NCBI GenBank assembly: GCA_050736715.1
Contig: JBOHWK010000169.1
Span: 73-64,072, forward strand
Direction of reading: 5' to 3'
Length of the DNA stretch: 64,000 nt
Origin: Candidatus Binataceae bacterium
GTDB taxonomy: Bacteria > Desulfobacterota > Binatia > Binatales > Binataceae
Program-made: the position numbers and the translations under genes
Shown: positions 1 to 64,000 of the stretch, piece after piece
Layout of the letters: each line of letters starts with the position of its first letter
How positions within the stretch are numbered: position 1 is the stretch's first letter
Notes under the pieces: model-generated
The model's database searches: none
What the model saw: the letters and a program-made list of their open reading frames with translations, nothing else
What the model was told of the DNA's origin: nothing

Positions 1-549
1 CATCACGAGGCGCTCCGCGAGGCGCTTTATCGCACCGACAGAAGAATCGGCATAATAATCGATCTGCTAAAGCGGCGCGGACTTTACGATTCCACCCTGT
101 TCATCGTCACGTCGGACCACGGGATGGCGGCGCAGCGCGTCGAACTCAAGGCGAATCCCGCGCGCGAACCGCTCAAGGCGGGAATCCGGGGCGTCTTCGC
201 CGAGCCGATGATTTATCTGCGCGACCTGCGCGTCGAATTGGAACGCACGCGCGATCTGCGCAATCTGCGCGTCACCGTGCTCGACAACGATCATCTGCCC
301 GAAGGCGATCATCCGCCGATCGCCGGCGCGCGCATCGCCGTAGAAGCGCCGGCCGGCGCGATTGTCGCGGAAGCGACAACGCCGGACAGCGGCATGATTG
401 CGATTCCGACGCCGCCCGATCTCAATGACGTGGAATTGACGGTGCGCGTCGAGCATCCCGATTTCAACCCGCGAACGATTCGCGGGGACGGCGCGCCGCT
501 TGGCCCCGATTTGCGCGCGATTCTCTACGGCAACGGCGCCGGCCGATGA
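1..549 (+). CDS. 3' fragment (the 5' end lies outside the window) of an alkaline-phosphatase-superfamily enzyme (nucleotide pyrophosphatase/phosphodiesterase-like)
   Basis: Frame 1 reads through from base 1 (HHEALREALYRTDRRIGIIIDLLKRRGLYDSTLFIVTSDHGM...); TSDHGM is the typical metal-ligand motif of the AlkP/NPP family; stop at 549. Confidence 0.5.
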   Translation, partial: HHEALREALYRTDRRIGIIIDLLKRRGLYDSTLFIVTSDHGMAAQRVELKANPAREPLKAGIRGVFAEPMIYLRDLRVELERTRDLRNLRVTVLDNDHLPEGDHPPIAGARIAVEAPAGAIVAEATTPDSGMIAIPTPPDLNDVELTVRVEHPDFNPRTIRGDGAPLGPDLRAILYGNGAGR

Positions 550-620
550 AACGAAAGATTACCGTCCAGGTCCGGGGCTGGGTTACCATATGCACGAACA
601 ATTTAATCGGGGTGTGAACC

Positions 621-878
621 ATGGCTGCCGTATCCAAGAAGCTCGAAGATGAGGCGATGAGGCTTCCAGCGCGTTCGCGGGCGCGCTTGGCGGAGCGATT
701 GCTCGCCAGCTTGGACGAGACCGGTCCTGAGAGAAGCCGAAGGAAAGCCGCCGATCCGTATGCCGGGGAATTGTGGATCGCCGAAGCGGAGCGGCGCGCG
801 GAAGAACTCGCCAGCGGCAAGGTCAGGGGAATACCCGCCGGGAAAGCGGTAAGCAGGGCGCGCGCGGCGCTTCGGTGA
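621..878 (+). CDS. type II antitoxin, putative addiction-module component (TIGR02574-like)
   Basis: 85 aa; AGELWIAEAERRAEELASGKV C-terminal motif typical of this antitoxin family; stop overlaps the downstream toxin start (GTGA). Confidence 0.6.
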   Translation: MAAVSKKLEDEAMRLPARSRARLAERLLASLDETGPERSRRKAADPYAGELWIAEAERRAEELASGKVRGIPAGKAVSRARAALR

Positions 879-1180
879 CCGCGGCGGTTTTTCACCCCTT
901 GGCCGAGCGGGAACTTGTCGAGTCAGCCAAATTTTACGAGCTGAGCGCAGCCGGACTGGGGGAAGATTTCATCGGGCAGGTGGAGCGCACGCTGGCTAGG
1001 ATTGCCGCCAATCCCGAAGCCGGAAGCCCGCTCACCAAGACGATCCGGCGCCAGCTTGTCCGGCGCTTCCCATTCGCGATTTTGTACCAGCCCAAGCCGG
1101 CGGGATTATTCGTGGTCGCAGTTATGCACGTGCGCCGCCGGCCCGGCTATTGGAAGGGCCGGCTGCACGCGAAACAGTGA
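875..1180 (+). CDS. RelE/ParE-family toxin (plasmid stabilisation system protein)
   Basis: GTG at 875 overlapping the antitoxin stop; ~101 aa; ...RRFPFAILYQPKPAGLFVVAVMHVRRRP resembles the RelE/ParE C-terminus. Confidence 0.6.
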   Translation: MTAAVFHPLAERELVESAKFYELSAAGLGEDFIGQVERTLARIAANPEAGSPLTKTIRRQLVRRFPFAILYQPKPAGLFVVAVMHVRRRPGYWKGRLHAKQ

Positions 1181-1358
1181 AGATAGCCGCGCGCCTTGGA
1201 CGGCGTACAGAGCGGAATAATTTCGCCGGCGGCGCGTTAGCTTTCCTGCCGGCCCGCTATGACTCGGACGGCGGCCTGCTCCATCCCCCCGCCAATAAGG
1301 AGCACGCCGCCAAGCGTCAGGAATGCGAGCGCCGGGGGATCGATTTTGGCCGCCTTGA

Positions 1359-2822
<1,464 letters not shown>

Positions 2823-2831
2823 CGATCCACG

Positions 2832-3254
2832 ATGGCTGACGCATTCCAATTCCGGCTGATCACGCCGGCCGGAGTGGTCTTTTCCGGCGATGCCGATCGG
2901 GTGTCCGCCACGGGCGCGCTCGGCGATTTTGGGGTGCTGCCGGCGCACGCGAATTTCATCACCGCGCTCGCTCCTGGATTCCTTGAAGTGAAGCTGCCCG
3001 GCGGCGCGGCGCAATCGTGGGTCGTTTCCGGCGGCTTGGCGGAAGTCAAAGACGGCGCGATGACGGTGCTGGCGAACGGGACGGAATTGCCCGATAACGT
3101 CGATGGGGAAGCGGCCGCCAAGGACGAAAAAGAGGCCGGCGCGGCGCTCGCGCGGAAAAGCACCTACGATCCCGATTACCCGGCCGCTCTTGAAGCGTTG
3201 CAACTCGCCCGCGCCCGGATGCGGGCCGCGGCGCTCAAATCTGCCGCGCGCTGA
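2832..3254 (+). CDS. atpC: F0F1 ATP synthase subunit epsilon
   Basis: 140 aa immediately after atpD; N-terminal beta-sandwich motif FRLITPAGVVFSGDADRVSATGALGDFGVLPAHA. Confidence 0.9.
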   Translation: MADAFQFRLITPAGVVFSGDADRVSATGALGDFGVLPAHANFITALAPGFLEVKLPGGAAQSWVVSGGLAEVKDGAMTVLANGTELPDNVDGEAAAKDEKEAGAALARKSTYDPDYPAALEALQLARARMRAAALKSAAR

Positions 3255-3467
3255 TCAGTCCGCCATCCACCAGCGCCGGACGGCGACCAGGGACCAGACT
3301 CCCTCGACCAGCCCGAACGGCCACGCGCCTTGAAGAAATCCATAAGCGGACCCCAGCACGCATGCTCCCGCGAACGCCAGAATGAACCACGGGCTGCGGC
3401 CTTCCAGCGCATAGCACACCATCATCGCCGTCACCGCAAACAGACCGAAAAGCGTGAGTCCGCTCAT
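3255..3467 (-). CDS. small hydrophobic membrane protein (2 predicted TM helices), hypothetical
   Basis: ATG at 3467 (revcomp of cat 3465-3467) preceded by GGAGG; 70 aa MSGLTLFGLFAVTAMMVCYALEGRSPWFILAFAGACVLGSAYGFLQG...; the longer upstream-extended ORF in the track lacks an RBS. Confidence 0.4.
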   Translation of the reverse strand: MSGLTLFGLFAVTAMMVCYALEGRSPWFILAFAGACVLGSAYGFLQGAWPFGLVEGVWSLVAVRRWWMAD

Positions 3468-3542
3468 ACGCCTCCAAAGGTGGCAGATTGCCGGAAGCCG
3501 GGCCAGCGAGAAGATGCCGCCCCGCTCGATTTTGCAAATTGA

Positions 3543-3571
3543 TTGACAGGGCCGGTGGCGGGGCGATAAAA
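3543..3571 (+). promoter_or_regulatory. candidate sigma70-type promoter for the cytochrome cluster (TTGACA-N17-ATAAAA)
   Basis: TTGACA at 3543-3548, 17-nt spacer, A/T-rich -10-like hexamer 3566-3571, ~70 nt upstream of the first cytochrome gene. Confidence 0.3.
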
Positions 3572-3643
3572 AGCGGCTGCCAGTTGTTGGATCGGTCCGC
3601 AAGCGGAGGAGCGCGATAATTCGCGCGCGGGCCGAATCGCAGC

Positions 3644-5254
3644 GTGGCGTGGGAGGACGCATCGAAATTGAAGCGGTTGGGTGGTATCGCCCGAATCGTG
3701 GCCGCGATTGCCGCAATGGTGGCTGTCGCGGGATGCGGTTATGCGCCGGGGTTTACCCGGCTGTCAAAAATCGAGCAGCCGAAACCGAAGAAATCGACGT
3801 TCTTCCTCGCTTCCGCCCACTGCCAATTGTGCCATCCCGCGGAGTACGAGGAATGGCGCACCTCGATGCATGCGTATGCGCAGCACAGCCCCGTCTTTCT
3901 CTCGTTCAACGATTTCGTCCTCAAATCGAGCGGCGGGTCGCTGGGCGATTTTTGCGAACGCTGCCATACCCCCGTCGGGATGTCGTCGGGCGAAAGCCCG
4001 GTCGAGCCTAATTCCAAGCGATCCGAAGCCGCCCTCGACAGCGTCGGCTGCATCGCGTGCCACTCGGAGCACACCAATAACGCCGAAGCGTCCGGGGTAA
4101 TCCATGTTCCGGTAAACGGCGACAGCGAACCAATTATTTACGGACCCTACTACGGCTACGACGAGCCGGGCGCGCCCAAGAATCCGGCGATGCGCCTGAT
4201 CAAAACGCCCCACGAATCGCGCCATTCCGACTATTTCACCCACGCGCGATTGTGCGCGGCCTGCCATGACGTGTTCTCGCCCGACGGCTTCCGAATCGAG
4301 GAAGCGTACAGCGAATGGAAGAACGGCCCCTACGCGCGGCGCGGCATCCAATGCGAGAACTGCCACATGGGGCCGATTCCCGGCAAACCGTTCGCGCGGA
4401 CGGAATTCACCCGCGACTACATAGTCGATCCCAATCTCTTTCCCAACGCGCCGAAGCGGTACCGCTCCAACCATCGTTTCACCGGTCCCGACTATTCCCT
4501 GCTCGCGGCGTTCGGACAGAATGCGCTCTCGCTCGACAGCGCGTCGTTCAAGAAATTGGAGGCGCAACTCGAAACCCAGCGGGAGACGTTGTTGCGCAAT
4601 GCCGCCACGATGCGGGTGAAGCTGCCCGGCGGCGTGACGGCGGGAGCGGCGCTGCCGATTACGGTCGCGGTGACCAATTCGGGTGCGGGGCATAATCTTC
4701 CGACCGGATTCGCGGCGGAGCGGCAATTGTGGCTCGAGGTGATCGTCACCGACTCAACCGGAAGGCAAATCTTCATCTCCGGCAACACCGATGAAAACGG
4801 CGACCTGCTCGATCCCGACAGCGAGGAAGTCCGCGCGGGCAAGCTGCCGATCGATTTGGACCTATTCAACCTCGAGGCGCAATTCATCAATCTCGATTTC
4901 AAGGGCACCGATGCCGAGAACATCAGCACCGTCAACCGCTTCCTCGACCCGGTTCCGTTCGTGACCCCTCCCCAGACCCCATCCCTCATCAACGGAAATG
5001 TTCCGGCGGGCCGCATCTTCAAGCGCGGAATCCCGCCGCTGGAGACGCGGACGGCGGACTACCGGGTGGAGGTTCCATGGGACGCGGCGGGTCCGCTGAC
5101 CGTATCGGTTCGGCTGCGCTACCGGAATTTGCCGCCCCATCTGCTCGCCGAACTCGGCATCCCGAAATATCGAGCGAAGCTAAGAGTCGTGGACTTGGCC
5201 ACGTTCAAGAAACAGGTTGCGATCGATTCGGCCGCGGTCTCCAGCGCGCGTTGA
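3644..5254 (+). CDS. pentaheme c-type cytochrome, predicted lipoprotein
   Basis: GTG start; signal peptide ending in lipobox VAGC; five CXXCH (CQLCH, CERCH, CIACH, CAACH, CENCH) in the first ~240 aa followed by a ~300-aa non-heme domain. Confidence 0.8.
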   Translation: MAWEDASKLKRLGGIARIVAAIAAMVAVAGCGYAPGFTRLSKIEQPKPKKSTFFLASAHCQLCHPAEYEEWRTSMHAYAQHSPVFLSFNDFVLKSSGGSLGDFCERCHTPVGMSSGESPVEPNSKRSEAALDSVGCIACHSEHTNNAEASGVIHVPVNGDSEPIIYGPYYGYDEPGAPKNPAMRLIKTPHESRHSDYFTHARLCAACHDVFSPDGFRIEEAYSEWKNGPYARRGIQCENCHMGPIPGKPFARTEFTRDYIVDPNLFPNAPKRYRSNHRFTGPDYSLLAAFGQNALSLDSASFKKLEAQLETQRETLLRNAATMRVKLPGGVTAGAALPITVAVTNSGAGHNLPTGFAAERQLWLEVIVTDSTGRQIFISGNTDENGDLLDPDSEEVRAGKLPIDLDLFNLEAQFINLDFKGTDAENISTVNRFLDPVPFVTPPQTPSLINGNVPAGRIFKRGIPPLETRTADYRVEVPWDAAGPLTVSVRLRYRNLPPHLLAELGIPKYRAKLRVVDLATFKKQVAIDSAAVSSAR

Positions 5255-5260
5255 GCCGCG

Positions 5261-6706
5261 ATGCGAGTGCGACGGGTGCCAATTTCCGCAATCAGAAAGG
5301 CGAAAGCCGCCGCGATAATTTTCGCGATGATTATGCTCGCGCCGGCCGGCGCGGCGGCGTTTACGGTATTCGGCGCCGATTTCATCTCGCCGGGACAGGT
5401 CCCGGATTCAAATTGGACGCTGTTCGGAGAGACGCTCAATCCGCGCCTCGACGTGGACGGCGACATCCGGATTCAATTCAACAACTACCGGCTCGGAGCT
5501 CCGGCGCCGCCGCCATCCAGCGGCATCGCCTTCCTCTATTCGCCGCCACCGCCGGTCATTACGGGTCAGACGTTCGGGCAATTCGTGCCGGAAGCCGACT
5601 TTGAAGCGAATCTGCAATTGACCGCGACGCAGCGGATTAACGTGCTGTTCCGGCCGTTCGAGGGTGGCGATCGCGAGCCGACGATTTGCGAATTTGCCGC
5701 GCCGAAAAAAGGCTGCACGTTTCAGGAGGAAGCCGCCCCCGCCGCGCTGTATTACGAGGGCCAGCCGTTCAACTGGCTAAGTCCCACCGACCGGCTGCCG
5801 CTGGACTTCAATGTTGCGGTGGGGCGGATTCCGTTCGTGCTGCAGAATGGCCTGTTCTTCGAGAACATCTTCGACGGCTTCGCGATCTCCAAGAACAATA
5901 TCCAGTTGGGCGACCTGTCGAATTTGAACGTAATCTACTTTCTGACTCTCGGAGAGACGCAGGGCGGCGTGAATTTCCGCGACGAGCAGCAGCAGCGGAA
6001 GAAGCTGATGGGCGGGTCGGTCGATTTCGACTGGTTCGATTATTTCTTCGAGGCCGAGTACGCACGCAGCTACGGCAACAATCCGATTCCGGGCGACGGC
6101 GCCGATCTGAACCGGAGTTTCATGGCGGCTTCCGTGACCCGCAATTTCGGCGGAGAGGCCGGCGCCACGCTGCGCGCGCTGGGAAATACCGGGAATGCGA
6201 CTAGCGGCGCGGGAGGGCTGTTCGCGTTCGAGTTCAACAAATTGGTTGGCCCGGCGCAGGGCTACGTCAATGTCTTCGGCGCCACGCAAAACTGGCTTCC
6301 GCTATCGGTGGAAGGATCGGCGCTGACCCGCGAGGGAATCCTGTTCGACTTCGACCGGCTGGCGAATTTTCCCCAGCTCAATCCGCGCGGTTCCAACAGC
6401 ATCGGCGGCGCAATCGGAGCGATATTCTGGCCCAAAGCCCAAACCACCTACACGCCGGAAATCGGCTGGCTCATCGACAACAAACCCAATAACAGCAACG
6501 ACCAGATCGGCGCCGCCTTCGAGATTCAGTCGGACTTGGCCTCGCTCCTGATTCCCGGCGACGCGCCGGCGGAACTCCAGCGGCGCGGGCTATTGTATGG
6601 CACGCTCGCGCGGCTTACCTTTACTGGGATACAAAACATGAACCGCGGAGTGGCGGGCGAGCGGTTCGATTACGGGGAGCGCTTGGAGTTAATCTACCAG
6701 TTCTGA
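5261..6706 (+). CDS. outer-membrane beta-barrel protein (porin-like), no heme motif
   Basis: Starts 6 nt after the lipoprotein cytochrome; Sec signal peptide (AAIIFAMIMLAPAGAAAF); Gly/Asn/Tyr-rich alternating pattern; C-terminal ...LELIYQF with terminal Phe typical of OM beta-barrels. Confidence 0.55.
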   Translation: MRVRRVPISAIRKAKAAAIIFAMIMLAPAGAAAFTVFGADFISPGQVPDSNWTLFGETLNPRLDVDGDIRIQFNNYRLGAPAPPPSSGIAFLYSPPPPVITGQTFGQFVPEADFEANLQLTATQRINVLFRPFEGGDREPTICEFAAPKKGCTFQEEAAPAALYYEGQPFNWLSPTDRLPLDFNVAVGRIPFVLQNGLFFENIFDGFAISKNNIQLGDLSNLNVIYFLTLGETQGGVNFRDEQQQRKKLMGGSVDFDWFDYFFEAEYARSYGNNPIPGDGADLNRSFMAASVTRNFGGEAGATLRALGNTGNATSGAGGLFAFEFNKLVGPAQGYVNVFGATQNWLPLSVEGSALTREGILFDFDRLANFPQLNPRGSNSIGGAIGAIFWPKAQTTYTPEIGWLIDNKPNNSNDQIGAAFEIQSDLASLLIPGDAPAELQRRGLLYGTLARLTFTGIQNMNRGVAGERFDYGERLELIYQF

Positions 6707-6719
6707 GGGAGGAGCGAAG

Positions 6720-7082
6720 ATGATTAAGCAAAGTCTAATTTTGGCTGCCGCGGCCGTGCTCGCGATGCCGGCCGCGTCCGCGTTTGCCGCGGGAAACGCC
6801 GCCGCCGGCGCCGCAGTCGCCGCCAAGAAATGCGCGGGATGCCATGGCGCGACAGGCGCGGGCAACGGTCCGGAGTTGCAGATGCTGAATGTCACCGTCC
6901 CGCCGGTTCCCTGGACGGACAAGGCGAAGATGTCCAAGTTCAGCGACGCCTATCTCACCAAGATCGTCACCGATGGTGGCCGCGCGGTCGGAAAAGGGCC
7001 GCTGATGGCGCCGTTCAAGGGCAAGCTTACCGCCGCGCAGATAAGCGACGCGATCGCCTACATCAGGTCGCTCGCGAAATAG
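6720..7082 (+). CDS. monoheme class I cytochrome c (c55x/c6-like), periplasmic
   Basis: 120 aa; signal peptide; single CAGCH heme site; downstream Met-rich loop (GPLMAPFKG) typical of a Met sixth ligand. Confidence 0.8.
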   Translation: MIKQSLILAAAAVLAMPAASAFAAGNAAAGAAVAAKKCAGCHGATGAGNGPELQMLNVTVPPVPWTDKAKMSKFSDAYLTKIVTDGGRAVGKGPLMAPFKGKLTAAQISDAIAYIRSLAK

Positions 7083-7099
7083 AATCCGGCGGTGCGGGA

Positions 7100-7798
7100 G
7101 TGAAAGCTAATCCGCTCGACAGCGCATTCGCGTTTCTGAAGATCGGCCATCAACAGGGCGAGCAATGGGGCACAGCGCTCGATTGGGCGATTATCTTCAC
7201 GCTGGTCCTGAGCGCATCGATCATCGTCCTCGTAATGGTCAGCCGAGCCGCATACCGGGGACGGCAGGAACAGCCCCCGGCGATTTGGCTGAACGTGCTC
7301 GCATTGGGCATATTCCCCGTGCTGCTCCTATTTTTCGGAAATTTCGCTGTATTCAGCTACGCGGAGCAGGAGCAATTTTGCGCATCATGCCATCTCACGA
7401 TGCAGCCGTACATCAATGACATCGACAATCCAAGCAGCAAAAGCCTGGCCGCCTGGCACCATCAGAACCACTTTTCGCCGGGCGGCGAGGAGGCCTGCTA
7501 CACCTGCCACGCCGACTACGGAATTCACGGCACCTTCAGGGCCAAACTGTCGGGCCTGCACGACGCGTATGCGTATGCAACGCACACCTATCGTCTGCCG
7601 ATTAAGCTCAGGAGGCCATTCAGGAACAGCCTGTGCTTAAAGTGCCATAACAGCACCAGGCTGTTCATGGCGGTCGATTCGCACTTGGGCGAGGACAACA
7701 AGGTTTCGAGCGCAATTTTGGACAATTCGCTGCAGTGCACGGTCTGCCACGGCCCCGCGCACCGGCTCGAACAATTTAAGAAGGCGGCGAAAACTTAG
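7100..7798 (+). CDS. NapC/NirT/NrfH-family membrane-anchored tetraheme cytochrome c (quinol dehydrogenase)
   Basis: GTG at 7100 preceded by GGGAG; one N-terminal TM helix (WAIIFTLVLSASIIVLVMV) then four CXXCH (CASCH, CYTCH, CLKCH, CTVCH); ~230 aa, the family's architecture. Confidence 0.8.
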   Translation: MKANPLDSAFAFLKIGHQQGEQWGTALDWAIIFTLVLSASIIVLVMVSRAAYRGRQEQPPAIWLNVLALGIFPVLLLFFGNFAVFSYAEQEQFCASCHLTMQPYINDIDNPSSKSLAAWHHQNHFSPGGEEACYTCHADYGIHGTFRAKLSGLHDAYAYATHTYRLPIKLRRPFRNSLCLKCHNSTRLFMAVDSHLGEDNKVSSAILDNSLQCTVCHGPAHRLEQFKKAAKT

Positions 7799-7800
7799 CC

Positions 7801-8346
7801 ATGCCCAGTCTTCAAGTCCGAAGAGGTAATTGGCCGCCGCGATTGCTCACCGCGGCGCAGATAATGGCCGGGCTCGTCGCGCTGATCGTGCTATTCGCGA
7901 CTTTGACCCTGAATCCATTTCTGATTCTCGGTTTCACATTCCTTGAGGTTCTGCTTCCGATCGCCGTGGTGTGCTTCTTTGTCGTGGCAGTCGCTTCGCT
8001 CCATCCCACGATTACCGAATTTTTCGAACCGGGGGACGTAATCTTTGAGGAGGGGACGGAGGGAAGACACCTCTACTTGATTAAAAAAGGCCGCGTTGAA
8101 CTCCTTAAAAAGAACCCGGAAGGAGCCTTCGAAGTCGTCTCACAGCTGAGCGAAGGACAGCGTTTCGGCTACGCCGCGATCTTCCATCGCCTCCACCGCA
8201 TCTATACCGCTCGCGCGGCCGGCAAATGCGAAGTTGTGAAGATGACACCCGCCGGATTCTTTGCGTCGGTCGAACCCGCCGAAGCGGAACGCATCCTCCA
8301 GTTTGGCGCCGCGCTGACGCTCGAACAGGGAAAGCCGAATCAGTGA
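7801..8346 (+). CDS. membrane protein with a C-terminal cyclic-nucleotide-binding (CAP-family) domain
   Basis: Two predicted TM helices followed by GDVIFEEGTEGRHLYLIKKGRVEL...GYAAIF, matching the cNMP-binding beta-roll signature; 2 nt after the NapC-like gene. Confidence 0.65.
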   Translation: MPSLQVRRGNWPPRLLTAAQIMAGLVALIVLFATLTLNPFLILGFTFLEVLLPIAVVCFFVVAVASLHPTITEFFEPGDVIFEEGTEGRHLYLIKKGRVELLKKNPEGAFEVVSQLSEGQRFGYAAIFHRLHRIYTARAAGKCEVVKMTPAGFFASVEPAEAERILQFGAALTLEQGKPNQ

Positions 8347-8437
8347 CTGTTCCATGCCGGCGGATTCCTTTCGCTTGCCGATCCGCCAGCAAATTGAGTA
8401 GAGTTGGCGACGATTTGCCGATCGGGGGAAGAATGTC

Positions 8438-11071
8438 ATGAAGCGGGGGATTATAGTCGCGCTGCTTCTGTTGATCGCCGGGTTTCCCGGCAGCCTGCTC
8501 GCCGCCGCTCCCGCAAAAGCTCCCACATGTACGCCGCTGCCTGCGGCTTCGACGCCCGGCTTCGCCACGATTCTCCTGACCTACATGGACAACTTCTGCT
8601 ACCTGAGTTGGGAGCATGACGCTCAAATCCGGTCGGCCAAAGGCACCCATCCGTATGTAAAGGTCTATTACTCGCCATCAATGTGGACGTGGCTCGAAGC
8701 CGGCGACCGCGAGGCCACCGTTCCCGACGGCGCGATGCTGGTAAAGGAACAGTACCAGACCCTTACCGCGCCGCTTTCCGAATGGACGATCATGGTCAAG
8801 GACCACACCGGATCGTGGGACGGCTGGTATTGGGCGGATTTCGCTTCGCCGAAGAAAGGCCCGCCGAAGTCACCGCCGTCCGCCACGGACGCATCCGGCG
8901 CGGCAAGTACCGTTGCAGCCGCTGCGCAGGGCAAGTATGGATGCGGGGAGCCGACGCTTACTTTCGCCGGCTTCGGTTCCGGCAACGGCAACACCTGTAT
9001 CGGATGCCATGCGTCGGCGGCGGACGGCCAGGGAACCTTTTCCAGCACCGATTACGTAGGCGCGGCATTGACGCCGCCCGATCTCAACGCGCCGCCGATT
9101 CTCGACAATATCCACCAGATTGGCGCCCGCCTGGCGGATATGCGCGCGATTGCCGCGCTCGATGCCGCCGGCGCAACTCCGCTTGAGAACGCAGTATCGC
9201 CCGATGACATCCGTCCGCTCTCCGCCGGGAAGGCGGCGTGCATGCCGCCCGAATCGCTCGACCACGTGGTGGCAGGCGGACAGCCCACCGGCGGCCCGGA
9301 AGAATTCCTGACTTCGGATCAATGCGCGTCGTGCCACGATGCGACCGGGACAATCTCGGGCACGGGCCGGGCGGATATTCCGAGTATGTTGTGGCCCGAC
9401 GCGATCACGCCGCTCGCGAATCTCTCCGAATACGGCGAGTGGCGCTATTCGATGATGGGGCTGGCGGGGCGCGATCCGATCTTCTTTTCGCAGCTCAATT
9501 CGGAATCCACCATCCATGACAATCTGCAAGGATTGCCCGGCAACCCCAGCCCTCCGCTGTTCGTGCAGAACTTATGTCTTCATTGCCACGGCGTGATGGG
9601 ACAGCGGCAACTGCAGATCGATACCGGCGGCACCGGGCTCTTGTCTCGCGCGGAACTGAACGATCCGAATTCAAAATACGGCGCGCTCGGCCGCGACGGC
9701 ATCTCGTGCCTCGTTTGCCATCATATTTCTCCCGAAGGTCTGGGCGACCCTTCCACCTTCACCGGCGATTTCAACGTCGGTCCCGCGACCGAAGTTTACG
9801 CCCAGTACCCCGATCCGATAACGTTGCCGATGGATAACGCGCTGGGTATCACGCCTGAGGACGGCAGCCAGATCGGCGATCCCGCGATGTGTGGATCGTG
9901 CCACACGATCATCCTGCCGGTGTACGCCGCCAACGGGAATCAAGTCATGGAAGGCGGCGTGCCCAAAACATTTTACGAGCAGGCGACATTTCCAGAATGG
10001 CTGAACAGCAACTTCGCAACGGTTCCCTGCCAAACCTGCCATATGCCGGACACGTATCATGGCAGTCCGCTCTCGTACAAAATCGCGAACATCGAGGACA
10101 ATACCTTCCCGGCGTTCCCGTTCGTCGCCCCCGCCGAGGACATCACGATGCAAGTGCGGCAGCCGTTCAACCGCCACACTCTCCTCGGCATCAACGTCTT
10201 CGCGCTGGAGATGTTCGGGCAGTTCCGCACCGCGCTGGGGCTTTATGCGACGGACCCACAATTGCCCGGCAATGCCGCAAAGGCGATTTCCAGCCAAAAA
10301 ACCGCAGTCGTGGAAGCGGTGAATGAGGCCGTTACCCAGACCGCGACGGTCGATATTCTTTCCGCTACCAGAGTTGGCGGCACGATTCAGGCCGATGTGA
10401 CAGTGACGAACCTGGCCGGGCATAGTTTCCCGTCTGGGGTGGGCTTCCGCCGCGCATTCGTGGATTTTCAGGTGCTCGGTCCGGGCGGGAAAGTACTGTG
10501 GGCATCGGGCGACACGAATAAGAAAGGGGTGATCGTCGGCATCAAGCGCAAGCCGCTCATCACGGAATACTTCACTCCCAAGCAGCAGGCCTTCCAGCCG
10601 CACTTTTGGATCGGCAATCCGATTACCAGCGAAAACCAGGCGCAGATTTACGAGGAATTGGTCGCCGATCCGCAGGGACAATTGACCACCAGCTTTCTCA
10701 GCTTGGACAACAAGGTAAAGGACAACCGGCTCCAGCCGCAGGGATGGTCCGTGGACGGGCCGTTCGCCGAGGAAACCGGCCCGGCCGGCGGCGCGTCTGA
10801 CGACCCCGATTACACGACCACCGACAGCCCCGGCTCCAACACGATTCGTTACGAGGTGCCGATTAATTCCAAGACCACGAACGCGATCGCGGTGAGCGCG
10901 ACCTTGTACTATCAGGCAATCCCGCCCTATTACCTGTATATGCGCTCGCACGACGCGAGCGGCCCCGACACCTCCCGTTTGAACGATTTCACCAAGCGGC
11001 TGCGCGTCAAAGGCACCCCCGTGGACAACTGGCGGCTGCAAATCGCGACGCAAACGCAGAATATTCAGTAG
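8438..11071 (+). CDS. large secreted multiheme c-type cytochrome (6 CXXCH) with an N-terminal non-heme domain
   Basis: 877 aa; Sec signal; CIGCH, CASCH, CLHCH, CLVCH, CGSCH, CQTCH; N-terminal ~150 aa is aromatic-rich (FCYLSWEHD...DGWYWADF) without heme motifs; GGGGAAG RBS. Confidence 0.8.
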   Translation: MKRGIIVALLLLIAGFPGSLLAAAPAKAPTCTPLPAASTPGFATILLTYMDNFCYLSWEHDAQIRSAKGTHPYVKVYYSPSMWTWLEAGDREATVPDGAMLVKEQYQTLTAPLSEWTIMVKDHTGSWDGWYWADFASPKKGPPKSPPSATDASGAASTVAAAAQGKYGCGEPTLTFAGFGSGNGNTCIGCHASAADGQGTFSSTDYVGAALTPPDLNAPPILDNIHQIGARLADMRAIAALDAAGATPLENAVSPDDIRPLSAGKAACMPPESLDHVVAGGQPTGGPEEFLTSDQCASCHDATGTISGTGRADIPSMLWPDAITPLANLSEYGEWRYSMMGLAGRDPIFFSQLNSESTIHDNLQGLPGNPSPPLFVQNLCLHCHGVMGQRQLQIDTGGTGLLSRAELNDPNSKYGALGRDGISCLVCHHISPEGLGDPSTFTGDFNVGPATEVYAQYPDPITLPMDNALGITPEDGSQIGDPAMCGSCHTIILPVYAANGNQVMEGGVPKTFYEQATFPEWLNSNFATVPCQTCHMPDTYHGSPLSYKIANIEDNTFPAFPFVAPAEDITMQVRQPFNRHTLLGINVFALEMFGQFRTALGLYATDPQLPGNAAKAISSQKTAVVEAVNEAVTQTATVDILSATRVGGTIQADVTVTNLAGHSFPSGVGFRRAFVDFQVLGPGGKVLWASGDTNKKGVIVGIKRKPLITEYFTPKQQAFQPHFWIGNPITSENQAQIYEELVADPQGQLTTSFLSLDNKVKDNRLQPQGWSVDGPFAEETGPAGGASDDPDYTTTDSPGSNTIRYEVPINSKTTNAIAVSATLYYQAIPPYYLYMRSHDASGPDTSRLNDFTKRLRVKGTPVDNWRLQIATQTQNIQ

Positions 11072-11123
11072 CGCCGCCGCGCCGCACTGCGGCGTTGCAT
11101 TACTAATCAGTGAGGATACGCCG

Positions 11124-12140
11124 ATGCGCGCAATTTGGATTACCAAGGCCGGCGGGCCCGAAGTGCTGGAGGTTCGCGAGACGCCCGATCCCGTTCCCAA
11201 GCCCGGCGAAGTACGGGTCCGCGTCGCCGCGTGCGGATTGAATTTCGCCGAATTGATGGCGCGGCAGGGGCTGTACCCCGACGCGCCCAAGATTCCGTGC
11301 GTGGTCGGCTATGAAGCCGCAGGCACGATCGATGCCGTCGGCGATGGCGCCGACCCCGGCCTAATCGGCAAGCGCGTGGTGGTGCTGTGCCGGTTCGGCG
11401 GGCACGCCGATCAGGTCTGCGTCACGGCGGCGAACGCCTTCCCGATCCCGGTCGAGATGAGCTTCGAGGAAGCCGCCGCGATTCCGGTGAATTACTTGAC
11501 CGCGTACCAGATGCTGTTCCGGGTTGCCTCGATTCATCCGGGCGAATCGGTCCTGATTCACATGGCGGCGGGCGGCGTGGGAATCGCGGCGCTGCAATTA
11601 TGCCGCACCGTCGAGGGAATCGTCACCTTCGGCACCGCGTCGTCGTCGAAGCACGAGGTAATCCGCGCCAACGGCTGCGGGTACCCGATCGATTACCACC
11701 AGACCGATTATTTCGCGGAAGTCATGCGGCTGACCGGCGGCAAGGGCGTGGATGTGGTCCTCGATCCGCTCGGCGGCAACGATTGGCGCAAGGGTTACAA
11801 ATTGCTCAAGTCGGCGGGAAAATTGATCGCGTTCGGATTCTCCAACATGGCGTCCGGGAACACGCGCAACTACTGGCGGATGCTCCGCCAAATCGTGCGG
11901 GTTCCGATCTTCACCCCGATGGGCCTGATGGACAAGAATCGCAGCGTCGCCGGCGTCAACATGGGCCACCTGTGGGACGATCCCTACCTGCCGTTCGCGA
12001 TGAACCGGCTCTTAATCATGTATCGCGAGGGACAGATCAAGCCGCATATCGATTCGACGTTTCCGTTTGCGCAGGCGGCGCAGGCGCACTTGCGTCTTCA
12101 GGAAGGAAAGAATATCGGGAAAGTAGTGATGACTCCGTAG
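11124..12140 (+). CDS. zinc-binding alcohol dehydrogenase-family oxidoreductase (NADPH:quinone reductase-like, MDR)
   Basis: 338 aa; GEVRVRVAACGLNFAELMARQG N-terminal catalytic-domain motif; Rossmann AAGGVG. Confidence 0.85.
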   Translation: MRAIWITKAGGPEVLEVRETPDPVPKPGEVRVRVAACGLNFAELMARQGLYPDAPKIPCVVGYEAAGTIDAVGDGADPGLIGKRVVVLCRFGGHADQVCVTAANAFPIPVEMSFEEAAAIPVNYLTAYQMLFRVASIHPGESVLIHMAAGGVGIAALQLCRTVEGIVTFGTASSSKHEVIRANGCGYPIDYHQTDYFAEVMRLTGGKGVDVVLDPLGGNDWRKGYKLLKSAGKLIAFGFSNMASGNTRNYWRMLRQIVRVPIFTPMGLMDKNRSVAGVNMGHLWDDPYLPFAMNRLLIMYREGQIKPHIDSTFPFAQAAQAHLRLQEGKNIGKVVMTP

Positions 12141-12324
12141 CGAGTGAGTCCGATATGCGCAGCATAATGACGCCACCTAACCCCGGCGCCGCCGGCAGAG
12201 TCTGGACCGCCAAAGGTATCATGATCTCGAAAGTTCTCAGTTTTTTGGTTCCCCTTCCCGTGCGGGAAGGGACCAGGGGGTAGGTTGATTTGGAGGGTTC
12301 CCCGCCGGGCAAGGAGTTGTACGA

Positions 12325-12912
12325 ATGAAACCGATTTTGTTTGAGGAGACGCTATCGCTGGCGGATTACGAGCGCGTGCGCGCACGCCTGCGCCCGCTAT
12401 TCATCCATGAAAAGGACCGCCGCCGCCTCGGCGTGGGCGCCCATCTGACGCTGCTCTTCGAGAACGCGCAAACGGTCTGGTATCAGGTCCATGAAATGAT
12501 CCGCAGCGAGCGGATGACCGCGCGCGAGGCGATTCAGCAGGAGTTGGACACATACAACGAGTTGATTCCGGGCCCCGGCGAATTGACCGCGTCGCTGCTG
12601 ATCGAATACGCCGATACCGCCGAGCGCGACGCGGCGTTGCGGCGCTTGGTCGGTTTGGAAGACCATCTCTGGCTCGTATTGGGAGATCGGCGAATCGCGG
12701 CGAAATTCGACGATCGCCAGATGTCGCCGGAACTGATTAGCGCGGTGCAATTCCTGCGGTTCCCGCTGGACGGCATCGATGCGGACTGGTTTGAGGATCT
12801 CGCAAGCCGCGGCGCGGCCGCAATCGAGGCCGATCATCCGAGCCTGGCGGCGCGGGCGGTTATTGGCGGATTGACCGCCGCTTCCCTGATCGAAGACTTG
12901 AGCCAGCCCTGA
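12325..12912 (+). CDS. conserved hypothetical protein, DUF3501-like
   Basis: 195 aa; LTLLFENAQTVWYQVHEM segment resembles the DUF3501 family as recalled from memory; no catalytic motif recognised. Confidence 0.45.
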   Translation: MKPILFEETLSLADYERVRARLRPLFIHEKDRRRLGVGAHLTLLFENAQTVWYQVHEMIRSERMTAREAIQQELDTYNELIPGPGELTASLLIEYADTAERDAALRRLVGLEDHLWLVLGDRRIAAKFDDRQMSPELISAVQFLRFPLDGIDADWFEDLASRGAAAIEADHPSLAARAVIGGLTAASLIEDLSQP

Positions 12913-12923
12913 ATAGTAAACAG

Positions 12924-12990
12924 GCGGGCGCGCCCGCTCAAATGCGAAGGCCGAATCCGGTCTCCCGGATTCGGCCTTCGGCGTTTTCAA
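12924..12990. terminator. bidirectional intrinsic terminator (two GC hairpins) between convergent genes
   Basis: Perfect palindrome GCGGGCGCGCCCGC (12924-12937) preceded by A-rich tract; hairpin GGCCGAATCCGG-TCTC-CCGGATTCGGCC (12949-12976) followed by TTCGGCGTTTTC. Confidence 0.55.
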
Positions 12991-13023
12991 CGGATGAGGA
13001 CGGGGCCGCGCCCCGCCATCGTT

Positions 13024-15513
13024 TCATTCGGTAGAACCGGAAGGCGCCGGCGTGGGGGTGAATCCCGGCATCGCGACGCCGACTGGGAAGTTCAGGTGCG
13101 TCCGGCCTCCGCGGATGACGATGCTCGGTGGGAGGTCGCAGGTGGGCGCCGGATTGCCACTGCAATCGAAATCATCCCAGACCAGGAGGCTGTTGGTCAG
13201 GTGATCCACCACATAGAGATCGTCGTTGTCGTAGTTGTTCCAAGCGATCCCGACCGGCCGTTTGAGTTTGGTCTTCTTGCCGGCGATCGTTCCGATCAGA
13301 GGCGACGCATTCGTTAACGCGGTCGTGGGGTCGCAGAAGTTATTCGGGTTAGTCGGGCCTCCCACGCAGCACGAATACGGAGTTTGGTACCCGGTGCATA
13401 CGCTGTTCGTGATATCGAAAATCTTAATCCCGACTTGGCCGCAAGTACCCGTCCCCGTGCCGGTGCAACAAGCGTATGGGGTGCCATTGCAGAAACCCTG
13501 ACCGGGTCCGCTGCAGCAACTATTCGGCGCCTCGAAGCCGGTGCACTCGCTATTCGGGCCGTCGCAGGTACCCGTCCCTGCGCCGCTGCAACACGCATAC
13601 GGCGCGCCGAGTCCGGTACAGTCGCCGTTTATGTTGTCGCAGGTGCCCGTTCCTGCGCCGGTACAACAGGCAAACGGCGCTGGATCGGTAGGGGGAGTGC
13701 TGTCGGGACCGGCAGTGCATTTGGTATTGATATCGAGGCATTTGGAGGTTAGCGCGGGATTGCCGACGTCGGTAACGAACAAGTTGCTGCTGTCCGCGGT
13801 GACGGCGAGGAATTGCGGGCCGACCAGCGGACCGGCTAATAGCGGCGGAAGGTTCGCGCCCACGGCGCCTACCGGAATTACGTCTCCGGCGGCGTCCGGC
13901 GCGAATACCAGGACTGCCGCAATGCCCTTGGTTTCGCCGGCGGCGTCCGTGACAAACAGATTGTTATTGCCGTTGAATGCCAGCCCGGACGGGCCGAGCA
14001 GGACGGTGTTGCATCCCGCAATCGTGGCCAGCTTTGTGATCGTTGGCGGCTGCAGGCCCGGAACCGGGCAACTGGTGCAGGCGGCGTTTTGCTCGAAGAT
14101 TTCGCCCGCGTTAATCGGAGAGTTATTGCCCGACGCGTCGGATTCGTTCGTGTAATATTCGTTAATTGACCCGACGCTCGCCGCCGCGCCCAAGCCCGCA
14201 CTTATGCTGTTGCAGGTGCCGGTGCCGGGGCCTGTGCAGCAGGTATAAGGCGCGGCGCAACTGCCAACCCCCAATCCGGTGCAACACGCAACCGGCTCCT
14301 CATTGCCGGTGCATCCGGCGTTGCCTACCCCGGTGCACTCGGCGTTCGTGGGGGGAGTCGCCGGATCGCAGGTTATGGGGCAGAGCAGGCCGTTAATCCC
14401 GGTTGCGTTAGCTCCGCTGCAAGTGGTGTCGGTTCGCTCGCAATCTCCCGTTCCCGCCCCGGTACAGCACGGGAAAGCGCTTGGCTCCATTGTTATCTGG
14501 TTAATGCCGGTTCCCGGCCCGGTGCACTCCACACTTGGAAGAGGGGTATGGACAGTCTCGGTGGGACTCACGAAAAACCCATAATTCGACACGGCGAAAT
14601 ACTCGCCGGTGTTGCCGTTTCCTTGCGCGATGCCATCGGCAACGAGGGGATCGTCGGTATTGTACGGATTGGCGAAGGCGATGTCCTCCGGTGCGAACAG
14701 CCCCGCTTGGTCGCCGTCAGCAAGTCCCGCGGGGCAGGAACCGGCCTCCGGGCCGGTGCAGCATGGGTAAGGTATTCCGCAAGTGCCGGCGTTTTTGCCG
14801 ATGCAGCAGGAATTCGGCAGCCCTTTGGCGGTGCATCCGGAGTTGCCGCAGGTGCCCATCCCATCGCCGGTGCAACATGGATACGGCTCCGCGAATGCCG
14901 TGCAGGCGGCGTTAGGACTGGAAGTCGGTCCCGACAAGCACTCCGAGTTGCTGGAAGAATTCGGCATCGGAGAAGAAATCGTTGCGGCTGGGGGCGTATT
15001 GCCGTTGGACGAACCGGGCGAGAACAATCCGATTGAAAAGAAAAGCTGCGTGGCCAAGCCCGCGTTGACTTCGGTGTTCGTTTCGACCATGGGACTGTTG
15101 GACAGCGAACCGACCCCGATCCCGCCGACGACGGCGACGGACGGGGCGATCATGCCGGTTTTGTTGCCCTTGATTTCGGTGGCGGGCTTGGCATTGCCGT
15201 GGGAGCAGGGAGCGAAAGTCTCGACCGAGCCGGCGCCGCCGCCGTAGTTGGATACCGCCAGGCCCGCGAGTGGAGCGGTGGGAAATTCCGACGTATCCAT
15301 CCCGTCGGGGCATTTGCCGCTTTTCGCGTCCGCCTTCGCCTTGGACCCCGCGAAGCTGACGCCCGCCGTCGCCGCAAGCATCGCGGCGATCGCGAACGCC
15401 GCCGCCGGAACCGCAAGCCGGCGAACTGCGGCGGCAAGACGCCCCGCCGCCGTGCGGGCGGGCGAAACTCCATGCGCCTCTTGAGCCATCGTTTGCATTT
15501 TTCCCTGCGTCAT
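13024..15513 (-). CDS. large secreted Cys/Gly/Thr-rich repeat protein with NHL-like beta-propeller repeats
   Basis: 829 aa; ATG at 15513 with GGGGGT RBS; signal peptide (RRLAVPAAAFAIAAMLAATAG); ~11 degenerate repeats of PY-x-CC(T/S)G-x-G(T)G(T)C; NLFVTD / DLYVVDHLTNSLLVWD NHL-type motifs. Confidence 0.7.
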   Translation of the reverse strand: MTQGKMQTMAQEAHGVSPARTAAGRLAAAVRRLAVPAAAFAIAAMLAATAGVSFAGSKAKADAKSGKCPDGMDTSEFPTAPLAGLAVSNYGGGAGSVETFAPCSHGNAKPATEIKGNKTGMIAPSVAVVGGIGVGSLSNSPMVETNTEVNAGLATQLFFSIGLFSPGSSNGNTPPAATISSPMPNSSSNSECLSGPTSSPNAACTAFAEPYPCCTGDGMGTCGNSGCTAKGLPNSCCIGKNAGTCGIPYPCCTGPEAGSCPAGLADGDQAGLFAPEDIAFANPYNTDDPLVADGIAQGNGNTGEYFAVSNYGFFVSPTETVHTPLPSVECTGPGTGINQITMEPSAFPCCTGAGTGDCERTDTTCSGANATGINGLLCPITCDPATPPTNAECTGVGNAGCTGNEEPVACCTGLGVGSCAAPYTCCTGPGTGTCNSISAGLGAAASVGSINEYYTNESDASGNNSPINAGEIFEQNAACTSCPVPGLQPPTITKLATIAGCNTVLLGPSGLAFNGNNNLFVTDAAGETKGIAAVLVFAPDAAGDVIPVGAVGANLPPLLAGPLVGPQFLAVTADSSNLFVTDVGNPALTSKCLDINTKCTAGPDSTPPTDPAPFACCTGAGTGTCDNINGDCTGLGAPYACCSGAGTGTCDGPNSECTGFEAPNSCCSGPGQGFCNGTPYACCTGTGTGTCGQVGIKIFDITNSVCTGYQTPYSCCVGGPTNPNNFCDPTTALTNASPLIGTIAGKKTKLKRPVGIAWNNYDNDDLYVVDHLTNSLLVWDDFDCSGNPAPTCDLPPSIVIRGGRTHLNFPVGVAMPGFTPTPAPSGSTE

Positions 15514-15816
15514 TTTGTAACCCCCGCCGAATTCGGATCGACTCCCCGTTGCAGGACCAATCAGCGTTGCGCGTGTTAACTACCTTTTTCCGGCGGCAAT
15601 TTCAAGAGCACCGCAATTATTTTTGTGGCTGCGCCCGGCGGCGAGGTCGCCGGCCGTCGCTCCGGGAAGTCCGTCGTACTTGACAAGGCGGGGATCGGAA
15701 TGGTACCTAAGCCGCGTCCGCAGAGCGTCGCCTGCACTGGCGGGCGATGGGGTCTCCCGGCCGGGGCCGGAAGATTTGCGATGCCGCGAGAGCTCCAATT
15801 TGGCTTGGGGGTAGGT

Positions 15817-17754
15817 ATGCAGCACGGGAACATGGGACGCATGACGAGGGGGCGGATATTGCTCGTGGCCGCAATCGCGGCGGCGGCGACCTTGTGGTCC
15901 TCCGCCGCGATGGCGACGATCACTCAGGGCGATTTTTCCGTTTACGGATTCTTCGAGACCCGCGAATCGGGCCGCTGGGGCGAGGCCAGCGTCAAGAACA
16001 ACGGCACCCAGACCACCTACACTCATCCCATTCCGGGTGCGACCGAAGTTCTAAAGGGCGGGCAAGCAGGCAGCTACACCGGGGGCAGCTTCGATTTCAA
16101 TCATTGGGACCTGGTGGAAGCTCGCCAACTCGGCGACATCCGCCCCGACTATCATTTCGTAAAAAACTACAAATTCCTCGGTCGGTTCGACACGATTCTC
16201 CTCAAGGATGCCGACTTCTTTGCGTTGTGGCGGCCGTGGTACGACGCGGAAGGAGACCTCAAGAGCCAAGGAGTCGCCAACACCAACCGCGATTGGAACA
16301 ATTACCAGCACTACCAGATCACGCAGCAATACATCCGGGACGATCTGCACGAATATTACGCACAGTTGAATTTCACCGATAATTTCTCCGCGCGCATCGG
16401 CAAGCAGCAGGTAATTTGGTCGGAGGCGGACGCCTTATCGGGCACCGAGATCACCAACTCGGTGGACACCACCTATCACTGGCTGAACTTCGAATCGCCC
16501 GAAGACCTGCGCAAGAACGTGCGGATGATCAAGTTCAACTACATTCTCCCCGATATGTACAAGACCGCCAACAATGAAATCGACTTTTTCATTATTCCCG
16601 GCGATTTCCAGGGCGATGGCATCAATGTCAATCTCGGCGACGCCCGCAATCCGTGGACGCCGCCGGCGGCCGGCAGCCATTCGGCGTTGCTGTCGTCCTC
16701 GTACAACCAGAACGGCGAACCGTATTACGCCGCGACACCGCAACGGAGCGGCGCCGCGCCGATGACTCTGGTTTCGGCCGCGGGCGGCGGCGGCACATTT
16801 TTCGACCTGATGGAGGAGCCGTACGGCCACCCGCCCAGCAACTCGCTGGAAAACAGCGAATTCGGAATGCGCATCTCGAGCCTGCTGCCGATTGGCAACG
16901 GCCTCCAGATGAGTTTCATCTATTTGTACGAGGCGCGCGACTCCAAAATCAGCCTGTGCTCGAGTTGCGGTCCGCTGCAAGCGCAGCGGGCTTCGGCGGA
17001 ATTCATGGGGGCCGGTGCAAGGGCCTCGAACTGGGAATATCCGCCGGGAGGAATCGCGGCGCCCGCCGGGACCTTCGTCAATTTCGGCAACTACCGGTAT
17101 GGCTTCCCGCGCGCCGGCGTGCCGAAGGCCGGGACGGTGCTGGTCATGTACAACACCGATTACCGCCGCAATAACTTCTTCGATTTGACCGGCACCTATT
17201 ACGACAAGGACCTCACCGACATCGTGTACCGCTACGACTTTTTCTACGCCCCGAAGGTGGGTATCGCCACCGTCGAACCCTACGGAAAACTGGCCGGCCT
17301 GCCGGGTCCGGGAGCGGCGGGACAATGGACCCAGGAGTCCCGCTGGATCGTGGCCGCTGACCGGCCGACCTATATCCCGTGGATTTCCAAGCAGCACACC
17401 TTCCTGACCTTCCAGAACACCCTGACTTGGTATCCCGCCCTGCCGGAGCATGCGGTGGCCAATCTGCTGCAAACCGCGGGGAAGATTCGCGAGACCAGCG
17501 ATCTGTTTTTGGTGGCCGCGACCGATTGGCTGATGAACGGCCAGTTGACGACGCTGAATGCGGCCGCGTGGGACGTCGACGACCGCGTCGGCGAAATTAC
17601 CACCAGCAATTCGTACCGCTATTCGCGCAACGTTCTGTTCGGCGTGAACAGCGTCTGGTATCTGGGACAGAGCGGTAGGTACACCGATCCTTACACCTTC
17701 AGCCGCAGCCAGGTGATGAACGAATTGGAATTCACCCTGACCTACGAGATTTAG
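15817..17754 (+). CDS. large secreted/outer-membrane protein, hypothetical (possibly DUF1302-like)
   Basis: ATG at 15817 after GGGGGTAGG; signal peptide RILLVAAIAAAATLWSSAAMA; 646 aa, Tyr/Asn/Gly-rich beta-strand-like periodicity; DUF1302 assignment is from memory of family size only. Confidence 0.5.
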   Translation: MQHGNMGRMTRGRILLVAAIAAAATLWSSAAMATITQGDFSVYGFFETRESGRWGEASVKNNGTQTTYTHPIPGATEVLKGGQAGSYTGGSFDFNHWDLVEARQLGDIRPDYHFVKNYKFLGRFDTILLKDADFFALWRPWYDAEGDLKSQGVANTNRDWNNYQHYQITQQYIRDDLHEYYAQLNFTDNFSARIGKQQVIWSEADALSGTEITNSVDTTYHWLNFESPEDLRKNVRMIKFNYILPDMYKTANNEIDFFIIPGDFQGDGINVNLGDARNPWTPPAAGSHSALLSSSYNQNGEPYYAATPQRSGAAPMTLVSAAGGGGTFFDLMEEPYGHPPSNSLENSEFGMRISSLLPIGNGLQMSFIYLYEARDSKISLCSSCGPLQAQRASAEFMGAGARASNWEYPPGGIAAPAGTFVNFGNYRYGFPRAGVPKAGTVLVMYNTDYRRNNFFDLTGTYYDKDLTDIVYRYDFFYAPKVGIATVEPYGKLAGLPGPGAAGQWTQESRWIVAADRPTYIPWISKQHTFLTFQNTLTWYPALPEHAVANLLQTAGKIRETSDLFLVAATDWLMNGQLTTLNAAAWDVDDRVGEITTSNSYRYSRNVLFGVNSVWYLGQSGRYTDPYTFSRSQVMNELEFTLTYEI

Positions 17755-17774
17755 CCGGGACCGCAACCGGAGCA

Positions 17775-17808
17775 CGGCCGCGGTTCGCGCCGCGGCCGTT
17801 TTATTTGG
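17775..17808 (+). terminator. rho-independent terminator
   Basis: CGGCCGCGG-TTCGCG-CCGCGGCCG perfect 9-bp stem followed by TTTTATTTGG, 20 nt after the stop of the 15817-17754 gene. Confidence 0.7.
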
Positions 17809-17893
17809 CGCCGGGCCGCGGACGATGCGCGCCACCGTATGTACATCGCGGCCCACGATGCGCTAAATTGGACCGGCCTCGCCATCTCTAGAC

Positions 17894-18256
17894 ATGAAGC
17901 GAACCCGACAGCCGGTGCGAATTGTGCCCAAGGGATGGGGCCGCGAGGTATGGATCGCCAACGGGGGACTCTATTGCGGGAAAATCCTGGAAATCCGCAA
18001 GGGCAAGCGCTGCTCGTTCCATTTCCATCGCCTCAAGACCGAATCGTTCTACCTGCGCAGCGGCCGGCTCAAGCTGCGGGTCAAGGAATCGCCTGAGAGC
18101 GCGGAACTCGAGGAGTTCGAGATGGCGGCGGGCGACTGCATGGACGTGCCGCCGGGTTTGGTCCATCAGATGGAAGCGCTCGAGGATGCGGAACTGTACG
18201 AATTTTCCACCGAGCATTTCGACAGCGATTCGCATCGGCTGGAGCGTGGCGATTGA
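17894..18256 (+). CDS. small cupin-domain protein
   Basis: 120 aa; HFHRLKTESFYLRSGRLKL...GDCMDVPPGLVHQMEA matches the cupin two-motif pattern; directly upstream of gmd. Confidence 0.7.
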   Translation: MKRTRQPVRIVPKGWGREVWIANGGLYCGKILEIRKGKRCSFHFHRLKTESFYLRSGRLKLRVKESPESAELEEFEMAAGDCMDVPPGLVHQMEALEDAELYEFSTEHFDSDSHRLERGD

Positions 18257-18386
18257 GGCGCCTGCGCCGCGCCGGCCGCCGGGGTTGGTGTGAACTGACG
18301 CCGATGATATATTTTCGCAGTCAGCCGCCGCTGGTTGGATTTCGCAACGGCGGCGCGGATGAAATCGCCGGGAAGGCGCGGAGAAG

Positions 18387-19403
18387 ATGGCAAAAGTCGC
18401 ATTGATAACCGGCGTGACCGGACAAGACGGCTCCTATTTGGCCGAACTGCTCGTGAAGAAGGGCTACGACGTGCATGGAATGGTCCGGCGCACGTCGAGC
18501 TTCGCCACCGGCCGGATCGATCATCTGCGCAAGGGGGGAGGCGCCGGCTCCGGCGGGCTGGAGCTTCATTACGGCGACTTGGGTGACGGCACCGGCGTCC
18601 GGCGGATCATCGAGCAGGTCCGGCCCGACGAGGTGTACAATCTCGCGGCGCAATCGCACGTGCGCATCTCGTTCGATCAGCCCGAATACACCGCCGACGT
18701 GGTGGGGCTGGGCGCGCTCCGCATTCTGGAGGCGCTGCGCGATCACAGCCAGCGGACCGGACGCGCGGTAAAGTTCTATCAGGCCGGCTCCTCGGAAATG
18801 TTCGGAAAAGTCATGGAGGTTCCGCAGCGCGAGACCACGCCCTTCCATCCGCGCAGTCCTTACGGTTGCGCCAAGGTCTTCGCCCATTGGCAGACGGTCA
18901 ACTATCGCGAGGCGTACGGGATGTTCGCGTGTAACGGGATTCTGTTCAACCACGAATCGCCGCGGCGCGGCGAGAACTTCGTCACCCGCAAGATCACGCG
19001 CAGCGCCACCCGCATCAAGCTCGGTTTGCAGGACCAGCTCGCGCTTGGCAATCTCGAGGGGCGGCGCGATTGGGGTTTCGCGGGCGATTACGTGGAGGCG
19101 ATGTGGCTGATGCTCCAGCATGAGACGCCCGGCGATTACGTCGTCGCCACCGGCGAGATGCATTCGGTGCGCGAGTTCCTCGAAATCGTGTTCGACCGGC
19201 TGCAACTCAAGATTGACGGCCACGTCACGATCGAAGACCGCCACTTCCGGCCCGCCGAAGTCGATCAGTTGATCGGCGATTCGTCGAAGGCGCGCCGGGT
19301 GCTGGGCTGGCAGCCCAAGGTCAGCTTCCGCCAACTGGTCGAGACGATGGTCGAGGCCGACCTCGAACTCGCCGAGCAGGAAAAACGTTCCCGCCGCGAA
19401 TAG
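18387..19403 (+). CDS. gmd: GDP-mannose 4,6-dehydratase
   Basis: 338 aa; [17 protein letters not shown], catalytic SSEMFG...[25 protein letters not shown]; hallmark Gmd sequence. Confidence 0.95.
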
Positions 19404-19427
19404 GGCCGCCGGGCGCGCGCCGAATCG

Positions 19428-19907
19428 ATGCCGATAGACAAGAACGAATTGCGCCGCGTGATGGGCCATTTCGCCACCGGCGTGACCGTCATCACCTCGC
19501 GGCGGGCGGCGGGCGAACTGCACGGGTTCACCGCCAATGCCTTCACGTCGGTATCGCTCACGCCGCCGCTTTTGCTGATCTGCGTGGACAAGAAGGCGGA
19601 GAGCTACCCGTGCTTCGCGGAGACCAAAGTTTTCACCGTCAATGTCCTGGCCGCCGACCAGGAAGCGCTCTCGCGCCACTTCTCGGTCAGCGGCGGCAGC
19701 AAGTTCGAGAGCGTGAGCTACCGGCCGGGCGCCAACGGCGCGCCGATTCTGGACGGCGCGATCGCGTGGCTCGAATGCAATGTGCTGAACGCCGTCGAGG
19801 CCGGCGACCATACGATCTACGTCGGGGAAATCGAGCAGGCGGAGACCCCGCGGGACTTCAAGCCGCTCCTGTTCTATCGCGGCGGCTACCGCGAACTGGG
19901 CGGTTGA
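19428..19907 (+). CDS. flavin reductase-family protein (FMN-binding split-barrel, HpaC-like)
   Basis: 159 aa; FATGVTVITS...GFTANAFTSVSLTPPLLLICV family motif. Confidence 0.85.
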   Translation: MPIDKNELRRVMGHFATGVTVITSRRAAGELHGFTANAFTSVSLTPPLLLICVDKKAESYPCFAETKVFTVNVLAADQEALSRHFSVSGGSKFESVSYRPGANGAPILDGAIAWLECNVLNAVEAGDHTIYVGEIEQAETPRDFKPLLFYRGGYRELGG

Positions 19908-19920
19908 CGGCGATAGTCCC

Positions 19921-20685
19921 GTGAGCGAACTGAAGCGAATTCCCGGCCTGAGCGTGTTTTTGCCCTCCCACAACGAGGAGGCCAACGTCGAACGCGTCGT
20001 GCGCTCCTATCTGGCCGAGCTGCCCAAAGTCGCCGAGCGGTACGAAGCGATCGTCGTCAACGACGGTAGCCGCGATCGGACCGGTGAGATCGCCGATCGC
20101 CTCGCCAAGGAAGATTCCCACGTCAAGGCGGTGCATCATCCCGTCAATCGCGGCTACGGCGGCGCGGTGATCTCCGGTATCCGCGCGGCAACGATGCCCT
20201 ACGTGCTGCTCTCCGACGGCGACGGCCAGTTCGACCCCGCCGATCTCGAACTGATGATTCCCTTCGTGCCCGAATTCGACGTCGTGGCGGGCCACCGCGC
20301 CCATCGCGCCGACCCCCTCATGCGCCGGATAAACGGCAAGGCGTGGACGCTGCTCGTGCGCGCCGCGCTGGGAATCACGATTAGCGACATCGACTGCGGC
20401 TTCAAACTGTTCAAGCGCGAATTCCTCGACGGGATGGAATTGCGGGCGCATGGCGCGATGATCTCGACGGAACTGATGGCGCGGATGGCGGGGCGCGGCG
20501 CGAAGGTCAAAGAAGTTGACGTGCAGCATCTACCGCGCGTCGCTGGGGAACAATCGGGAGCGAATCTCAAGGTCGTTGCGCGCGCCTTCAAGGAACTGTT
20601 CGCCCTCTATCGCGATCTTCAGGAAGAACGGAAACGCTCAGAGGCCGCCGGCCGCAGCTCAAGCGATCCGAAAAAGCCCAGCTAA
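19921..20685 (+). CDS. family-2 glycosyltransferase (dolichyl/polyprenyl-phosphate sugar transferase-like)
   Basis: GTG start; LSVFLPSHNEEANV...VVNDGSRDRT...DGDGQ (DxD-type) motifs. Confidence 0.85.
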   Translation: MSELKRIPGLSVFLPSHNEEANVERVVRSYLAELPKVAERYEAIVVNDGSRDRTGEIADRLAKEDSHVKAVHHPVNRGYGGAVISGIRAATMPYVLLSDGDGQFDPADLELMIPFVPEFDVVAGHRAHRADPLMRRINGKAWTLLVRAALGITISDIDCGFKLFKREFLDGMELRAHGAMISTELMARMAGRGAKVKEVDVQHLPRVAGEQSGANLKVVARAFKELFALYRDLQEERKRSEAAGRSSSDPKKPS

Positions 20686-20881
20686 TCGAGTCCATTTTGC
20701 GTACTATTGGCGACGCAAATCGGATAGGGGATGCCCGGTATGGGGCATCGCGGGCGGCAGCCGAACCAGAAAACCGCTTTATTTTAATGACTTTTTGGCG
20801 CGGAAGCGATGGCACGGGTATCGCTATAGTCACGGCGTAGTGTCCATCGCTAACCCAACTTTTTAAGGAGAAACCAACTTT

Positions 20882-21142
20882 ATGAAACGCACTCTGTCAG
20901 TTCTCGCCGCCGCGCTGCTCGCCGGCGCCATGGCGATACCCGCAATGACCCTCGCCGCCGAGCCGGCCGGCTCCGCAGCGGCTCCCACCGCAGTACATCA
21001 CACCAAGCACGCGCACCATCATATCCGCCACCTGAAGCACAAGAAGAAGCTGGCGAAGAACACCACCCAGGCGGTGAAGGCGCACAAGGCGGAGAAGGCG
21101 GAGGCGCACCAGCCGGCGCCCGCGAAGGCGGAGACCAAGTAA
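20882..21142 (+). CDS. small secreted His/Lys-rich protein, hypothetical
   Basis: 86 aa; AAGGAGA RBS; signal peptide then AVHHTKHAHHHIRHLKHKKK... histidine cluster. Confidence 0.6.
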   Translation: MKRTLSVLAAALLAGAMAIPAMTLAAEPAGSAAAPTAVHHTKHAHHHIRHLKHKKKLAKNTTQAVKAHKAEKAEAHQPAPAKAETK

Positions 21143-21355
21143 GAGGATCGAGTTCGGTCCGCAAAGGGCCGGGGGGTGACTTCAACTTCGCCTCCGGCGC
21201 CCGGCCGGACGCCTTCCGAAGGCAACTTCGGGCGCAAGGCGGCCGGCACGGCGCCTTTTTTTGAAGCGCGTGGCGGGACAAAAACGCCGCGCGCTTTTTT
21301 TCCTTCGATTGTTCCTGCTAGCATCGAAGCTGGTTCCCGCCGCCGAGGCGCGCGC

Positions 21356-22081
21356 GTGGAGACCGATAACTTGCTTAATCGCGTAAGCCCGCTGGTGATT
21401 GTAATGCTGCTGGCGGCACTGGCGGCCGCTCCGCCGATTCGCGCTTGGGCGGACACGCATCCCGCTTCCTACGACAACGAAATCTGCGACCCGCTCGCCG
21501 ATTATTTTCTCGGCATGGAGGATTACCCCGAGGCGATTCGCCGCCATCTCATCGTCATCCATGAGCATCCCAACAATGCCCTTGCGCATTACCACCTGGG
21601 ATTCGCCTATGGCATGATGGGGGAACACCGGCGCGAGTTGGCCCAATATCGAAAAGCGGTGGATTTGGGCCTCGACAACTGGGAGTTGTTCCTGAATTTG
21701 GGGCTGCTGTACTTGGAGAGCGGCCACATTCGCGACGCAGCTCACGTGCTGCAGTTGGCGGCCTTGCTCGGCCCCGGCCATCCGGAGACTCATTTCAATC
21801 TGGCGCTGGCTTACGAGCGAAGCGGCGCGTTCGCCCAAGCGGAGCAGGAAGCGCTGATCTCGCTCGAAATCGATCCGAATCAGCTCGACGCGCGCAACAC
21901 GCTGGGCACGATCTACGCCGAGGAGGGAAATTTGCGCCGCGCAAAGGAGGAATGGACCGAATTGATCGAGGCGAATCCCGCCTACACGCCGGCGCGCGCC
22001 AATCTCGCGATTTTGCGCCGCCACATGGAGGCGGCCCCGGTCAAGGGCTTGAGGGATACCAGCTTTACTCACTCCCAATAA
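21356..22081 (+). CDS. TPR-repeat protein (secreted)
   Basis: Several TPR-like helical repeats (ALAHYHLGFAYGMMGEHRRELAQYRKAVDL..., THFNLALAYERSGAFAQAEQ...); start uncertain (GTG 21356 or ATG 21404). Confidence 0.65.
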   Translation: METDNLLNRVSPLVIVMLLAALAAAPPIRAWADTHPASYDNEICDPLADYFLGMEDYPEAIRRHLIVIHEHPNNALAHYHLGFAYGMMGEHRRELAQYRKAVDLGLDNWELFLNLGLLYLESGHIRDAAHVLQLAALLGPGHPETHFNLALAYERSGAFAQAEQEALISLEIDPNQLDARNTLGTIYAEEGNLRRAKEEWTELIEANPAYTPARANLAILRRHMEAAPVKGLRDTSFTHSQ

Positions 22082-22115
22082 AGAGGCAAAGTGAAGAAAG
22101 GAAGCTGAGGAAGCG

Positions 22116-23372
22116 GTGGAATCGGCGGAGATGGTAAAACCTTGGCGGCTCGCCCGCGCGGCGGCCTTGGCGGTGGCGGCGGTGGTTCTGCTTGCACCGG
22201 CGCTAGCCTGCGCGAGCACTTACGTATCGCACCATCGCCGCTATCATCGCCACCATCGAGCGGTCCACAGGGCGGCGCACGTTCCGCTCTATCACGGCGC
22301 GCTTTTGGAAGATGCCGGCACCGGGCGGGTTCTGTACGCCTATAACGCCGGGATGGAATGGCCGCCGGCCTCGATGGCGAAGATGACGCTGCTGTTGGTC
22401 ACGGAGGAGCAAATCAGGCAGGGCCGGGTTCATCTGTCCGATCCGGTGCGAATCTCCGAACGGTCCGCGCATACCAGTGGCTCGCGCCTCGGCTTGCGGG
22501 AGGGGCAGGTCTTTCCGCTGGGAGAACTGATGAAGGCCGCGCTGGTGAAATCGGCCAACGACGCGGCGGTCGCGGTCGCGGAAAAGATCGGCGGATCGGT
22601 CGAGGGGGCGGTGCGCATGATGAACGCGCAGGCCAAGGCGCTCGGCATGAAACATACCGAATTTCATACCGTGGACGGACTGCCGCCGCGCCCGGGGCAT
22701 GACGTCGATCGCACGACCGCCTACGATCTGGCCATCGTCGCACGCGCGCTGATTCATCGGACGCCGCTTTTGCAATGGTCGTCGCACTCGAAATTGCCCT
22801 TCGACGGCGGCCGGTGCATGTTGCACAACACCAACCACCTGATCGGCCATTTCTACGGATGCGACGGCCTCAAGACTGGTTTCACTTGGCAGGCGGGATT
22901 CAACGTTACCGTGACCGCCAAGCGCGGCGATATGCGGCTCGTCGGAGTGATTCTGGGAGCGCCCTCCAACGCGGAGCGATTCATTCAGGCGGCGAAGCTG
23001 CTCAATTGGGGCTTCGCCAACTTCACCGCGGTCCCGCTCTTGCGCTCGGGCCAGGTGCTGCCGGTGACGGTTCAGGTGCGATCGGGGCCGGCGGTGCGGC
23101 CGTATGCCGCGCACGCGCTCAATGTTGTGGTGCGCAAGAGCACAGCGGACGCGGTCCAGGTGGTTTACGACGTTCCGCATTCGGTCGTCGGGCCGGTTTA
23201 TACCGGAGAGCCGCTGGGCCAGGTGGTGGTGCGCGATGGCGCTTCGGTGGTGACGGAAATGCCGGCGCTGTGCCCGATCGATTTTCGGCCGGCGGCGCTC
23301 ACGCCGTTCGATCGCGGCCAGGCTGAACGCAACGCGGCGGCGGCGCGAAATTACGGGGACGAGGGATATTAA
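22116..23372 (+). CDS. D-alanyl-D-alanine carboxypeptidase (S11 peptidase, PBP5/6-like)
   Basis: Signal peptide; SxxK (ASMAK), SxN (KSAND), KTG (LKTGFT) active-site triad motifs. Confidence 0.85.
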   Translation: MESAEMVKPWRLARAAALAVAAVVLLAPALACASTYVSHHRRYHRHHRAVHRAAHVPLYHGALLEDAGTGRVLYAYNAGMEWPPASMAKMTLLLVTEEQIRQGRVHLSDPVRISERSAHTSGSRLGLREGQVFPLGELMKAALVKSANDAAVAVAEKIGGSVEGAVRMMNAQAKALGMKHTEFHTVDGLPPRPGHDVDRTTAYDLAIVARALIHRTPLLQWSSHSKLPFDGGRCMLHNTNHLIGHFYGCDGLKTGFTWQAGFNVTVTAKRGDMRLVGVILGAPSNAERFIQAAKLLNWGFANFTAVPLLRSGQVLPVTVQVRSGPAVRPYAAHALNVVVRKSTADAVQVVYDVPHSVVGPVYTGEPLGQVVVRDGASVVTEMPALCPIDFRPAALTPFDRGQAERNAAAARNYGDEGY

Positions 23373-23497
23373 TGAAGGTCGCTTCCAAACAGAGAAACCG
23401 CCGCAATCGCCGGCTCGCCCTTAAGCGCCGCGACGATCCCGTTCAGGCCCGGGCGCGCAAGCGCCGGATGCGCAAGTCGCGGGTGCGCGGCCGCTAG
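23372..23497 (+). CDS. tiny polybasic protein (41 aa), hypothetical; absent from the provided ORF track (below its length cutoff)
   Basis: ATG overlapping the TAA of the upstream gene (TAATG), GAGGG 7 nt upstream; MKVASKQRNRRNRRLALKRRDDPVQARARKRRMRKSRVRGR. Confidence 0.35.
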   Translation: MKVASKQRNRRNRRLALKRRDDPVQARARKRRMRKSRVRGR

Positions 23498-23553
23498 CCG
23501 CCAACGCGCATTCTTCCCAGCCTAGAACGCGGCAACTCGCGCGGCTACGGCGG

Positions 23554-23892
23554 TCAGGGGCCGCGCGGCCCGATATCGTGCGAATAGGGATTCGGCTGCT
23601 GGACGCCCCATTGATTGCCCGGCAGATTTGAAGCGGGCGGCTCCGGAGGAGGGCTGGCATCGGGCGCCTGAATTTCGCCGCCGCCGGGAATCGGAATCGT
23701 CACGGTATCGGAATTGGCGGCTGCGGCGGGCTGCCGGATCGGAATGCTCGCCGGCGGTGCATAGTTGCTCGCGCCGGTGCCGTAGGCGGTATTCGGCATC
23801 GCCGCTCCCGAATCTTGCGCGCGAGCCGCGGCGGGTAAAATCGCGGCTGCCACCGCAAAGATCGACACCAGCAAAATCGTTCGGTGCAGCAT
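23554..23892 (-). CDS. small secreted Pro/Ala-rich protein, hypothetical
   Basis: 112 aa; N-terminal signal peptide (LLVSIFAVAAAILPAAARA); convergent with the carboxypeptidase gene; weak RBS. Confidence 0.4.
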   Translation of the reverse strand: MLHRTILLVSIFAVAAAILPAAARAQDSGAAMPNTAYGTGASNYAPPASIPIRQPAAAANSDTVTIPIPGGGEIQAPDASPPPEPPASNLPGNQWGVQQPNPYSHDIGPRGP

Positions 23893-24049
23893 TTAGGGCA
23901 ATTCGGCGGCATTGCGCCGGTTCATTCAAGTTAGCACGGATGGATTCGCCAGACATGATGCGAGCGGTTTGCCGGCCGCGGAGGCCGGCGCCGGCCCGAT
24001 GCCCGCGATGGCTCGCGGCGCGCGACACCCGTATAATAGCGATTCGTTC

Positions 24050-24844
24050 ATGCGTTCGTTCCGCATTCTTCCGGCATTGTGCGCGGCGCTGCTCGCCGCG
24101 GCGGCTTTCGGCGCCGAAACCGGGCAGCTTAAGCTCGACGTGATGGGCGCGCTTGGCGCGGGCGCGCGGAATCCCGCGCGCGTGATCGCGGCGAACGGCA
24201 CGGAGGCGGGACAAGTCGCGCCCGGAGCGTCGATCGCTTTGCCGCCCGGCAACTACCGGCTCGTTCTGCCGATCGTCGGCGGCGAAATCGTCAAAGACGA
24301 GGTTCAAATCGAGGCGGGACGGACGCACACCGTGCGAATCGAGAATGTCGCCGTGCTGGAAGTGAGCGTAAAGAACAGTGCCGGCAAAGACCCCGGCTTC
24401 GGCGTGACCGTGACCGCCGCCGATCCGCCGCACGCGAAGATGGCGAATTTTCTCACCGGCGACAAAATCCTGTTCGCGCCGTCCGCCGTCGATGTTCACG
24501 CGGACGCTCCGCCGCAGGGCTACGATTGGAACGCGGTGGCGCTCGCGCCGGGCCATCGCACGCGGCTGACTCTCGACGCGATCGTTGCGGCGGAATTGAC
24601 GGTCCAACCCGAATTGGCAGGCGTTGATATCGACCGCGCGGCGCGGGTGGTGGTCCTGCGCGCCGGCACGCAGCATCAGGTGGCCGCGAGCGATCCGGGG
24701 CCGGCGCATCGGTTCAAGCTTCAGCCGGGCGACTACGACATTTTTGTGGAGAACCGCTCCGGCAAAGGAAAACCTTACACGACGATCTCCGGGGTGCATT
24801 TGGAGTCCGGTGCAAGGGTGGAACGCACGGCGCCGCTGGATTAG
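24050..24844 (+). CDS. secreted hypothetical protein
   Basis: Start chosen at MRSFRILPALCAALLAAAAFGAE (signal peptide); TATAAT at 24032-24037 just upstream; the longer upstream-extended ORF in the track has no signal logic. Confidence 0.5.
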   Translation: MRSFRILPALCAALLAAAAFGAETGQLKLDVMGALGAGARNPARVIAANGTEAGQVAPGASIALPPGNYRLVLPIVGGEIVKDEVQIEAGRTHTVRIENVAVLEVSVKNSAGKDPGFGVTVTAADPPHAKMANFLTGDKILFAPSAVDVHADAPPQGYDWNAVALAPGHRTRLTLDAIVAAELTVQPELAGVDIDRAARVVVLRAGTQHQVAASDPGPAHRFKLQPGDYDIFVENRSGKGKPYTTISGVHLESGARVERTAPLD

Positions 24845-24873
24845 ATTGGGACGCTCGAATTAGGGAGGACATA

Positions 24874-25008
24874 ATGGCAAGCGAACGGCAGCGCGAAATC
24901 AAACGGCGGCGCAAACGCCGCGAGAAGCGGATCAAAGCGAAAGTCCGGGAGGCGCGGCGGCATAAGAAAAAGCCCGCCAAAGAGGCCACCGCGCCGCCGG
25001 CGCATTGA
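24874..25008 (+). CDS. tiny polybasic protein (44 aa), hypothetical; absent from the provided ORF track (below its length cutoff)
   Basis: Perfect GGGAGG RBS 7 nt upstream; MASERQREIKRRRKRREKRIKAKVREARRHKKKPAKEATAPPAH. Confidence 0.4.
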   Translation: MASERQREIKRRRKRREKRIKAKVREARRHKKKPAKEATAPPAH

Positions 25009-25167
25009 GCGGATCGGCCGTCCCTTGACGGGAGCGATCGGGCTGGTTAAATTCCAAGCATGAGACTTAGTTGGCCGCTTTAATCGCATTATTCACCGCA
25101 GGGCCGCTACCGGGATCGGAACCGGTGCGGTCGCATCGCAACAATTAACCAATGGCAGGTAACGGCA

Positions 25168-25806
25168 ATGGCGCTTCATATTGGAAGTATCGCACCGGAT
25201 TTCACCCAGGAATCGACTGAGGGAACGATCAAGTTTCACGACTGGATCGGCGGCCAGTGGACGATTCTGTTTTCGCATCCCAAGGATTTCACTCCCGTCT
25301 GCACCACGGAACTGGGCATGGTCGCCAAACTCAAGCCCGAATTCGACAAACGCGGCATCAAGTCGATCGGCATCAGCGTTGACGACGTCGAGTCGCACAA
25401 GAAATGGGTCAAGGACATCGAGGAGACTCAGGGCTGCAAGATAAACTTCCCGATCCTGGGCGACGCCGACAAGCAGGTCTCGAAGCTCTACGACATGATC
25501 CATCCCGAATGGAACGACACGCTGACCGTGCGCTCGGTATTCGTGATCGACAACAACAAGAAAATCCGCCTGATGCTCACCTATCCCGCGAGCACTGGGC
25601 GCAATTTTCAAGAGATTCTGCGCGCGATCGATTCGCTTAGGCTGACCGACAAATATTCCGTCGCGACTCCGGTCGATTGGAAGAAGGGCGAGGACGTGAT
25701 TATCGCGCCGTCGCTGCAGGACCCCGAGGTGCTCAAAAAGAAGTTTCCCAAAGGATACAAGGCGGTGAAACCTTACCTGCGCATCACGCCTTATCCTGGG
25801 GATTAA
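25168..25806 (+). CDS. 1-Cys peroxiredoxin (Prx6-type)
   Basis: 212 aa; FTPVCTTE peroxidatic-Cys motif; overall Prx6 architecture; GC noticeably lower than neighbours. Confidence 0.9.
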   Translation: MALHIGSIAPDFTQESTEGTIKFHDWIGGQWTILFSHPKDFTPVCTTELGMVAKLKPEFDKRGIKSIGISVDDVESHKKWVKDIEETQGCKINFPILGDADKQVSKLYDMIHPEWNDTLTVRSVFVIDNNKKIRLMLTYPASTGRNFQEILRAIDSLRLTDKYSVATPVDWKKGEDVIIAPSLQDPEVLKKKFPKGYKAVKPYLRITPYPGD

Positions 25807-25869
25807 CGGCCGGCACGGCGAACGGCGCCGCGTTGACAAGGCTTGCGCCGAACCGGACAATTAACCGCA

Positions 25870-26064
25870 ATGGCGCGAATAACCGTTGAAGATTGCCTCG
25901 ATCGGATTCCCAACCGCTTTGAATTGGTGCTGGGCGCGGTGCGCCGCTCGAAGCAACTGCTGAAGGGCGCGCGCCCGCTGGTCGAATCGGACAACAAGGA
26001 AGTCGTGACCGCGCTGCGCGAAATCGCGGCCGGCAAGGTCACGATCGAAAACCCGGAGCCGTAG
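25870..26064 (+). CDS. rpoZ: DNA-directed RNA polymerase subunit omega
   Basis: [30 protein letters not shown]... canonical RpoZ N-terminus; 64 aa. Confidence 0.85.
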
Positions 26065-26161
26065 CCGCGGGCGAACCGATTCGCCCGTCCGCCCTCCCGG
26101 CACGGGCGAAATCCTCCCGGCCGCGCCGATCCGCGGGCAGGCGCCCGCGTCCCGATTCACG

Positions 26162-27298
26162 ATGCGGAGCAGTTCCGTGGCTCGCAAAACCGCAATGCCG
26201 TCCCGCCCACGACAGCCGCCGAAGCGCGCGCGGCCGCGCGAGGCGGAGGTGCATGCGCCCGCGCCGATCGAAATCGAGGCACCCGCGGGCGAGACCGAGC
26301 CGGAGCGCGGCGGCTTTCCCGCTCCCGATTCCGAAGTTGCGCAAGCCGGCGCCCAATCCAGTCACGGCGAGGACGCTCCGGCCGACGCCGAACTCGAACC
26401 GTCCGAGGCCGAACCGCCCTCCATTGCGGACGAGAACGACTCCGGCGCGCTCGTTCCCGCCGAACCGCTCGGGCGCTATTTGGCCGAGATTCGCCGCTTC
26501 CCGCTGCTGACGCGCGAGGAGGAGGTGAAAATCGCACGGCGGTACGTCAGGGGCCGCGACCCCGCCGACGCCTACCGGCTGGTTACCGCCAACTTGCGCC
26601 TCGTCGTAAAGATCGCCTACGAATTCTCGCGCGCCGCGCGCAACCTCCTCGATCTGATTCAGGAGGGCAACGTCGGGTTGATGGAGGCGGTGAAGAATTT
26701 CGATCCCGAGCATGGCGTCCGCTTCCCGTCGTACGCGGTGTGGTGGATCCGCGCCTATATCTACCGCTATCTGATCAACAATTGGCGGCTCGTGAAAATC
26801 GGCACCACGCAGGCCCAGCGCAAGCTGTTTTTCAATCTGCGCAAGGAGACCGAAAAGCTCGAGGCGCAGGGCTTCAAGCCGCAGCCGCTCCTGCTCGCCC
26901 ATCGCCTGGGCGTCAAGGAGAGCGAAGTCCGCGAGATGCAAGCGCGGCTCGGCCACAGCGAAGTCTCGCTCGATCAGCCGGCCGCGCCCGGCGGCGAGAC
27001 GCGGCTAATCGACACGCTGTCCGATTCGGAGGGCAATCCCGAAGCGGAAATCGGGAACCGCGAAACGGAGCGCTTCGCACGCGAGCAAGTTGAACGATTC
27101 GCCGCCACGCTCGAAGGCAAAGAGCGCGAAATTTTCAATTCGCGGCTGCTCGCCGCCGAGCCGCCGCCGCTCCGCGAGCTCGGCGTACGCCTGGGAATCA
27201 GCCGCGAGCGCGTTCGCCAGATCGAGGCCCGGCTAAAGCGCCGCCTCAAGGAATTCGTCGAGCGCACCGCGCCCGGCGGAGTCGCGGGGCCGTTCTGA
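26162..27298 (+). CDS. rpoH: RNA polymerase sigma-32 (heat-shock sigma factor) with a long acidic N-terminal extension
   Basis: RpoH box AQRKLFFNLRKE; region 2 (LIQEGNVGLMEAVKNFDPEHGVRFPSYAVWWIRAYI) and region 4 HTH (RLGISRERVRQIEARLKRRL); ~95-aa Pro/Glu/Ala-rich N-terminus with no alternative internal start. Confidence 0.8.
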   Translation: MRSSSVARKTAMPSRPRQPPKRARPREAEVHAPAPIEIEAPAGETEPERGGFPAPDSEVAQAGAQSSHGEDAPADAELEPSEAEPPSIADENDSGALVPAEPLGRYLAEIRRFPLLTREEEVKIARRYVRGRDPADAYRLVTANLRLVVKIAYEFSRAARNLLDLIQEGNVGLMEAVKNFDPEHGVRFPSYAVWWIRAYIYRYLINNWRLVKIGTTQAQRKLFFNLRKETEKLEAQGFKPQPLLLAHRLGVKESEVREMQARLGHSEVSLDQPAAPGGETRLIDTLSDSEGNPEAEIGNRETERFAREQVERFAATLEGKEREIFNSRLLAAEPPPLRELGVRLGISRERVRQIEARLKRRLKEFVERTAPGGVAGPF

Positions 27299-27332
27299 TC
27301 GCGCCCTCTCGCATTTGAACATACGATAGAGT

Positions 27333-28811
27333 ATGACTCAGACGATGAAGCAGGACTTCCCCATCGCGATACTGGGGGCGGGGTTCGCCGGAATCGGAGC
27401 GGCGATTCAATTGAAAAAGGCCGGCGTCGAATCGTTTACGATTTTTGAGCGCGCGGGCGAGGTCGGCGGCACTTGGCGCGACAACACTTATCCGGGCGCC
27501 GCCTGCGACGTTCCCTCCCATGCCTACTCGCTCTCCTTCGAGCAGAACCCGAATTGGAGCCGCCGTTACTCCCCGGCTGGCGAGATTGAGAACTACTTGC
27601 TCGGCATCACCGAAAAATGGAAGCTGCGCGAGCATCTGCGCCTCAATACCGCCATCGCCGACGCTCGATTCGACGAAGCGAACGGGACGTGGGCGCTTAC
27701 CACGTCAAGCGGTGACACGTTCACCGCACGCGCGGTAATCTGCGGCGTCGGCGGGCTGGTCGATCCGGCGCTGCCGGACATCAAGGGGTTAAAGAGCTTC
27801 GCCGGCCGGATGTTCCATACCGCGCGATGGGACCACAGCTACGATCTTACCGGCAAACGCGTCGGAGTGATTGGCACGGGCGCGAGCGCGATTCAGGTGG
27901 TGCCGTCGATCGCGCCGCAAGTTAAACACCTCACGGTTTTTCAGCGCACGGCAGCTTGGGTGGTGCCGAGGTCCGACCGGCCCTACTCCGAGCGCGCCAA
28001 GGAAATCTTCGCGCGCCATCCGTGGACGCTGAACCTGAGCCGGCTCGCGACTTACTGGACGACGGAACTGTTCGGCCCGCTGATTTTCCTCGATGCGCCC
28101 AAGTTGTCCGCGCTGGGCGAGCGCCTGTCGATCTCCCATCTGCACAAGCAGGTGAAGAACCGGGAGTTGCGAAAGAAGCTAATCCCGCCGTACCAGTTCG
28201 GATGCAAGCGCGTGCTGGTTTCGGACGATTATTGGGCCGCGTTCGAGCGCGACAACGTCGATCTGATAACCGAGCCCATCGCGGAGATCCGCCCCGGCGG
28301 CATCCAAACGGCGGACGGCGTGCTCCACGAACTCGATGCGATCGTTCTTGCCACGGGATTCGACTTGGGCCTGACCCATGCGCCCTTCCCGGTAACCGGC
28401 CGCGGCGGCAAGTCCTTGGACGAGGCGTGGAAGGCGGGCGCCGTTGCATACAAGGGAATGACCGTGTCGGGCTTCCCGAACTGGTTCATCCTAATGGGCC
28501 CGAACACGGGACCCGGCCATACCTCCGTGCTGGTCTATACGGAGGCGCAGATCGAGCACGCCTTGGGCGCGATTCGCAAGCTCCGGAGCGACGGAGTGAA
28601 ATTTGTCGATATCCGGCAGGACGTTCAGGATCGGTACAACGTGGGCATTCAGGGGCGGATGAAGTACATGGTCTGGAATTCGGGATGCCATAGTTGGTAT
28701 CTGTCGGAAGATGGCAGCAACCATTCGTTGTATCCGGGCTTCGCAGCCGAGTACGCCCTCCGCGCGCGCCGGTTCAAAGAATCGGAATACGAGATCGCAT
28801 CGTTTGGGTAG
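27333..28811 (+). CDS. flavin-containing (Baeyer-Villiger type) monooxygenase
   Basis: GAGFAGIGAA FAD motif, second Rossmann GTGASA, BVMO fingerprint FAGRMFHTARWD (FxGxxxHxxxW). Confidence 0.85.
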   Translation: MTQTMKQDFPIAILGAGFAGIGAAIQLKKAGVESFTIFERAGEVGGTWRDNTYPGAACDVPSHAYSLSFEQNPNWSRRYSPAGEIENYLLGITEKWKLREHLRLNTAIADARFDEANGTWALTTSSGDTFTARAVICGVGGLVDPALPDIKGLKSFAGRMFHTARWDHSYDLTGKRVGVIGTGASAIQVVPSIAPQVKHLTVFQRTAAWVVPRSDRPYSERAKEIFARHPWTLNLSRLATYWTTELFGPLIFLDAPKLSALGERLSISHLHKQVKNRELRKKLIPPYQFGCKRVLVSDDYWAAFERDNVDLITEPIAEIRPGGIQTADGVLHELDAIVLATGFDLGLTHAPFPVTGRGGKSLDEAWKAGAVAYKGMTVSGFPNWFILMGPNTGPGHTSVLVYTEAQIEHALGAIRKLRSDGVKFVDIRQDVQDRYNVGIQGRMKYMVWNSGCHSWYLSEDGSNHSLYPGFAAEYALRARRFKESEYEIASFG

Positions 28812-28841
28812 GCCGCGGTCGTTCGTCCCACAGGCTTCCAC

Positions 28842-29384
28842 ATGAGTGAGCGGGGAATCTTTTTTCGCGATGCCACTAAGGACGACGCGGAGGCGATCGC
28901 GGCGTTGCACGCCGATAGCTGGAGGCGGCACTACCGGGGGGCGTTCTTGGATTCATTCCTCGATGGCGACGTTCTTAGCGACCGTCTCACAGTCTGGCGC
29001 GAGCGTCTTGCGGAGCCTCGGAAAGATTGCATCACTGTAGTTGCCACGTCACAGGATTCGGCGATCGGCTTCGTTCACGTAGTTTTGAACGACCATCCAA
29101 CTTGGGGAGCGCTGCTGGATAATATACACGTCACTTTCGAGCGCAAAGGGATGGGTATCGGCGGCGCGCTAATGCGGGAGGCTGCTCAAAGGCTGTTGCA
29201 GCGCGGCGGGCGAAACTTCTATCTCTGGGTCTTGGACCAAAACGTTGCCGCCCAGCATTTCTATGCCAATCACGGCGGCGCCCGCGTCGAGACTTGCATG
29301 CGTGGTCCATTTCCCGGCGGAGGCAGGGCACCTGGCCACCGAATCGCATGGCCGGACGCCCGAACGCTCCTATCCGGGAGTTGA
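28842..29384 (+). CDS. GNAT-family N-acetyltransferase
   Basis: 180 aa; acetyl-CoA motif A HVTFERKGMGIGGALMREA. Confidence 0.8.
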   Translation: MSERGIFFRDATKDDAEAIAALHADSWRRHYRGAFLDSFLDGDVLSDRLTVWRERLAEPRKDCITVVATSQDSAIGFVHVVLNDHPTWGALLDNIHVTFERKGMGIGGALMREAAQRLLQRGGRNFYLWVLDQNVAAQHFYANHGGARVETCMRGPFPGGGRAPGHRIAWPDARTLLSGS

Positions 29385-29462
29385 CCGCACGCCCCCCGCT
29401 TGCCGCATGATGCGGCCGCTTGAGATAATTCCGGCGCGGGTAGGACGCGCGAGGTAATCGAG

Positions 29463-30194
29463 ATGCGAGAACGATCGTGCGCGCTGGTGGTGGTGGGCAA
29501 CGAAATCCTCTCCGGCAAGATTCAGGACACCAATTCATCGTTCGCGGCGCGCGAACTGCGCAAAATCGGCGCGACGCTCGCCCGGATCGCGACGATCCCC
29601 GACGTGCTCGAGGCGATCGCGGAAGAAGTCGCCTACTGCTCGCGGCGGTTCGATTTCGTGGTTACCTCGGGCGGCGTCGGCCCCACCCATGACGACCTGA
29701 CGATCGAGGGCGTGGCTCGTGCCTTCAACCGCAAGCTCGTGACCGATCCGTCGCTCGCGCGGCTCATTCGCGAGCATCGCGGTGCCGAAATCTCTGCCGC
29801 CGACCTCAAGATGGCCGAGATCCCCGAAGGCGCGATGCTGAATCCCTCCACCGACATAAGATTTCCGACCGTCCAGATTGAAAACGTCTATGTCCTCCCC
29901 GGAATCCCGCGGCTGTTCGAAGCGAAGCTCGCCGCGCTCATCCCGCGTTTCGCCGCCGATCCCTACTTCATGCGTGCGATCTATCTGAGTGCCGGCGAAG
30001 GTGTAATCGCGGAGCATCTGAACGAATGCATGGGACAGTTCCCCGAATTGATGCTAGGATCGTATCCGCGGATCGATAACCCGGAGTACCGCGTGAAGCT
30101 GACGCTCGAATCCAAGGATCGGGAATATCTAGACCGCGCGTTCCGCCATTTGATGGGTTTATTGCCGCCGCCGTCGGTGGTAAAAACGGAATAG
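29463..30194 (+). CDS. CinA/MoaB-type molybdopterin-binding domain protein
   Basis: ALVVVGNEILSGKIQDTNSSFAAREL...FVVTSGGVGPTHDDLT: MoCF-biosynthesis (CinA N-terminal) domain signature. Confidence 0.7.
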   Translation: MRERSCALVVVGNEILSGKIQDTNSSFAARELRKIGATLARIATIPDVLEAIAEEVAYCSRRFDFVVTSGGVGPTHDDLTIEGVARAFNRKLVTDPSLARLIREHRGAEISAADLKMAEIPEGAMLNPSTDIRFPTVQIENVYVLPGIPRLFEAKLAALIPRFAADPYFMRAIYLSAGEGVIAEHLNECMGQFPELMLGSYPRIDNPEYRVKLTLESKDREYLDRAFRHLMGLLPPPSVVKTE

Positions 30195-30227
30195 AGGGTG
30201 CGCAAGAACAAGGTGGAGGTGGAAGTC

Positions 30228-30806
30228 ATGAGGATGGAAAAATTTGGAATAGCAGCGGCGGCATTCGCGATTGCCGCCACAGTCGCAATCGGGCCGTTCG
30301 CGGCGCAGACCGCTCTCGCGCAACCTGCCGCGGGTACGGCGGCTTCGCAAGTGCCGCAGCCTCAGGAGGGCGGCGTCAATTGGTCCGGCGTCGGCTACGG
30401 CGCGGGCGCGGTTTTCGGCAGCCTGCTCTACATTCCGTGCAAGCTGGTCTATGCCATTACCGGCAGCTTGGTGGGTGGCGGCGCCTGGCTTCTCACCGGC
30501 GGCAACACCCAAACCGCCGACACGATCTGGCGCAGTTCGCTCGGAGGAGATTATGTCCTGACTCCGGATATGATTTCCGGCAATCAGCCGATAAATTTCA
30601 GCGGCCCGACCAGCACTCCGCCCGAGCCTCCGGCTCCCGCGGCGCCAAGCGCGGCATCGGCGAGCGCGGCGGGCCAAGCGAGCTCCTCGGTTGCGCCGAT
30701 CGCGCCGCTTCCTCAGTCCGGTGGCGCACAGCCGATGGATCGCGGCAGCGGTCCGGCGGCGCCGCCGGGCGGCGGCTCGCCACTGGGCGGCACGAGCATC
30801 GAGTAA
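30228..30806 (+). CDS. secreted Gly/Pro/Ala-rich hypothetical protein
   Basis: ATG 30228 after GGAGGTGG; signal peptide MRMEKFGIAAAAFAIAATVAIGPFAAQTALA; low-complexity Pro/Ala/Ser C-terminus. Confidence 0.5.
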   Translation: MRMEKFGIAAAAFAIAATVAIGPFAAQTALAQPAAGTAASQVPQPQEGGVNWSGVGYGAGAVFGSLLYIPCKLVYAITGSLVGGGAWLLTGGNTQTADTIWRSSLGGDYVLTPDMISGNQPINFSGPTSTPPEPPAPAAPSAASASAAGQASSSVAPIAPLPQSGGAQPMDRGSGPAAPPGGGSPLGGTSIE

Positions 30807-30852
30807 GCTCGGCACGCGCGCGATTCGCGCCGCGAGCGGGACAATTCCGCGC

Positions 30853-31218
30853 ATGGAGCGCATCAACATGGAAAAGGCTCGCTTCATCTGGAAATCGAAC
30901 TGCACGACCTGCCGCGACGCGCGCCGCTTCCTTCTCGATGAACTGGGCGCATCGCTCGACGAGCGCGATTACGCCCGCGTGCCGCTGTCGGCGACCGAGT
31001 TGAAGGAATTGTTCGCGGGGCGCGACCCGCGCGATTTCCTCAATCCGCGCAGCCCGGCCTATAAGGCGATGGGGCTGGCGGGGATGAAGATGACGCCGGC
31101 ACGGGCGATCGAACTGATGGTGAAGCAGCAGAATCTGCTCAAGCGCCCAGTCGTCGTCGCCGGAACTGAAACGATCGCGGGCTTCGATCGCGATCGCTAC
31201 CGCGCCGCGCTCAAGTAG
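30853..31218 (+). CDS. ArsC/Spx-family thioredoxin-fold protein (YffB-like)
   Basis: IWKSNCTTCRDARRFL N-terminal Cys motif and length (~120 aa) typical of the ArsC/Spx family. Confidence 0.65.
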   Translation: MERINMEKARFIWKSNCTTCRDARRFLLDELGASLDERDYARVPLSATELKELFAGRDPRDFLNPRSPAYKAMGLAGMKMTPARAIELMVKQQNLLKRPVVVAGTETIAGFDRDRYRAALK

Positions 31219-31405
31219 CGCGCCGGCTGGCGGCGGCAGCCAAGCTGCGCCGCTTTGCCTGCCAGTAACTGCGGCCGGCCTGGAACGGTTCGCCGGATGC
31301 GATGCCTTCCAGCAGCAGGCGCTCAAGCTGGTCACGCAACCGGCGTTCGCAATCTTCGCGGGCGAGGCGTTCACTCAATCGATCAATCATGCGCCGCCAC
31401 CGCAT
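31211..31405 (-). pseudogene. possible ParD-like antitoxin C-terminal remnant
   Basis: 64-aa ORF; LRDQLERLLLEGIASGEPFQAGRSYW resembles the C-terminal half of the ParD at 43257-43523; no RHH N-terminus and no partner toxin. Confidence 0.25.
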
Positions 31406-31416
31406 CTGAATCTAAC

Positions 31417-32406
31417 TCACGCCGATTTTCCCGCTTTTTCGGTTCGCTCGACCGCCGGGCCGGCGTCGCCGGCGCTTGGTCCGCGCTCGGCTCCTTGCGC
31501 CTTTCCGGCACCCATCTTCGGGAAGACCGGGCTTTGCGTCAGCGTATCTATAAACTTACGCACCGCCGGCGAAAGCTCGCGCCCGCGCTTGTAGATGATC
31601 GCGAGCGGACGCAGGAACGTCCCCTCCTGAAACTCCAGCATCTTGAGCGTGCCGCGCGCGACCTCGTGCTCGACCGTCATCCGCGGCACGATCGCGCACC
31701 CCAAGCCGATTTCGACCGCCCGCTTGATGGTTTCAATGTTGTCGAATTCGAGCGCATAGGCCGGCTTGACGCCATGCTCGCGCAAGATGCGGTCAGAAGC
31801 TTTGCGGGTTGAAATATCACGCTCGTAGCCCACGAATTTTTGATCTTTCAGGTTCGCGAAGCTGACTTTGGTGTGCTTGGCGAGCGGGTTGTCGGGCGGA
31901 ACGATCAGCACCAGTTCGTCGTGGCGGAACGGCACCGATACGACCTGCCCGCGCTTAGCCGGATAGGCGACCACGCCCAGATCGATTTTGCCCTCGATCA
32001 GATCTTCGTAAATTTTATTCGCGCGCATGTATTCGAGATGGACGTTCACCGCCGGGTAGTTGCGCAGGTATTCGCTCAGGTAGGGCGGCAATTCATGCAG
32101 TCCAACGCTGTACACGGTGCCGACCCGGATCGAACCGGCGATGACCGAGCCGATTTCGCGCAGCCGGTTTTCCAGTTCCATGAACCGCCGCACGATATCT
32201 TTGCTTGCGGTGTAGAGGATTTGTCCTGCCGGAGTCGGTTTGACTCCCGCCCGCCCGCGTTCTATCAATCGGCAATCGTATTTTTCCTCCAGGCTGCGCA
32301 CCTGCTGGCTGACCGCCGACTGGGTGACAAAGTTCTGCGAGGCGGCATAAGAAAAGCTTCCGCTCTCAATGATGTCGCAAAAGACCTTTAGGGTTTCGAT
32401 ATGCAT
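31417..32406 (-). CDS. LysR-family transcriptional regulator (GcdR-like, divergent from gcdH)
   Basis: N-terminal HTH IETLKVFCDIIESGSFSYAASQNFVTQSAVSQQVRSLE, LysR substrate-binding domain; divergent arrangement with glutaryl-CoA dehydrogenase. Confidence 0.9.
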   Translation of the reverse strand: MHIETLKVFCDIIESGSFSYAASQNFVTQSAVSQQVRSLEEKYDCRLIERGRAGVKPTPAGQILYTASKDIVRRFMELENRLREIGSVIAGSIRVGTVYSVGLHELPPYLSEYLRNYPAVNVHLEYMRANKIYEDLIEGKIDLGVVAYPAKRGQVVSVPFRHDELVLIVPPDNPLAKHTKVSFANLKDQKFVGYERDISTRKASDRILREHGVKPAYALEFDNIETIKRAVEIGLGCAIVPRMTVEHEVARGTLKMLEFQEGTFLRPLAIIYKRGRELSPAVRKFIDTLTQSPVFPKMGAGKAQGAERGPSAGDAGPAVERTEKAGKSA

Positions 32407-32581
32407 CGGAAGAACTTATCGTATAAGATTATGTGATGCTGAAAAATCGCGCAAGTAGTAGTGTTTTAGACGAATTCCGCATCTTTTTCAGCTTGCCGCG
32501 GTCTCGACGGCGGGCGGGGACAGCGAATAATCTTGAGAATACCGGCGGGCAAAGCCGTCTGTCGGCTTATGGAGTCCAATC

Positions 32582-33751
32582 ATGTCCGATCTGATGCGAG
32601 AGCTTGATTTTTTTCACCTCGGCGAACTGCTCACGCCCGAGCAGCGGATGACGCGAGATACTGCGCGGAGGTTCGTCGAGCGTGAAGTTCTGCCGCATAT
32701 CGAGCGCAATTTCGCCGAGGAAACTTTTCCTTCGCACTTGATTCCCGCGATGGCCGAGCTGGGAATGTTCGGCGCCAACCTGAAGGGCTACGGATGCGCC
32801 GGAATGGACAACGTCGCCTACGGTCTCATCATGCAGGAACTCGAAGCGGGCGACTCCGGCCTGCGTTCGTTTGCCTCGGTGCAGAGCGCACTTTCGATGT
32901 ACGCGATTTATGCCAACGGAACCGAGGAACAGAAGCAACGCTACTTGCCGGAAATGGCCAAAGGGAAATTAATCGGGTGCTTCGGCCTTACCGAGCCGGA
33001 CCACGGTTCCGATCCGGGCGGGATGGAAACGCGGGCACGGCGCGACGGCGACGGATGGATTCTAAACGGGACCAAACGCTGGATCACCAACGGATCGATC
33101 GCCGAGGTTGCAATCGTGTGGGCCAAGATCGAGGAAGGCATCGCGGGATTTATCGTCGAGAAGGGAACGCCCGGCTTCTCCGCGCGCGACATCCACGGCA
33201 AATTCTCGATGCGCGCGTCGATCACGTCGGAGTTGATTCTGGAAGACGTCCGGCTGCCCAAAACCGCCCAGTTGCCCGCCGCGCGCGGCCTCAAGGCGCC
33301 GCTGGGATGCCTCACGCAGGCGCGTTACGGAATCGCCTGGGGCGCGATCGGGGCGGCGCGCTCCTGCTTCAATTGCGCGCTTGATTACACGAAATCGCGC
33401 AAGCAATTCGCGCGCCCGCTCGCCGGCTATCAACTCGTGCAGGCCAAGCTGGTGACAATGCTGACCGAAATTACGAAGGCGCAGATGATTTGCCTGCGGC
33501 TTGCGCAATTGAAGGACGCGGGCAAAATGCGCTCCGAGCAGGTATCGTTCGCCAAGCGCAACAACGTGAACGAGGCCCTCAAGATCGCGCGCGACGCTCG
33601 CGATATGCTCGGCGCCAACGGAATCGTGAACGAATACCCGGTAATCCGCCACATGCTGAACCTCGAAACGGTCAACACCTACGAGGGCACCTTCGATGTG
33701 CATACGCTGATCCTGGGCCGCGACCTCACCGGCGAAGACGCCTTTAATTAG
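32582..33751 (+). CDS. gcdH: glutaryl-CoA dehydrogenase (acyl-CoA dehydrogenase family)
   Basis: 389 aa; ACAD motifs GCFGLTEPDHGSDPGGMETRA, WITNGSIAEVAIVWAK; overall GCDH-like. Confidence 0.8.
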   Translation: MSDLMRELDFFHLGELLTPEQRMTRDTARRFVEREVLPHIERNFAEETFPSHLIPAMAELGMFGANLKGYGCAGMDNVAYGLIMQELEAGDSGLRSFASVQSALSMYAIYANGTEEQKQRYLPEMAKGKLIGCFGLTEPDHGSDPGGMETRARRDGDGWILNGTKRWITNGSIAEVAIVWAKIEEGIAGFIVEKGTPGFSARDIHGKFSMRASITSELILEDVRLPKTAQLPAARGLKAPLGCLTQARYGIAWGAIGAARSCFNCALDYTKSRKQFARPLAGYQLVQAKLVTMLTEITKAQMICLRLAQLKDAGKMRSEQVSFAKRNNVNEALKIARDARDMLGANGIVNEYPVIRHMLNLETVNTYEGTFDVHTLILGRDLTGEDAFN

Positions 33752-33767
33752 AGGGCGGCCGGAAGCA

Positions 33768-34655
33768 ATGGCGATTGCACGCAAGGCCGGGATTCGCGGC
33801 GCGCCGCGCGTGAAGCGCGCGCCGGGGCCGGCGTTCGCACTCACGATCGCGGGCGTGCGGCCGGCGAAATCGCGCGGGCAGAACTTCCTTGCGAACGCCG
33901 CGATCGCCGATCGAATCGTAGCGGCGGCGGAGCTTGGCCCGGACGACAATGCGATCGAAATCGGCCCCGGGCTGGGAATCCTTACCGAGCGGATCGCCGC
34001 GCGGCCCCATCGCCGGCTCACGCTGGTCGAACTCGATTCGCGGCTTGCGGAAAGACTTGCGGAACGATTCGCGGCGGACGATACAATCGCGGTATTGAAT
34101 GAAGATTTCCTTGCAGCGGACTTCGGCGCGATCGCCGCCGGCGCTCCGGTCAAAGTCATCGGCAATCTCCCGTTCAGTTCCGCCGCGGCGATACTGCGCA
34201 AGCTATGCGGCCATGCGGAATCGATCGCCTCGCTGGTCCTGATGTTTCAGCGCGAGGTCGCCGAACGAATTCGCGCGCGCGCGCGCGGCCGCGATTATGG
34301 CGCGCTCAGCGTTTTCACCGCGCTCTACTGGGAAATCGATCTGCACTTTATCGTTGCCGCCGGCAGTTTCCATCCCCGACCGAAAGTCGATGCCGAAGTA
34401 ATCCGGTTTCGGCCGCGCGCCGGGCGATGGTTTGCGCCCGGCGAGGAACGTGCGGTGCTCGATACCGTGCGCGCCTCCTTTTCCGCGCCGCGCAAGACGA
34501 TTCGCAACGCGCTCGCCGGAGCGTTGGGCCTCGATTCGGAGACGATTTGCGCCGCCCTCGCGCAGGCCGGAATCGATCCGGGCGCGCGCGCGGAAACGCT
34601 GGAACCGTACCGCTTCGCCGCGCTCGCCCGCGCACTGCCATACTCCAATGCCTGA
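33768..34655 (+). CDS. rsmA: 16S rRNA (adenine1518/1519-N6)-dimethyltransferase
   Basis: SRGQNFLANAAIADRIV...EIGPGLGILTERI...IGNLPFSSAAAILRKL: KsgA/Dim1 signature (start may be slightly downstream). Confidence 0.85.
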   Translation: MAIARKAGIRGAPRVKRAPGPAFALTIAGVRPAKSRGQNFLANAAIADRIVAAAELGPDDNAIEIGPGLGILTERIAARPHRRLTLVELDSRLAERLAERFAADDTIAVLNEDFLAADFGAIAAGAPVKVIGNLPFSSAAAILRKLCGHAESIASLVLMFQREVAERIRARARGRDYGALSVFTALYWEIDLHFIVAAGSFHPRPKVDAEVIRFRPRAGRWFAPGEERAVLDTVRASFSAPRKTIRNALAGALGLDSETICAALAQAGIDPGARAETLEPYRFAALARALPYSNA

Positions 34656-35481
34656 GTTGCCGGAGGTCGAATCGATCCGCCGAATCCTCGCGCGATCGGC
34701 GATTGGCCGCACGATAGTGTCGGCGCGAATCGGCGATTCGCGCCTGCGCCGGCGCGTGACCGTGAATTTTGCGGATGCGATCGCGGGCAAAAGAATCGAA
34801 CGAATCTCGCGCCGCGCGAAATATCTGATAATCGAAATCGCGGGCGACAATGCGATCCTTGCGCATCTGGGAATGAGCGGCAGCCTGACCCATCGCGGAC
34901 GCGGGTTTCGCGGCGGCCACTTCGATCCGCGCCACGACCACGTCGAATTTGCGCTCGACGACGGCTCGCGGCTGGTGTTCAACGATCCGCGCCGCTTCGG
35001 AATGGTCCGGCTGGCGCCGCGCGCCGAACTGGATCGCACGCCCGAATTGGCCCGCCTCGGCCCGGAGCCGCTCTCGCGCGATTTCAACGCGGACTATCTG
35101 GCGGCGAGGGCGCGCGGCCGGCGCGTCGCGATTAAGAACCTGCTGATGGATCAGCGAATCGTCGCCGGAATCGGAAATATTTACGCCGCCGAGATTCTGT
35201 TCGATGCCGGAGTCCGCCCCGCCCGCCGCGCGGGCCGCGTCACGCGCGCCGAAATCGAAAAGATCGTTGCGGCGACGCCGATCGTCTTGCGCGCGGCAAT
35301 TAGCAGCCGCGGCACGACCTTTCGCAGCTATTTCGATTCGCGCGGCCGGCCCGGGCGGTTCGCGGCGCAATTGCGCGTCTATGGGCGCGAAGACGAGCCG
35401 TGCCGGGTGTGCGGCACGCCGATTCGCAACGTAACGCTCGGCCAGCGCGCAAGCTTTTTCTGCCCGCGATGCCAACGCTAG
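34648..35481 (+). CDS. mutM: formamidopyrimidine-DNA glycosylase
   Basis: Starts MPELPEVE (catalytic Pro2), C-terminal zinc finger CRVCGTPI...FFCPRCQ; ATG overlaps the rsmA 3' end by 8 nt. Confidence 0.9.
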   Translation: MPELPEVESIRRILARSAIGRTIVSARIGDSRLRRRVTVNFADAIAGKRIERISRRAKYLIIEIAGDNAILAHLGMSGSLTHRGRGFRGGHFDPRHDHVEFALDDGSRLVFNDPRRFGMVRLAPRAELDRTPELARLGPEPLSRDFNADYLAARARGRRVAIKNLLMDQRIVAGIGNIYAAEILFDAGVRPARRAGRVTRAEIEKIVAATPIVLRAAISSRGTTFRSYFDSRGRPGRFAAQLRVYGREDEPCRVCGTPIRNVTLGQRASFFCPRCQR

Positions 35482-35544
35482 ACGGTATAAGAGACCATCG
35501 CGTAAACTGAGGCCGGAACCTCTATCCCGGGCGCGGGCAAGCCG

Positions 35545-36291
35545 GTGAATCGCATGGCCAACGATCCGAAGATTCAAGATAGCCTCGACGATTACATCTG
35601 GGGGGGGTACTACATCGCGAAGCTCGCAACAGACTACAAGAAGTCAAACCTCGTACCCGACGCGATCATAACGCTGTCGGATTGCATCGCGGAGTTTCTG
35701 CCCGATTCCGACTGGTCTATTGATTGGATGTCCTCGGCGGAGGAACGCGAAAAGCGGGCCGAGAAGTGCGGTTTCCCGTCTGCCCAACGGGATGCCTTTG
35801 TTAAGTGGTCCACGGAGCTAATGCGTGTCGGTAAGTTTGGTTTGCCGAATGTCCTCCTTTCGATGGAAACAGCTACGGAGCTATTGAGGCGGTTTCCTTT
35901 CGACCGGAGCGAGTGGCACCTCCTGGGAGCGGGCCTGCGAAAGGATGAAGTCGATCGCTTCATAGCGCTATGTGCCCCCCCGACCTATCAGGGACAGGGA
36001 CAAGACGGCGTTTATGAAGCGCTGGTGAGAAAAGAGCAACTGCACCGAAGCGGACGGATTCTCGGCTACGATGTGCTCGGACACGAGGAATACGGTGGCG
36101 GGTTTCATTCTTGGTTCTGCAACTCATTGGAAGAGGAAGTTGCGGAAAAGCTGGGAATCCGTCCTGACCACAACGGGCTGCTGAAGACTTACGCGGAGGC
36201 GGCGGCTTGTGCGCAGTACGCCGGAGATCCGGATACTCACGCGGAACCGGCAAGCTGGAACGCCTGGGTGCTTGTGGATTACCCTATCTAA
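35545..36291 (+). CDS. hypothetical protein, no recognisable domain; low-GC gene
   Basis: 248-aa ORF with clearly lower GC and different codon usage than flanking mutM and pilD; no motif recognised. Confidence 0.5.
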   Translation: MNRMANDPKIQDSLDDYIWGGYYIAKLATDYKKSNLVPDAIITLSDCIAEFLPDSDWSIDWMSSAEEREKRAEKCGFPSAQRDAFVKWSTELMRVGKFGLPNVLLSMETATELLRRFPFDRSEWHLLGAGLRKDEVDRFIALCAPPTYQGQGQDGVYEALVRKEQLHRSGRILGYDVLGHEEYGGGFHSWFCNSLEEEVAEKLGIRPDHNGLLKTYAEAAACAQYAGDPDTHAEPASWNAWVLVDYPI

Positions 36292-36424
36292 ACTTTTAAG
36301 GCTGTTGCGGCGCGCTCCTCCCACCGTTCGACCGCCAGTGAAGGTGGAGCACACACGACGCATGGCGATGGAACTGGACGCCGGGTAATCATAAACTCTG
36401 GCGCTGGAGGAAGGAGAGGACGCG

Positions 36425-37258
36425 ATGACATCGGAGATTCCGCCGGGACTTGGCGACGCCTTTGCGTTCGCGATCGGCGCGGTTACAGGCAGTTTCATCA
36501 ATACGGTGGCGTGGCGGATGCCGCGCGAACTATCGATTGTAACGCCGCGATCGTTTTGCGAAAGCTGCGAGCGCGCGATTCCGTGGTGGGCGAACATCCC
36601 GATCCTCGCCTATCTCGGATTGCGCGGGCGCTGCCTGATGTGCGGCGCGGCGATTCCCTTCCGCCATCTGATCGCCGAGGTCTCGCTCGCCGTCATCGCC
36701 CTGTATCTCTACTCCAATTTCGCGCTGCCCGGCGCGATCGCGCGCTTCGTCCTGTGCGCCGCGCTATGGATTTGCGCGACCGTCGATTACGACTGGCGCC
36801 TGATTCCCAATCTGATCGCGTGGCCGGGCACGCTCGTGGGATTTCTCGCCGCGGCATTGATGATGCCCGACGTGGGATGGAAGGATTCGCTGCTTGGAAT
36901 CCTGTTCGGCGCGGGCCTGTTGTTCTCGACCGGCTTCCTCTACCAACTGGTGCGCGGGCAGGAGGGCGTCGGGATGGGCGACGTGTGGCTGCTCGGGATG
37001 ATCGGCGCGTTCCTCGGCTGGCGTGGCGTCTTTTTCACGTTGTTCGTAGGTTCGGTTTTGGGCGCGTTCGGCGGAATCGCGTTCGCGATGCTCGGCGGCC
37101 AGACGCCGGAACCCGTGGCGGATCCCGCCACCGACCCGGAAGAGGCCGACGTCTCGCTGCTCCAGACCGCGGTTCCGTTCGGACCGTTCCTGTCGGCCGC
37201 GGCGATAATCTACGCGCTGTTCCGGCCGGAAATAATGCGCTGGTACTTCGGTATTTGA
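36425..37258 (+). CDS. pilD: type IV prepilin leader peptidase (A24 family)
   Basis: Zinc-binding CESCER...CLMCG pair in the N-terminal cytoplasmic loop; catalytic GMGDV; multiple TM helices. Confidence 0.9.
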   Translation: MTSEIPPGLGDAFAFAIGAVTGSFINTVAWRMPRELSIVTPRSFCESCERAIPWWANIPILAYLGLRGRCLMCGAAIPFRHLIAEVSLAVIALYLYSNFALPGAIARFVLCAALWICATVDYDWRLIPNLIAWPGTLVGFLAAALMMPDVGWKDSLLGILFGAGLLFSTGFLYQLVRGQEGVGMGDVWLLGMIGAFLGWRGVFFTLFVGSVLGAFGGIAFAMLGGQTPEPVADPATDPEEADVSLLQTAVPFGPFLSAAAIIYALFRPEIMRWYFGI

Positions 37259-37908
37259 TGGAACGCGGAATCTTCATCACGCTCGAAGGCGTCGAGGGGT
37301 CCGGCAAGACCACGCAGGCCGCGATCCTGGGCGATGCGCTCCGCAAGGGCGCCCGTCGCAGCGTGATCGTCACGCATGAGCCGGGGGGCACGCGCGCGGG
37401 CGAGGCGATCCGTGCGATCTTCCTCGATCCGGCGATCGCGCTCGCGGTCGAGGCGGAGTTGATGCTGGTGCTGGCGGACCGCGCGCAGCACATCCGCGAA
37501 AAGTTAAAGCCCGCCCTCGATGCCGGCGATATTGTAATTTCGGATCGCTACTCCGATTCGACCACGGCGTATCAAGGTTACGGGCGCGGCTTCGATCTGA
37601 AATTGCTCGCCGAACTTAACCGCCTCGCCAGCGGCGGAATCATGTCCGACTTGACGATCGTGCTCGATCTCCCTGCCGAAGCGGGCCTCGCTCGGACGGT
37701 CGCCCGCGCGCGCGGGACTGGGCGCGGTGCGGATCGCTTCGAGGGCGAGCGCGCGGAGTTTCATCGCCAGGTCCGCGACGGATTCCTTGCGATCGCGAAG
37801 GCGGACCCCTCGCGGGTCACGGTGATTGACGCGAGCCGCCCGATCGAAACGGTCGCCGCCGGCATCCGCGATGTGGTGGACGAATTGATCGAGAAGCAAT
37901 GCCGTTAA
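37258..37908 (+). CDS. tmk: thymidylate kinase
   Basis: FITLEGVEGSGKTT P-loop, DRYSDSTTAYQGYG; start overlaps the pilD stop (TGATG). Confidence 0.9.
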   Translation: MERGIFITLEGVEGSGKTTQAAILGDALRKGARRSVIVTHEPGGTRAGEAIRAIFLDPAIALAVEAELMLVLADRAQHIREKLKPALDAGDIVISDRYSDSTTAYQGYGRGFDLKLLAELNRLASGGIMSDLTIVLDLPAEAGLARTVARARGTGRGADRFEGERAEFHRQVRDGFLAIAKADPSRVTVIDASRPIETVAAGIRDVVDELIEKQCR

Positions 37909-39005
37909 ACGGGGTTAGAGGCCATCGCGAGCTTGCGCTTCGCCTAATCGAAGAGCTGGGGCGGCGGCCCTCGCATGCGTACCTGTTCTCCGGGCCGCGC
38001 GGAACGGGAAAGGCGCTCGTGGCGGCGGGGATCGTCCATTCGATTCTCTGCGAGCGGTCGCCGGGGGAGAATTTCTGCTGCACGCCGGAGCATTGTCCGG
38101 TGCGAATCGCACCCGCCGTGGAACGCATCCGCGCGCGCGCGAACGAGAACGCTCCGCCGCGATGCGATTGTTGCGCCGCGTGCGTGCAGGCGGCCGCGGG
38201 CGCGCATCCCGATTTCAGTCATCTCGCCAAGGCCGCGGGCCGCACCGACGTGCTGATCGAGCAGGTGCGCGAGTTGATCGCGCAATTGGGCCGGCGTCCC
38301 GCGCGCGCTCCGATGCGGCTAGCGATTATCGACGACGCCGAAACGCTGAATATCCCGGCGCAGAACGCGCTCCTCAAAACACTCGAGGAGCCGCCCGGCC
38401 ATGCGATTATCTTTATGATCTCCGCGAGCGAGCGCGCGCTGCTGGATACCGTCCGCTCGCGGATGCGCCCGGTGCGGTTCGGCGCGCTGTCCACGGCTGA
38501 CTTGGAGGCGATCCTCGCCGCGCGCGGCGTGGCCGATCCCGTCCGCGCGGGCGCAATCGCCCGGCTCGCCCGCGGCAGCGCCGCGCGCGCGATCGCGCTG
38601 ATCGGCGGCGGCGAGCCGCCGATGGCGGAGTTGATTGCCGCGCTGGCGGACGCGAAATCGATCGACTTCGCCCGCGCCAGCGCGATCGCGCAGGAATTTT
38701 TCGCGACGCGGGACGCGGCGGCGGCAAATTTCGAGTTGCTCGCGCGTGTGCTTGAGGAGATAGTATGTTACAAGCTTATCGGCACCGGCCTCGCCGCGGC
38801 GCCGCCTCGCACCGAAAAGGCGATGGCTGCGATTGCGAGCCGCGCCGATGCGCCCGCGATTGCGGAATGCGCCGCGGCGGCGGTCAGCGCGATCGAGGCG
38901 GTCGAGGCGATGGCGAATCCGCGCTTGCAGGCCGAAAAGTTTTGGACGATCGCGGGGCGCACCTTGGGGAAGGCTAATGGTGGAACAGCAAATCGATCCG
39001 TTTGA
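37899..39005 (+). CDS. holB: DNA polymerase III subunit delta'
   Basis: HAYLFSGPRGTGKALVA AAA+ P-loop-like motif, zinc module CCTPEHCPVRIA...CDCCAAC, SRC-like TVRSR; canonical tmk-holB synteny. Confidence 0.85.
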   Translation: MPLNGVRGHRELALRLIEELGRRPSHAYLFSGPRGTGKALVAAGIVHSILCERSPGENFCCTPEHCPVRIAPAVERIRARANENAPPRCDCCAACVQAAAGAHPDFSHLAKAAGRTDVLIEQVRELIAQLGRRPARAPMRLAIIDDAETLNIPAQNALLKTLEEPPGHAIIFMISASERALLDTVRSRMRPVRFGALSTADLEAILAARGVADPVRAGAIARLARGSAARAIALIGGGEPPMAELIAALADAKSIDFARASAIAQEFFATRDAAAANFELLARVLEEIVCYKLIGTGLAAAPPRTEKAMAAIASRADAPAIAECAAAAVSAIEAVEAMANPRLQAEKFWTIAGRTLGKANGGTANRSV

Positions 39006-39879
39006 AGGCGCTCCGGCGCCGCCGGCGATCGTCGCGGTCAGCCTTCAGAACTGCGGCCATCTCTACAACTATTTGGCCGGCGGAGTGGCGCTAAAGCGCG
39101 GCGACCGCGTGGTCGTCGAAGGCGACGCGGGCGCCAGAATCGGCACCGTCGAGATCGAGCCGCACGAACCGGCCCGGACACTCGATCTGTCGTCGATGCG
39201 GAAAATTGTCCGGCTTGCCGCCGACCGCGATTTCGACGCCGAGCGGGAGAGCCTCTCGCGGGAGGCCTCCGCGCGCCGTATGTGCGTCGAGCGCATCCGC
39301 GAACGGCGGCTCGCGATGAAGCTGGTGAGCGTCAATTACACGCTCGACGGCCGCAAGGCGGTCTTCTATTTCGCGGCCGAGGGGCGGGTCGATTTTCGCG
39401 ATTTGGTGCGAGATCTGGCCAACACGCTGCGCGTGCGCGTCGAGATGAAGCAGATCGGCGCGCGCGACGAGTCCAAGGTTACCGGCGGCGTCGGGCCGTG
39501 CGGGCGCGAATTGTGCTGCTCGTCGTGGCTGCGCGATTTCGAGGCGATCACCGTCAAAATGGCGCGCGAGCAGGGCTTGGCGCTCAATCCTTCGCGGCTC
39601 GCCGGAATGTGCGGACGGCTCAAATGCTGCCTGCGCTACGAGTACGCCACCTACTCCGAACTCAAGCGCGCGCTCCCCAACCTCGGCAAGCGGGTGCAAT
39701 GCGTGCTCGGCGACGGCAAGGTGGTCCGCCAGAATATCCTGAAGCAGACGGTGCTGATTCAGCGCGAGGAGGACGGCGGCGTGGTCGAGGCGACCCTCGC
39801 CGATTTGGTTGCGAATCGCGGCCCGCAGTCCGCACCGCCGCAATCCCAGCCGCCGCCCCATTCCGAGCCGCATCAATAG
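38977..39879 (+). CDS. PSP1 C-terminal domain protein (RicT/YaaT homologue)
   Basis: ATG 38977 after GGGGAAGG; GVGPCGRELCCSSWLRDF and CGRLKCCLRYE Cys motifs of the PSP1 domain; conserved position after holB. Confidence 0.8.
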   Translation: MVEQQIDPFEGAPAPPAIVAVSLQNCGHLYNYLAGGVALKRGDRVVVEGDAGARIGTVEIEPHEPARTLDLSSMRKIVRLAADRDFDAERESLSREASARRMCVERIRERRLAMKLVSVNYTLDGRKAVFYFAAEGRVDFRDLVRDLANTLRVRVEMKQIGARDESKVTGGVGPCGRELCCSSWLRDFEAITVKMAREQGLALNPSRLAGMCGRLKCCLRYEYATYSELKRALPNLGKRVQCVLGDGKVVRQNILKQTVLIQREEDGGVVEATLADLVANRGPQSAPPQSQPPPHSEPHQ

Positions 39880-39886
39880 CGGCGCG

Positions 39887-40513
39887 ATGCTCGACTCGAT
39901 TTTGGGCGCCAATCCCGAGGTCCGCCGCGTCCAATCGCAGGCGGCGCGCGCGATTTTCCGGCTGGGAATCGGCGCCAATATTGCCACGATTGCGGGAGTA
40001 ACCATTGGCGTGGCGGCGGGAATCGCCTTCGGGCGCGGAAATGTGATTTGGGGAATCGCGCTGCTCTTGCTGAGCGCCGCGCTCGACGCAATCGACGGCA
40101 CGATCGCCCGCGAATGCGCCGCGCCAAGCGCGCTCGGCGGCGTGCTCGATTTGTGCGGCGACCGAATCGTCGAGGCGGCCGTAATCGTCGGAATCGTGTG
40201 GCATGAACCGGCGCTCTATTTTCCGGCGCTCGTTCTAGTCGGCAGTTGGTACGTGAACATTACCGTGTTCCTCGTGGTGGGCGCGGCGCTCGAACAGCGC
40301 GGGCCGAAGCTTATCGAGTATCCGCCGGGAATGCTCGAACGCACCGAGGCGATTATCTTTTTTATCGTGCTTGCGATCGCCGCCGCGATGCCGATCCCGC
40401 GAGAAATCGCCGCGCTGCTGTGCTACGCGATGACAATTTTGGAGATCGTCACTGGCGCGCAACGCCTAATCTTCGGAATCCGGGAGCTTCGAGCCTTCGC
40501 CCCGAACGGTTAG
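39887..40513 (+). CDS. CDP-alcohol phosphatidyltransferase-family membrane protein
   Basis: DAIDGTIARECAAPSALGGVLDLCGD matches D-x2-DG-x2-AR...G-x3-D-x3-D; polytopic membrane protein. Confidence 0.75.
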   Translation: MLDSILGANPEVRRVQSQAARAIFRLGIGANIATIAGVTIGVAAGIAFGRGNVIWGIALLLLSAALDAIDGTIARECAAPSALGGVLDLCGDRIVEAAVIVGIVWHEPALYFPALVLVGSWYVNITVFLVVGAALEQRGPKLIEYPPGMLERTEAIIFFIVLAIAAAMPIPREIAALLCYAMTILEIVTGAQRLIFGIRELRAFAPNG

Positions 40514-41616
40514 CCGGCGCGTTCGAATAGCTTCATTAGAACATCGGCTGGGGCGGGCGGCCGCGACGCGGCCGCGAGCGCCTCGCGCACATGCACGGGC
40601 GATTTCATTCCCACGAGCGCGGCGCTGACGCCCGGCGAGGAACGCACGAACTGAATCGCGCGCTGCGCGTCCGTATCGAATTCCGCGAATGTTTCCGCAA
40701 CAATCGGCGGCAATCGGCGCGACAACTGGCCCTGCAAGAGCGACGCACTCGCGCACACCGCGATTTCCTGCGCTTGCGCCGCCGCAAGCAGCGCCGTCTT
40801 TTTGCCGTTTACGGTCTGATTCGCGCGCGTCATCGCCTCCGGCATCGCAAGGTTGTACGGCAGTTGGATCGCGCGGAAACGATGCGACGGGCCGCCCACG
40901 TTGCGCGCGGCATCGATCAATTCCGCGAGCGAGAGGAATCCGCGCTCGGACGGCGCCGCGCGAAAACCATTCCACGTCGCAACGCCATAGACCCCGATCT
41001 TTCCGGCCGTAGCCGCACCCTCCAAAAACTCGAACGCCGCCGCGATTCGCGCGAGAAATTCATCGCGCGGCACGGCCTCGAGCTGCGTCTCTGGATTGTG
41101 AATGTAGTAGATGTCGATCGTTTCCAAGCCCAAATTCGCGCGCGACATTTCGAGCATCGTTTCGAGGTAGCGCGGCGTCATGCAATGGGCGCCGTCAACG
41201 AGATCGCCCGCGCGCACGATTCCGGTGCGGATGAATTTCTCCTCGAACCAGACGCGCGGATTTGCCGGCACCGCGCCGTCGAAGGCGAGGTATCCACCCT
41301 TGGTCGCCACCGCGAACTCGTCGCGTTTGATTTCGCCCGCTGCGATTAGCGCCGCAATCGCGGCGCCGGCATTCCGCTCGGAACGCTGGAAGCGGTAGTT
41401 GACGGCAGTATCGATCAGGTTGATTCCACCGCGAAGCGCCGCCGTGATCGCCTCCGTGTAGGCGCGATCGGTTTCCTCGTCCGGCTCGCCCAAATAGGTG
41501 CCGATTCCGATCGATGAGAGCGGCAGCCCGAGCGCGGGCCGGAAATGCCCCGGCAGTTTCGGGAATCGTTTGGCGAATGCGGCGGTGGCTTCCGCGGTGG
41601 CGCGTCCCTCGATCAT
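40510..41616 (-). CDS. aldo/keto reductase-family oxidoreductase
   Basis: 368 aa; IDTAVNYRFQRSERNAGAAIA and overall AKR (beta/alpha)8 barrel motifs. Confidence 0.85.
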   Translation of the reverse strand: MIEGRATAEATAAFAKRFPKLPGHFRPALGLPLSSIGIGTYLGEPDEETDRAYTEAITAALRGGINLIDTAVNYRFQRSERNAGAAIAALIAAGEIKRDEFAVATKGGYLAFDGAVPANPRVWFEEKFIRTGIVRAGDLVDGAHCMTPRYLETMLEMSRANLGLETIDIYYIHNPETQLEAVPRDEFLARIAAAFEFLEGAATAGKIGVYGVATWNGFRAAPSERGFLSLAELIDAARNVGGPSHRFRAIQLPYNLAMPEAMTRANQTVNGKKTALLAAAQAQEIAVCASASLLQGQLSRRLPPIVAETFAEFDTDAQRAIQFVRSSPGVSAALVGMKSPVHVREALAAASRPPAPADVLMKLFERAG

Positions 41617-41642
41617 TCAATCCTCCGGCGCGCGCGGCGCGT

Positions 41643-42037
41643 TCAGGGTGCGGAACCGTCCGGCTTGGCAAACTTGAGCGGGCCGATCTCCGGCTCGTAG
41701 AGCGCCTGAATCACGGTGCCGTCCGGATCGCGGATATAGAACGACACCGCGCCGTCGCGATGATGCTTCAGGGGATGGACGATGTCGAGGCCGTTCTTCT
41801 TCGCCCATTCGTAGGCCGCTTCGATGCCGGCGATCGTTGGCACGATAAACCCGATATGGTCGAGCCGCTGATTATCCGGCGCGCCGCCGCCGCCGCGATG
41901 CAACGCGAGATTGTCGCATCCCGAACTCAGGTAGGCGTTGTCCGGGTCGGGTTGCCATACGACCTTCATCCCGAAGACGCGGCAGTAAAATTCCTTGGCG
42001 CGCTCGACATCGGCGACCTTCAGGGCGATATGCCGCA
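41643..42037 (-). CDS. VOC-family (glyoxalase/bleomycin-resistance fold) protein
   Basis: Start chosen at MRHIALKVADVERAKEFY (typical VOC N-terminus); HIGFIVP...DPDGTVIQ second module; the upstream extension in the track is unsupported. Confidence 0.7.
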
Positions 42038-42365
42038 TTCCGCGATTCTCGATCAATTTGCGCCTCCGCTCATTGGCCATCTTCTCAGACGCGGCGCGAT
42101 TCATAAAGCCGCCCGCGCCGTTACGCAGTAAAATGACGCATCAGCGGCGTGATCGGTCCAGATCAAAAAAGCTGGTCAATCCCGGCGCGAAGGCGGTGAA
42201 ATCGCTGCCGTGGCGAGCGTTCGATGATGTAATTTTCTCTTTGATTTCAGCTACTTGAGGTGATTTTGCAGAAAATTTCGGAAGGGCGTTGACATGGTTC
42301 GGACCCGCCGTCTAAAGTAAAACGGTTTTACAATCCGCGCCCTCAATGCCTTTGCGGCGCGGAAC

Positions 42366-43169
42366 GTGAATGCTGCGGAAACTTCAATGGTCAGGCGCGA
42401 CAAAACCAACTATGTGATTCAATCGGTTGCCCATGCGTTCGACGTGATGGAACAATTTTTCGGCGATGCGGACGAGTTGGGCGTGACCGAACTTTCCAAG
42501 CGGCTCAAGCTGCATAAGAACAACGTCTTCCGCCTGCTCGCGACGCTGGAGGCGCGCGGCTATATCGAGCAGAACCGATCGAGCGAAAATTACCGGCTCG
42601 GCATCAAATGCCTTCAACTTGGCCGCCGCTACATCCATCACATGGGACTGGTGCGGCAGGCGCGGCCGATTCTCGCGGACCTGGCGCGCAAATGCCGCGA
42701 GAGCGCCTACGTCGCGATTGCGCGGAAGGAGGGCGTGGTGCCGCTGGAAGTGGCCGAGGCCGAGGACCGCGCCGTGCGCATCACGCCCCCGCTCGGGATC
42801 GCGCTGCCGGCGCATTGCACCGCGGCGGGCAAGGCGCATCTGGCGTTCGAGGCGGAGGAGCATTTGCGGCCGTCGCTGCCCGAATCGCTCAAGCGTTACA
42901 CCGATCGCACGATAACCGATCGCGCCGCGTTGCTCGCCCAGCTCGAAGCGGCGGTGCGCGACGGCTATGCGGCCGACTCGGGCGAATTTACGGAGGAGGT
43001 CGCGTCGGTCGCGGTTCCGATTCGCGACTACACGCGCTCGGTCGTGGGATCGCTGGCGGTGGCGGGTCCGGCCTATCGAATCGGTCCCGAGCGGATTACG
43101 TCGGAGATCGCGCCGGCGCTGCTCGAAGCCGGCCGCGATTTGTCCCATCGCCTCGGCTTCAACGAGTAA
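42366..43169 (+). CDS. IclR-family transcriptional regulator
   Basis: N-terminal HTH (LGVTELSKRLKLHKNNVFRLLATLEARGYIEQ) plus C-terminal IclR effector domain; TTGACA-N17 promoter-like element at 42289 upstream. Confidence 0.9.
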   Translation: MNAAETSMVRRDKTNYVIQSVAHAFDVMEQFFGDADELGVTELSKRLKLHKNNVFRLLATLEARGYIEQNRSSENYRLGIKCLQLGRRYIHHMGLVRQARPILADLARKCRESAYVAIARKEGVVPLEVAEAEDRAVRITPPLGIALPAHCTAAGKAHLAFEAEEHLRPSLPESLKRYTDRTITDRAALLAQLEAAVRDGYAADSGEFTEEVASVAVPIRDYTRSVVGSLAVAGPAYRIGPERITSEIAPALLEAGRDLSHRLGFNE

Positions 43170-43256
43170 GGCGGGGCCGGTCCGCCGGGAGAATTGTCTT
43201 GACCAGCCGCTTTCGCCGTTGTTTGATAACTGTTGTTAATAGATAGGAGAATCGCC

Positions 43257-43523
43257 ATGCCTGCGAGCGTCGCGCTTAGCCCTCATTTCAAAGCCTTTAT
43301 CCGGAAGCAACTGAAATCCGGACGCTACAGCAACGCAAGCGCGGTGGTGCGCGCCGGGTTGCGGATGCTCGAAGATGAGCAGACGCGCGTCCGGCTTCAG
43401 CAAGAGGAATTGGGCGCCGCGATTGCGGCGGGCCTCACGAGCGGACCCGGAAAATCCGCTGCGGCCGTGTTCGATCGGCTGGAAGCCAAGTACCGCAAGC
43501 GGGCCGGCAAACGCGCCGCATAA
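43257..43523 (+). CDS. parD: ParD-family antitoxin (CC2985-type)
   Basis: AGGAGA RBS; MPASVALSPHFKAFIRKQLKSGRYSNASAVVRAGLRMLEDE matches the ParD RHH antitoxin family. Confidence 0.8.
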   Translation: MPASVALSPHFKAFIRKQLKSGRYSNASAVVRAGLRMLEDEQTRVRLQQEELGAAIAAGLTSGPGKSAAAVFDRLEAKYRKRAGKRAA

Positions 43524-43822
43524 TGCGCATTGAGATTTCCCCGCGCGCCGAGCAGGACTTGGAAACGATCGGCGACTATATTGCCGCCGGCAACCCGGTG
43601 CGCGCGCTGAGCTTCGTCGCGGAATTGCGCGCCCTCTGCGCCAAAATTGCCAAGTCGCCGCGGGCCTACCGCGCCAGGCCGGAACTGGGCGAGGGCGTCC
43701 GCTCCTGCGCGCACGGCAACTACGCGATCTTTTTCACGACCGCGAAGGCGCGGCTGCGCATCGTGCGCGTCCTGCATGGCGCAAGGGACATTGCGGCGCA
43801 ATTCAGCGGCCAGAAGGAATAA
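43523..43822 (+). CDS. parE: ParE/RelE-family toxin
   Basis: ATG overlaps the parD stop (TAATG); MRIEISPRAEQDLETIGDYIA...GNYAIFF...RIVRVLHGARD typical ParE. Confidence 0.8.
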   Translation: MRIEISPRAEQDLETIGDYIAAGNPVRALSFVAELRALCAKIAKSPRAYRARPELGEGVRSCAHGNYAIFFTTAKARLRIVRVLHGARDIAAQFSGQKE

Positions 43823-44066
43823 TTGCGCCCACGGAAGCCAATCGGTGTTTTGAAATTCGGTTTCTAGCGGCGGGCCAAAGGATCGGGCAAGCCGCGTTTG
43901 CATTGCCGCGTTCTTCGCATGACATGGGTGCGGGGGCCGATGCCCGCCGTTTGACTGCATGGGGGGACCGCTGTTAGTTAAGATTCCCTTGAAATAACGA
44001 TCCCCGGCCACTCGCGGCCGGTTTCGGATTCAGTTCGCCGCTCCGGCGGCATTGCGGAGTAAAATC

Positions 44067-44819
44067 ATGGTGAAGATTCTGGTTCCAATCAAACGCGTGC
44101 CCGATCCCGGCACCACGATTCGCGTGCTCCCCGACGGCTCCGGCATCGCCACCGACAACGTGAAATGGGTCATCAATCCGTTCTGCGAAATCAGCGTGGA
44201 AGAGGCCCTGCGGATCAAGGAAAAACAGGGCGCCGGCGAGGTCGTTCTCCTGAGCATCGGGCAGTCCGCATGGCAGGAGCAGTTGCGCACGGGGCTGGCA
44301 ATGGGCGCCGACCGGGCGATTCTGGTCACGACAGCTACGGCGCTCGATCCGCTCGCAATCGCGCGAATTATCGCCAAGATCGCCGCCGACGAAAAGCCCG
44401 ACCTCATCGTCATGGGCAAGCAGGCGATCGACGACGATTCCAATCAGACCGGACAGATGGTGGCGGAACTGCTCGGATGGCCGCAGGCGGCGTTCGCCTC
44501 CAAGGTCGAGATTGGTGCGGACAAAACCACGGTGACGCGGGAGGCTGATGGCGGCCTCGAGACGATCGCATTCAAATTGCCCGCCGTGATTACGACCGAT
44601 TTGCGCCTGAACGAGCCGCGCTACGCTTCGCTGCCCGGAATAATGAAGGCGCGCAAGAAGGAGCTTAAGGAGATCGCCGCTGACAGCCTCGGCGTCGATC
44701 TGGCGCCCAAGCTCAAGGTCAAATCGCTCGCGGCGCCTCCCAAGCGGCAGGCGGGCAAGAAGCTCGGTTCGGTCGCGGAATTGGTGGCCGCGCTTCATAG
44801 TGAAGCGAAGGTAATTTGA
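44067..44819 (+). CDS. etfB: electron transfer flavoprotein subunit beta
   Basis: MVKILVPIKRVPD...NPFCEISVEEALR canonical EtfB N-terminus; GGAG RBS. Confidence 0.9.
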   Translation: MVKILVPIKRVPDPGTTIRVLPDGSGIATDNVKWVINPFCEISVEEALRIKEKQGAGEVVLLSIGQSAWQEQLRTGLAMGADRAILVTTATALDPLAIARIIAKIAADEKPDLIVMGKQAIDDDSNQTGQMVAELLGWPQAAFASKVEIGADKTTVTREADGGLETIAFKLPAVITTDLRLNEPRYASLPGIMKARKKELKEIAADSLGVDLAPKLKVKSLAAPPKRQAGKKLGSVAELVAALHSEAKVI

Positions 44820-44951
44820 GGGGACAAATATAGACCAACCCCCTGTCCCCCTTCTCCTTTAGGGAAGGGGGAACGCAACGCAATCTTCGCTGGCTGGTTC
44901 CCCTCTCCTAAAGGGAGCGTGGTTAGGGGTGAGGTAAAAGGAAAGATTTTT

Positions 44952-45926
44952 ATGGGTGACGTAATCGTTTTCGCGGAACATCAGGGGGGGCATTTCCCCA
45001 AGACCACGCTGGTTGCCGTCGAGGCTGGGATGGAACTGGCGAAGAAGCGGGGCGGCAAGGCGATAGTCGCGGTCCTCGGCGACGCGCCGGAGGCGGCGGC
45101 GGGCGAGATTGCGAAATACGGCGGAAGCAAAGTGGTCGCGCTGGCGCATCCCGCGCTTAAGAATTATCTCGCCGACGCCTACGCGCAGGCATTGGCCGCG
45201 CTGGTAAAGAAGGAAGGCGCCGAGTTCGCGCTGGCCACGGCGACGGCCGCCGGCAAAGACCTGTTTCCTCGCATCGCCGCGCGGCTTAACGCGCCGATGG
45301 CGTCGGAAATCACGGCGATCGATGACGGCGGCACGTTCGTCCGCCCGATGTACGCGGGCAACGCGATGGCGACCGTCGAGTTGGACGGCCCGATCAAGGT
45401 GCTGACGGTGCGCGGCACCGCGTTCGACGCGGCCAAGTCGGCCCCATCGCCGGCGCCGGTCGAAAAGCAGGCCGCCGAAATCGACGCCGGCGCGCTCAAG
45501 ATGGAATTCGTCTCGTTCAACGCCACCAAGAGCGATCGTCCACAGTTGACCGAGGCCCGCATCGTGGTGTCGGGCGGGCGCGGCCTCAAATCGGGGGAGA
45601 ACTTCAAGACCGTGCTGGAGCCGCTGGTCGATGAGCTGGGCGCGGCGATGGGCGCGTCGCGCGCCGCGGTGGACGCGGGCTTCGTCCCGAACGATTTACA
45701 GGTCGGACAGACCGGCAAGGTGGTCGCGCCCGAGCTATACATCGCGGTGGGAATCTCCGGCGCGATTCAGCATCTGGCCGGGATGAAGGATTCGAAGGTA
45801 ATCGTCGCGATCAACAAGGACGAGGAAGCCCCAATCTTCACCGTCGCCGACTACGGCCTGGTCGCCGATCTGTTCAAGGCGGTGCCGGAAATGGCGGAGG
45901 AAGTGAAAAAGCTCAAGCATTCATAG
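44952..45926 (+). CDS. etfA: electron transfer flavoprotein subunit alpha
   Basis: FAD-binding C-terminal domain (PELYIAVGISGAIQHLAGM, VIVAINKDEEAPIF); AAGGAAAG RBS. Confidence 0.9.
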   Translation: MGDVIVFAEHQGGHFPKTTLVAVEAGMELAKKRGGKAIVAVLGDAPEAAAGEIAKYGGSKVVALAHPALKNYLADAYAQALAALVKKEGAEFALATATAAGKDLFPRIAARLNAPMASEITAIDDGGTFVRPMYAGNAMATVELDGPIKVLTVRGTAFDAAKSAPSPAPVEKQAAEIDAGALKMEFVSFNATKSDRPQLTEARIVVSGGRGLKSGENFKTVLEPLVDELGAAMGASRAAVDAGFVPNDLQVGQTGKVVAPELYIAVGISGAIQHLAGMKDSKVIVAINKDEEAPIFTVADYGLVADLFKAVPEMAEEVKKLKHS

Positions 45927-45929
45927 GGG
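45825..45929 (+). repeat. direct repeat copy A: 3' end of etfA (functional copy)
   Basis: ~105 bp ~93% identical to 46812-46916; encodes EAPIFTVADYGLVADLFKAVPEMAEEVKKLKHS*. Confidence 0.8.
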
Positions 45930-46244
45930 CAAAAAAAATGCCTCCTTGATGCCATGCCTCTCGCCACCCCAAGATAACCGGCCAACTCGACGTTCCGAGA
46001 CAATGTCACTGTCGATCGCATTGTGCCACACAGCAAGGGCGGAAAGACGGAACTGGCAAATGGCCGGTATTGCGCAAGATCGTGTAACATCGCTCGTGGC
46101 ACGCGGGACGATTTCGATCCTTCAGTGCAATGCTGCTTGCTCAAAGAGACCAACGCGGTAGCGAGTGGCCAAGCGGAAGTGCGTCCGGATTGAAGGAATA
46201 GCGCGGATATTGGAGAGAAGGCCCTCGCTGTGTGAAATTCGCCC

Positions 46245-46505
46245 GTGCCCACCATCGCACAAATCGGCGGCATCGGGATCATGATGTTTCAGCGGGATCG
46301 CAATCCGCCGCACTTTCATGCCTTTGGCGCCGATTTTGAGGCTAAATTTTCAATTGACCCCTGCGCCGCGATGGAATCGCGGGGCGGTTTGCGGGCAAGG
46401 GATATTGTGGCGATTAGGAACTGGGCGCGGAGCCACCGGAGCGCCCTGCTTGAAAACTGGTTGCGCGCCAGGCGGGGAGAGCGGATAGTGAGAATCGAGG
46501 ACTAA
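46245..46505 (+). CDS. DUF4160-domain protein
   Basis: GTG start; MPTIAQIGGIGIMMFQRDRNPPHFHAFGADFEAKFSI matches the DUF4160 N-terminal signature (MPTI...NDH.PPHFH). Confidence 0.7.
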   Translation: MPTIAQIGGIGIMMFQRDRNPPHFHAFGADFEAKFSIDPCAAMESRGGLRARDIVAIRNWARSHRSALLENWLRARRGERIVRIED

Positions 46506-46510
46506 AGGCC

Positions 46511-46789
46511 GTGTTCGCCGTTATTCGCAAAGCCATGGCGCGTGTCGATCTGGCGGTCGAAGTTACGTGGGAGAACGGCGAAGTATCGGTTATCTCCATG
46601 CGTGAGACGGTCGGCAAAGGCGGGGTCTTTGGGCCGCTCGCCGACCCCGGACTGTTTGGCAAGGTCGCGGTAGGCGAAGCCGGCCGCTGGCTCGAATGGC
46701 CGGGCGGGGCCGATATCTGTGCCGACGACCTCTGGTACCAAGCCCATCCTGGGGCAAAGATCGAAGAACTCGAACTGGCCAGAGAATAA
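46511..46789 (+). CDS. DUF2442-domain protein
   Basis: 92 aa, 5 nt after the DUF4160 gene; the DUF4160/DUF2442 pairing is a recurrent two-gene cassette. Confidence 0.6.
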   Translation: MFAVIRKAMARVDLAVEVTWENGEVSVISMRETVGKGGVFGPLADPGLFGKVAVGEAGRWLEWPGGADICADDLWYQAHPGAKIEELELARE

Positions 46790-46811
46790 GACCCTTCGCT
46801 TGCATCGTTGC

Positions 46812-46916
46812 CGAGAGGCGCCGATCTTCACCGTCGCCGACTGCGGCCTGGTCGCCGATCTATTCAAGGCAGTCCCGGAAATGGCGGAAGAAGTGAAAAA
46901 GCTCAAGCATTCGTAG
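46812..46916 (+). repeat. direct repeat copy B: displaced duplicate of the etfA 3' end
   Basis: Encodes EAPIFTVADCGLVADLFKAVPEMAEEVKKLKHS* in frame with unrelated upstream sequence; 7 mostly synonymous mismatches versus copy A. Confidence 0.8.
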
Positions 46917-47109
46917 CGGGGCGCCGCATCGATGGAATCAATTTAGGCGCGGCATTGGCCGCGCCTTTTTCTTGGCGATATGTAAATTCGCCCGAAACCG
47001 CGGCGGAGTTTCGGCGTCTCAATAATTGAGGATAATGGGAACGCCGGAATTAGTCCGCCGCCAGCCGGAAGATTGCCGAAAAATAGCCGAATCCATCCCT
47101 AATATCTCC

Positions 47110-48318
47110 ATGAACTTGTCTCCCTTCAAAACTTCCGCCCGCTGGCTGATAGCCGCCGCAATAATTGTTGCGGTGGCGGTCTATTTTGTCGTTCGCGACG
47201 GTTCCGCGCCGGTCAGGTACGTCACGGAACAGGTGACGCGCGGCGATGTCGTCCGCACCGTGACTGCCACCGGAACCGTCAACCCGGTCACGACCGTCCA
47301 AGTCGGCAGCTACGTTTCCGGGCCGATCGTCGCGATTTACGCCGATTTCAATTCGCTGGTGAAGAAAAACGAGCTGATCGCCAAGATCGATCCGAAGCCG
47401 TTCCAAGTCAAGGTTGACGAGGCGGCCGCGGCGCTCGCCAATGCCAAGGCGCAGTTGATTAAGGATCAGGCCGACCTCGCCTACAAAGAAATCACCTACG
47501 AGCGCAACCGGAAATTGCTGGCGCAGGATGTAGTTTCACAGGACACGGTGGACGCCGCGCGCAGCGCCGCCGATCAGGCCACCGCGCAGATTGCGCTCGA
47601 CCGCGCGAACATCCAGCAACAGGCGGCCAACCTTGAGGATGCGCAGGTGCAACTCGGCTACACCAATATCGTGTCTCCCGTGGACGGGACGATCGTCTCG
47701 CGCAACGTCGATGTCGGACAGACGGTGGCGGCAAGCTTCCAGACCCCGACGCTGTTCCTGATCGCGCAGGATTTGACCAAGATGCAGGTCGATTCCAACG
47801 TCAGCGAATCGGACATCGGCAACGTGAAGAGCGGCGAGGACGCAACTTTCCGCGTTGATGCGTTCCCGGACCGCGATTTCAAGGGTACGGTCGGCCAAGT
47901 GCGCCAGACGCCGATCACGGTGCAGAACGTGGTGACTTACGACGTGGTCGTGAAAGTCGATAATTCTTCGCTGCTGCTCAAGCCGGGAATGACCGCCAAT
48001 GTCACGATCGTCACCGCGCAGCGCGATAACGCAGTCCGGGTGCCGCTCGACGCGCTCCGCTTCACGCCGCCGGGCACGCCGGCGCGCCCCTCCGATCTGC
48101 TCGACGCGAGCGGCAAGCCGCACCAAACGCAGGTCTGGATGCGAAGCGGCGCCGGCATTCAGCCGGCCGCGATTACGATCGGACTCAACGACGGCAGGTG
48201 GGCCGAACTACTGTACGGCAAGCTTCATTCCGGCGATCGGGTGGTGACCGACGAAATCCATAGCGCGAAGACCGCAGCCCGCGGCGGGTCGCCATTCCTG
48301 CCGCATTTCCATCACTAA
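47110..48318 (+). CDS. macA: efflux transporter periplasmic adaptor subunit (MacA/HlyD family)
   Basis: N-terminal TM anchor, lipoyl/beta-barrel adaptor motifs (VQVGSYVSGPIVAIYADFNSLVKKNELIAKIDP), coiled-coil region; directly upstream of macB. Confidence 0.85.
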   Translation: MNLSPFKTSARWLIAAAIIVAVAVYFVVRDGSAPVRYVTEQVTRGDVVRTVTATGTVNPVTTVQVGSYVSGPIVAIYADFNSLVKKNELIAKIDPKPFQVKVDEAAAALANAKAQLIKDQADLAYKEITYERNRKLLAQDVVSQDTVDAARSAADQATAQIALDRANIQQQAANLEDAQVQLGYTNIVSPVDGTIVSRNVDVGQTVAASFQTPTLFLIAQDLTKMQVDSNVSESDIGNVKSGEDATFRVDAFPDRDFKGTVGQVRQTPITVQNVVTYDVVVKVDNSSLLLKPGMTANVTIVTAQRDNAVRVPLDALRFTPPGTPARPSDLLDASGKPHQTQVWMRSGAGIQPAAITIGLNDGRWAELLYGKLHSGDRVVTDEIHSAKTAARGGSPFLPHFHH

Positions 48319-48327
48319 GAAACCCCG

Positions 48328-50463
48328 ATGCGCCCGGTAATCGAAATCGAAAATCTGACCAAGACCTACGTGCTGGGGGAGGTCGAGGTCCATGCGCTGC
48401 GCGGGGTGAGCCTCAAGATCGAGCGCGGCGAATTCACCGCGATCATGGGCGCCTCGGGTTCGGGCAAATCGACATTGATGAACATCGTCGGATGCCTCGA
48501 TCAGCCGACCAGCGGGCGCTACCTGCTCGAGGGCGAGGACGTGGCCGGAATGGATGAAACTGCGCTGGCGGCGATCCGCGGCCGCCGGATCGGATTCGTC
48601 TTTCAGAATTTCAACCTGCTCGCGCGAACCTCGGCGCTGGAAAATGTCGAACTGCCGCTTTTCTATTCGGCTTGGATGGCGGACGGCGGGCGGCGCGCGC
48701 AAGAGATGCTCAAACTCGTGGGGCTTGCCGGCCGCGAACAGAACCATCCCAACCAGCTTTCCGGCGGACAGCAGCAGCGCGTCGCAATCGCCCGCGCACT
48801 CATTAATCAGCCCTCGATACTCCTGGCCGACGAGCCTACCGGCAATCTGGATTCCACCAATTCGGCCGAAATCATGGAGATCATCACGCGGCTCAACCGC
48901 GAGCGCGGAATTACGGTGATAATCGTCACGCACGATCCGGACATGGCGCAATATGCCGACCGGGTGGTCACGTTCCGCGACGGGGTTATCGTTTCCGATA
49001 CGCGCAAGGCGGGCGCGCCGCCGGTCAAGGCGGCGCCGGCCGCCGTGGCGGAAGAACCGGCCGCGGCGGGCAAGAGCGATACGTGGACGTTCGCCATGAT
49101 GGCCGCGTTGGCGGCCGCGCGCGCGCTCCAGCGCAACAAGCTCCGCGCGGCGCTCACGATGCTGGGGATATTCATCGGCGTCGCGGCGGTAATCGCGATG
49201 GTGGCGATCGGCGACGGGGCGCGCGCGTCGGTGCAGGCGCAAATCCAAAGCCTCGGCTCCAATCTGATTATCGTGCTGCCCGGAGCGACCACGACCGGGG
49301 GCGTTCATGCCGGAATGGGCACTACTTCCACACTCATGGCCGGCGACGCGGACGCAATCAAACAGGAGGATCGGGCGGTCGCGCTGGTCACTTACATGGA
49401 CCACCAAGTGGCGCAAGTCGTCAACGGCGACCGCAACTGGAGCACCGGGATCGAAGGCGTCACCCCCAGCTATTTCGCGATCCGCGACTGGCCGGTGGCG
49501 GAGGGGCGGATTTTCACCAAGAGCGAAGAGAACAGCGCCGCGCCGGTTTGCCTCTTGGGCAAGACCGTGGTGTCGAACCTGTTCGGCGAGGATCAGAACC
49601 CGGTCGGCACCGTCGTGCGAGTGAAAAATTCTCCCTTGCGCGTGATTGGAGTGCTAACCGCAAAAGGGCAATCGTCCTTCGGCCAGGATCAGGACGACGT
49701 GGTCATAATTCCGTTCAACACCGCCGAACGCAAAGTGCTGGGTTCCTCGCAGGTGACGGCATCCGTGGCGTCATCGACCACCGGCTCGTCCAATCCGGTG
49801 CTCAATCCCTACGGCATCATTCCGCTGACCACCGCGATGAACCCGATGTACCAGACCGGCGCGCAAATCATCAATCCGTTCGGCACCGCGGCCAAAATTA
49901 CCGGCGTGGTCAACATAATTTTTGTGCAGGCCCGCAGCGCGGCCGGGGTTGACGCGGCGATGGCGCAAGTGACGCAGACCGTGCATGAGCGCCACCATAT
50001 CCAGCCCGGCCAAGACAACGACTTCACCGTACGCAGTCTGGCGGAGATCGCGGCGGCGTCGGAAGGCGCCACGAAGGTGATGACGGCGCTGCTCGCCGCC
50101 GTCGCCTCGATCTCGCTGCTGGTGGGCGGAATTGGAATCATGAACATTATGCTGGTGTCGGTAACCGAGCGCACGCGGGAAATCGGGATTCGGATGGCGA
50201 TCGGCGCCCGGCGCCTGCACATCCTGCTGCAGTTCCTGGTGGAATCGACGATGCTAAGCGTGCTGGGCGGTGCCGCCGGAATCGCGCTGGGGGTAATCGC
50301 ATCCAAGCTGATTTCGGCGCTGGCGGGATGGCCCACATTGATGTCGCCGGTTGCGGTGGTTGGAGGGTTTGTGTTTTCCGCGCTGGTCGGCATCTTCTTC
50401 GGCTACTATCCGGCGCGCCAAGCATCCCTATTGAGTCCAATCGACGCGTTGCGCTATGAATGA
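48328..50463 (+). CDS. macB: MacB-type ABC transporter (fused ATPase and FtsX permease)
   Basis: Walker [10 protein letters not shown], signature LSGGQQQRV, Walker B ILLADEPT; C-terminal FtsX permease with 4 TM helices; 711 aa. Confidence 0.9.
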
Positions 50464-50604
50464 CCCGTGCCGGAAGACCGAGATGCTTTCGCGGGGTGGG
50501 TCTAAACTTCCGGCCGGAAATTCGAACAAGAAAGCTTGACTAAGCGCCCATCAATGTGGTGGGTTAGGGAAGCCGGTTCGGGGGCCAGGAGGGTTTCGGC
50601 TTTT

Positions 50605-51906
50605 ATGGTTAGGTTGGGATTGACGAAGAAAATCGCGGGCGTGGGCGCGCTCATTGTGGGGATGGGCCTGATCGCCGCCACTGCAATGGCGGCGGGGGTC
50701 AAGCCCGGCGATGTCATCACGCCCAGAAATGCGGCGGAGGTCAAAAACCTTGTTTCGCCGGGCGTCTATTACGCCATCCAGCACGGGATGCGGATGGATA
50801 TCGTGGCGCCCGGGCAGATCGATTGGCCGCCCCCGTATCGGGATGCGACCGAGAAATATTCCTCGCAAGTGCGCCTCAGCGACAGCCATCGCTCGCTGGT
50901 GGGCTATGTCGCGGGCCAGCCGTTTCCGCTGATCGACACCAACGATCCTTACGTCGCCACCAAGATCATGTGGAACAACGTGTTCCGCCCGATTGCGACC
51001 GACGACGCCGATCTGCGGTTTTTCGACTGCCAGAGCGAGAATGTGAATCCGGGCAAAGCGCAGCGAGTGATCGATGAAATCGAAATCGGCCACCTCGGCT
51101 ATTACGCGGAGATCGGGAGGACAGAGGTCGAACCGCTCCCAATCGATCCGGATTTCAAAATTAGCAACCGAATGTTCCTCACCGCGCTGTATCCCGTGTT
51201 GGCGCCGCAGAGCGCGCGCGGCGCCGGCGCAATCCGGTATCGTTATGCGAATCCGAACCGCGGCGACGATAGCTGGGCGTGGATTCCCGGCGCCCGCCGC
51301 GTGCGCCGCCTGAATGAGGCGACCGGCAGCACCTCGGTCGGCGCGCAGACTTTCGACGCCGATCACGCGACCGGTTTCGACCCGAAGACCGAGGAATACA
51401 ATTACAAATTCCTAGGCGATCGTCCGATGCTCGCGAGCGTCCATGCGAAGCATTCGCCCGAAGTGACCTGCCCCTACGACGGCGGCGCGACCGCATGCCC
51501 CGAAAATTGGGAGATGCGCCATATGTACGTGGTTTCCGCCATGCCGCGGAAGGGAATCGGCGAGGCGGGCGACGTTGTGTTCGGCAAAACGATCGTTTAC
51601 ATGGATTCGGAAGCGTGGTTCACGCCCTATGTCGATACCTACGATCGGAAGGGGCAGCTTTGGCGCAGCAACATTTTTTGGCTCACTTACCGCGATCGCC
51701 CGGTGCCCGACGCACGCGTCGCGATCTATCCGTTCAAGCGCGAATTCGTCGTCGGCGCGAGCCGGTTTGACGTGCAATCCGGCTTCGCCACGATGTGCTA
51801 CCTGCCCGGCCAGCACACGCCGGAACGGGAATGCTGGTACATCAACATGGGCGCGGTGGACAAGACCTTCTTCACCATTGACGCGATGGTTCGGGCGGCG
51901 CCGTAA
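50605..51906 (+). CDS. secreted ~430-aa protein, paralog 1 (DUF1329-like)
   Basis: ATG 50605; signal peptide; ~60% identical to the 52104-53393 product; conserved GQPFPLID, CPYDGGATACPE, ECWYINMGAV; DUF1329 assignment rests on family size and memory. Confidence 0.6.
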   Translation: MVRLGLTKKIAGVGALIVGMGLIAATAMAAGVKPGDVITPRNAAEVKNLVSPGVYYAIQHGMRMDIVAPGQIDWPPPYRDATEKYSSQVRLSDSHRSLVGYVAGQPFPLIDTNDPYVATKIMWNNVFRPIATDDADLRFFDCQSENVNPGKAQRVIDEIEIGHLGYYAEIGRTEVEPLPIDPDFKISNRMFLTALYPVLAPQSARGAGAIRYRYANPNRGDDSWAWIPGARRVRRLNEATGSTSVGAQTFDADHATGFDPKTEEYNYKFLGDRPMLASVHAKHSPEVTCPYDGGATACPENWEMRHMYVVSAMPRKGIGEAGDVVFGKTIVYMDSEAWFTPYVDTYDRKGQLWRSNIFWLTYRDRPVPDARVAIYPFKREFVVGASRFDVQSGFATMCYLPGQHTPERECWYINMGAVDKTFFTIDAMVRAAP

Positions 51907-52103
51907 TTAGCCGCCGCCGCAAAGCGGATCGACGCCGGGGTGGCGCGGGCATGGGAAGCCGCGCCACCCCGCGCTTTTCTGGGATTAGCGGCCCGGGCTG
52001 GAATAATTATCATTCGCGATGATGGTTGGGGCGGATAAACTTGACTTTTCAACCGATTGCGTCCAAAGATTGGCTTGGGCAATTCGTCAGGAGGTCTCAC
52101 AGA

Positions 52104-53393
52104 ATGGCTAAGCGCGGGTTGGCCAAGATGCTGCTAGGCGCCACGGCACTGGCAATTGTAATGTGCTTCGCCGCGAACGGGGCGGATGCGGCCGTCAAAC
52201 CGGGCGATGTGATCACGCCCCAGAACGCGAGCCAAGTCAAAGACTTGGTATCGCCTGGTGTGTATTGGGTTGTAACCCACGGGATGCGCATGAATATCGT
52301 CCCGGCCGAGGAAATCGATTGGCCGCCGCCCTACAAGGAAGCCACCGAAAAATATTCCTCGCAGGTGCGCCTGACGCCGGACCATCGCACCCTCGTCGGA
52401 TACGTCGCGGGCCAGCCGTTTCCCCTGATCGATCCCAACGACCCGCATGTGGCGGACAAGATAATCTGGAACACGCAGTTCCGCCCGATCGCCACCGACG
52501 ACCTGGATTTGCGGTTCTTCGATTGCCAGAGCCAGTATGTGCGGCCCGGCAAGGCGCAGCGCGTGATCGATGAGATCGAGGTCGGCCATTTCGCGGCTTA
52601 CAGCCTGCTCGGCCGCACCGAGGTCGATCCGATCCCGGTCGATCCGGACTTCAAGACGACCAATCGAATGGGACTGTTCGGCCTGTATCCAATCCTCGCG
52701 CCGCAGGAGGCGCGCGGCGGCGGATTAATTCGCTGGCGCTACCAGGATCCGAGCAAGGGCGACGACAGTTGGGTCTGGGAACCGGGCGCCCGCCGCGTGC
52801 GCCGCCTCAACGAGGCGGTGCTATCGACCTCCGCCGGCGCGCAAACCACCGACCCGGACCATTACTCCGGCTTCAACCCCAAGGTTGAGGAGTACGATTA
52901 TAAGTTCCTCGGCGATAAGAATATGCTTGCCAGCGAGCACGCCGAGCATTCCCCGGAGCAGACCTGCCCCTACGATGGCGGCGCGACCGCCTGTCCGGAG
53001 GCGTGGGAGATGCGTCACCTGTACATCCTGACGGCGGTGCCGCGCTCCGGGTTCACCGGGTCGCTCGATAAGAAGACGGTCATTTACGTTGACACGGAAT
53101 CATGGGCGGAGCCTTACGTCGATAGCTACGATAGCGCCGGCAAGCTGTGGAAGACTCACATCTTCTGGAGCACCTATCGCGATCGTCCGGTGCCCGACGC
53201 GCGCATCGCGGTCTATCCCTTCCGGCGCCAGTTCGTTCTGGGCGCGGCCACGGTCGATACTCAATCGGGCCTGTCCACCATGTGCTACCTGCCCGGACAG
53301 CACACCCCGGAGCGCGAATGCTGGTACATCAACATGGGCGCGGTCAACAAGGACTTCTTCACCATCGAGGCGATGGTCAAAGCGGCCCCCTGA
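52104..53393 (+). CDS. secreted ~430-aa protein, paralog 2 (DUF1329-like)
   Basis: ATG 52104 with AGGAGG 8 nt upstream; signal peptide MAKRGLAKMLLGATALAIVMCFAANGADA; the upstream extension in the track starts at a TTG inside a TTGACT hexamer. Confidence 0.6.
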   Translation: MAKRGLAKMLLGATALAIVMCFAANGADAAVKPGDVITPQNASQVKDLVSPGVYWVVTHGMRMNIVPAEEIDWPPPYKEATEKYSSQVRLTPDHRTLVGYVAGQPFPLIDPNDPHVADKIIWNTQFRPIATDDLDLRFFDCQSQYVRPGKAQRVIDEIEVGHFAAYSLLGRTEVDPIPVDPDFKTTNRMGLFGLYPILAPQEARGGGLIRWRYQDPSKGDDSWVWEPGARRVRRLNEAVLSTSAGAQTTDPDHYSGFNPKVEEYDYKFLGDKNMLASEHAEHSPEQTCPYDGGATACPEAWEMRHLYILTAVPRSGFTGSLDKKTVIYVDTESWAEPYVDSYDSAGKLWKTHIFWSTYRDRPVPDARIAVYPFRRQFVLGAATVDTQSGLSTMCYLPGQHTPERECWYINMGAVNKDFFTIEAMVKAAP

Positions 53394-53406
53394 TCGAACG
53401 CCGGCG

Positions 53407-55242
53407 TCATTCCACCGTGACCGATTTGGCGAGGTTGCGGGGTTGGTCGATGTCGGCGCCGCGTTCGGCCGCGATATGATAGGCGAGCAATTGCAGCGGT
53501 ACCGTCATCAGCACCGGCGTCAGCATTGGGGTAGTCCTGGGAATTTCGATCACGTCCGCCGCGACGCGGTTCAGTTCCGGCGTCGCGCGATCGGTAACGG
53601 CGATTATCATCCCGCGGCGCGATTCCACTTCTCTTAGATTCGACAGCGTCTTCTCGAATAGGGAATCGTTGGGAATCAGCACCACCACCGGCATCCGCTC
53701 GTCGATTAGGGCGATCGGCCCGTGCTTCATCTCGCCGGCCGGATAGCCCTCGGCGTGCAGGTAGGAAATCTCCTTTAGCTTGAGCGCACCTTCCAGTGCG
53801 ACTGGATAATTGATGCCGCGGCCCAAATACAGGAAGTCGCGTGCCGATGCGTATTTGCGCGCGATCTCCCGGATTTGCGGTTCGAGCGCGATTACCGGTT
53901 CGATTTGGCCGGGAATCGCCAAGGCGGGTTCGAGCAGATTCGCCGCCTCCGCCGCGCCAATCCGGCCGATTCGCGCCGCCAGATGAATCGCGAGCAGGTA
54001 AAAAACTTCGATCTGCGCGAGGAAGCATTTGGTGGTGCTGACGCTGATCTCCGGGCCGCATCGCGTGTAGAGCCGCGCATCCGCCTTGCGCGCGATCGAG
54101 GAATCGACCGTGTTGGTAATCGCGAGGAGATGCGCGCCGGATGCGCGCGCCGGCCCTTCCATCGCGGCAAGCGTGTCGGCGGTCTCTCCCGATTGCGACA
54201 CCGCGATCAGCATCGTGCGCGCGGAAATCGGCGGGCGGCGGTAGCGGTATTCGGACGAGTAATCGACTTCCACCGGGATGCCCGCCAATTCCTCGATCAT
54301 GAACTTGCCGATTTGCGCCGAAATCCACGACGCCCCCGCGCTCACCATTACGATTCGCTCGATCGATTTGGGTCCGCCGGGCGGGAGGATTTCCTCCTCG
54401 AACTTGACCGCGGACGATCCGGCGGCCGCGCGCCCCGCGATCGTGTCGATCCAGGCTTGCGGCTGGTCGGCGATTTCCTTGCGCAGGAAATGGCTGAATC
54501 CGCCCCGGCTCGCGGTTGCCGCGTCCCATTCGATTCGCCGCGGCGCGCGGGCGATCGGCGTGCCGTCGAACTTCATAACTTGAACGCCCGCGGCGGTAAC
54601 CTCGGCCATTTCGCCGTCTTCGAGCACGATCGCGTCGCGCGTATGCGGCAGGATCGCGGGAATGTCCGACGCGATAAAGTTCTCGCCCGCGCCGATTCCC
54701 AGCACCAGCGGCGTCGCGCTCTTTGCCGCCACCAGCATTCCCGGCGCGGTCTCCGACATCGCGACGATCGCGAACGAGCCGCGGATGCGCGCGGCCGCGG
54801 CGCGGACCGCGTCGCCAAGGCTGTCGCCGGCTTTCACGCGCTCCTCGATCAGATGCGCAATCAGTTCGGTGTCGGTTTCGGAGTGGAGGCGATGGCCGCG
54901 CGCGAGCAGCTCCTCGCGCAGTTCGAGGTAGTTCTCGACGATTCCGTTGTGAATCACGGCGACCGGCCCGGCCCGATGGGGATGTGCGTTTTCCTCGGAG
55001 GGGCGGCCGTGCGTGGCCCATCGCGTATGGCCGATTCCGATTTTTCCGTGCAGGGGAGAATCGGCAACCAGCCGCCGCAAATTTTCGAGCTTGCCCTTCG
55101 CGCGGCGCGTTTCGAGTTTGCCCGATTCTCCGATCGTGGCGATTCCGGCGGAATCGTAGCCGCGGTATTCCAGCCGCGATAGCCCCTCGATCAGAACCGG
55201 CGCGGCCTCATCCGGCCCCACGTATCCGACTATTCCACACAT
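53407..55242 (-). CDS. glmS: glutamine--fructose-6-phosphate aminotransferase
   Basis: Starts MCGIVGY (Cys2 nucleophile); GGAGAG RBS; two SIS domains; ~611 aa. Confidence 0.95.
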   Translation of the reverse strand: MCGIVGYVGPDEAAPVLIEGLSRLEYRGYDSAGIATIGESGKLETRRAKGKLENLRRLVADSPLHGKIGIGHTRWATHGRPSEENAHPHRAGPVAVIHNGIVENYLELREELLARGHRLHSETDTELIAHLIEERVKAGDSLGDAVRAAAARIRGSFAIVAMSETAPGMLVAAKSATPLVLGIGAGENFIASDIPAILPHTRDAIVLEDGEMAEVTAAGVQVMKFDGTPIARAPRRIEWDAATASRGGFSHFLRKEIADQPQAWIDTIAGRAAAGSSAVKFEEEILPPGGPKSIERIVMVSAGASWISAQIGKFMIEELAGIPVEVDYSSEYRYRRPPISARTMLIAVSQSGETADTLAAMEGPARASGAHLLAITNTVDSSIARKADARLYTRCGPEISVSTTKCFLAQIEVFYLLAIHLAARIGRIGAAEAANLLEPALAIPGQIEPVIALEPQIREIARKYASARDFLYLGRGINYPVALEGALKLKEISYLHAEGYPAGEMKHGPIALIDERMPVVVLIPNDSLFEKTLSNLREVESRRGMIIAVTDRATPELNRVAADVIEIPRTTPMLTPVLMTVPLQLLAYHIAAERGADIDQPRNLAKSVTVE

Positions 55243-55344
55243 GATGTTCTCTCCGCCGTTCGTTCGACCGCGAATGGACGAGCACCCGCGAACAGTCCGC
55301 AGCACAGAAAATATTGAAGCTGGAGAGTTTGGAATGAACCGGAA

Positions 55345-55502
55345 CGCAGTGCCGTTCCGTCCACGTGCGGCGGGATTTGTCGCGCGGTCGCCCGCGCGGT
55401 TTGTCCGCCGCTATCGATTGTGGAACCGGGAAGCCATCCGCCGAATCTTTCGATAAGCTCCCTCCTCGTCAACTCGCGGAAATCCCGCGAGCCCTGGCGC
55501 TA
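55345..55502 (-). ncRNA. glmS ribozyme: glmS ribozyme (GlcN6P-responsive self-cleaving riboswitch) in the glmS 5' leader
   Basis: Minus strand reads ...GUAGCGCCAGGGCUCGCGGGAUUUCCGCGAGUUGACGAGGAGGGAGCUUAUCGAAAGAUUCGGCGGAUGGCUUCCCGGUU...; matches the conserved P1 start (A^GCGCCAG) and P2/P2.1 core (UUGACGAGGA.GGAG.UUAUCGAA...UUCGGCGGAUG.CU.CCCGG) of known glmS ribozymes; 3' boundary approximate. Confidence 0.7.
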
Positions 55503-55654
55503 CTCTCTCAATTTCACCCGCTCTGTCTTGTCCGATGCCTCCTCGCAAATTCCTCTCCGATTATCCCGGCGCACGCCCCGCCGTTCAAGCGCGCGCGTGG
55601 CGACAAATGCGGTCCCCCTAATTTGGTACCAGAAACCACTGAATTAGGAGGTTA

Positions 55655-55701
55655 TTGACCGCACCCCGGCATTCTGCTACTAACTTAGTAGATTTTAGTA
55701 G
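55655..55701 (+). promoter_or_regulatory. candidate promoter with overlapping palindromic operator upstream of fic
   Basis: TTGACC (55655-55660)-N17-TACTAA; inverted repeat CTACTAA-c-TTAGTAG (55677-55691) plus a third TTAGTAG copy at 55695-55701. Confidence 0.4.
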
Positions 55702-55724
55702 AACTTTGGAATGAAGGCTGGACG

Positions 55725-57074
55725 ATGAAAAAGCCCCAAGAAGCGCCAACCTACGCGCAAATTACCGAGGCTTTTAGAAAATCCGCGCTTCCGACGCACG
55801 AGTTCGAAGTCATGTTCGAGAAAGTGCGTGGACCGCTTGTCGGCGGAAAATATCTGCATTGGGACGAGCTTCAATATCGGGAACCTCCCAAGGGGCTATC
55901 CCGCGAGCACTGGTGGGTTCTCTTGAAGCTTAACCGCCTAGCCCAGCGACAAATCACTCCCTTTTCTGGCAAGAGCAGCGCTCCTTTCGGTTATGTTCTA
56001 GCGGACCCTATTCCCCAGCGCCTCCATGAGATCGACCTGCGGGCGGGCGGGCAAATCAAAATGCCGGAGCAGGTAACCAATCACGAGACCAAAGACGAGT
56101 ATTACGTAAGTTCTTTAATTGAAGAGGCGATTACTTCGAGCCAGTTGGAAGGAGCGGTCACGACCCGCCAAGTGGCCAAGGAAATGCTGAGAACCGGCCG
56201 GCCGCCTCACGATCGCAGCGAACGGATGATTCTCAATAATTTTCTGACGATGCAAAGAATCGGCACAATCAAGGATCGGCCGCTCAGCAAGGAACTGATC
56301 TTCGAGATTCACCGGCAGGTGACAGACGAGACCCTTGACGATCCCAGCGCAGCGGGCCGGTTCCGCCGGGAGGACGAAGCCGTCGGCGTTTACGACGATA
56401 CCAAGGGCAAGCCGGTATTGTTGCATCAGCCGCCCCGAGCTTCCGAACTTGAGGATCGAGTTCAACGGCTCTGCGATTTCGCAAATCGATCCGAGCCGTT
56501 CGTCCACCCCGTCATCAGATCGATCGTGCTCCATTTCATGCTTGGGTACGATCATCCCTTTGTCGATGGCAACGGCAGAACCGCCCGCGCCTTGTTTTAC
56601 TGGTCGATGCTGCGGCACGGCTATTGGCTCGCTGAATTCATCTCAATCTCGGGAATCGTGATTAAGGTGCCGGCGCAGTACAGCCGCGCATTCCTTTTCA
56701 CTGAGACGGACGAAGGCGACCTGACTTATTTCATCCTGTATCACCTGGAAATCGTGATGAAGGCGATTGCGAGCCTCTATGAATACATCGCCCGGAAGAC
56801 GGAAGAGATTCGAACGGTTGAGGCGGAGTTACAGGGCATTGAACTGTTGAATCATCGGCAACAAGCTTTGGTTCGGCACGCCATGCGGCATCCGGGAAAG
56901 CGATATACGGTCGAGGAACACCGGCGCAGTCACAATGTTTCGTACGAGAGCGCCAGATCCGATCTCCTCGACTTGGACCGGCGCGGGCTCCTTGCGAAAC
57001 GTAAAGAAGGAAAAAAGTGGATATTCACGCCACAACCGCCACTGGCGGTGCGGTTGGCCGCCCTGAAAACGTAG
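55725..57074 (+). CDS. Fic-family protein (AMPylase-type Fido domain with C-terminal winged-helix region)
   Basis: Canonical Fic motif HPFVDGNGRTARAL; 449 aa; gene GC ~50-55%, well below the genome background. Confidence 0.85.
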   Translation: MKKPQEAPTYAQITEAFRKSALPTHEFEVMFEKVRGPLVGGKYLHWDELQYREPPKGLSREHWWVLLKLNRLAQRQITPFSGKSSAPFGYVLADPIPQRLHEIDLRAGGQIKMPEQVTNHETKDEYYVSSLIEEAITSSQLEGAVTTRQVAKEMLRTGRPPHDRSERMILNNFLTMQRIGTIKDRPLSKELIFEIHRQVTDETLDDPSAAGRFRREDEAVGVYDDTKGKPVLLHQPPRASELEDRVQRLCDFANRSEPFVHPVIRSIVLHFMLGYDHPFVDGNGRTARALFYWSMLRHGYWLAEFISISGIVIKVPAQYSRAFLFTETDEGDLTYFILYHLEIVMKAIASLYEYIARKTEEIRTVEAELQGIELLNHRQQALVRHAMRHPGKRYTVEEHRRSHNVSYESARSDLLDLDRRGLLAKRKEGKKWIFTPQPPLAVRLAALKT

Positions 57075-57238
57075 GCATCGGCAACCGGCTTGGATTAGGA
57101 ACGCCGCCGTTCGCGTTTCCGCCGGGACGATCTCCTACCGGGTGCGCGATTGTCGTGCCCGAGGCGACGTACGCGCCGCCGCCGGGGATGACGACTACTT
57201 GCCGGTTGGCCATGATGACGATTCCGCCGGCGCGCCGC

Positions 57239-58276
57239 TCAGCCGGAAGTTGCGAGCGCCTCGCTCAGCGCCATCAGGCACACTCCGGTCGCATACGGCG
57301 CCGTGCCAATCTTGATTGAATTGTAGAAATCGAAATCGCCCGGCGGAGTCTGTTCGGAGACCCCCGTGAAGGCCCCCTCCGCGCCGATATGTTGAGATAG
57401 CGCCGCAAGCGCGCGGTTGTATGCATCGCGAACGCGATCGACGTCGAGGCCGGGGAGGTTCATGCGCAGCGCACGGCCCATCCCTAGTGCGAATCCCGCG
57501 GCGGATGACGCCTCAATATACGAATCGGGCCGATCGATCACGGTGTGCCACAGCCCGCCCTGGTCTTGCAGCTTCGCAACGGCATTTAGCTGGCGCGCGA
57601 GCATCGAAATGATTTCTTTGGCCGGCGCCGTGAAGCGGCCCGGCATCCCGGCCGCCTCGACTTCGGCCAGCACCTGCGGCGCGGCGATCGAAAACCAACT
57701 GTTCCCGCGCGCCCACAAGCAGGCCGAATGCGTCCCCTTATCGGCGTATGCGACGTGCCAGAAAAGACCCGTCGCAGAATCGACAAGCGCGCGCGAATGC
57801 GCGATCAACTGCGCCAGCGCGCGTTCCATCCGCGCCGCATCGCGGTCGATTCGCGCGAGCGCCGCAATTGCGGGCGCGGTGAAGTACGCCACGTCGATCC
57901 AGACTTCCATCGCGGGCGGATGCGGCACGATCGCGCCGCCGGGCGTGCGCGTCGCGGAGGACTCCATGAACTCGACGATTCGGCGTGCGTAATCCAGATA
58001 GGCGGCGTTGTTGGTCTGTCCGTATAGATCGAGCGCGGGAAGCGCCTCGGCCGCCCAGACCCAGAACCATCCCTGCGTATTCGGACCCGCCGCAAGCCTT
58101 GGCGCGAACCATTTTTCCGCCACCGCAAGCGGATTGGCGATTTCCAGCGCGCGCGCCGCATAGACGAGGCCATCGCAGAGAATTGAATCGCCCCAATGGA
58201 TCTGCTTCGTGATCAGCTCCGATGCGGCGTGCGCGGTGAGCCATTCGAGATGGCGGCGCAGGTCGTTGGCATTCAT
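57239..58276 (-). CDS. glycoside hydrolase family 88/105 (unsaturated glucuronyl/rhamnogalacturonyl hydrolase-like)
   Basis: Start at MNANDLRRHLEW (cat 58274-58276); WARGNSWF-type motif and (alpha/alpha)6-barrel-like pattern; family call from memory of the RGNGW-type motif. Confidence 0.55.
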   Translation of the reverse strand: MNANDLRRHLEWLTAHAASELITKQIHWGDSILCDGLVYAARALEIANPLAVAEKWFAPRLAAGPNTQGWFWVWAAEALPALDLYGQTNNAAYLDYARRIVEFMESSATRTPGGAIVPHPPAMEVWIDVAYFTAPAIAALARIDRDAARMERALAQLIAHSRALVDSATGLFWHVAYADKGTHSACLWARGNSWFSIAAPQVLAEVEAAGMPGRFTAPAKEIISMLARQLNAVAKLQDQGGLWHTVIDRPDSYIEASSAAGFALGMGRALRMNLPGLDVDRVRDAYNRALAALSQHIGAEGAFTGVSEQTPPGDFDFYNSIKIGTAPYATGVCLMALSEALATSG

Positions 58277-58329
58277 GGCCGTTCCTTGGGGATGGCCGCG
58301 GCAGGTATAATCGCCCCGGAGCATCGCCT

Positions 58330-58665
58330 ATGGCCGTTATCGAGCCAAACCATCCAAAGATCAAGGGGCTGAACGAGGTCGGCCACTACGCCGTCGGCGT
58401 GCAATGGATCGACGGCCACGACAGCATCTACGCGCTGGAGCATCTGCGCCGCGGATGCCCGTGCGAGGCTTGCGGGGGCGCGATCGAAGGCGAAATTCCA
58501 CCTGCCGCCCAGCGGCTCAGCCAATTCTCGCGCTTGGGCGAGACCGGCGTCTTTATCGCATGGGCCGACGGTCACGAGACGCTCTACACGACGCGCCAGT
58601 TGCGCGATCTCTGCCGATGCGCCCGTTGCATCGCCGAACCGCAACGCCCGATCACCGGCGATTGA
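58330..58665 (+). CDS. DUF971-family protein (gamma-butyrobetaine-hydroxylase-like N-terminal zinc-ribbon domain)
   Basis: 111 aa; LRRGCPCEAC and LRDLCRCARC twin Cys motifs characteristic of DUF971. Confidence 0.6.
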   Translation: MAVIEPNHPKIKGLNEVGHYAVGVQWIDGHDSIYALEHLRRGCPCEACGGAIEGEIPPAAQRLSQFSRLGETGVFIAWADGHETLYTTRQLRDLCRCARCIAEPQRPITGD

Positions 58666-58694
58666 GCGGGATCGACACGCGAATCGGACGAAAG

Positions 58695-60605
58695 ATGCGG
58701 CGGATCGCATTGGCGGTGGCGCTTGCGTGCCTCGCGATTTGGACGGGCCGCGCGGCGTGCGCGGCGCAATCGGTAAACCTCGCGCACAACGGCAATCTCG
58801 CCACCGGAGCGGGCACGACACCCGCCGATTGGTACGCGCTCTCCTCGCTGCGGAAGCTTACCCATTTTTCATGGTGGCGCACGAGCGATGGCGCCGGCGT
58901 AGCGGCAATCGACAATCCGAGTGCGGGGTACGCGAGCTGGCATCAGGCGCTCTATCTGGCGCCCGGCCGCTATCTTATCGGTGCGCAGGCGCGCGCCGAT
59001 AAGATTGGGCCGGGGTTCGGCGCGGCGACAATCGCGGTGCAAACTTTCGATGGGATGCTGATTGCGTCCGGCGCGCCTCGCATCGCCGGAGAATGGCGCG
59101 ATGTCGGATTCACGCTGCGAATCCATCGCTGGGGCGAAACGACGGAACTGCTGCTCCAACTCGGAATGCCCAAGAATCCCGGCGCCGGCCGCGTTTCGTT
59201 TCGCGATGTCACCGTGACGGCGCTGGGCGCGGCGGCTAATCCGACCGGCCCGGTTTACGATCCCGATACGATGCGTTCGAGCGCGGGCGCGACTGCGCCA
59301 AGCCCGTGGGACTATCCGGCGCGCGCCGTGGGCGTGATTTGCGGAATCGGATTGCTGGTTCTCCTGGGATGGGCGCTGGCCGTGATTTGGCGGCCCGCAT
59401 TCGAGGCGGACCGGCGGCGATTTCTGCTCGTCTGCGCCGCGATGACGGCGATTGCCGCGATCGAATTTGCCGGGCTGTTCCATTTCACCGGCTTCTACTG
59501 GGACATTTGGTCGAAGACCAACCGCGCCCTGCTCGCATCGGCGCTCGGTCCGTTCGGAATTTACGCGCCCGGCCTGCCGGTCGATTCCTATCCGCCGGGT
59601 TCGCTCTACCTGCTGTGGCTATCGGGATGGATCGGGCGGCTCATCGAGCCGGGCGCGGACGGCTTCCGCGTGATCGTCGAGGCGCCGCCGGTCGCCGCAA
59701 TCTTGCTAATCGGAATTACCATCTATGCCGCCGCGCTTCGGCGCGGAAAGCGATCGGCGATCGCGGCGGGCGCGATGCTCTGCTTCGCGATCAATCCGGC
59801 GCTTATGTTCGACATAATCGTGTGGGGGCAGAACGATTCGGTAGTCGTATTGCCGATGCTCGCGGCCGCGGTCCTCGTGCTCGCGGGACGCCATCGCCTG
59901 GGATGGTGCGCGGCGGGAATCGCGCTGCTCGCGAAGCCGCAGGCGATCGCGCTGCTCCCGCCGCTTGGGCTGTTGACGCTGTTCGACGCCGGAATCGCGG
60001 AATGCGCCTGGTGCGCCGCCGGGTTCCTCGGGACGATTGCGATCGGCGCCGCGCCCTTCCAACTCGGCCATTCGTGGAACTGGGTAATCGCCGTCTATCG
60101 GGACCTCGGCACGCGCTACAGCGAAGCCTCGGTCGGCGCATTCAACTTCCTCGGATTGATCGGCGGGATCGGATCGCCGGACAGCACGAAAGTGGCCGGT
60201 GTGTCGTACTATTCGATCGGCTTGGCGCTGACGTGCGCCGCATATGCGATCGCGTCATATTTGGTATGGCGCGCGCGCGACGACACCGCCGCGATGATTG
60301 CGATCTTCACCGCGCTGTTCGGCTTCTTCCTGTTCGCGCCGCGGATGCACGAGCGGTATCTCTACTACTCGCTTGCGATGCTCGCGCCGATCGCGCTCGA
60401 TTCCGGCGCGCTCGCGGCGATCTTCAGCGCGGTCACGGCGACCTTCCTATTCAATCTGCTCTATGTGAAGCGGCTTGCAGACCGGTCCGCGTTCTTCCCG
60501 AAGCATCCCCATCCGGCGGTAATTGGGGCGGAGTTGATCAACCTCGCGGCGTTCGCCGCGATTGCGGTGTACGGCCTCATCCGCACTCCCCGCCGCGCGG
60601 GCTGA
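58695..60605 (+). CDS. GT-C-fold-like integral membrane protein with N-terminal periplasmic domain (putative glycosyl/mannosyltransferase, DUF2029-like)
   Basis: ATG 58695; signal/anchor MRRIALAVALACLAIWTG; ~250-aa soluble N-domain then >=9 TM helices with PRMHERYLYYSL loop motif reminiscent of GT-C enzymes; the upstream extension in the track was rejected. Confidence 0.5.
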   Translation: MRRIALAVALACLAIWTGRAACAAQSVNLAHNGNLATGAGTTPADWYALSSLRKLTHFSWWRTSDGAGVAAIDNPSAGYASWHQALYLAPGRYLIGAQARADKIGPGFGAATIAVQTFDGMLIASGAPRIAGEWRDVGFTLRIHRWGETTELLLQLGMPKNPGAGRVSFRDVTVTALGAAANPTGPVYDPDTMRSSAGATAPSPWDYPARAVGVICGIGLLVLLGWALAVIWRPAFEADRRRFLLVCAAMTAIAAIEFAGLFHFTGFYWDIWSKTNRALLASALGPFGIYAPGLPVDSYPPGSLYLLWLSGWIGRLIEPGADGFRVIVEAPPVAAILLIGITIYAAALRRGKRSAIAAGAMLCFAINPALMFDIIVWGQNDSVVVLPMLAAAVLVLAGRHRLGWCAAGIALLAKPQAIALLPPLGLLTLFDAGIAECAWCAAGFLGTIAIGAAPFQLGHSWNWVIAVYRDLGTRYSEASVGAFNFLGLIGGIGSPDSTKVAGVSYYSIGLALTCAAYAIASYLVWRARDDTAAMIAIFTALFGFFLFAPRMHERYLYYSLAMLAPIALDSGALAAIFSAVTATFLFNLLYVKRLADRSAFFPKHPHPAVIGAELINLAAFAAIAVYGLIRTPRRAG

Positions 60606-60640
60606 CTGCGACGCCCCCGCGCGGGTACGATATATCCGCG

Positions 60641-61174
60641 ATGATGACGCCATCCGATATGTTCCGAATCCTCGATGCGCTCGAATCCGACGGCGTGCGA
60701 TGCTGGATCGACGGCGGATGGGGCATCGACGTGCTGCTCGGCCGTCAGACGCGCGAGCATGACGACCTCGATCTCGTAATCGATATTTCGGGCGCGGATG
60801 CCGCCAAGGCCGCATTGGCGGCGCTCGGCTTCGCGCTCGCCGAAGACGAATTTCCAACCCGCTTCGCGATGGCCGACGGCTCCGGCCACAAAGTCGATTT
60901 CCATCCCGTCAAGTTCGATGCCGAGGGCGGCGGAATCCAACAGCTTCAGCGCAAGGGCGCCTTCTACCGCTATCCGCCGGAGGGCTTCAAGGTACAAGGA
61001 CGGCTCGCGGGACGGACGCTACCCTGCATCGGCGCCGAGGTGCAGATGGAATGCCATCTCGGCTACGAACCGGACGAAAAGGATTTGCACGACGTGAAGC
61101 TGCTCCATGAATCGCTCGGAGTGCCGCTGCCGGAGCGCTACCGCAAGCTCTTCGCGGCGCGTGCGGATTCATAG
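60641..61174 (+). CDS. ANT(2'')-like nucleotidyltransferase (aminoglycoside 2''-adenylyltransferase family fold)
   Basis: VRCWIDGGWGIDVLLGRQTREHDDLDLV closely parallels the AadB N-terminal motif (LWIGGGWAIDARLGRVTRKHDDIDL), recalled from memory; 177 aa. Confidence 0.6.
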   Translation: MMTPSDMFRILDALESDGVRCWIDGGWGIDVLLGRQTREHDDLDLVIDISGADAAKAALAALGFALAEDEFPTRFAMADGSGHKVDFHPVKFDAEGGGIQQLQRKGAFYRYPPEGFKVQGRLAGRTLPCIGAEVQMECHLGYEPDEKDLHDVKLLHESLGVPLPERYRKLFAARADS

Positions 61175-61338
61175 GCGGCGATTGTCGCGCTTGGTCCGGG
61201 CGGGGGTTGGCGTCGCGGGGCGGGTTCCTGTAGTATCCAACGTTCCTGCGGCGGGATGGCCGCGGCCTCCACTTGCGCGCGGATGGGCGGGCGTGTGACG
61301 GGCGGATTCCGGCAACCATCGAGCGAGTGGAGCAATAA

Positions 61339-62241
61339 ATGACGACATCGAATGCGGTCGCGCCCGCGGGCGCGGCCAAAACCTTTACGGCGCCGTGGGA
61401 GCAGCCTTGGTATGCGGCCACCGGCACCGACCGCGGCGTCTTCGGCTGGATCGTGCTGATCCATGCGACCGCGCTGGCGGGCCTGTTGCTTTTTCCGCTT
61501 CCCGGATGGCCGATCTTTCTGTGCGCTTTGGGCCTCGCCTTTCTTGGCGGACTCGGCACGACCGTCGCCTACCATCGCGCGATCGCCCATCGCGCCGTCA
61601 CCCTCAATCCGTGGGTGCGCGGCGTGCTGACCTTCCTCGCGATGTTCAACGGCTCGGGCGCACCGGCTTCGTGGGCCTCGCGCCATCGCCAGCATCACGC
61701 GACCGCCGACACGCTCGACGATGTGTCCAGCCCGGTATGGGGCGGATTCTGGTGGGCGCATCTGCGCTGGCTGTGGCAAACCGGGCCGTCGCCGCTCGAC
61801 CGCTACGGGCGCGATTTGCGGTCGCCGTCGTATTTGACGTGGCGCTATTTCCAGGTGCCGATTCTTGCGCTGTCGTACCTGGGTCCCCTGTATTTCGGAT
61901 GGGCCGCGTTCTTCTGGGTAGGCGCGATCCGGCTGTGCTTCTCGCTGCACGCGCAATGCTTCGTCAACAGCATCTGCCACACGCAGGCGGAGGCGGCGCC
62001 CGGCGAGGATTCGAGCCGCAACGTGGGTTGGCTGAGCCTGATGCACATGTTGCAGGGCGAGAATTGGCATCGCAACCATCATGCGCGTCCCGGCTCGGCG
62101 CGGCTCGGATGGGGCTGGCATCAGCCCGACGTTGGCTACCTGACGATTCTGGTGCTGGAGAAAATGGGCCTGGCCACCGAGGTTCGCCACGGCGGCCCGT
62201 TCGACGAGCGCGACGCCGCCGCATTCGATTCCGCCGCGTAA
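61339..62241 (+). CDS. membrane fatty-acid (acyl-CoA/acyl-lipid) desaturase, delta9-type
   Basis: Three His boxes HRAIAH, HRQHH, HRNHH with appropriate spacing and TM segments. Confidence 0.8.
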   Translation: MTTSNAVAPAGAAKTFTAPWEQPWYAATGTDRGVFGWIVLIHATALAGLLLFPLPGWPIFLCALGLAFLGGLGTTVAYHRAIAHRAVTLNPWVRGVLTFLAMFNGSGAPASWASRHRQHHATADTLDDVSSPVWGGFWWAHLRWLWQTGPSPLDRYGRDLRSPSYLTWRYFQVPILALSYLGPLYFGWAAFFWVGAIRLCFSLHAQCFVNSICHTQAEAAPGEDSSRNVGWLSLMHMLQGENWHRNHHARPGSARLGWGWHQPDVGYLTILVLEKMGLATEVRHGGPFDERDAAAFDSAA

Positions 62242-62437
62242 GTGGGTTGCGCGGTGAATCCGAAATGCACCACCCGAAATAATTTACCCTCAGCGCCGGC
62301 CCCTCCTTCGGCTCTCTCGGCTACCGCCTGGAGTCGTTCAGGAGCGCGGCATGGTACGCACTGGCTCAACCCCCGCAGGGGCCAAAAACCCTTTTTTCGC
62401 AGCCGGTTAAGAGTGGGGGGGCTGCCGGCGGCGCAAT

Positions 62438-63799
62438 TCACTCGACCGGATCGAAATCGAGCGCGTTGTTGCGGGCGAGTTGCGAGTACCAGCGCCCGCT
62501 CTCCTTCACGATTCGGGCGCGGGTCTTGAAATCGCAGTACACGATTCCGAAGCGCTGGCGAAAGCCTTCGGTCCATTCGAAATTGTCGGTGAAGGTCCAA
62601 TGAAAATAGCCGCGCACGTCGGCGCCCGCCGCGATCGCGCGGCCCACCTCGGCGATATACCGGCGCAAAAACTTGATGCGCCGCTGGTCGTTCACCTTGC
62701 CCTCGGCGTCCGGCGCGTCGCCGTAGGAGCATCCGTTTTCCGTGACGTATAGCGGCACGCCGGGAAAATCCTTGGCGACCCGCAGAATTGTCTCAGAGAG
62801 CGCCCTTGGATAAACCTCCCATCCGAAATCGGTCAATTCCGCGCCCGGCGGCGGTGGTTGCAGGACCGCGCCGATGTTCTTATCGGACGGCTCGTTCGCG
62901 ACGACCGACCGCTGATAGAGATTGATCCCGATAAAATCGAGCGGCGCGTAAATCGTCTCCATGTCGCCGGGGCGGATTTCGATTCGATCCGCGGGTTTTC
63001 CTTCCACGTAGGCTTCGGGATAGGTGCCGCGCATCACGGGATCGAGAAACCACAGATTGTAGAAGCGATGCCATCGCTCGGCCGCCAGCCGATCCTCCAG
63101 CGAATTGGTCTTCGGATGCACGGGAGCCATCGAGTTGGCGATTCCCACCATCGCGGGCTGGTTTTTCCCCTCGCGGATCGCGCGGATCGAAAGCCCCTGC
63201 GCGAGATTGACCGTGTGCGTCGCCTTGAGCGCCTCGAGCGGCTCGTTGCGCCCGGGCGCGTGAATGCCGGCCAGGTAGCCCAGTATCGTAAACACCCACG
63301 GCTCGTTGAAGATCATCCAATGCTTCACGCGATCGCCGAATGCGTCGGCGCAAACGGCGGCATAGTCGCGGAAGGTCTCCGCGAGGTCGCGATTCGGCCA
63401 TCCGCCCGCGTCTTCCAGCGCCTGCGGCAGGTCCCAATGATAGAGCGTCACCCACGGCTGGATGTGGTTTGCGAGCATCGTGTCGATGACGCGATTGTAG
63501 AAGTCGATTCCCCATTGGCTCACCGCGCCCGTACCCGCCGGAATTATGCGCGGCCACGAGAGCGAGATGCGCGCGGCGTTGAGGCCCAAGTCCGCCATCA
63601 TTGCGATGTCGTCCTTGTAGCGGCGGTAGAAATCACACGCGATGTCGCCGGTATCGCCGTTGGCGATCTTGTTGGGCGTGTGCGAGAAGCGGTCCCAGAT
63701 CGATTCGCCCTTGCCGTTCTCGTTCCATGCGCCTTCGATCTGATACGCGGCGCTCGCGGTGCCCCAGAGAAATCCCTTGGGAAAAGCCATTCCAGCCAT
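62438..63799 (-). CDS. GH1 beta-glucosidase
   Basis: Start at MAGMAFPKGFLWGTASAAYQIEGAWNENGKG; catalytic NEP and TENG motifs; the 58-aa upstream extension in the track lacks support. Confidence 0.9.
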   Translation of the reverse strand: MAGMAFPKGFLWGTASAAYQIEGAWNENGKGESIWDRFSHTPNKIANGDTGDIACDFYRRYKDDIAMMADLGLNAARISLSWPRIIPAGTGAVSQWGIDFYNRVIDTMLANHIQPWVTLYHWDLPQALEDAGGWPNRDLAETFRDYAAVCADAFGDRVKHWMIFNEPWVFTILGYLAGIHAPGRNEPLEALKATHTVNLAQGLSIRAIREGKNQPAMVGIANSMAPVHPKTNSLEDRLAAERWHRFYNLWFLDPVMRGTYPEAYVEGKPADRIEIRPGDMETIYAPLDFIGINLYQRSVVANEPSDKNIGAVLQPPPPGAELTDFGWEVYPRALSETILRVAKDFPGVPLYVTENGCSYGDAPDAEGKVNDQRRIKFLRRYIAEVGRAIAAGADVRGYFHWTFTDNFEWTEGFRQRFGIVYCDFKTRARIVKESGRWYSQLARNNALDFDPVE

Positions 63800-64000
63800 A
63801 GACCGGCTTGATACCACAGGCGGGCAAAATTGGCGACCGTCAGGCTCCGGTCCGAGGAGTACGGCCCCTCGGCTTCGGATCGGATGCTGGGGAATTTTTC
63901 GCAGGCGCCGGCCGATGCCGCGCTGCTCAACGCGATTCACAATCCGATGCGCGCCGAAGGCCCGCCCGCCCATCGCGCCTCGCCGCGGCTGTTGCGAACA

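What the first reader, a model, noticed from the sequence alone, without database searches (positions are those of the whole stretch)
3644..6706. Lipoprotein pentaheme cytochrome immediately followed (6 nt) by a heme-less beta-barrel: candidate porin-cytochrome pair
The first gene has a textbook lipobox (VAVAGC) and five CXXCH in ~240 aa, then a 300-aa heme-free domain. The next ORF has a Sec signal, no heme motif and ends in ...LELIYQF, the C-terminal Phe signature of outer-membrane barrels. The near-zero intergenic distance suggests translational coupling. A surface or OM-anchored cytochrome with a partner barrel is the minimal unit of trans-outer-membrane electron transfer.
Basis: inference. 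Interest (0 to 1): 0.75.

Follow-up and report, generated by a model that had tools for sequence, protein, structure and literature searches.

The report
PCC4/Ptd-type porin–pentaheme cytochrome pair
A lipid-anchored five-heme cytochrome gene and the outer-membrane barrel gene right after it are real and almost always found together; they belong to a widespread "porin-cytochrome" family (PCC4/Ptd) that has been described but never tested, here in a trimmed version whose 18-strand barrel looks too narrow to hold the cytochrome.

Summary
ORF1 (3644-5254) has a signal peptide, a lipobox Cys31 and five CXXCH motifs. After a 6-nt spacer comes ORF2 (5261-6706), which has no heme motif and ends in LELIYQF.

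ORF2 models as an 18-strand barrel, closest to MOMP, AlgE and OprD and not to MtrB. ORF1 models as a five-heme domain plus an Ig-like sandwich, and its only strong structural match is the T. tepidum pentaheme c552 (5ZE8).

The pairing is close to obligate:
- 52 of 53 non-redundant metagenomic loci with enough downstream sequence carry the barrel directly after the cytochrome, down to 29% identity.
- Natural single-chain cytochrome–barrel fusions exist.

The fused form sits in an operon with the defining parts of "PCC4" (He et al. 2017) and "ptdABCDEFG" (2023 preprint). That family is hypothesised to be a porin-cytochrome complex but has never been characterised.

The window holds a reduced variant:
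- PtdA-like lipoprotein and PtdB-like barrel
- monoheme cytochrome c
- NapC/NrfH-like tetraheme
- membrane cNMP-binding protein
- a hexaheme paralog with a P460-like N-terminus

However, the barrel size and the globular cytochrome fold argue against an MtrAB-style sheath. A periplasm-side cytochrome meeting a diffusible substrate at the pore fits better. The function is untested.

The parts
3644..5254 (+). PtdA-like pentaheme c-type cytochrome, predicted lipoprotein (536 aa). Signal peptide and lipobox VAGC (Cys31); helical five-heme domain (about residues 57-300); Ig-like beta-sandwich (about 321-530) carrying an invariant G-H350-N-x-P-T-G motif.
5261..6706 (+). PtdB-like outer-membrane 18-strand beta-barrel (481 aa) with a Sec signal peptide and the C-terminal beta-signal LELIYQF. 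It matches no Pfam or NCBIfam family.
6720..7082 (+). Periplasmic class-I monoheme cytochrome c (120 aa, CAGCH at residue 38), preceded by GGGAGGAG. Likely the electron shuttle.
   Evidence: Pfam Cytochrom_C and Cytochrome_CBB3, E about 5e-12. Sequence. Conserved next to the barrel in Binatia-type loci.
7100..7798 (+). Membrane-anchored tetraheme cytochrome of the NapC/NirT/NrfH type (232 aa, GTG start, two transmembrane helices, CXXCH at 94, 133, 179, 213). Likely the link to the quinone pool.
   Evidence: Pfam Cytochrom_NNT 1e-7 and NCBIfam NrfH 9e-9, both far below the equivalog cut-offs. Transmembrane helices and heme motifs. Orthologs in 23 related loci, including the L084/L086 clade.
7801..8346 (+). 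Small membrane protein with three transmembrane helices and a cyclic-nucleotide-binding domain (181 aa). It parallels PtdE but lacks the Fe-S clusters. Its role is unknown.
   Evidence: Pfam cNMP_binding 3.6e-18. Transmembrane helices. A recurrent neighbour in at least four clades.
8438..11071 (+). 877-aa secreted hexaheme cytochrome: a weak P460-like N-terminal domain followed by a PtdA-like heme core and a beta-sandwich with a GH.FP.G motif. It is a paralog of ORF1 with no barrel of its own and is probably part of the same module.
   Evidence: Pfam P460 E=1.7e-5, below the gathering score. BLASTP against ORF1, 23% identity, E=1e-13. Heme motifs. An ortholog lies upstream of the pair in L006, L026, L027, L037.

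Best explanation
The two genes encode an obligate outer-membrane pair of the PCC4/Ptd family. One is a pentaheme cytochrome with the T. tepidum c552 (LPC) fold, here tethered by an N-terminal lipid anchor. The other is a dedicated 18-strand beta-barrel. Shown: both folds, the near-obligate gene pairing, natural fusions, homology to PCC4/Ptd clusters, and co-encoded partners (a monoheme cytochrome c and a NapC/NrfH-like tetraheme). Inferred: the cytochrome sits on the periplasmic face of the barrel. The tether is a lipid anchor in this clade and a covalent link to the barrel's N-terminus in the fused clade. Clades with long Pro-rich linkers may use those as a tether, which is a guess. Because an 18-strand lumen cannot house a globular five-heme domain, the barrel would act as a gated pore. 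It would bring a small soluble redox substrate to the heme chain or carry its product away. The most plausible substrate is iron (Fe(II), or Fe(III) chelates), possibly Mn. This is the logic of Cyc2 split into two proteins, not an MtrAB-type insulated heme wire. Electrons would pass between this outer-membrane station and the quinone pool through the monoheme cytochrome c and the NapC/NrfH-like tetraheme. The direction of flow (substrate oxidation or reduction) is not determined.
For: Pairing: all 12 genomic or long-contig loci and 52 of 53 non-redundant metagenome loci with at least 700 nt downstream have the barrel right after the cytochrome on the same strand, from 78% down to 29% identity. 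This includes a cultured planctomycete (L004; hhalign probability 99.5%).

Fusions: P0409, P0441 and P0442 carry the cytochrome domain (A2 profile E about 1e-128) followed by the barrel domain (A1 profile E about 1e-21). There is no internal signal peptide, and two of the genomes are 71% identical to each other. A fusion to the barrel's N-terminus places the cytochrome on the periplasmic side, unless it is exported.

Family link: the fused gene in L095 is followed by an 8-heme MHC, a cNMP + 2x[4Fe-4S] protein, a five-helix inner-membrane protein with two WX3HX13H motifs, a decaheme and an FAD oxidoreductase. These are the PCC4/ptd components.

Route to the inner membrane: monoheme cytochrome c, NapC/NrfH-like tetraheme and cNMP protein lie within 2-17 nt of each other. 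This is the same component logic as MtoA-MtoB-MtoD-CymA described in PMC5566968.

Iron link: barrel-less homologs sit between imelysin and FTR1 iron-permease genes in Shinella. In Nitratiruptor they sit in the same arrangement, with an OprD porin, ferritin and a gene annotated only as 'transcriptional repressor' nearby. PCC4 was found in Zetaproteobacteria Fe(II) oxidisers.
Against: No experiment exists for any family member. No complex model could be computed, so the docking side and the state of the lumen (open or plugged) are inferred from strand number and fold only. The iron link rests on distant homologs (about 27% identity) and on the habitats of PCC4 carriers. The closest biochemically characterised relative of the fold, MccSep/ExtKL, is a polysulfide reductase. 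Ptd genes are highly transcribed in NO-transforming marine bacteria, and a P460-like paralog lies in the same cluster, so N or S chemistry is not excluded. The heme-ligand count comes from sequence conservation, not from a structure. Lipidation is confined to this clade. Mapping conservation onto the putative barrel topology did not clearly single out a periplasmic docking face.
Confidence: 0.5

Rival explanations
1. Classical MtrAB/MtoAB-like conduit. Part of the cytochrome is threaded through the barrel, so a continuous heme chain carries electrons across the outer membrane to or from insoluble minerals or electrodes.
For: The gene logic of cytochrome, barrel, monoheme c and NapC-family tetraheme mirrors mtoA-mtoB-mtoD-cymA. 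PCC4 and ptd were proposed as EET conduits. The pairing is strict and fusions exist. A conserved cytochrome segment (residues 416-459) is predicted disordered and could be a partner-binding or inserting element.
Confidence: 0.12
2. Periplasmic catalytic multiheme enzyme plus a substrate-specific uptake channel. PtdA reduces or oxidises a small non-metal compound (a sulfur species such as polysulfide, sulfite or tetrathionate, or a nitrogen species such as nitrite, NO or hydroxylamine) that enters through PtdB. Electrons come from or go to the quinone pool through an NrfH-like partner, as in NrfHA.
Against: There is no conserved Cys, Sec or CXXCK-type active-site signature: all 11 Cys are accounted for by heme motifs and the lipobox. 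Four invariant extra His plus an invariant Met can complete the coordination of all five hemes. The score against the ExtKL model is 40 bits versus a cut-off of 250. Small anions normally need no dedicated channel.
Confidence: 0.2
3. Assimilatory iron handling. The pair is a high-affinity iron-acquisition device (a ferric-chelate reductase or ferroxidase at an iron-specific pore) rather than a respiratory or lithotrophic module.
For: Homologous cytochromes lie between imelysin and FTR1 permease genes in Shinella and Nitratiruptor. In Nitratiruptor an OprD-type porin, ferritin and a gene annotated 'transcriptional repressor' are also nearby. Canonical ptd encodes a ferric-reductase-like inner-membrane protein and an NAD(P)H/FAD oxidoreductase. 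Planctomycete carriers have only the two genes.
Against: The FTR1-linked proteins are only about 27% identical and have no PtdB-family barrel. No FTR1, imelysin or Fur-type regulator gene lies in the window cluster. No conserved operator, such as a Fur box, was found upstream in 26 related loci. A NapC-like quinol link with a dedicated cytochrome c looks respiratory.
Confidence: 0.13
4. The barrel is an export or anchoring device that displays the cytochrome on the cell surface (autotransporter-like or Slam/SusCD-like). The cytochrome then works outside the cell.
For: The fused proteins have the passenger-then-barrel order of type Va autotransporters. ORF1 is a lipoprotein encoded next to a barrel.
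Against: c-type cytochromes fold and receive heme in the periplasm, and a roughly 55-kDa heme-loaded domain cannot pass an 18-strand pore (established knowledge of cytochrome c maturation and autotransporters). All encoded electron partners are periplasmic or in the inner membrane, and no heme path through the barrel would remain. Many clades lack a lipobox.
Confidence: 0.05

Closest known systems
PCC4 gene cluster (He et al. 2017, PMC5566968), also named the ptdABCDEFG operon (Elbon et al. preprint, 10.1101/2023.11.21.568154)
   Same: [quoted passage not shown] A tetraheme and a cNMP-binding protein are nearby. The window's two proteins are profile-homologous to the fused PtdA-PtdB of L095, whose operon has every PCC4/ptd hallmark.
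   Different: The window lacks the decaheme, the five-helix WX3HX13H inner-membrane protein, the Fe-S clusters and the FAD/NAD(P)H oxidoreductase. In their place it has a class-I monoheme cytochrome c and a two-helix NapC/NrfH-like tetraheme. The cytochrome here is a lipoprotein. The hosts are Binatia-like MAGs (named Candidatus Binataceae, Binatia or 'delta proteobacterium'), whose sampling environments were not checked here, whereas the described carriers are marine or saline Proteobacteria, Nitrospinae, Planctomycetes and Zetaproteobacteria. PCC4/ptd itself is a bioinformatic hypothesis with no experimental support.
Low-potential pentaheme cytochrome c552 (LPC) of Thermochromatium tepidum, PDB 5ZE8
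   Different: LPC is a soluble periplasmic protein of unknown function (as described). ORF1 adds a lipid anchor and about 150 extra C-terminal residues, and it is locked to a barrel partner. The gene neighbourhood of LPC could not be checked here.
MccSep / ExtKL of Geobacter sulfurreducens (periplasmic pentaheme polysulfide reductase; extHIJKL also encodes the porin-like ExtI)
   Same: Both have a five-heme cap with an Ig-like stem, in which a residue from the Ig-like domain reaches heme 2. Both lie in a cluster with an outer-membrane barrel gene.
MtrAB / MtoAB-MtoD-CymA and Geobacter OmaB-OmbB-OmcB porin-cytochrome complexes
   Same: A cytochrome gene lies next to a barrel gene. In the Mto cluster these are followed by a monoheme cytochrome c and a NapC-family tetraheme.
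   Different: There is no homology. Those barrels have about 20-26 strands and sheath an elongated 8-10-heme wire. Here the barrel has 18 strands and the cytochrome is a globular pentaheme.
Cyc2 (fused monoheme cytochrome-porin of Fe(II) oxidisers)
   Same: Cyc2 has a small barrel with a cytochrome at its periplasmic N-terminus and a substrate that enters the pore (from my own knowledge of the family). The natural PtdA-PtdB fusions have the same domain order.
   Different: Cyc2 has one heme and the two parts are fused. The window has two genes and five hemes. Homology was not tested, and no Cyc2-like match turned up in any search.
18-strand substrate channels: Campylobacter MOMP, AlgE, OprD/Occ, chitoporin, maltoporin
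   Different: Sequence identity is 7-12%. There are no Pfam or PDB sequence hits. hhalign against a neighbouring Alginate_exp barrel gives probability 0.2%. None of these channels is genetically locked to a cytochrome.

Membership tests
PCC4 / Ptd cluster | [quoted passage not shown] | tested here: met
PCC4 / Ptd cluster | Porin gene adjacent to the pentaheme gene | tested here: met
   6-nt spacer. 18-strand barrel. The A1 profile hits the barrel part of the L095 fusion, E about 1e-21.
PCC4 / Ptd cluster | Tetraheme cytochrome in the cluster | tested here: inconclusive
   A tetraheme is present (7100-7798), but it is a two-helix NapC/NrfH-like protein. Homology to PtdD or the PCC4 tetraheme was not tested. 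In L095 that position holds an 8-heme c554-like protein.
PCC4 / Ptd cluster | Decaheme periplasmic cytochrome | tested here: not met
   No ORF in the 64-kb window has more than 6 CXXCH motifs.
PCC4 / Ptd cluster | Conserved inner-membrane protein with five transmembrane helices and two WX3HX13H motifs (ferric-reductase-like) | tested here: not met
   The window scan found no ORF with two such motifs. The motif is present in L095.
PCC4 / Ptd cluster | Fe-S (PF13247) / cNMP-binding protein (PtdE) | tested here: inconclusive
   Window 7801-8346 has the cNMP-binding domain and three transmembrane helices but no Fe-S motifs. A relative at 44% barrel identity (L002) does have cNMP + Fer4.
MtrAB/MtoAB-type porin-cytochrome complex | Large (about 26-strand) MtrB-family barrel | tested here: not met
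MtrAB/MtoAB-type porin-cytochrome complex | MtrA/DmsE-family decaheme cytochrome | tested here: not met
   TIGR03508 scores 24 bits against a cut-off of 192; ORF1 has five hemes.
MtrAB/MtoAB-type porin-cytochrome complex | Cytochrome inserted in the barrel lumen, with hemes spanning the membrane | not testable with these tools
   No complex prediction and no model coordinates were available. Only strand number and fold argue against it.
MccSep / ExtKL | NCBIfam NF040886 at or above the cut-off; His/Cys-ligated heme 2 and a catalytic Sec/Cys in the Ig-like domain | tested here: not met
   39.9 bits against a cut-off of 250. There is no Cys outside the heme motifs and lipobox. The in-frame TGA between ORF1 and ORF2 is followed by a normal signal peptide, and same-frame spacing occurs in about one third of loci, as chance predicts.
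Bacterial lipoprotein (SPII substrate) | Signal peptide ending in a lipobox [LVI][ASTVI][GAS]C | tested here: met
   The lipobox is V28-A29-G30-C31 after a basic and hydrophobic leader. The Cys and a following G-[TY]-x-P-G-x-T-R-L tether are conserved in all Binatia-type homologs. Actual lipidation and sorting are not testable here.
Outer-membrane beta-barrel protein (BAM substrate) | Signal peptide, closed all-beta barrel, C-terminal aromatic beta-signal | tested here: met
OprD/Occ or AlgE (Alginate_exp) sequence families | Match to the Pfam family model | tested here: not met
   None of the 35 family members hits any porin Pfam, even at E<=1. hhalign against an Alginate_exp protein gives probability 0.2%.

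The most novel reading that the evidence does not exclude
PtdA-PtdB is a two-protein, pentaheme counterpart of Cyc2: a general outer-membrane 'redox gate' in which Fe(II)/Mn(II) or metal chelates enter an 18-strand pore and exchange electrons with a periplasm-side heme chain. Given its spread, it would be a major unrecognised route of metal oxidation or reduction in aerobic heterotroph-dominated phyla of soils and oceans. That spread covers thousands of 90%-identity clusters in Binatia, Planctomycetota, Acidobacteriota, KSB1, Rhodothermales and marine Proteobacteria. The Binatia form would be a minimal version wired to the quinone pool.
Probability: 0.25. Interest if true: 0.8.

Novelty: new variant of a known kind. 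Interest (0 to 1): 0.52.

Why it matters
The pair belongs to one of the most widespread candidate porin-cytochrome systems, and none of its members has been tested. There are at least 448 barrel representatives at 50% identity and more than 2,700 cytochrome clusters at 90% identity in one sister clade. This analysis adds several points that change how the family should be modelled and tested:
- The barrel has only 18 strands and the cytochrome is a globular LPC-fold protein, so the MtrAB-style picture drawn for PCC4/ptd is probably wrong.
- The gene pairing is close to obligate across phyla.
- Natural single-chain fusions exist, which fix the order of the two partners.
- Barrel-less relatives sit in FTR1 iron-uptake islands.
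- A compact, lipoprotein-anchored, quinol-linked variant exists in Binatia-like MAGs, outside the marine and saline lineages where the family was described.

If the pair proves to be a metal redox gate, iron and manganese cycling capacity would have to be assigned to many lineages now regarded as ordinary aerobic heterotrophs.

Tried and rejected
1. UGA read-through or selenoprotein fusion of ORF1 and ORF2, prompted by the ExtKL hit and the shared frame. Rejected: ORF2 starts with its own signal peptide, and same-frame spacing occurs in about one third of loci, as chance predicts.
2. Sequence-family assignment of the barrel. Pfam, NCBIfam and a PDB sequence profile gave nothing. hhalign against the neighbouring Alginate_exp barrel of L002 gave no relation.
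3. The genome-contig scan with the barrel profile reached only 8 close species, because the derived patterns were too narrow. Distant relatives had to be reached through the cytochrome instead.
4. Exact-sequence look-ups of P0150 and of the window's own ORF2 found nothing, so the source sample is unknown.
5. Direct comparison with a published PtdA sequence was impossible: only accession numbers are available. The link was made through L095 instead.
6. The promoter and terminator scan of 3200-11400 gave counts no higher than in shuffled sequence.
7. A search for a shared upstream operator, such as a Fur box, in 26 related loci found only GC-rich noise.
8. Mapping conservation onto a strand-parity topology of the barrel did not isolate a clear periplasmic docking face; the topology of residues 125-182 is itself uncertain.
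9. The afdb50 fold library was unavailable.
10. The Verrucomicrobia porin-MHC system (8-heme cytochrome, barrel of at least 20 strands) and PCC3 were considered and set aside as different systems.
Full report
**1. The observation.**
- ORF1 runs 3644-5254 (+) and encodes 536 aa from a GTG start. An alternative in-frame TTG lies at 3668, behind GGGAGG.
- It begins with a basic and hydrophobic leader that ends in the lipobox V-A-G-C31.
- It has exactly five CXXCH motifs, starting at residues 60, 104, 136, 204 and 237.
- It has 11 cysteines: ten in heme motifs plus the lipobox Cys.
- The last 295 residues have no heme motif.
- Its TGA stop (5252-5254) is followed by six bases and then the ATG of ORF2.
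- ORF2 runs 5261-6706 and encodes 481 aa. It has a signal-peptide-like N-terminus, no CXXCH, and the C-terminus LELIYQF.

On the same strand, 2-17 nt apart, come three further genes:
- a class-I monoheme cytochrome c (6720-7082, with a strong Shine-Dalgarno sequence);
- a two-helix tetraheme of the NapC/NirT/NrfH type (7100-7798);
- a small protein with three transmembrane helices and a cyclic-nucleotide-binding domain (7801-8346).

After a 91-nt gap comes an 877-aa hexaheme protein (8438-11071). No other multiheme gene lies in the window.

**2. What the two proteins are.**

*The barrel (ORF2).*
- It matches no Pfam, NCBIfam or PDB sequence.
- With an alignment of 35 homologs it folds as an all-beta barrel (pLDDT 81, pTM 0.74).
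- The terminal Phe is invariant in the family.

*The cytochrome (ORF1).*
- It folds (pLDDT 74, pTM 0.75) as a helical heme domain followed by a beta-sandwich.
- The relationship is also visible in sequence. The profile E-value is 4.7e-11, and the match includes the H-x-x-P-T-G motif of the sandwich domain and CHM at heme 5.
- Across 36 homologs the five CXXCH motifs, four further histidines (H76, H190, H277, H350) and M242 are invariant. No non-heme cysteine is conserved.
- The same fold class contains MccSep/ExtKL, a periplasmic polysulfide reductase whose active heme 2 is His/Cys-ligated next to a selenocysteine. ORF1 has neither residue and scores 40 bits against the ExtKL model, whose cut-off is 250.

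**3. The pairing is the real finding.**
- The barrel family has 56 close clusters, almost all from Binataceae-type MAGs. A profile search finds 448 representatives at 50% identity.
- In every long contig examined the cytochrome lies directly upstream of the barrel.
- A cultured planctomycete, Thalassoglobus polymorphus, has a 38%-identical cytochrome followed by a barrel that matches the family profile at 99.5% probability.
- A metagenome scan seeded with the cytochrome alignment returned 79 loci, from 78% down to 29% identity. Of the 53 non-redundant loci with at least 700 nt downstream, 52 have the barrel next, on the same strand.
- Three proteins from different genomes (P0409, P0441, P0442) are natural fusions: cytochrome, a linker of about 80 residues with no signal peptide, then the barrel.
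- Lipidation is specific to the Binatia-type clade. Planctomycete-type proteins instead carry an extra N-terminal heme domain, and their barrels carry long Pro-rich extensions. Another large clade has a long low-complexity N-terminus.

**4. It is a member of a described but uncharacterised family.** In L095 the fused gene is followed by five further genes:
- an 8-heme c554-like cytochrome;
- a cNMP-binding protein with two [4Fe-4S] motifs;
- a five-helix membrane protein with two WX3HX13H motifs and a TGxxG motif;
- a decaheme cytochrome;
- an FAD/NAD(P)-type oxidoreductase.

This is the composition of two published clusters. He et al. 2017 described "PCC4": a porin, cytochromes with 4, 5 and 10 hemes, an Fe-S protein, and an inner-membrane protein with that exact motif. 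[quoted passage not shown] Both papers propose a porin-cytochrome complex for extracellular electron transfer, and both state that the function is unknown. I found no follow-up characterisation.

The window therefore holds a reduced variant. PtdA and PtdB are present, and the cNMP protein is present without its Fe-S part. The decaheme, the inner-membrane protein and the flavoprotein are missing. In their place are a monoheme cytochrome c and a NapC/NrfH-like tetraheme, which is the MtoD/CymA logic of the Sideroxydans mto cluster as summarised. This gene set recurs in the Binatia-type loci, sometimes with the 877-aa paralog placed upstream.

**5. How it most likely works.**

*Shown:* the folds, the near-obligate pairing, the fusions, and the co-encoded route to the quinone pool.

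*Inferred:*
- An 18-strand lumen cannot hold a globular five-heme domain. Both termini of such barrels face the periplasm, so a fusion to the barrel's N-terminus puts the cytochrome on the periplasmic side. The lipid anchor of this clade is consistent with the same placement.
- The barrel would then act as a dedicated pore. It would deliver a small soluble redox substrate to the heme chain or remove its product. This is a Cyc2-like arrangement split into two proteins.
- Electrons would be relayed by the monoheme cytochrome c and the NapC-like tetraheme.
- The ligand count (four extra His plus one Met for five hemes, no catalytic Cys, Sec or Lys) favours outer-sphere electron transfer over small-molecule catalysis.
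- Iron is the leading candidate substrate. PCC4 occurs in Zetaproteobacteria Fe(II) oxidisers. Barrel-less homologs of the cytochrome lie between imelysin and FTR1 iron-permease genes in Shinella. In Nitratiruptor they do the same, with an OprD porin, ferritin and a gene annotated 'transcriptional repressor' nearby.

The direction of electron flow is open.

*Rivals:*
- a true through-barrel heme wire;
- a periplasmic S- or N-compound enzyme with an uptake channel, supported by the MccSep precedent, the NrfH-like partner, the P460-like paralog and ptd expression in NO-transforming bacteria;
- assimilatory iron uptake;
- surface display of the cytochrome.

**6. Limits.**
- No complex could be modelled and no model coordinates could be inspected, so the docking side and lumen state rest on strand number and fold.
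- A published PtdA sequence could not be compared directly.
- The conservation-by-topology analysis, the promoter and terminator scan and the operator search were uninformative.
- The source organism is inferred only from the names of homologs, mostly Candidatus Binataceae. One 100%-identical fragment is labelled Bryobacteraceae.

**7. Verdict.** The interpretation matches the published hypothesis for this family and is only partly supported, because the barrel and cytochrome geometry argue against the classical sheath model. I rate it a new variant of a known, uncharacterised kind, of moderate interest.

Noticed in passing
window 8438-11071 (+): An 877-aa secreted hexaheme cytochrome. It combines a weak cytochrome-P460-like N-terminal domain (E=1.7e-5, below Pfam's cut-off) with a PtdA-like heme core and a GH.FP.G beta-sandwich (23% identity to ORF1, E=1e-13). 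Orthologs lie upstream of the cytochrome-barrel pair in L006, L026, L027 and L037. This hints at nitrogen-oxide or hydroxylamine chemistry, or at a second entry point to the same electron chain.
   Followed up: partly
P0409 / L095:7001-10339, P0441 / L096:7001-10336, P0442: Natural single-polypeptide fusions of the pentaheme cytochrome and the barrel (about 1,050-1,110 aa, no internal signal peptide), sitting in full PCC4/ptd-type operons. I found no mention of such fusions in the papers I read.
   Followed up: yes
L092 (Shinella sp. HZN7 plasmid pShin-02) and L093 (Nitratiruptor sp. YY08-14 plasmid): Barrel-less homologs of the cytochrome (about 27% identity) are encoded between imelysin and FTR1-family iron permease genes. 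In Nitratiruptor an OprD-family porin, ferritin and a gene annotated 'transcriptional repressor' are also nearby. This looks like a distinct, apparently undescribed multiheme component of FTR1-type iron uptake.
   Followed up: partly
window 7801-8346 (+) and neighbours in L083, L084, L086, L087, L095, L096, L002: A cyclic-nucleotide-binding protein accompanies the cytochrome-barrel pair in at least four clades. It occurs with three transmembrane helices, with DUF1003, or with 2x[4Fe-4S]. Its role in a redox module is unexplained.
   Followed up: partly
window 4889-5020 (ORF1 residues 416-459): This segment is strongly conserved (G421, T422, N431, R432, P436, P442, G451, R457 and K460 are invariant or nearly so) yet is modelled with pLDDT about 30. 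It is either a heme-packing region that AlphaFold cannot place without cofactors, or a segment that becomes ordered only on a partner such as the barrel.
   Followed up: no
P0188, P0192, P0196, P0204, P0220, P0261 (distant barrel homologs): Distant homologs of the barrel carry N-terminal Pro/Glu/Ala-rich low-complexity extensions of roughly 400-850 residues in the sequences inspected (shorter ones exist among the other hits). The matching planctomycete-type cytochromes carry a sixth, N-terminal CXXCH domain (PF07635 in some). That domain may be a fused equivalent of the separate monoheme cytochrome c seen in the window.
   Followed up: partly
L088:2041-3537: This is the only cytochrome homolog with ample downstream sequence (3.6 kb) and no barrel gene. 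It has a lipobox-like LLAC motif.
   Followed up: no
window 13024-15513 (-): An 829-aa secreted, cysteine-rich protein with many repeats of the form CCTG-x-G-T-G-x-C. It has no Pfam match and its function is unknown.
   Followed up: no
window 621-1180 (+): Two small overlapping ORFs (621-878 and 773-1180) just upstream of atpD/atpC (1395-3254) resemble an antitoxin/toxin (addiction-module) pair. This is a judgement from the sequence only.
   Followed up: no

Follow-up and report, generated by a model that had tools for sequence, protein, structure and literature searches.

The gene for a 181-aa protein, located in a 64,000-nucleotide stretch of DNA from a Candidatus Binataceae bacterium (the whole stretch that was analyzed, here called the window), is best read as encoding a membrane subunit that is conserved as the partner of a CymA-like quinol dehydrogenase, a reading to which a probability of roughly 60% is given. 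The dehydrogenase would belong to a conduit of pentahaem cytochrome, outer membrane protein (OMP), and cytochrome c, and the cyclic-nucleotide-binding domain (CNBD) of the partner would be a remnant in this organism. The gene appears to be the CNBD-bearing form of a two-helix protein that partners a branch of the NapC/NirT (CymA-like) cytochromes with two transmembrane (TM) helices. The gene, its segments, and its neighbours are listed in Table 1.

Table 1. Positions of the gene, its encoded segments, and neighbouring genes in the window
Feature	Position	Strand	Basis and remarks
536-aa pentahaem cytochrome with non-haem C-terminal domain	3644..5254	+	5 CXXCH; Cytochrome_C554 Pfam match
481-aa putative outer membrane beta-barrel	5261..6706	+	Signal peptide; C-terminal ...LELIYQF
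Monohaem class I cytochrome c	6720..7082	+	Signal peptide; PF00034/PF13442; third member of conserved trio
NapC/NirT-family tetrahaem cytochrome with two-helix N-terminal membrane hairpin	7100..7798	+	GTG start at 7100 inferred; PF03264; 4 CXXCH
Gene for the two-TM + CNBD protein	7801..8346	+	ORF with ATG start, 181 aa; Pfam; homologues; position
N-terminal segment, aa 1-68	7801..8004	+	Basic N-terminus, G-N/D-W..R-L motif, TM1, 'LTLNP' turn, TM2
CNBD beta-roll, aa 69-153	8005..8259	+	Pfam 73-153; AF2 strands 70-148; Foldseek
Degenerate phosphate-binding cassette FGYAAIFHRLHRIYTARA, aa 122-139	8164..8217	+	Alignment to yeast PKA-R FGEVALLNDLPRQATVTA; family counts
C-terminal helices, aa 150-177 (alpha-B/alpha-C 'lid')	8248..8331	+	AF2 helices 150-156 and 159-177
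877-aa hexahaem cytochrome	8438..11071	+	6 CXXCH; adjacent, not a conserved member of the unit

The 181-aa product, which contains the stretch GDVIFEEGTEGRHLYLIKKGRVEL, gave a single Pfam match, to cNMP_binding (aa 73 to 153, 65.7 bits against a cut-off of 27.5, E = 3.6e-18), and NCBIfam returned only CNBD-containing families, all far below threshold. The product deposited at NCBI is shorter, at 160 aa, and starts at Met22. Gly9, Trp11, and Arg14, which lie before Met22, do not vary among the closest homologues, and in the AlphaFold2 (AF2) model residue 11 is already the first of helix 1. The start that gives 181 aa is therefore the better one, and the start codon annotation of the deposited protein is corrected here. 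Full-length homologues with 38 to 44% identity were found in the same gene order, from which it follows that this is a real gene. The genes of the homologues P0127 and P0133, which are 44 and 42% identical to the 181-aa protein, respectively, are preceded on their own contigs by genes for a monohaem cytochrome c and a NapC/NirT protein, and on one of these two contigs nothing more follows downstream on that strand. A word-indexed protein search gave, beyond the 181-aa protein itself, three weak CNBD matches only. An exhaustive search gave, among thousands of CNBD proteins, about 16 cluster representatives of 140 to 230 aa whose alignment covers the N-terminus, both helices, and the CNBD.

Hydropathy analysis placed hydrophobic stretches at residues 15 to 37 and 39 to 68. 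AF2 modelled a helical hairpin at residues 11 to 36 and 39 to 66 (mean pLDDT of the protein, 84.6), followed by a beta-roll with pLDDT values of 88 to 97 over residues 70 to 150 and then by the alpha-B and alpha-C helices. The CNBD in the model starts 3 residues past TM2, without an N-terminal alpha-A helix. Foldseek searches with the model returned CNBDs only, with CRP, GlxR, PKA-R, and HCN at the top (E ~1e-9). The initial annotation had described two N-terminal TM helices and a CNBD without a DNA-binding helix-turn-helix (HTH), and this was borne out by hydropathy, AF2, and Pfam alike. It had also pointed to two more ordinary explanations, a mis-started Crp/Fnr regulator, for which a truncated one was considered too, and a TM segment that is in fact a cleaved signal peptide, as in a secreted protein. 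The former might draw on the NCBIfam similarity to CRP, which is weak (25.7 bits against a cut-off of 266). No HTH family was found in the protein by Pfam search; only 28 residues follow the beta-roll before the protein ends at residue 181, in which an HTH cannot fit, and only 91 nt lie beyond the stop codon. Family members with a CNBD are all about 185 to 210 aa long, which also speaks against truncation. As for a signal peptide, the segment consists of two conserved helices behind a basic N-terminus and is homologous to stand-alone hairpins. Both explanations are refuted by these results.

Directly upstream, the ORF of the NapC-like cytochrome ends at 7798, leaving a gap of 2 nt, and downstream 91 nt separate the stop codon from the ATG of the hexahaem gene at 8438. 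This agrees with the placement first given for the gene (2 nt after the NapC-like gene, about 90 nt before the hexahaem gene), and the haem counts given for the two neighbours were likewise reproduced, with four CXXCH motifs in the NapC-like protein and six in the 877-aa protein. A promoter and terminator scan and RNA folding of the 91-nt gap gave nothing exceeding the shuffled expectation, so no promoter or terminator signal sets the limits of the operon. The 877-aa protein has more than 1,800 homologues with 50 to 65% identity. Three of these were looked up (L002 to L007) and stood alone in unrelated contexts, among hydrogenase, efflux, or catabolic genes; from L009/L010 and L012 to L026 the gene was absent. 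The hexahaem cytochrome was therefore ruled out as a member of the unit. Accordingly, the earlier view of the CNBD protein as a subunit in a respiratory operon holds in one part, a subunit-like role with the NapC-like cytochrome being the best reading, but not in the other, as the hexahaem gene lies outside the conserved unit.

The NapC-like protein exceeded the Pfam cut-off for PF03264 (32.3 bits against 24.1) and reached none of the NrfH/NapC equivalog cut-offs of NCBIfam. Rather than a single N-terminal anchor, it has two helices (aa ~26 to 52 and 59 to 85) joined by a basic loop, RGRQTEG, which is conserved in the family alignment. The AF2 model of the monomer (pLDDT 58.9) was confident only for these two helices, with the haem domain below 60. 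By the positive-inside rule, together with the signal peptides of acidobacterial homologues, the N-terminus and haems of this cytochrome would be periplasmic, and the short RGRQTEG loop alone would lie inside the cell. Partner proteins have a basic N-terminus and a turn of 3 to 5 residues between the TM helices; the same rule would place both of their ends in the cytoplasm and the turn in the periplasm. PDB sequence searches gave no useful match for the NapC-like or the 481-aa protein, and the latter matched no Pfam or NCBIfam family, its putative assignment as an outer membrane barrel resting on the features in Table 1. Conservation of the 481-aa gene together with the pentahaem gene was seen in L008, L026, L092 to L101, and L145, and weakly in marine loci; NapC-like and CNBD genes were missing from the fetched marine relatives of this pair. 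The pentahaem profile gave weak matches to MccA and to cytochrome c552 5ze8 (E = 0.017).

To place the gene in a wider context, an alignment of the NapC-like subfamily was used to scan one genome per species, which yielded 80 loci, 79 of them informative, on contigs from metagenome-assembled genomes (MAGs) or metagenomes and with counts that are phylogenetically non-independent. All stop-to-stop ORFs of the 80 loci were searched with purpose-built HMMs. A hairpin gene was found directly after the two-TM NapC-like gene in 79/79 informative loci, in 58 with a CNBD and in 21 as the hairpin only. The 58 hairpin-CNBD genes were full-length and on the same strand as the NapC-like gene, and the distance from the cytochrome stop to the partner start was mostly -4, -1, 0, or +2 nt. 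Judging from this spacing, the partner gene is translationally coupled to the NapC-like gene across several phyla, and the co-occurrence first suspected from the window is that of a conserved, coupled pair. Carriers included Binatia, Methylomirabilota/Rokubacteria, "Proteobacteria" MAGs, Acidobacteriota, Myxococcota, Elusimicrobia, Xenobia, and Holophagae. The monohaem cytochrome c gene lay just upstream in the group of the window and just downstream in Acidobacteriota, and fusions of cytochrome c with NapC were observed in P0287, P0297, P0300, P0307, and L020 (7275 to 8630). Long open frames in L011, L022, L025, and L026, considered as NapC-CNBD fusions, were rejected, being out of frame with the NapC-like gene.

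In the 21 hairpin-only loci, the partner position was occupied by an ORF of 62 to 74 aa that mostly started 4 nt before the cytochrome stop and whose product has two helices and ends in ...DLRxKxL[FL]. The one isolate among the carriers, Flammeovirga sp. OC4 (L090), is of this hairpin-only type. Searching 9,306 ORF segments with an HMM of these small hairpins brought back the sequences on which it had been trained, additional small ORFs at the equivalent place, and 37 CNBD-bearing partners through their N-termini, but no membrane protein of any other kind. With HHalign, the hairpin-only proteins aligned to columns 16 to 74 of the CNBD family with 95.8% probability (E = 6.9e-9) and to the wider family with 92 to 96%, compared with 1.7 to 3.4% for controls using reversed sequences or the cytochrome's own hairpin, the homology call resting on hydrophobic profiles. 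Against the window's own clade the support was moderate (72.9%, E = 3e-5). By these comparisons, the CNBD has been added at the C-terminus in a large subset of the hairpin partners. Between the window protein and its nearest relative, identity was 58% in the hairpin, 39% in the CNBD beta-roll, and 23% in the C-terminal helices. The hairpin, better kept than the CNBD, is on this evidence the conserved core of the partner family, and its higher identity is the pattern expected if the clade selects for the hairpin and no longer for cyclic nucleotide (cNMP) binding. The constant element is the TM hairpin and not the ligand-binding domain that the initial annotation had described: 21 loci have nothing but the hairpin, and close relatives of the window copy have lost the CNBD.

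The phosphate-binding cassette was then compared across the family. In the HMMER alignment to yeast PKA-R, Tyr124 of the window protein falls on Glu, Arg133 on Arg, and Tyr135 on Ala. The window cassette (short form FGY...HRIYT) thus fails the pattern G-E-x-A-L...R-[STAN]-A-[ST], with Tyr124 for Glu and Ile134-Tyr135 for [STAN]-Ala, while Arg133 is kept. Among 60 distinct CNBD-bearing partners, the canonical form FGE[ML]AL...[PSR]R[NST]AT[VI]R was present in 49, and 8 had Asp for Glu and a variable Arg. The signature was gone altogether in the remaining 3, namely the window protein (FGYAAIFHRLHRIYT), L008 (FGSAAVFGGARRVGT), and L026. Scanning metagenomes for relatives of the pentahaem cytochrome of the window added L094 to L096, L098, and L145, all of which keep the window order of pentahaem cytochrome, 481-aa protein, cytochrome c, and NapC-like protein. 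The cassettes of L145 (FGET...FHHTF) and L098 (FGIH...) were degenerate, each differently, and in L094 to L096 the CNBD was missing, the partner being a hairpin whose turn, TFNPYL, resembles LTLNPFL of the window protein. From these sequences, the cNMP sensor is probably functional in other lineages and probably vestigial in the window copy, for which binding of cAMP or cGMP is doubtful. Arg133 and the Gly residues of the CNBD are nevertheless still in place and its fold is kept, so that some ligand may still bind.

In a further explanation, the protein would signal on its own while tethered to the membrane, for example by sequestering a regulator or by sensing another ligand such as a nucleoside or haem, and would be linked to the cytochrome genes through co-regulation only. 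Other ligands are known for CNBDs whose cassette is altered, as in the PKA-R of trypanosomes found among the Foldseek matches, which is labelled cAMP-independent and has been solved with inosine, and the window cassette is rich in His and Tyr. These His and Tyr residues are not conserved, however, even in the nearest relative L008. Moreover, the hairpin-only versions keep the position with no sensor at all, and the 4-nt overlaps argue for synthesis matched with that of the cytochrome, so that an independent signalling role seems quite improbable.

Additional information came from a second CNBD protein in the surrounding clusters. Methylomirabilota and Acidobacteriota clusters were found to encode a type II NADH dehydrogenase (NDH-2) of about 550 aa (Pyr_redox_2 + NDH2_C) with a C-terminal cNMP_binding domain. 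Within the fetched flanks, this NDH-2-CNBD gene was nearby in 33/49 loci with a canonical cassette, compared with 0/11 loci with a non-canonical one. No such gene was found within the window, and ten larger ORFs elsewhere in the window included no cyclase or related regulator. Acidobacterial loci had, upstream, genes for two multihaem cytochromes, a TPR protein, and a 547-aa protein without a Pfam match. In rokubacterial hairpin-only loci, genes for a decahaem cytochrome (MtrA/MtoA-like) and a barrel of about 740 aa ending in ...GYRF lay downstream; decahaem and ~740-aa genes are present in the related hairpin-only loci L063, L067, and L077.

These observations bear on the proposal, made in the initial annotation, that the protein couples cAMP, cGMP, or a related ligand to the activity or assembly of the electron-transfer chain. 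The cyclic-nucleotide part of this proposal probably holds for the family, in which 49/60 cassettes are canonical, but not for the window copy, where the two Tyr substitutions make binding doubtful. That the window protein itself functions as a cAMP/cGMP receptor and in this way gates or assembles the chain was judged unlikely. Its CNBD fold is intact and well modelled, the cassette Arg is retained, and orthologues elsewhere are canonical; against this, two signature positions of the cassette are substituted, the cassette has degenerated differently in each member of the window clade and some lack the CNBD, identity is lower in the CNBD than in the hairpin, and an NDH-2-CNBD partner is missing from the window. 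That the protein assists the assembly or maturation of the NapC-like cytochrome, in its membrane insertion, haem attachment, or stabilization, and is not a stable subunit was likewise considered to have a low probability. A dedicated chaperone would fit the strict co-occurrence and the translational coupling equally well, the genomic pattern being identical, and the hairpin by itself is enough in 21 loci. But with canonical CNBDs co-clustered with NDH-2-CNBD, control of activity is a more natural reading than biogenesis, and Pfam and NCBIfam gave no similarity to known cytochrome maturation families.

Taken as a partner subunit, the protein can be fitted into a mechanism drawn in silico from gene order, coupling, and sequence in uncultured genomes. 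The coupling suggests that cytochrome and partner are made in matched amounts, and in the inner membrane the partner hairpin may pack against the cytochrome hairpin as a four-helix bundle. The CNBD would then be the only sizeable cytoplasmic domain of the complex. In lineages with a canonical cassette, bound cNMP could signal through TM2 to the quinol site, or alternatively could control association with the NDH-2 CNBD; the intact cassette and the frequent adjacency of NDH-2-CNBD suggest a joint tuning of quinone reduction and quinol oxidation by a cyclic nucleotide. It is possible, and is put forward tentatively, that in lineages with an intact cassette cNMP acting on the CNBDs of the hairpin subunit and of NDH-2 gates a non-pumping electron-export route from NADH to quinone to cytochrome, the window gene being a decayed member that documents the loss of this control in Binataceae. 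Since the window unit follows the pentahaem cytochrome and putative barrel, it probably connects the quinone pool with a periplasmic or outer membrane electron conduit, in either direction. Its CNBD, having lost the cassette Glu and Ala and with no NDH-2-CNBD in the window, has most likely become a structural remnant that no longer responds to a ligand, leaving the hairpin as the part through which the protein would mainly work.

The arrangement resembles known systems, those of Mto and of CymA in Shewanella, in having an inner membrane NapC/NirT tetrahaem cytochrome beside a monohaem cytochrome c, a multihaem cytochrome, and an outer membrane protein. The hairpin-only loci with a decahaem cytochrome and ~740-aa barrel match the published layout of the mtoABD-cymA cluster of Sideroxydans lithotrophicus (PMC10654088). 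Mtr, Mto, and Pio systems have a decahaem cytochrome of the MtrA/MtoA/PioA type in a porin of about 700 aa, whereas the window has a pentahaem cytochrome and the 481-aa putative barrel. Partner proteins have been reported to be required for CymA activity (PMC6295460). The N-terminal anchor of CymA is a single TM helix, in contrast to two in the NapC-like branch of the window, and neither a small hairpin partner nor a CNBD protein has been described for it. In a 2018 survey, CymA homologues were found in Proteobacteria only, unlike the two-TM branch, which occurs in Binatia, Methylomirabilota, Acidobacteriota, and others. The name "MtoC-like" for the NapC-like neighbour was dropped in favour of "CymA-like", as MtoC denotes CbcL-type proteins in the literature.

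A further comparison concerns ptdABCDEFG, a putative porin-cytochrome operon, for which the pentahaem cytochrome c552 of a thermophilic purple sulfur bacterium has been named as a PtdA homologue (bioRxiv 10.1101/2023.11.21.568154). Its composition, with a pentahaem cytochrome and a porin, is similar to that of the window, the two having been compared by description with the weak 5ze8 match (E = 0.017) as the sole sequence link. The ptd operon also has ferric-reductase-like and decahaem genes, whereas the window has neither. PtdE is described with two 4Fe-4S clusters; the CNBD protein of the window, which is of a different kind, has two TM helices, only two cysteines (Cys58 and Cys143), and no CxxCxxCxxxC or other Fe-S motif. 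In the marine pentahaem relatives the full ptd operon was not found, the cytochrome and porin pair occurring there alone.

With respect to the CNBD, the beta-roll domain is common to the window protein and to CRP/GlxR, PKA-R, HCN/SthK/MloK1, and the EAL enzyme Bd1971, and its tethering to membrane helices recalls CNG channels. The window protein differs from these effectors in having no DNA-binding, kinase-binding, pore, or enzymatic domain, no alpha-A helix, and no C-linker. MloK1, SthK, and HCN carry a six-TM voltage-sensor/pore unit and a C-linker, while the window protein has two helices only. The cAMP-independent PKA-R of trypanosomes (entry titles of 6flo, 6h4g, and 6hyi) likewise has a CNBD with an altered cassette, but its domains bind nucleosides and still regulate a kinase, whereas nothing points to an alternative ligand for the window protein, and the substitutions of the window protein are not conserved among its relatives. 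In Shewanella oneidensis, Crp-cAMP controls anaerobic respiration (PMC4954811, PMC3519889). A cyclic nucleotide is thus tied to CymA-dependent respiration there also; that control is transcriptional and exerted through soluble CRP, whereas the partner family would act on the enzyme complex itself. Literature searches gave no description of a CNBD with NapC/NrfH, NDH-2, or electron transfer, and a respiratory cytochrome as the effector of a CNBD was not found described in the searchable literature.

Bacterial cyclic-nucleotide signalling is known to act mainly through transcription factors, plus a few enzymes and channels. The CNBD itself is known; what appears to be new, as far as the sequences indicate, is its use as a regulatory module on a new type of effector and a small cytochrome subunit that has not been described. 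This small membrane subunit, previously unnoticed and now defined, accompanies a widespread non-proteobacterial CymA-like branch in every informative locus. In soil Acidobacteriota, Rokubacteria, and Binatia, groups about whose respiratory physiology little is known, many of the clusters look like conduits for extracellular electron transfer. The canonical and decayed CNBD orthologues form a concrete, testable pair. If the proposal is true, second messengers would throttle electron flow at the enzyme level through CNBDs on the quinol dehydrogenase and on NDH-2, and the family would constitute a new class of cNMP effector, the post-translational counterpart of the control of respiration by Crp-cAMP.

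The deposited start of the gene for the partner protein, a two-transmembrane (TM) hairpin followed by a cyclic-nucleotide-binding domain (CNBD), lies at M22 (window position 7864), which is 63 nt too late. This start removes the conserved N-terminal motif (G9, W11, and R14) and part of TM helix 1. A CNBD was also found in related clusters at the C terminus of a type II NADH dehydrogenase (NDH-2). The gene for this fusion is conserved in the same clusters, those of locus L020 and of loci L030 to L060, and in the latter its distance from the NapC-like gene is approximately +2300 to +2500 nt. In L020 and L021, the genes that follow it encode a CNBD protein of 201 aa and a hybrid histidine kinase of the PAS type. 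No description of NDH-2 fused to a C-terminal CNBD was found in the literature searched.

Features of the window and of related locus L020
Feature	Position	Strand	Basis
Pentahaem cytochrome	3644-5254		
NapC-like tetrahaem protein	7100-7798	+	
Partner protein, 181 aa	7801-8346	+	
Hexahaem cytochrome, 877 aa, weak Cytochrome_P460-like region at N terminus	8438-11071	+	
Predicted secreted protein, 829 aa	13024-15513	-	
ORF, 709 aa	15625-17754	+	
L020, cytochrome c-NapC fusion	7275-8630		
L020, NDH-2 (Pyr_redox_2 and NDH2_C) with C-terminal cNMP_binding domain	9263-10915	+	domain content

The hexahaem cytochrome is a member of a very large, functionally uncharacterised family, with more than 1,800 proteins at 50 to 65% identity in Binatia, Acidobacteriota, and other groups, whose genes stand alone in genomes. 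By eye, the pentahaem and hexahaem proteins have a short motif in common (AGHNLPTGFAAERQLWLEV and AGHSFPSGVGFRRAFVDFQV) in their C-terminal non-haem regions, and this motif may mark a beta-rich domain present in both.

Homologues of the pentahaem cytochrome (34 to 40% identity), carrying one additional N-terminal haem, were found on the marine and saline metagenome contigs L102 to L137, with a PSCyt1 domain in that of L124. Each is followed by a 530- to 620-aa relative of the window's 481-aa protein. No NapC-like gene is present beside this pair on these contigs, where it forms an isolated two-gene module.

Elsewhere in the window, the 829-aa protein repeats a Cys-rich motif (PxxCCTGxGxGxC) many times, and the 709-aa ORF ends in FTLTYEI and may encode another outer-membrane barrel. 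Pfam searches returned no family for either. The NCBI entry identical to the NapC-like protein is labelled "Bryobacteraceae bacterium" (P0274), whereas the partner and hexahaem proteins of the adjoining genes are labelled "Candidatus Binataceae bacterium" (P0001 and P0005, respectively); either two MAGs received the same contig during binning or the labelling is inconsistent.

Some genomes encode a single protein of approximately 335 to 450 aa in which the monohaem cytochrome c is joined to the NapC-like tetrahaem protein (deposited homologues P0287, P0297, P0300, and P0307, and that of L020), an independent line of evidence for their joint function.

Follow-up and report, generated by a model that had tools for sequence, protein, structure and literature searches.

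Cytochromes P460 are viewed as small stand-alone proteins of Proteobacteria, and the only enzymes known to contain a cross-linked P460 cofactor are ones in which a nitrogen substrate is oxidised while bound to the haem (PMC11928373). The cross-link lysine is Lys78 in the M. capsulatus enzyme (McP460), a position at which cytochromes c'-beta carry Phe or Met (PMC11928373, Table 2), and the characterised P460s depend on a distal carboxylate to oxidise NH2OH, a residue missing from the inactive enzyme of Nitrosomonas sp. AL212 (PMC6457333, PMC11928373). P460 haem potentials are very low (-300 to -424 mV), every P460/c'-beta-fold protein known so far has a five-coordinate haem that binds ligands, and peroxidase-like activity has been described for the c'-beta of N. 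europaea, which is Arg-capped (PMC11928373). Among the pentahaem cytochromes of the PHC family, some have a truncated haemoglobin, likewise a haem domain that binds ligands, as fusion partner, and ExtKL-type relatives are found in outer-membrane conduit clusters (PMC11976967). MccSep, of the ExtKL kind, is an enzyme and not a wire, namely a selenocysteine polysulfide reductase with Sec325 in its active-site loop (bioRxiv 10.1101/2025.11.18.688581). A survey of Binatota genomes reported P460 to be absent from all of them (PMC9938248).

The window analysed here, a stretch of 64,000 nucleotides from a Candidatus Binataceae contig, contains an intact gene for a hexahaem protein (Table 1) whose product is 100% identical to NCBI MGH7815138.1, a 'hypothetical protein' of a Candidatus Binataceae MAG. 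Translation and motif counting confirmed the open reading frame, the signal peptide and the six canonical CXXCH motifs of the first-pass annotation. Many homologues carry a lipobox instead of the Sec-type signal peptide, as seen in the alignment of N-termini. Exactly six CXXCH motifs were found, starting at aa 187, 296, 380, 424, 485 and 531, against an expectation from composition of ~0.006 and a maximum of 1 in 20,000 shuffles. They span 349 aa (187-535) and not the ~450 aa first estimated, and the motif-free C-terminal part is 342 aa long, not ~270 aa. All six are present in 33/33 aligned homologues and in essentially all of 270 diverse homologues, and the architecture of exactly six haems was seen in all full-length homologues checked. 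The search for non-canonical haem sites that had been recommended was run and returned no CXXCK, CX3CH, CX4CH or CX15CH-like site in the 877-aa protein; each 'CH' dipeptide belongs to a CXXCH, and the only non-haem cysteines are 31, 54, 169 and 268. No NCBIfam model matched the whole protein, Pfam returned generic cytochrome c fragments and a sub-threshold P460 match only, and a PDB sequence search with the single protein as query gave nothing significant. The predicted structure of the full-length protein had a pLDDT of 88.4 and a pTM of 0.88.

Table 1. Features of the hexahaem protein gene, in nucleotide positions of the window, with the basis of each assignment.
Feature	Position	Strand	Basis
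Complete hexahaem protein gene, 877 aa, TAG stop included	8438..11071	+	ORF list, translation
Sec-type signal peptide MKRGIIVALLLLIAGFPGSLLAAA, aa 1-24	8438..8509	+	Sequence reading, homologue N-termini in alignment, low pLDDT
Predicted cytochrome P460/c'-beta-fold domain with its own haem site, aa 28-195	8519..9022	+	Foldseek, hhalign, Pfam
Lys75 codon, candidate distal capping residue (low confidence)	8660..8662	+	Global hhalign opposite McP460 Arg50, low per-column confidence
Lys103 codon, position of the P460 haem cross-link lysine (McP460 Lys78; NeP460 Lys70)	8744..8746	+	HMM and hhalign alignments
Thr117 codon, position of the distal proton-accepting carboxylate (McP460 Asp102 / NeP460 Glu96)	8786..8788	+	Alignments
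Low-complexity Pro/Ala/Ser insertion between beta-sheet core and haem motif, aa 137-168	8846..8941	+	Gapped, variable alignment columns; pLDDT <50 at aa 148-163
Cys169 codon (probably forming a disulfide with Cys268, nt 9239-9241)	8942..8944	+	Co-variation
CXXCH #1 (CIGCH), aa 187-191, haem motif of the P460-like domain	8996..9010	+	Aligned with CXXCH of McP460 and McCP-beta
Predicted pentahaem domain, c552/ExtKL (PHC) type, aa 268-560	9239..10117	+	Foldseek of full-length model, BLASTP
CXXCH #2-#6	9323-9337, 9575-9589, 9707-9721, 9890-9904, 10028-10042	+	Motif positions
Most conserved block GEWRYSMMGLAGRDP, aa 333-347	9434..9478	+	Conservation figures
Predicted Ig-like beta-sandwich of the pentahaem module, aa 636-877	10343..11068	+	Profile match to 5ze8 residues 286-338, E 1.7e-6
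Motif NLAGHSFPSGVGFRR in the Ig-like sandwich, with invariant His662, Arg671 and Arg672	10409-10453	+	Conservation

The protein had been described as a haem-free N-terminal domain, a six-haem wire and a separate C-terminal domain, a layout that did not hold. Structure prediction and profile alignment indicate that the N-terminal domain has the P460/c'-beta fold and owns haem 1, bound at the CXXCH motif that lies beyond the aa 137-168 insertion, so that the wire comprises five haems; a haem-free N-domain was ruled out by this fold and profile evidence. The aromatic block noted there is present, with F/W/Y making up 17% of aa 50-136 against 8.6% of the whole protein, and consists of FCYLSWEHD (aa 53-61), YVKVYYSPSMWTWL (aa 73-86) and DGWYWADF (aa 128-135). 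The proposed similarity to cytochrome P460/c'-beta was found by both Foldseek and hhalign. With the domain model as query, the top five PDB matches in Foldseek were all c'-beta or P460 structures (E 4e-4 to 0.17, probability 0.92-1.00), the next having E>1; those with probability 1.0 (E 4e-4 to 2.6e-3) comprised only these two groups, c'-beta proteins being the best, and with the full-length model McP460 (6hiu) was matched again at probability 1.0. Against 25 canonical P460s, hhalign gave 95.5% (E 1.5e-8), placing Lys103 opposite their invariant cross-link lysine and CXXCH #1 opposite their CXXCH. The Pfam model PF16694 scored 25.7 bits, just under its cut-off of 27, and matched 10 of 33 family members at E≤1e-3. 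PDB matches to Dpr-interacting Ig proteins (E 0.003-0.07) had no Foldseek support and were therefore judged a chance likeness of the Trp-rich beta-strand pattern.

With the cytochromes P460 (CytL; N. europaea 2JE3, M. capsulatus 6HIU, Nitrosomonas sp. AL212 6AMG) the domain shares the beta-sheet fold, a CXXCH at its C-terminal end, the lysine at the cross-link position, and the 'PDGA..VK' and 'MVKD' strands. Those proteins are stand-alone monohaem dimers of ~160 aa, whereas here the fold makes up the N-terminal part of a hexahaem protein of 877 aa, carries a variable insertion of 30-50 aa ahead of the CXXCH (longer in this protein than in most homologues), and, unlike cytochrome P460 sensu stricto, falls below the PF16694 gathering cut-off. 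The cytochromes c'-beta (M. capsulatus 6HIH, N. europaea 7S5O) have the same fold and share W-x-H and H-P motifs in a weak, non-significant phmmer alignment (E ~1.5); they differ in being stand-alone gas binders with Phe or Met where the lysine is conserved here. Among homologues covering each region, Cys187 was kept in 251/251, Cys190 and His191 each in 250/251, and the lysine at position 103 in 240/247; haem 1 may be covalently cross-linked to Lys103. The distal carboxylate is replaced by Thr, Ala or Ser, as in the NH2OH-inactive AL212 enzyme: the family census at position 117 was T151, A49, S28 and V8, with Asp and Glu not among the six commonest residues. The distal capping residue of cytochromes P460 is Phe or Arg; here position 75 is basic in 192 of 246 homologues, and the phmmer alignment to McCP-beta points instead to Tyr77 as the capping residue. 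His71, Tyr78, Asp61 and Asp128 are invariant and specific to the family; one of them could act as a sixth ligand, or they could make for other chemistry, a point against the reading favoured below.

Haems 2-6 and the motif-free C-terminus together appear, from the predicted structure and alignments, to form one pentahaem plus Ig-like module. What had been taken for a separate C-terminal domain is an Ig-like beta-sandwich integral to the c552/ExtKL pentahaem family, complete with its N-x-x-G-H-x-x-P-x-G motif. In Foldseek, the full-length model matched the T. tepidum cytochrome c552 (5ze8) with E 2.9e-13 and a TM(target) of 0.67 over 572 columns, and BLASTP with a pentahaem paralogue encoded in the window aligned haems 2-6 collinearly with haems 1-5 of the paralogue (E 1e-13). 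The Ig-like region was predicted to be beta-rich with pLDDT >90. Its motif NLAGHSFPSG (aa 658-667) aligns with 'NLQPHAMPTG' of c552 and 'AGHNLPTG' of the paralogue, and the core GH-x-x-P-x-G is common to c552, MccSep and the paralogue; His662 within it was kept in 267/267 homologues and would be a haem ligand. Met340 stands where the usual multihaem 'W..S.H' motif has its distal His (aligned to 'EEWRTSMH' of the paralogue), a substitution that hints at high-potential haems, which would fit either direction of electron flow. Conserved candidate distal ligands in the module are Met317, Met340, Met465, His580 and His662; if these are indeed the ligands of haems 2-6, haem 1 would be the natural open site, and we infer that it is five-coordinate.

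The five-haem cap and C-terminal Ig-like sandwich are those of c552 and the PHC family (cable-bacteria sPHC/lPHC, Gsu2801). The module differs from them in length (~610 aa here against ~385 aa, ~1.6x), in conserved long insertions at aa 540-635 and 700-800, in the replacement of at least one canonical distal His by Met, and in its P460 fusion partner, which was not found for c552/PHC in the literature searched. Nor was any publication found on a P460 fused to a multihaem cytochrome or describing the hexahaem family. The module is probably tied to the N-terminal domain by a Cys169-Cys268 disulfide, these cysteines being both present in 122 sequences, both absent in 13 and discordant in 2. Because of this co-variation, the quality of the full-length model and the constant six-haem architecture, the protein is regarded as one rigid unit.

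The reading that we favour, at a probability of about one half, is that the protein is a periplasmic single-chain hexahaem oxidoreductase in which a P460-type haem oxidises a small nitrogen compound and is wired through the five other haems. Haem 1, bound through CIGCH in module 1 (aa 28-195), would be the ligand-binding and catalytic site, with Lys103 placed where P460 enzymes cross-link the porphyrin, and module 2 (aa 268-877) would connect haem 1 electronically with general carriers of the periplasm. Oxidation seems the most likely direction: haem 1 would take electrons from a small reduced nitrogen compound (hydroxylamine, or a species at the NO or hydrazine level), and these would leave through haems 2-6 to c-type cytochromes; in the Binataceae genome the onward route could be a quinone-linked, NrfH-like cytochrome whose gene lies two genes upstream in the window. 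The substrate would most likely be at the NH2OH/NO level, and the oxidative direction is favoured because cross-linked cofactors of this kind occur only in enzymes oxidising nitrogen substrates. Against it stands the Thr/Ala/Ser at the carboxylate position, which on the alignments matches the inactive AL212 enzyme. Against a nitrogen compound as substrate, neither the gene context nor regulatory motifs contained a pointer to nitrogen metabolism. FNR/Dnr box, sigma-54, NsrR and NorR-like motifs upstream were not enriched relative to shuffled controls, and a promoter and terminator scan around the gene gave background levels.

Such a protein would be a functional analogue of octahaem hydroxylamine oxidoreductase (HAO) built from unrelated parts. 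HAO has a Tyr cross-link from the neighbouring subunit and seven bis-His haems, and the likeness to it and to hydrazine dehydrogenase would be one of concept only, namely a single cross-linked, P460-type catalytic haem wired to a haem chain in one polypeptide. Profile and Foldseek searches revealed no sequence or fold similarity to HAO/hydrazine dehydrogenase, NrfA, ONR, OTR or MccA; the full-length match to a characterised octahaem reductase that would have spoken against the first-pass reading was not found, OTR (1sp3) reaching only E 0.51 and being absent from the Foldseek results. The further proposal that the hexahaem family is an unrecognised, widespread HAO counterpart, with a Lys-cross-linked P460 haem passing electrons from hydroxylamine or NO- or hydrazine-level species through the five other haems into the respiratory chain, is tentative and has perhaps a modest chance of being right. 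For want of the canonical carboxylate, its proton relay would have to work otherwise than in the known P460s.

An opposite direction of flow, in which haem 1 acts reductively or peroxidatically on H2O2, NO, nitrite or hydroxylamine, for instance in detoxification, and receives its electrons by way of haems 2-6 from cytochrome c of the periplasm, is considered unlikely. It would suit the absence of the carboxylate needed for NH2OH oxidation and a basic Lys/Arg75 in the capping position, but the alignment of that residue is of low confidence. Dihaem peroxidases have a high-potential His/Met entry haem, of which Met340 is reminiscent, but at P460 potentials the supply of electrons to haem 1 from His/Met haems would be uphill, and a conserved lysine at the cross-link position is the mark of P460 chemistry in the oxidative sense. 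In favour of a reductive role, aerobic heterotrophs have the gene as a monocistronic unit; its neighbours in Acidobacteriaceae KBS 83 include a gene of the ferritin family (PF00210) immediately upstream and one for an AhpC-type peroxiredoxin ~3 kb downstream, and in the window a quinone reductase gene adjoins it. These neighbourhood themes are not conserved across loci.

The neighbourhood was assessed by clustering six-frame ORFs of 84 related loci and by Pfam labelling of three further homologues. No neighbour was shared across phyla, no family occurring in more than 15 of the 84 loci and none of the shared ones being a porin or cytochrome, and the three Pfam-labelled contexts had no common theme. 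As no neighbour is conserved in 80 loci from many phyla, the hexahaem protein appears to be self-sufficient. The first-pass annotation had suggested a catalytic or surface-binding terminal cytochrome and not a simple wire; that it is more than a simple wire is in keeping with a domain of a kind that binds and converts small molecules, while the surface-binding half is not favoured because no porin or partner is conserved in the 80 related loci. For the same reason, among others, we think it quite unlikely that the protein mainly transfers electrons, or serves as a terminal reductase, in the manner of ExtKL/c552 (with external acceptors such as metals or humics), with the P460-like domain as an extra, possibly six-coordinate, haem or a docking surface. 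The pentahaem c552 is the strongest structural match, an ExtKL-like lipoprotein and a possible outer-membrane barrel are encoded just upstream in the window along with the NrfH-like cytochrome, ExtKL relatives belong to outer-membrane conduit clusters, many homologues are lipoproteins, and haem 1 could have His71 or Tyr78, both invariant, as a ligand. However, an ExtKL-type conduit gene cluster is absent around the hexahaem gene family-wide, a haem that only relayed electrons would hardly account for a near-universal cross-link lysine and a whole P460 fold, and all fold members known so far are five-coordinate and bind ligands.

That the N-terminal domain is a c'-beta-like buffer or sensor of NO or CO, the five haems only setting or reporting its redox state, is improbable. 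C'-beta proteins head the Foldseek list for the isolated domain and the distal carboxylate is absent, but the cross-link position holds Lys and not the Phe or Met of c'-beta proteins, the protein is without an output domain, and a highly conserved pentahaem module of ~610-680 aa would be excessive for gas buffering. In the window, and also at 15 loci of Pyrinomonadaceae/Blastocatellia, the hexahaem gene adjoins genes for cNMP-binding membrane proteins, which would suit a sensor; as a partner this neighbour was rejected, being lineage-specific and, in the window, of a different family. An active site in the pentahaem module as in MccSep (ExtKL, Geobacter sulfurreducens), with the P460-like domain as electron entry, is highly improbable: the loop after GHS-x-P ('AGHSIPDGU' with Sec325 in MccSep, 'AGHSFPSGV' here) ranks with the best conserved parts of the protein and has two invariant Arg after it, and one of haems 2-6 might be open because only two to three non-motif His are conserved, but Val668 occupies the Sec position, the Cys distal ligand of MccSep haem 2 has no haem-ligating counterpart and the module no conserved free Cys (169/268 co-vary as a pair), the NCBIfam ExtKL model NF040886 does not match, and the five conserved Met/His could complete all five haems, so that a MccSep-like Sec/Cys site was rejected.

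The family comprises 815 representatives at E≤1e-30 and occurs in at least 583 species genomes, among them Binatia, Acidobacteriota and Chloroflexota, mainly outside Proteobacteria; every member is annotated as 'hypothetical'. The P460 scaffold with its cross-link lysine is found inside a large unnamed hexahaem family of abundant soil phyla. Metagenome surveys use P460 as a marker of hydroxylamine detoxification and N2O formation; they overlook the hexahaem form because Pfam detects the domain in only about one third of members. Given the spread of the fusion, many soil bacteria that are not nitrifiers may possess an enzyme for small nitrogen compounds with its wiring built in. Should haem 1 be catalytic, it would represent a second, independent wiring of a P460 haem to an electron-transfer chain and bear on the consumers of NH2OH and NO in soils; if not, the family would still be a natural P460 variant without the carboxylate, of a kind that is a live question in the field. 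Were the HAO-counterpart proposal true, there would be an unaccounted route for the turnover of nitrification intermediates and for NO/N2O production in bacteria of soil and sea that do not nitrify, Acidobacteriota, Binatia and Chloroflexota among them. The question is directly testable, since the family has cultured hosts, Acidobacteriaceae KBS 83 and Tistlia consotensis.

The hexahaem protein gene is an intact ORF in the ORF list and on translation, and its 877-aa product, which begins with a Sec-type signal peptide, was 100% identical to an NCBI 'hypothetical protein' from a Candidatus Binataceae MAG. Exactly six CXXCH motifs were counted (starting at aa 187, 296, 380, 424, 485, and 531), the number reported in the first-pass annotation. 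About 0.006 were expected by composition and 20,000 shuffles never gave more than one; the observation is genuine and lies far outside what chance would give. A check for non-canonical haem sites, which had also been suggested there, found no CXXCK, CX3CH, CX4CH, or CX15CH-like site in the protein, all 'CH' dipeptides lying within canonical CXXCH. The aromatic block quoted near the N-terminus was present (F/W/Y made up 17% of residues 50-136 versus 8.6% of the whole protein). Two lengths were corrected: from first to last motif the distance is 349 aa, not about 450, and the motif-free C-terminal region is 342 aa long instead of about 270.

Positions of the hexahaem protein gene, its cysteine codons, and neighboring features in the window
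Feature	Position	Strand	Remark
ExtKL-like pentahaem lipoprotein	3644-5254	+	upstream of the hexahaem gene, same strand
481-aa secreted protein, no family match	5261-6706	+	upstream
NrfH/NapC-like tetrahaem membrane cytochrome	6830-7798	+	upstream
Small membrane protein with cNMP-binding domain	7801-8346	+	upstream
Hexahaem protein	8438-11071	+	877 aa
Cys31 codon	8528-8530		
Cys54 codon	8597-8599		
Cys169 codon	8942-8944		
Cys268 codon	9239-9241		
PIG3-type NAD(P)H:quinone oxidoreductase, then DUF3501 protein	11124-12912	+	directly downstream
Large ORF, coding-like GC3	13024-15513	-	829 aa
Large ORF, coding-like GC3	15625-17754	+	709 aa

The N-terminal domain, formerly read as non-haem, is a cytochrome P460/c'-beta domain that owns haem 1 (the haem at the first CXXCH, aa 187-191); similarity to P460/c'-beta, proposed earlier as a check, was borne out. 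An AlphaFold2 model of aa 28-215 (pLDDT 72-91 across the beta-sheet core) was searched against the PDB, and the top five matches were to M. capsulatus c'-beta, M. capsulatus P460 (McP460), and N. europaea c'-beta, with E-values of 4e-4 to 0.17, the next match having E>1; McP460 was also recovered by the full-length model with a probability of 1.0. A canonical P460 set (25 aligned sequences of roughly 164 aa each) was gathered with the McP460 sequence fragment from the PDB alignments, and profile-profile comparison of the N-domain family with this set gave a probability of 95.5% (E 1.5e-8). In both the profile-profile and the HMM-to-PDB alignments, 'PDGAMLVK103EQY' was aligned to 'PDGAILVK78LSW' of P460, 'MVKD' to the P460 'MVKD', and CIGCH 187-191 to the P460 CXXCH. 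The cross-linking lysine of McP460 is Lys78 (Table 2, PMC11928373). Of 247 homologues, 240 retained Lys103; the seven without it are the most distant, longer relatives. The proton-accepting carboxylate site (Asp102/Glu96) is occupied by Thr117, and by Thr, Ala, Ser, or Val family-wide. At the capping position, a low-confidence global alignment placed Lys/Arg75 opposite Arg50, and a weak alignment to c'-beta indicated Tyr77. A variable insertion rich in Pro/Ala/Ser (aa 137-168) precedes the haem motif, in contrast to canonical P460s.

Haems 2-6 and the C-terminal region, which had been described as a separate domain, together form one known module (pentahaem plus Ig-like). The full-length model (pLDDT 88.4, pTM 0.88) was weak only at the signal peptide and two loops, and its best PDB match was the Thermochromatium tepidum low-potential pentahaem cytochrome c552 (5ZE8; E 2.9e-13, target-normalized TM 0.67, 572 columns); no significant PDB match was found besides 5ZE8 and McP460. 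The family profile also matched c552 by sequence; this match lies in the Ig-like domain and surrounds 'NLAGH662SFPSG' (E 1.7e-6). The upstream pentahaem lipoprotein was collinear with aa 326-700 (E 1e-13), its haems 1-5 corresponding to haems 2-6. In this alignment His580 and His662 were common to both proteins, and Met340 occupied the distal-His site of the common 'W..S.H' motif. Candidate distal ligands conserved in the module are Met317, Met340, Met465, His580, and His662, which would suffice for five haems; if they do serve as ligands, haem 1 would be the natural open site. A P460-type haem domain with a conserved cross-link lysine is fused, in a fixed and confidently modelled arrangement, to a pentahaem plus Ig-like module. 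It is an exported, periplasmic protein, often lipid-anchored in the family.

The only non-haem cysteines of the protein are Cys31, Cys54, Cys169, and Cys268, and no conserved free cysteine was found in the pentahaem module. Cys169 and Cys268 were both present in 122 sequences, both absent in 13, and discordant in two, a near-perfect co-occurrence that suggests a disulfide between the P460 linker and the pentahaem module. All four non-haem cysteines are conserved; Cys31 was retained in 203 of 211 sequences, and 50 sequences had Cys31 without Cys54.

In the working model, haem 1 would be five-coordinate and lysine-cross-linked, a small molecule may bind there, and haems 2-6 would link it to soluble periplasmic carriers; compounds at the NH2OH, NO, or N2H4 level may be oxidized. 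Cross-linked P460 cofactors are known only in enzymes oxidizing haem-bound nitrogen substrates and have very low potentials (PMC11928373), so an oxidative role is favored, in which case the protein would be a functional analogue of hydroxylamine oxidoreductase assembled from unrelated components. What speaks most against this role is the missing carboxylate, which is indispensable to NH2OH oxidation in characterized P460s (PMC11928373) and the absence of which renders the AL212 P460 inactive (PMC6457333; PMC11928373); hence either the details of the chemistry or the substrate must be different. A reductive or peroxidase-type site at haem 1, for which the possible basic cap and the candidate Met-ligated relay haems speak, is unlikely given the low potentials of P460 haems and the conserved cross-link lysine, a hallmark of oxidative P460 chemistry. 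A plain electron-transfer or terminal-reductase cytochrome, to which the c552-like module would be suited, is somewhat less probable still; the presence of the P460-type haem domain upheld the earlier claim that the protein is more than a simple wire. It is improbable that the N-terminal domain is a c'-beta-like NO binder, a reading that would fit the c'-beta structures among its closest matches and against which the retained Lys103 speaks.

An active site within the pentahaem module, as in MccSep, is largely excluded. The pentahaem cytochrome (PHC) family groups c552 with Geobacter ExtKL, Gsu2801, and cable-bacteria cytochromes (PMC11976967), and recent work showed ExtKL to be the selenocysteine polysulfide reductase MccSep, whose active site comprises a His/Cys-ligated haem 2 and Sec325, the latter in a loop of the Ig-like domain, 'AGHSIPDGU', that extends across to the haem (bioRxiv 10.1101/2025.11.18.688581). 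The corresponding loop here, 'AGHSFPSGV668GFRR', has Val668 and thus no Sec. Truncated haemoglobin domains are fused to some PHCs (PMC11976967), a precedent suggesting that the pentahaem module serves broadly as a platform for haem domains that bind ligands. Both modules of the hexahaem protein are of known kinds and their combination is the new element; no description of a P460-multihaem fusion was found in the literature searched.

More than 1,800 full-length relatives (49-66% identity) came from a word-indexed search, all named 'hypothetical protein' or given a generic cytochrome c label. When a library clustered at 50% identity was searched with a profile, 3,650 representatives scored E≤1e-3, of which 815 reached E≤1e-30, and scanning one genome per species placed the gene in at least 583 species. 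Carriers among the matches listed included Binatia, MAGs labelled 'delta proteobacterium', many Acidobacteriota (Acidobacteriaceae, among them the cultured strain KBS 83 with the homologue UPI0003756991, Bryobacteraceae, Pyrinomonadaceae, Blastocatellia, and Thermoanaerobaculia), Chloroflexota, Gemmatimonadota, Planctomycetota, Bacteroidota, Deinococcaceae, Poribacteria, and the cultured alphaproteobacterium Tistlia consotensis. Essentially every homologue, the longer relatives included, retained all six CXXCH; shorter entries, which have neither start nor signal peptide, look like fragments. One genome, Candidatus Binatus sp. MFD06940_ilm_asm_bin44, carries two paralogues on separate contigs (L029 and L033), 48% and 46% identical to the query. 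The protein is named by none of the curated NCBIfam models and covered over its full length by no Pfam model; databases label it hypothetical. The Pfam P460 match at aa 55-142 was near threshold (25.7 bits versus a cut-off of 27), and PF16694 matched 10 of 33 family members in the homologue alignment at E≤1e-3 (best 2.4e-8), so domain-based metagenome surveys undercount the P460 domain; one paper reports no P460 in any Binatota MAG (PMC9938248). The family, very large and unnamed, carries a rare catalytic haem scaffold in abundant soil phyla.

When ORFs from 84 loci were clustered, no neighbor family was common across phyla, and none of the gene's neighbors in the window, upstream or downstream, is conserved. 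The largest cluster, a membrane cNMP-binding protein, occurred only in 15 Pyrinomonadaceae/Blastocatellia loci; the cNMP protein in the window is of another family. The Pfam-labelled contexts of four other homologues were unrelated (hydrogenase maturation, glycoside hydrolases, GMC oxidoreductase, and ribosomal proteins), common regulator boxes were not enriched upstream of the gene, and promoter-like and terminator-like sites near it were at background level; the gene therefore acts as a self-contained unit. The three genes at 3644-7798 (+) form a possible Ext-type outer-membrane electron conduit cluster. The first product (536 aa, lipobox VAGC) is paralogous to the pentahaem module and matches the NCBIfam ExtKL model weakly, below threshold, the secreted protein, ending in YQF, is possibly a beta-barrel, and the tetrahaem cytochrome is 322 aa long. 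The two large ORFs farther downstream had no Pfam match and only a faint NHL-like NCBIfam match. Small cNMP-binding proteins adjoining homologues (L039-L055 and L073, as well as the window) combine transmembrane helices with a cNMP-binding domain, and a second cNMP-binding gene lies downstream in three of the 15 loci. On a Binatia chromosome (L085), the gene downstream of the homologue, 8 bp away, encodes a GMC oxidoreductase.
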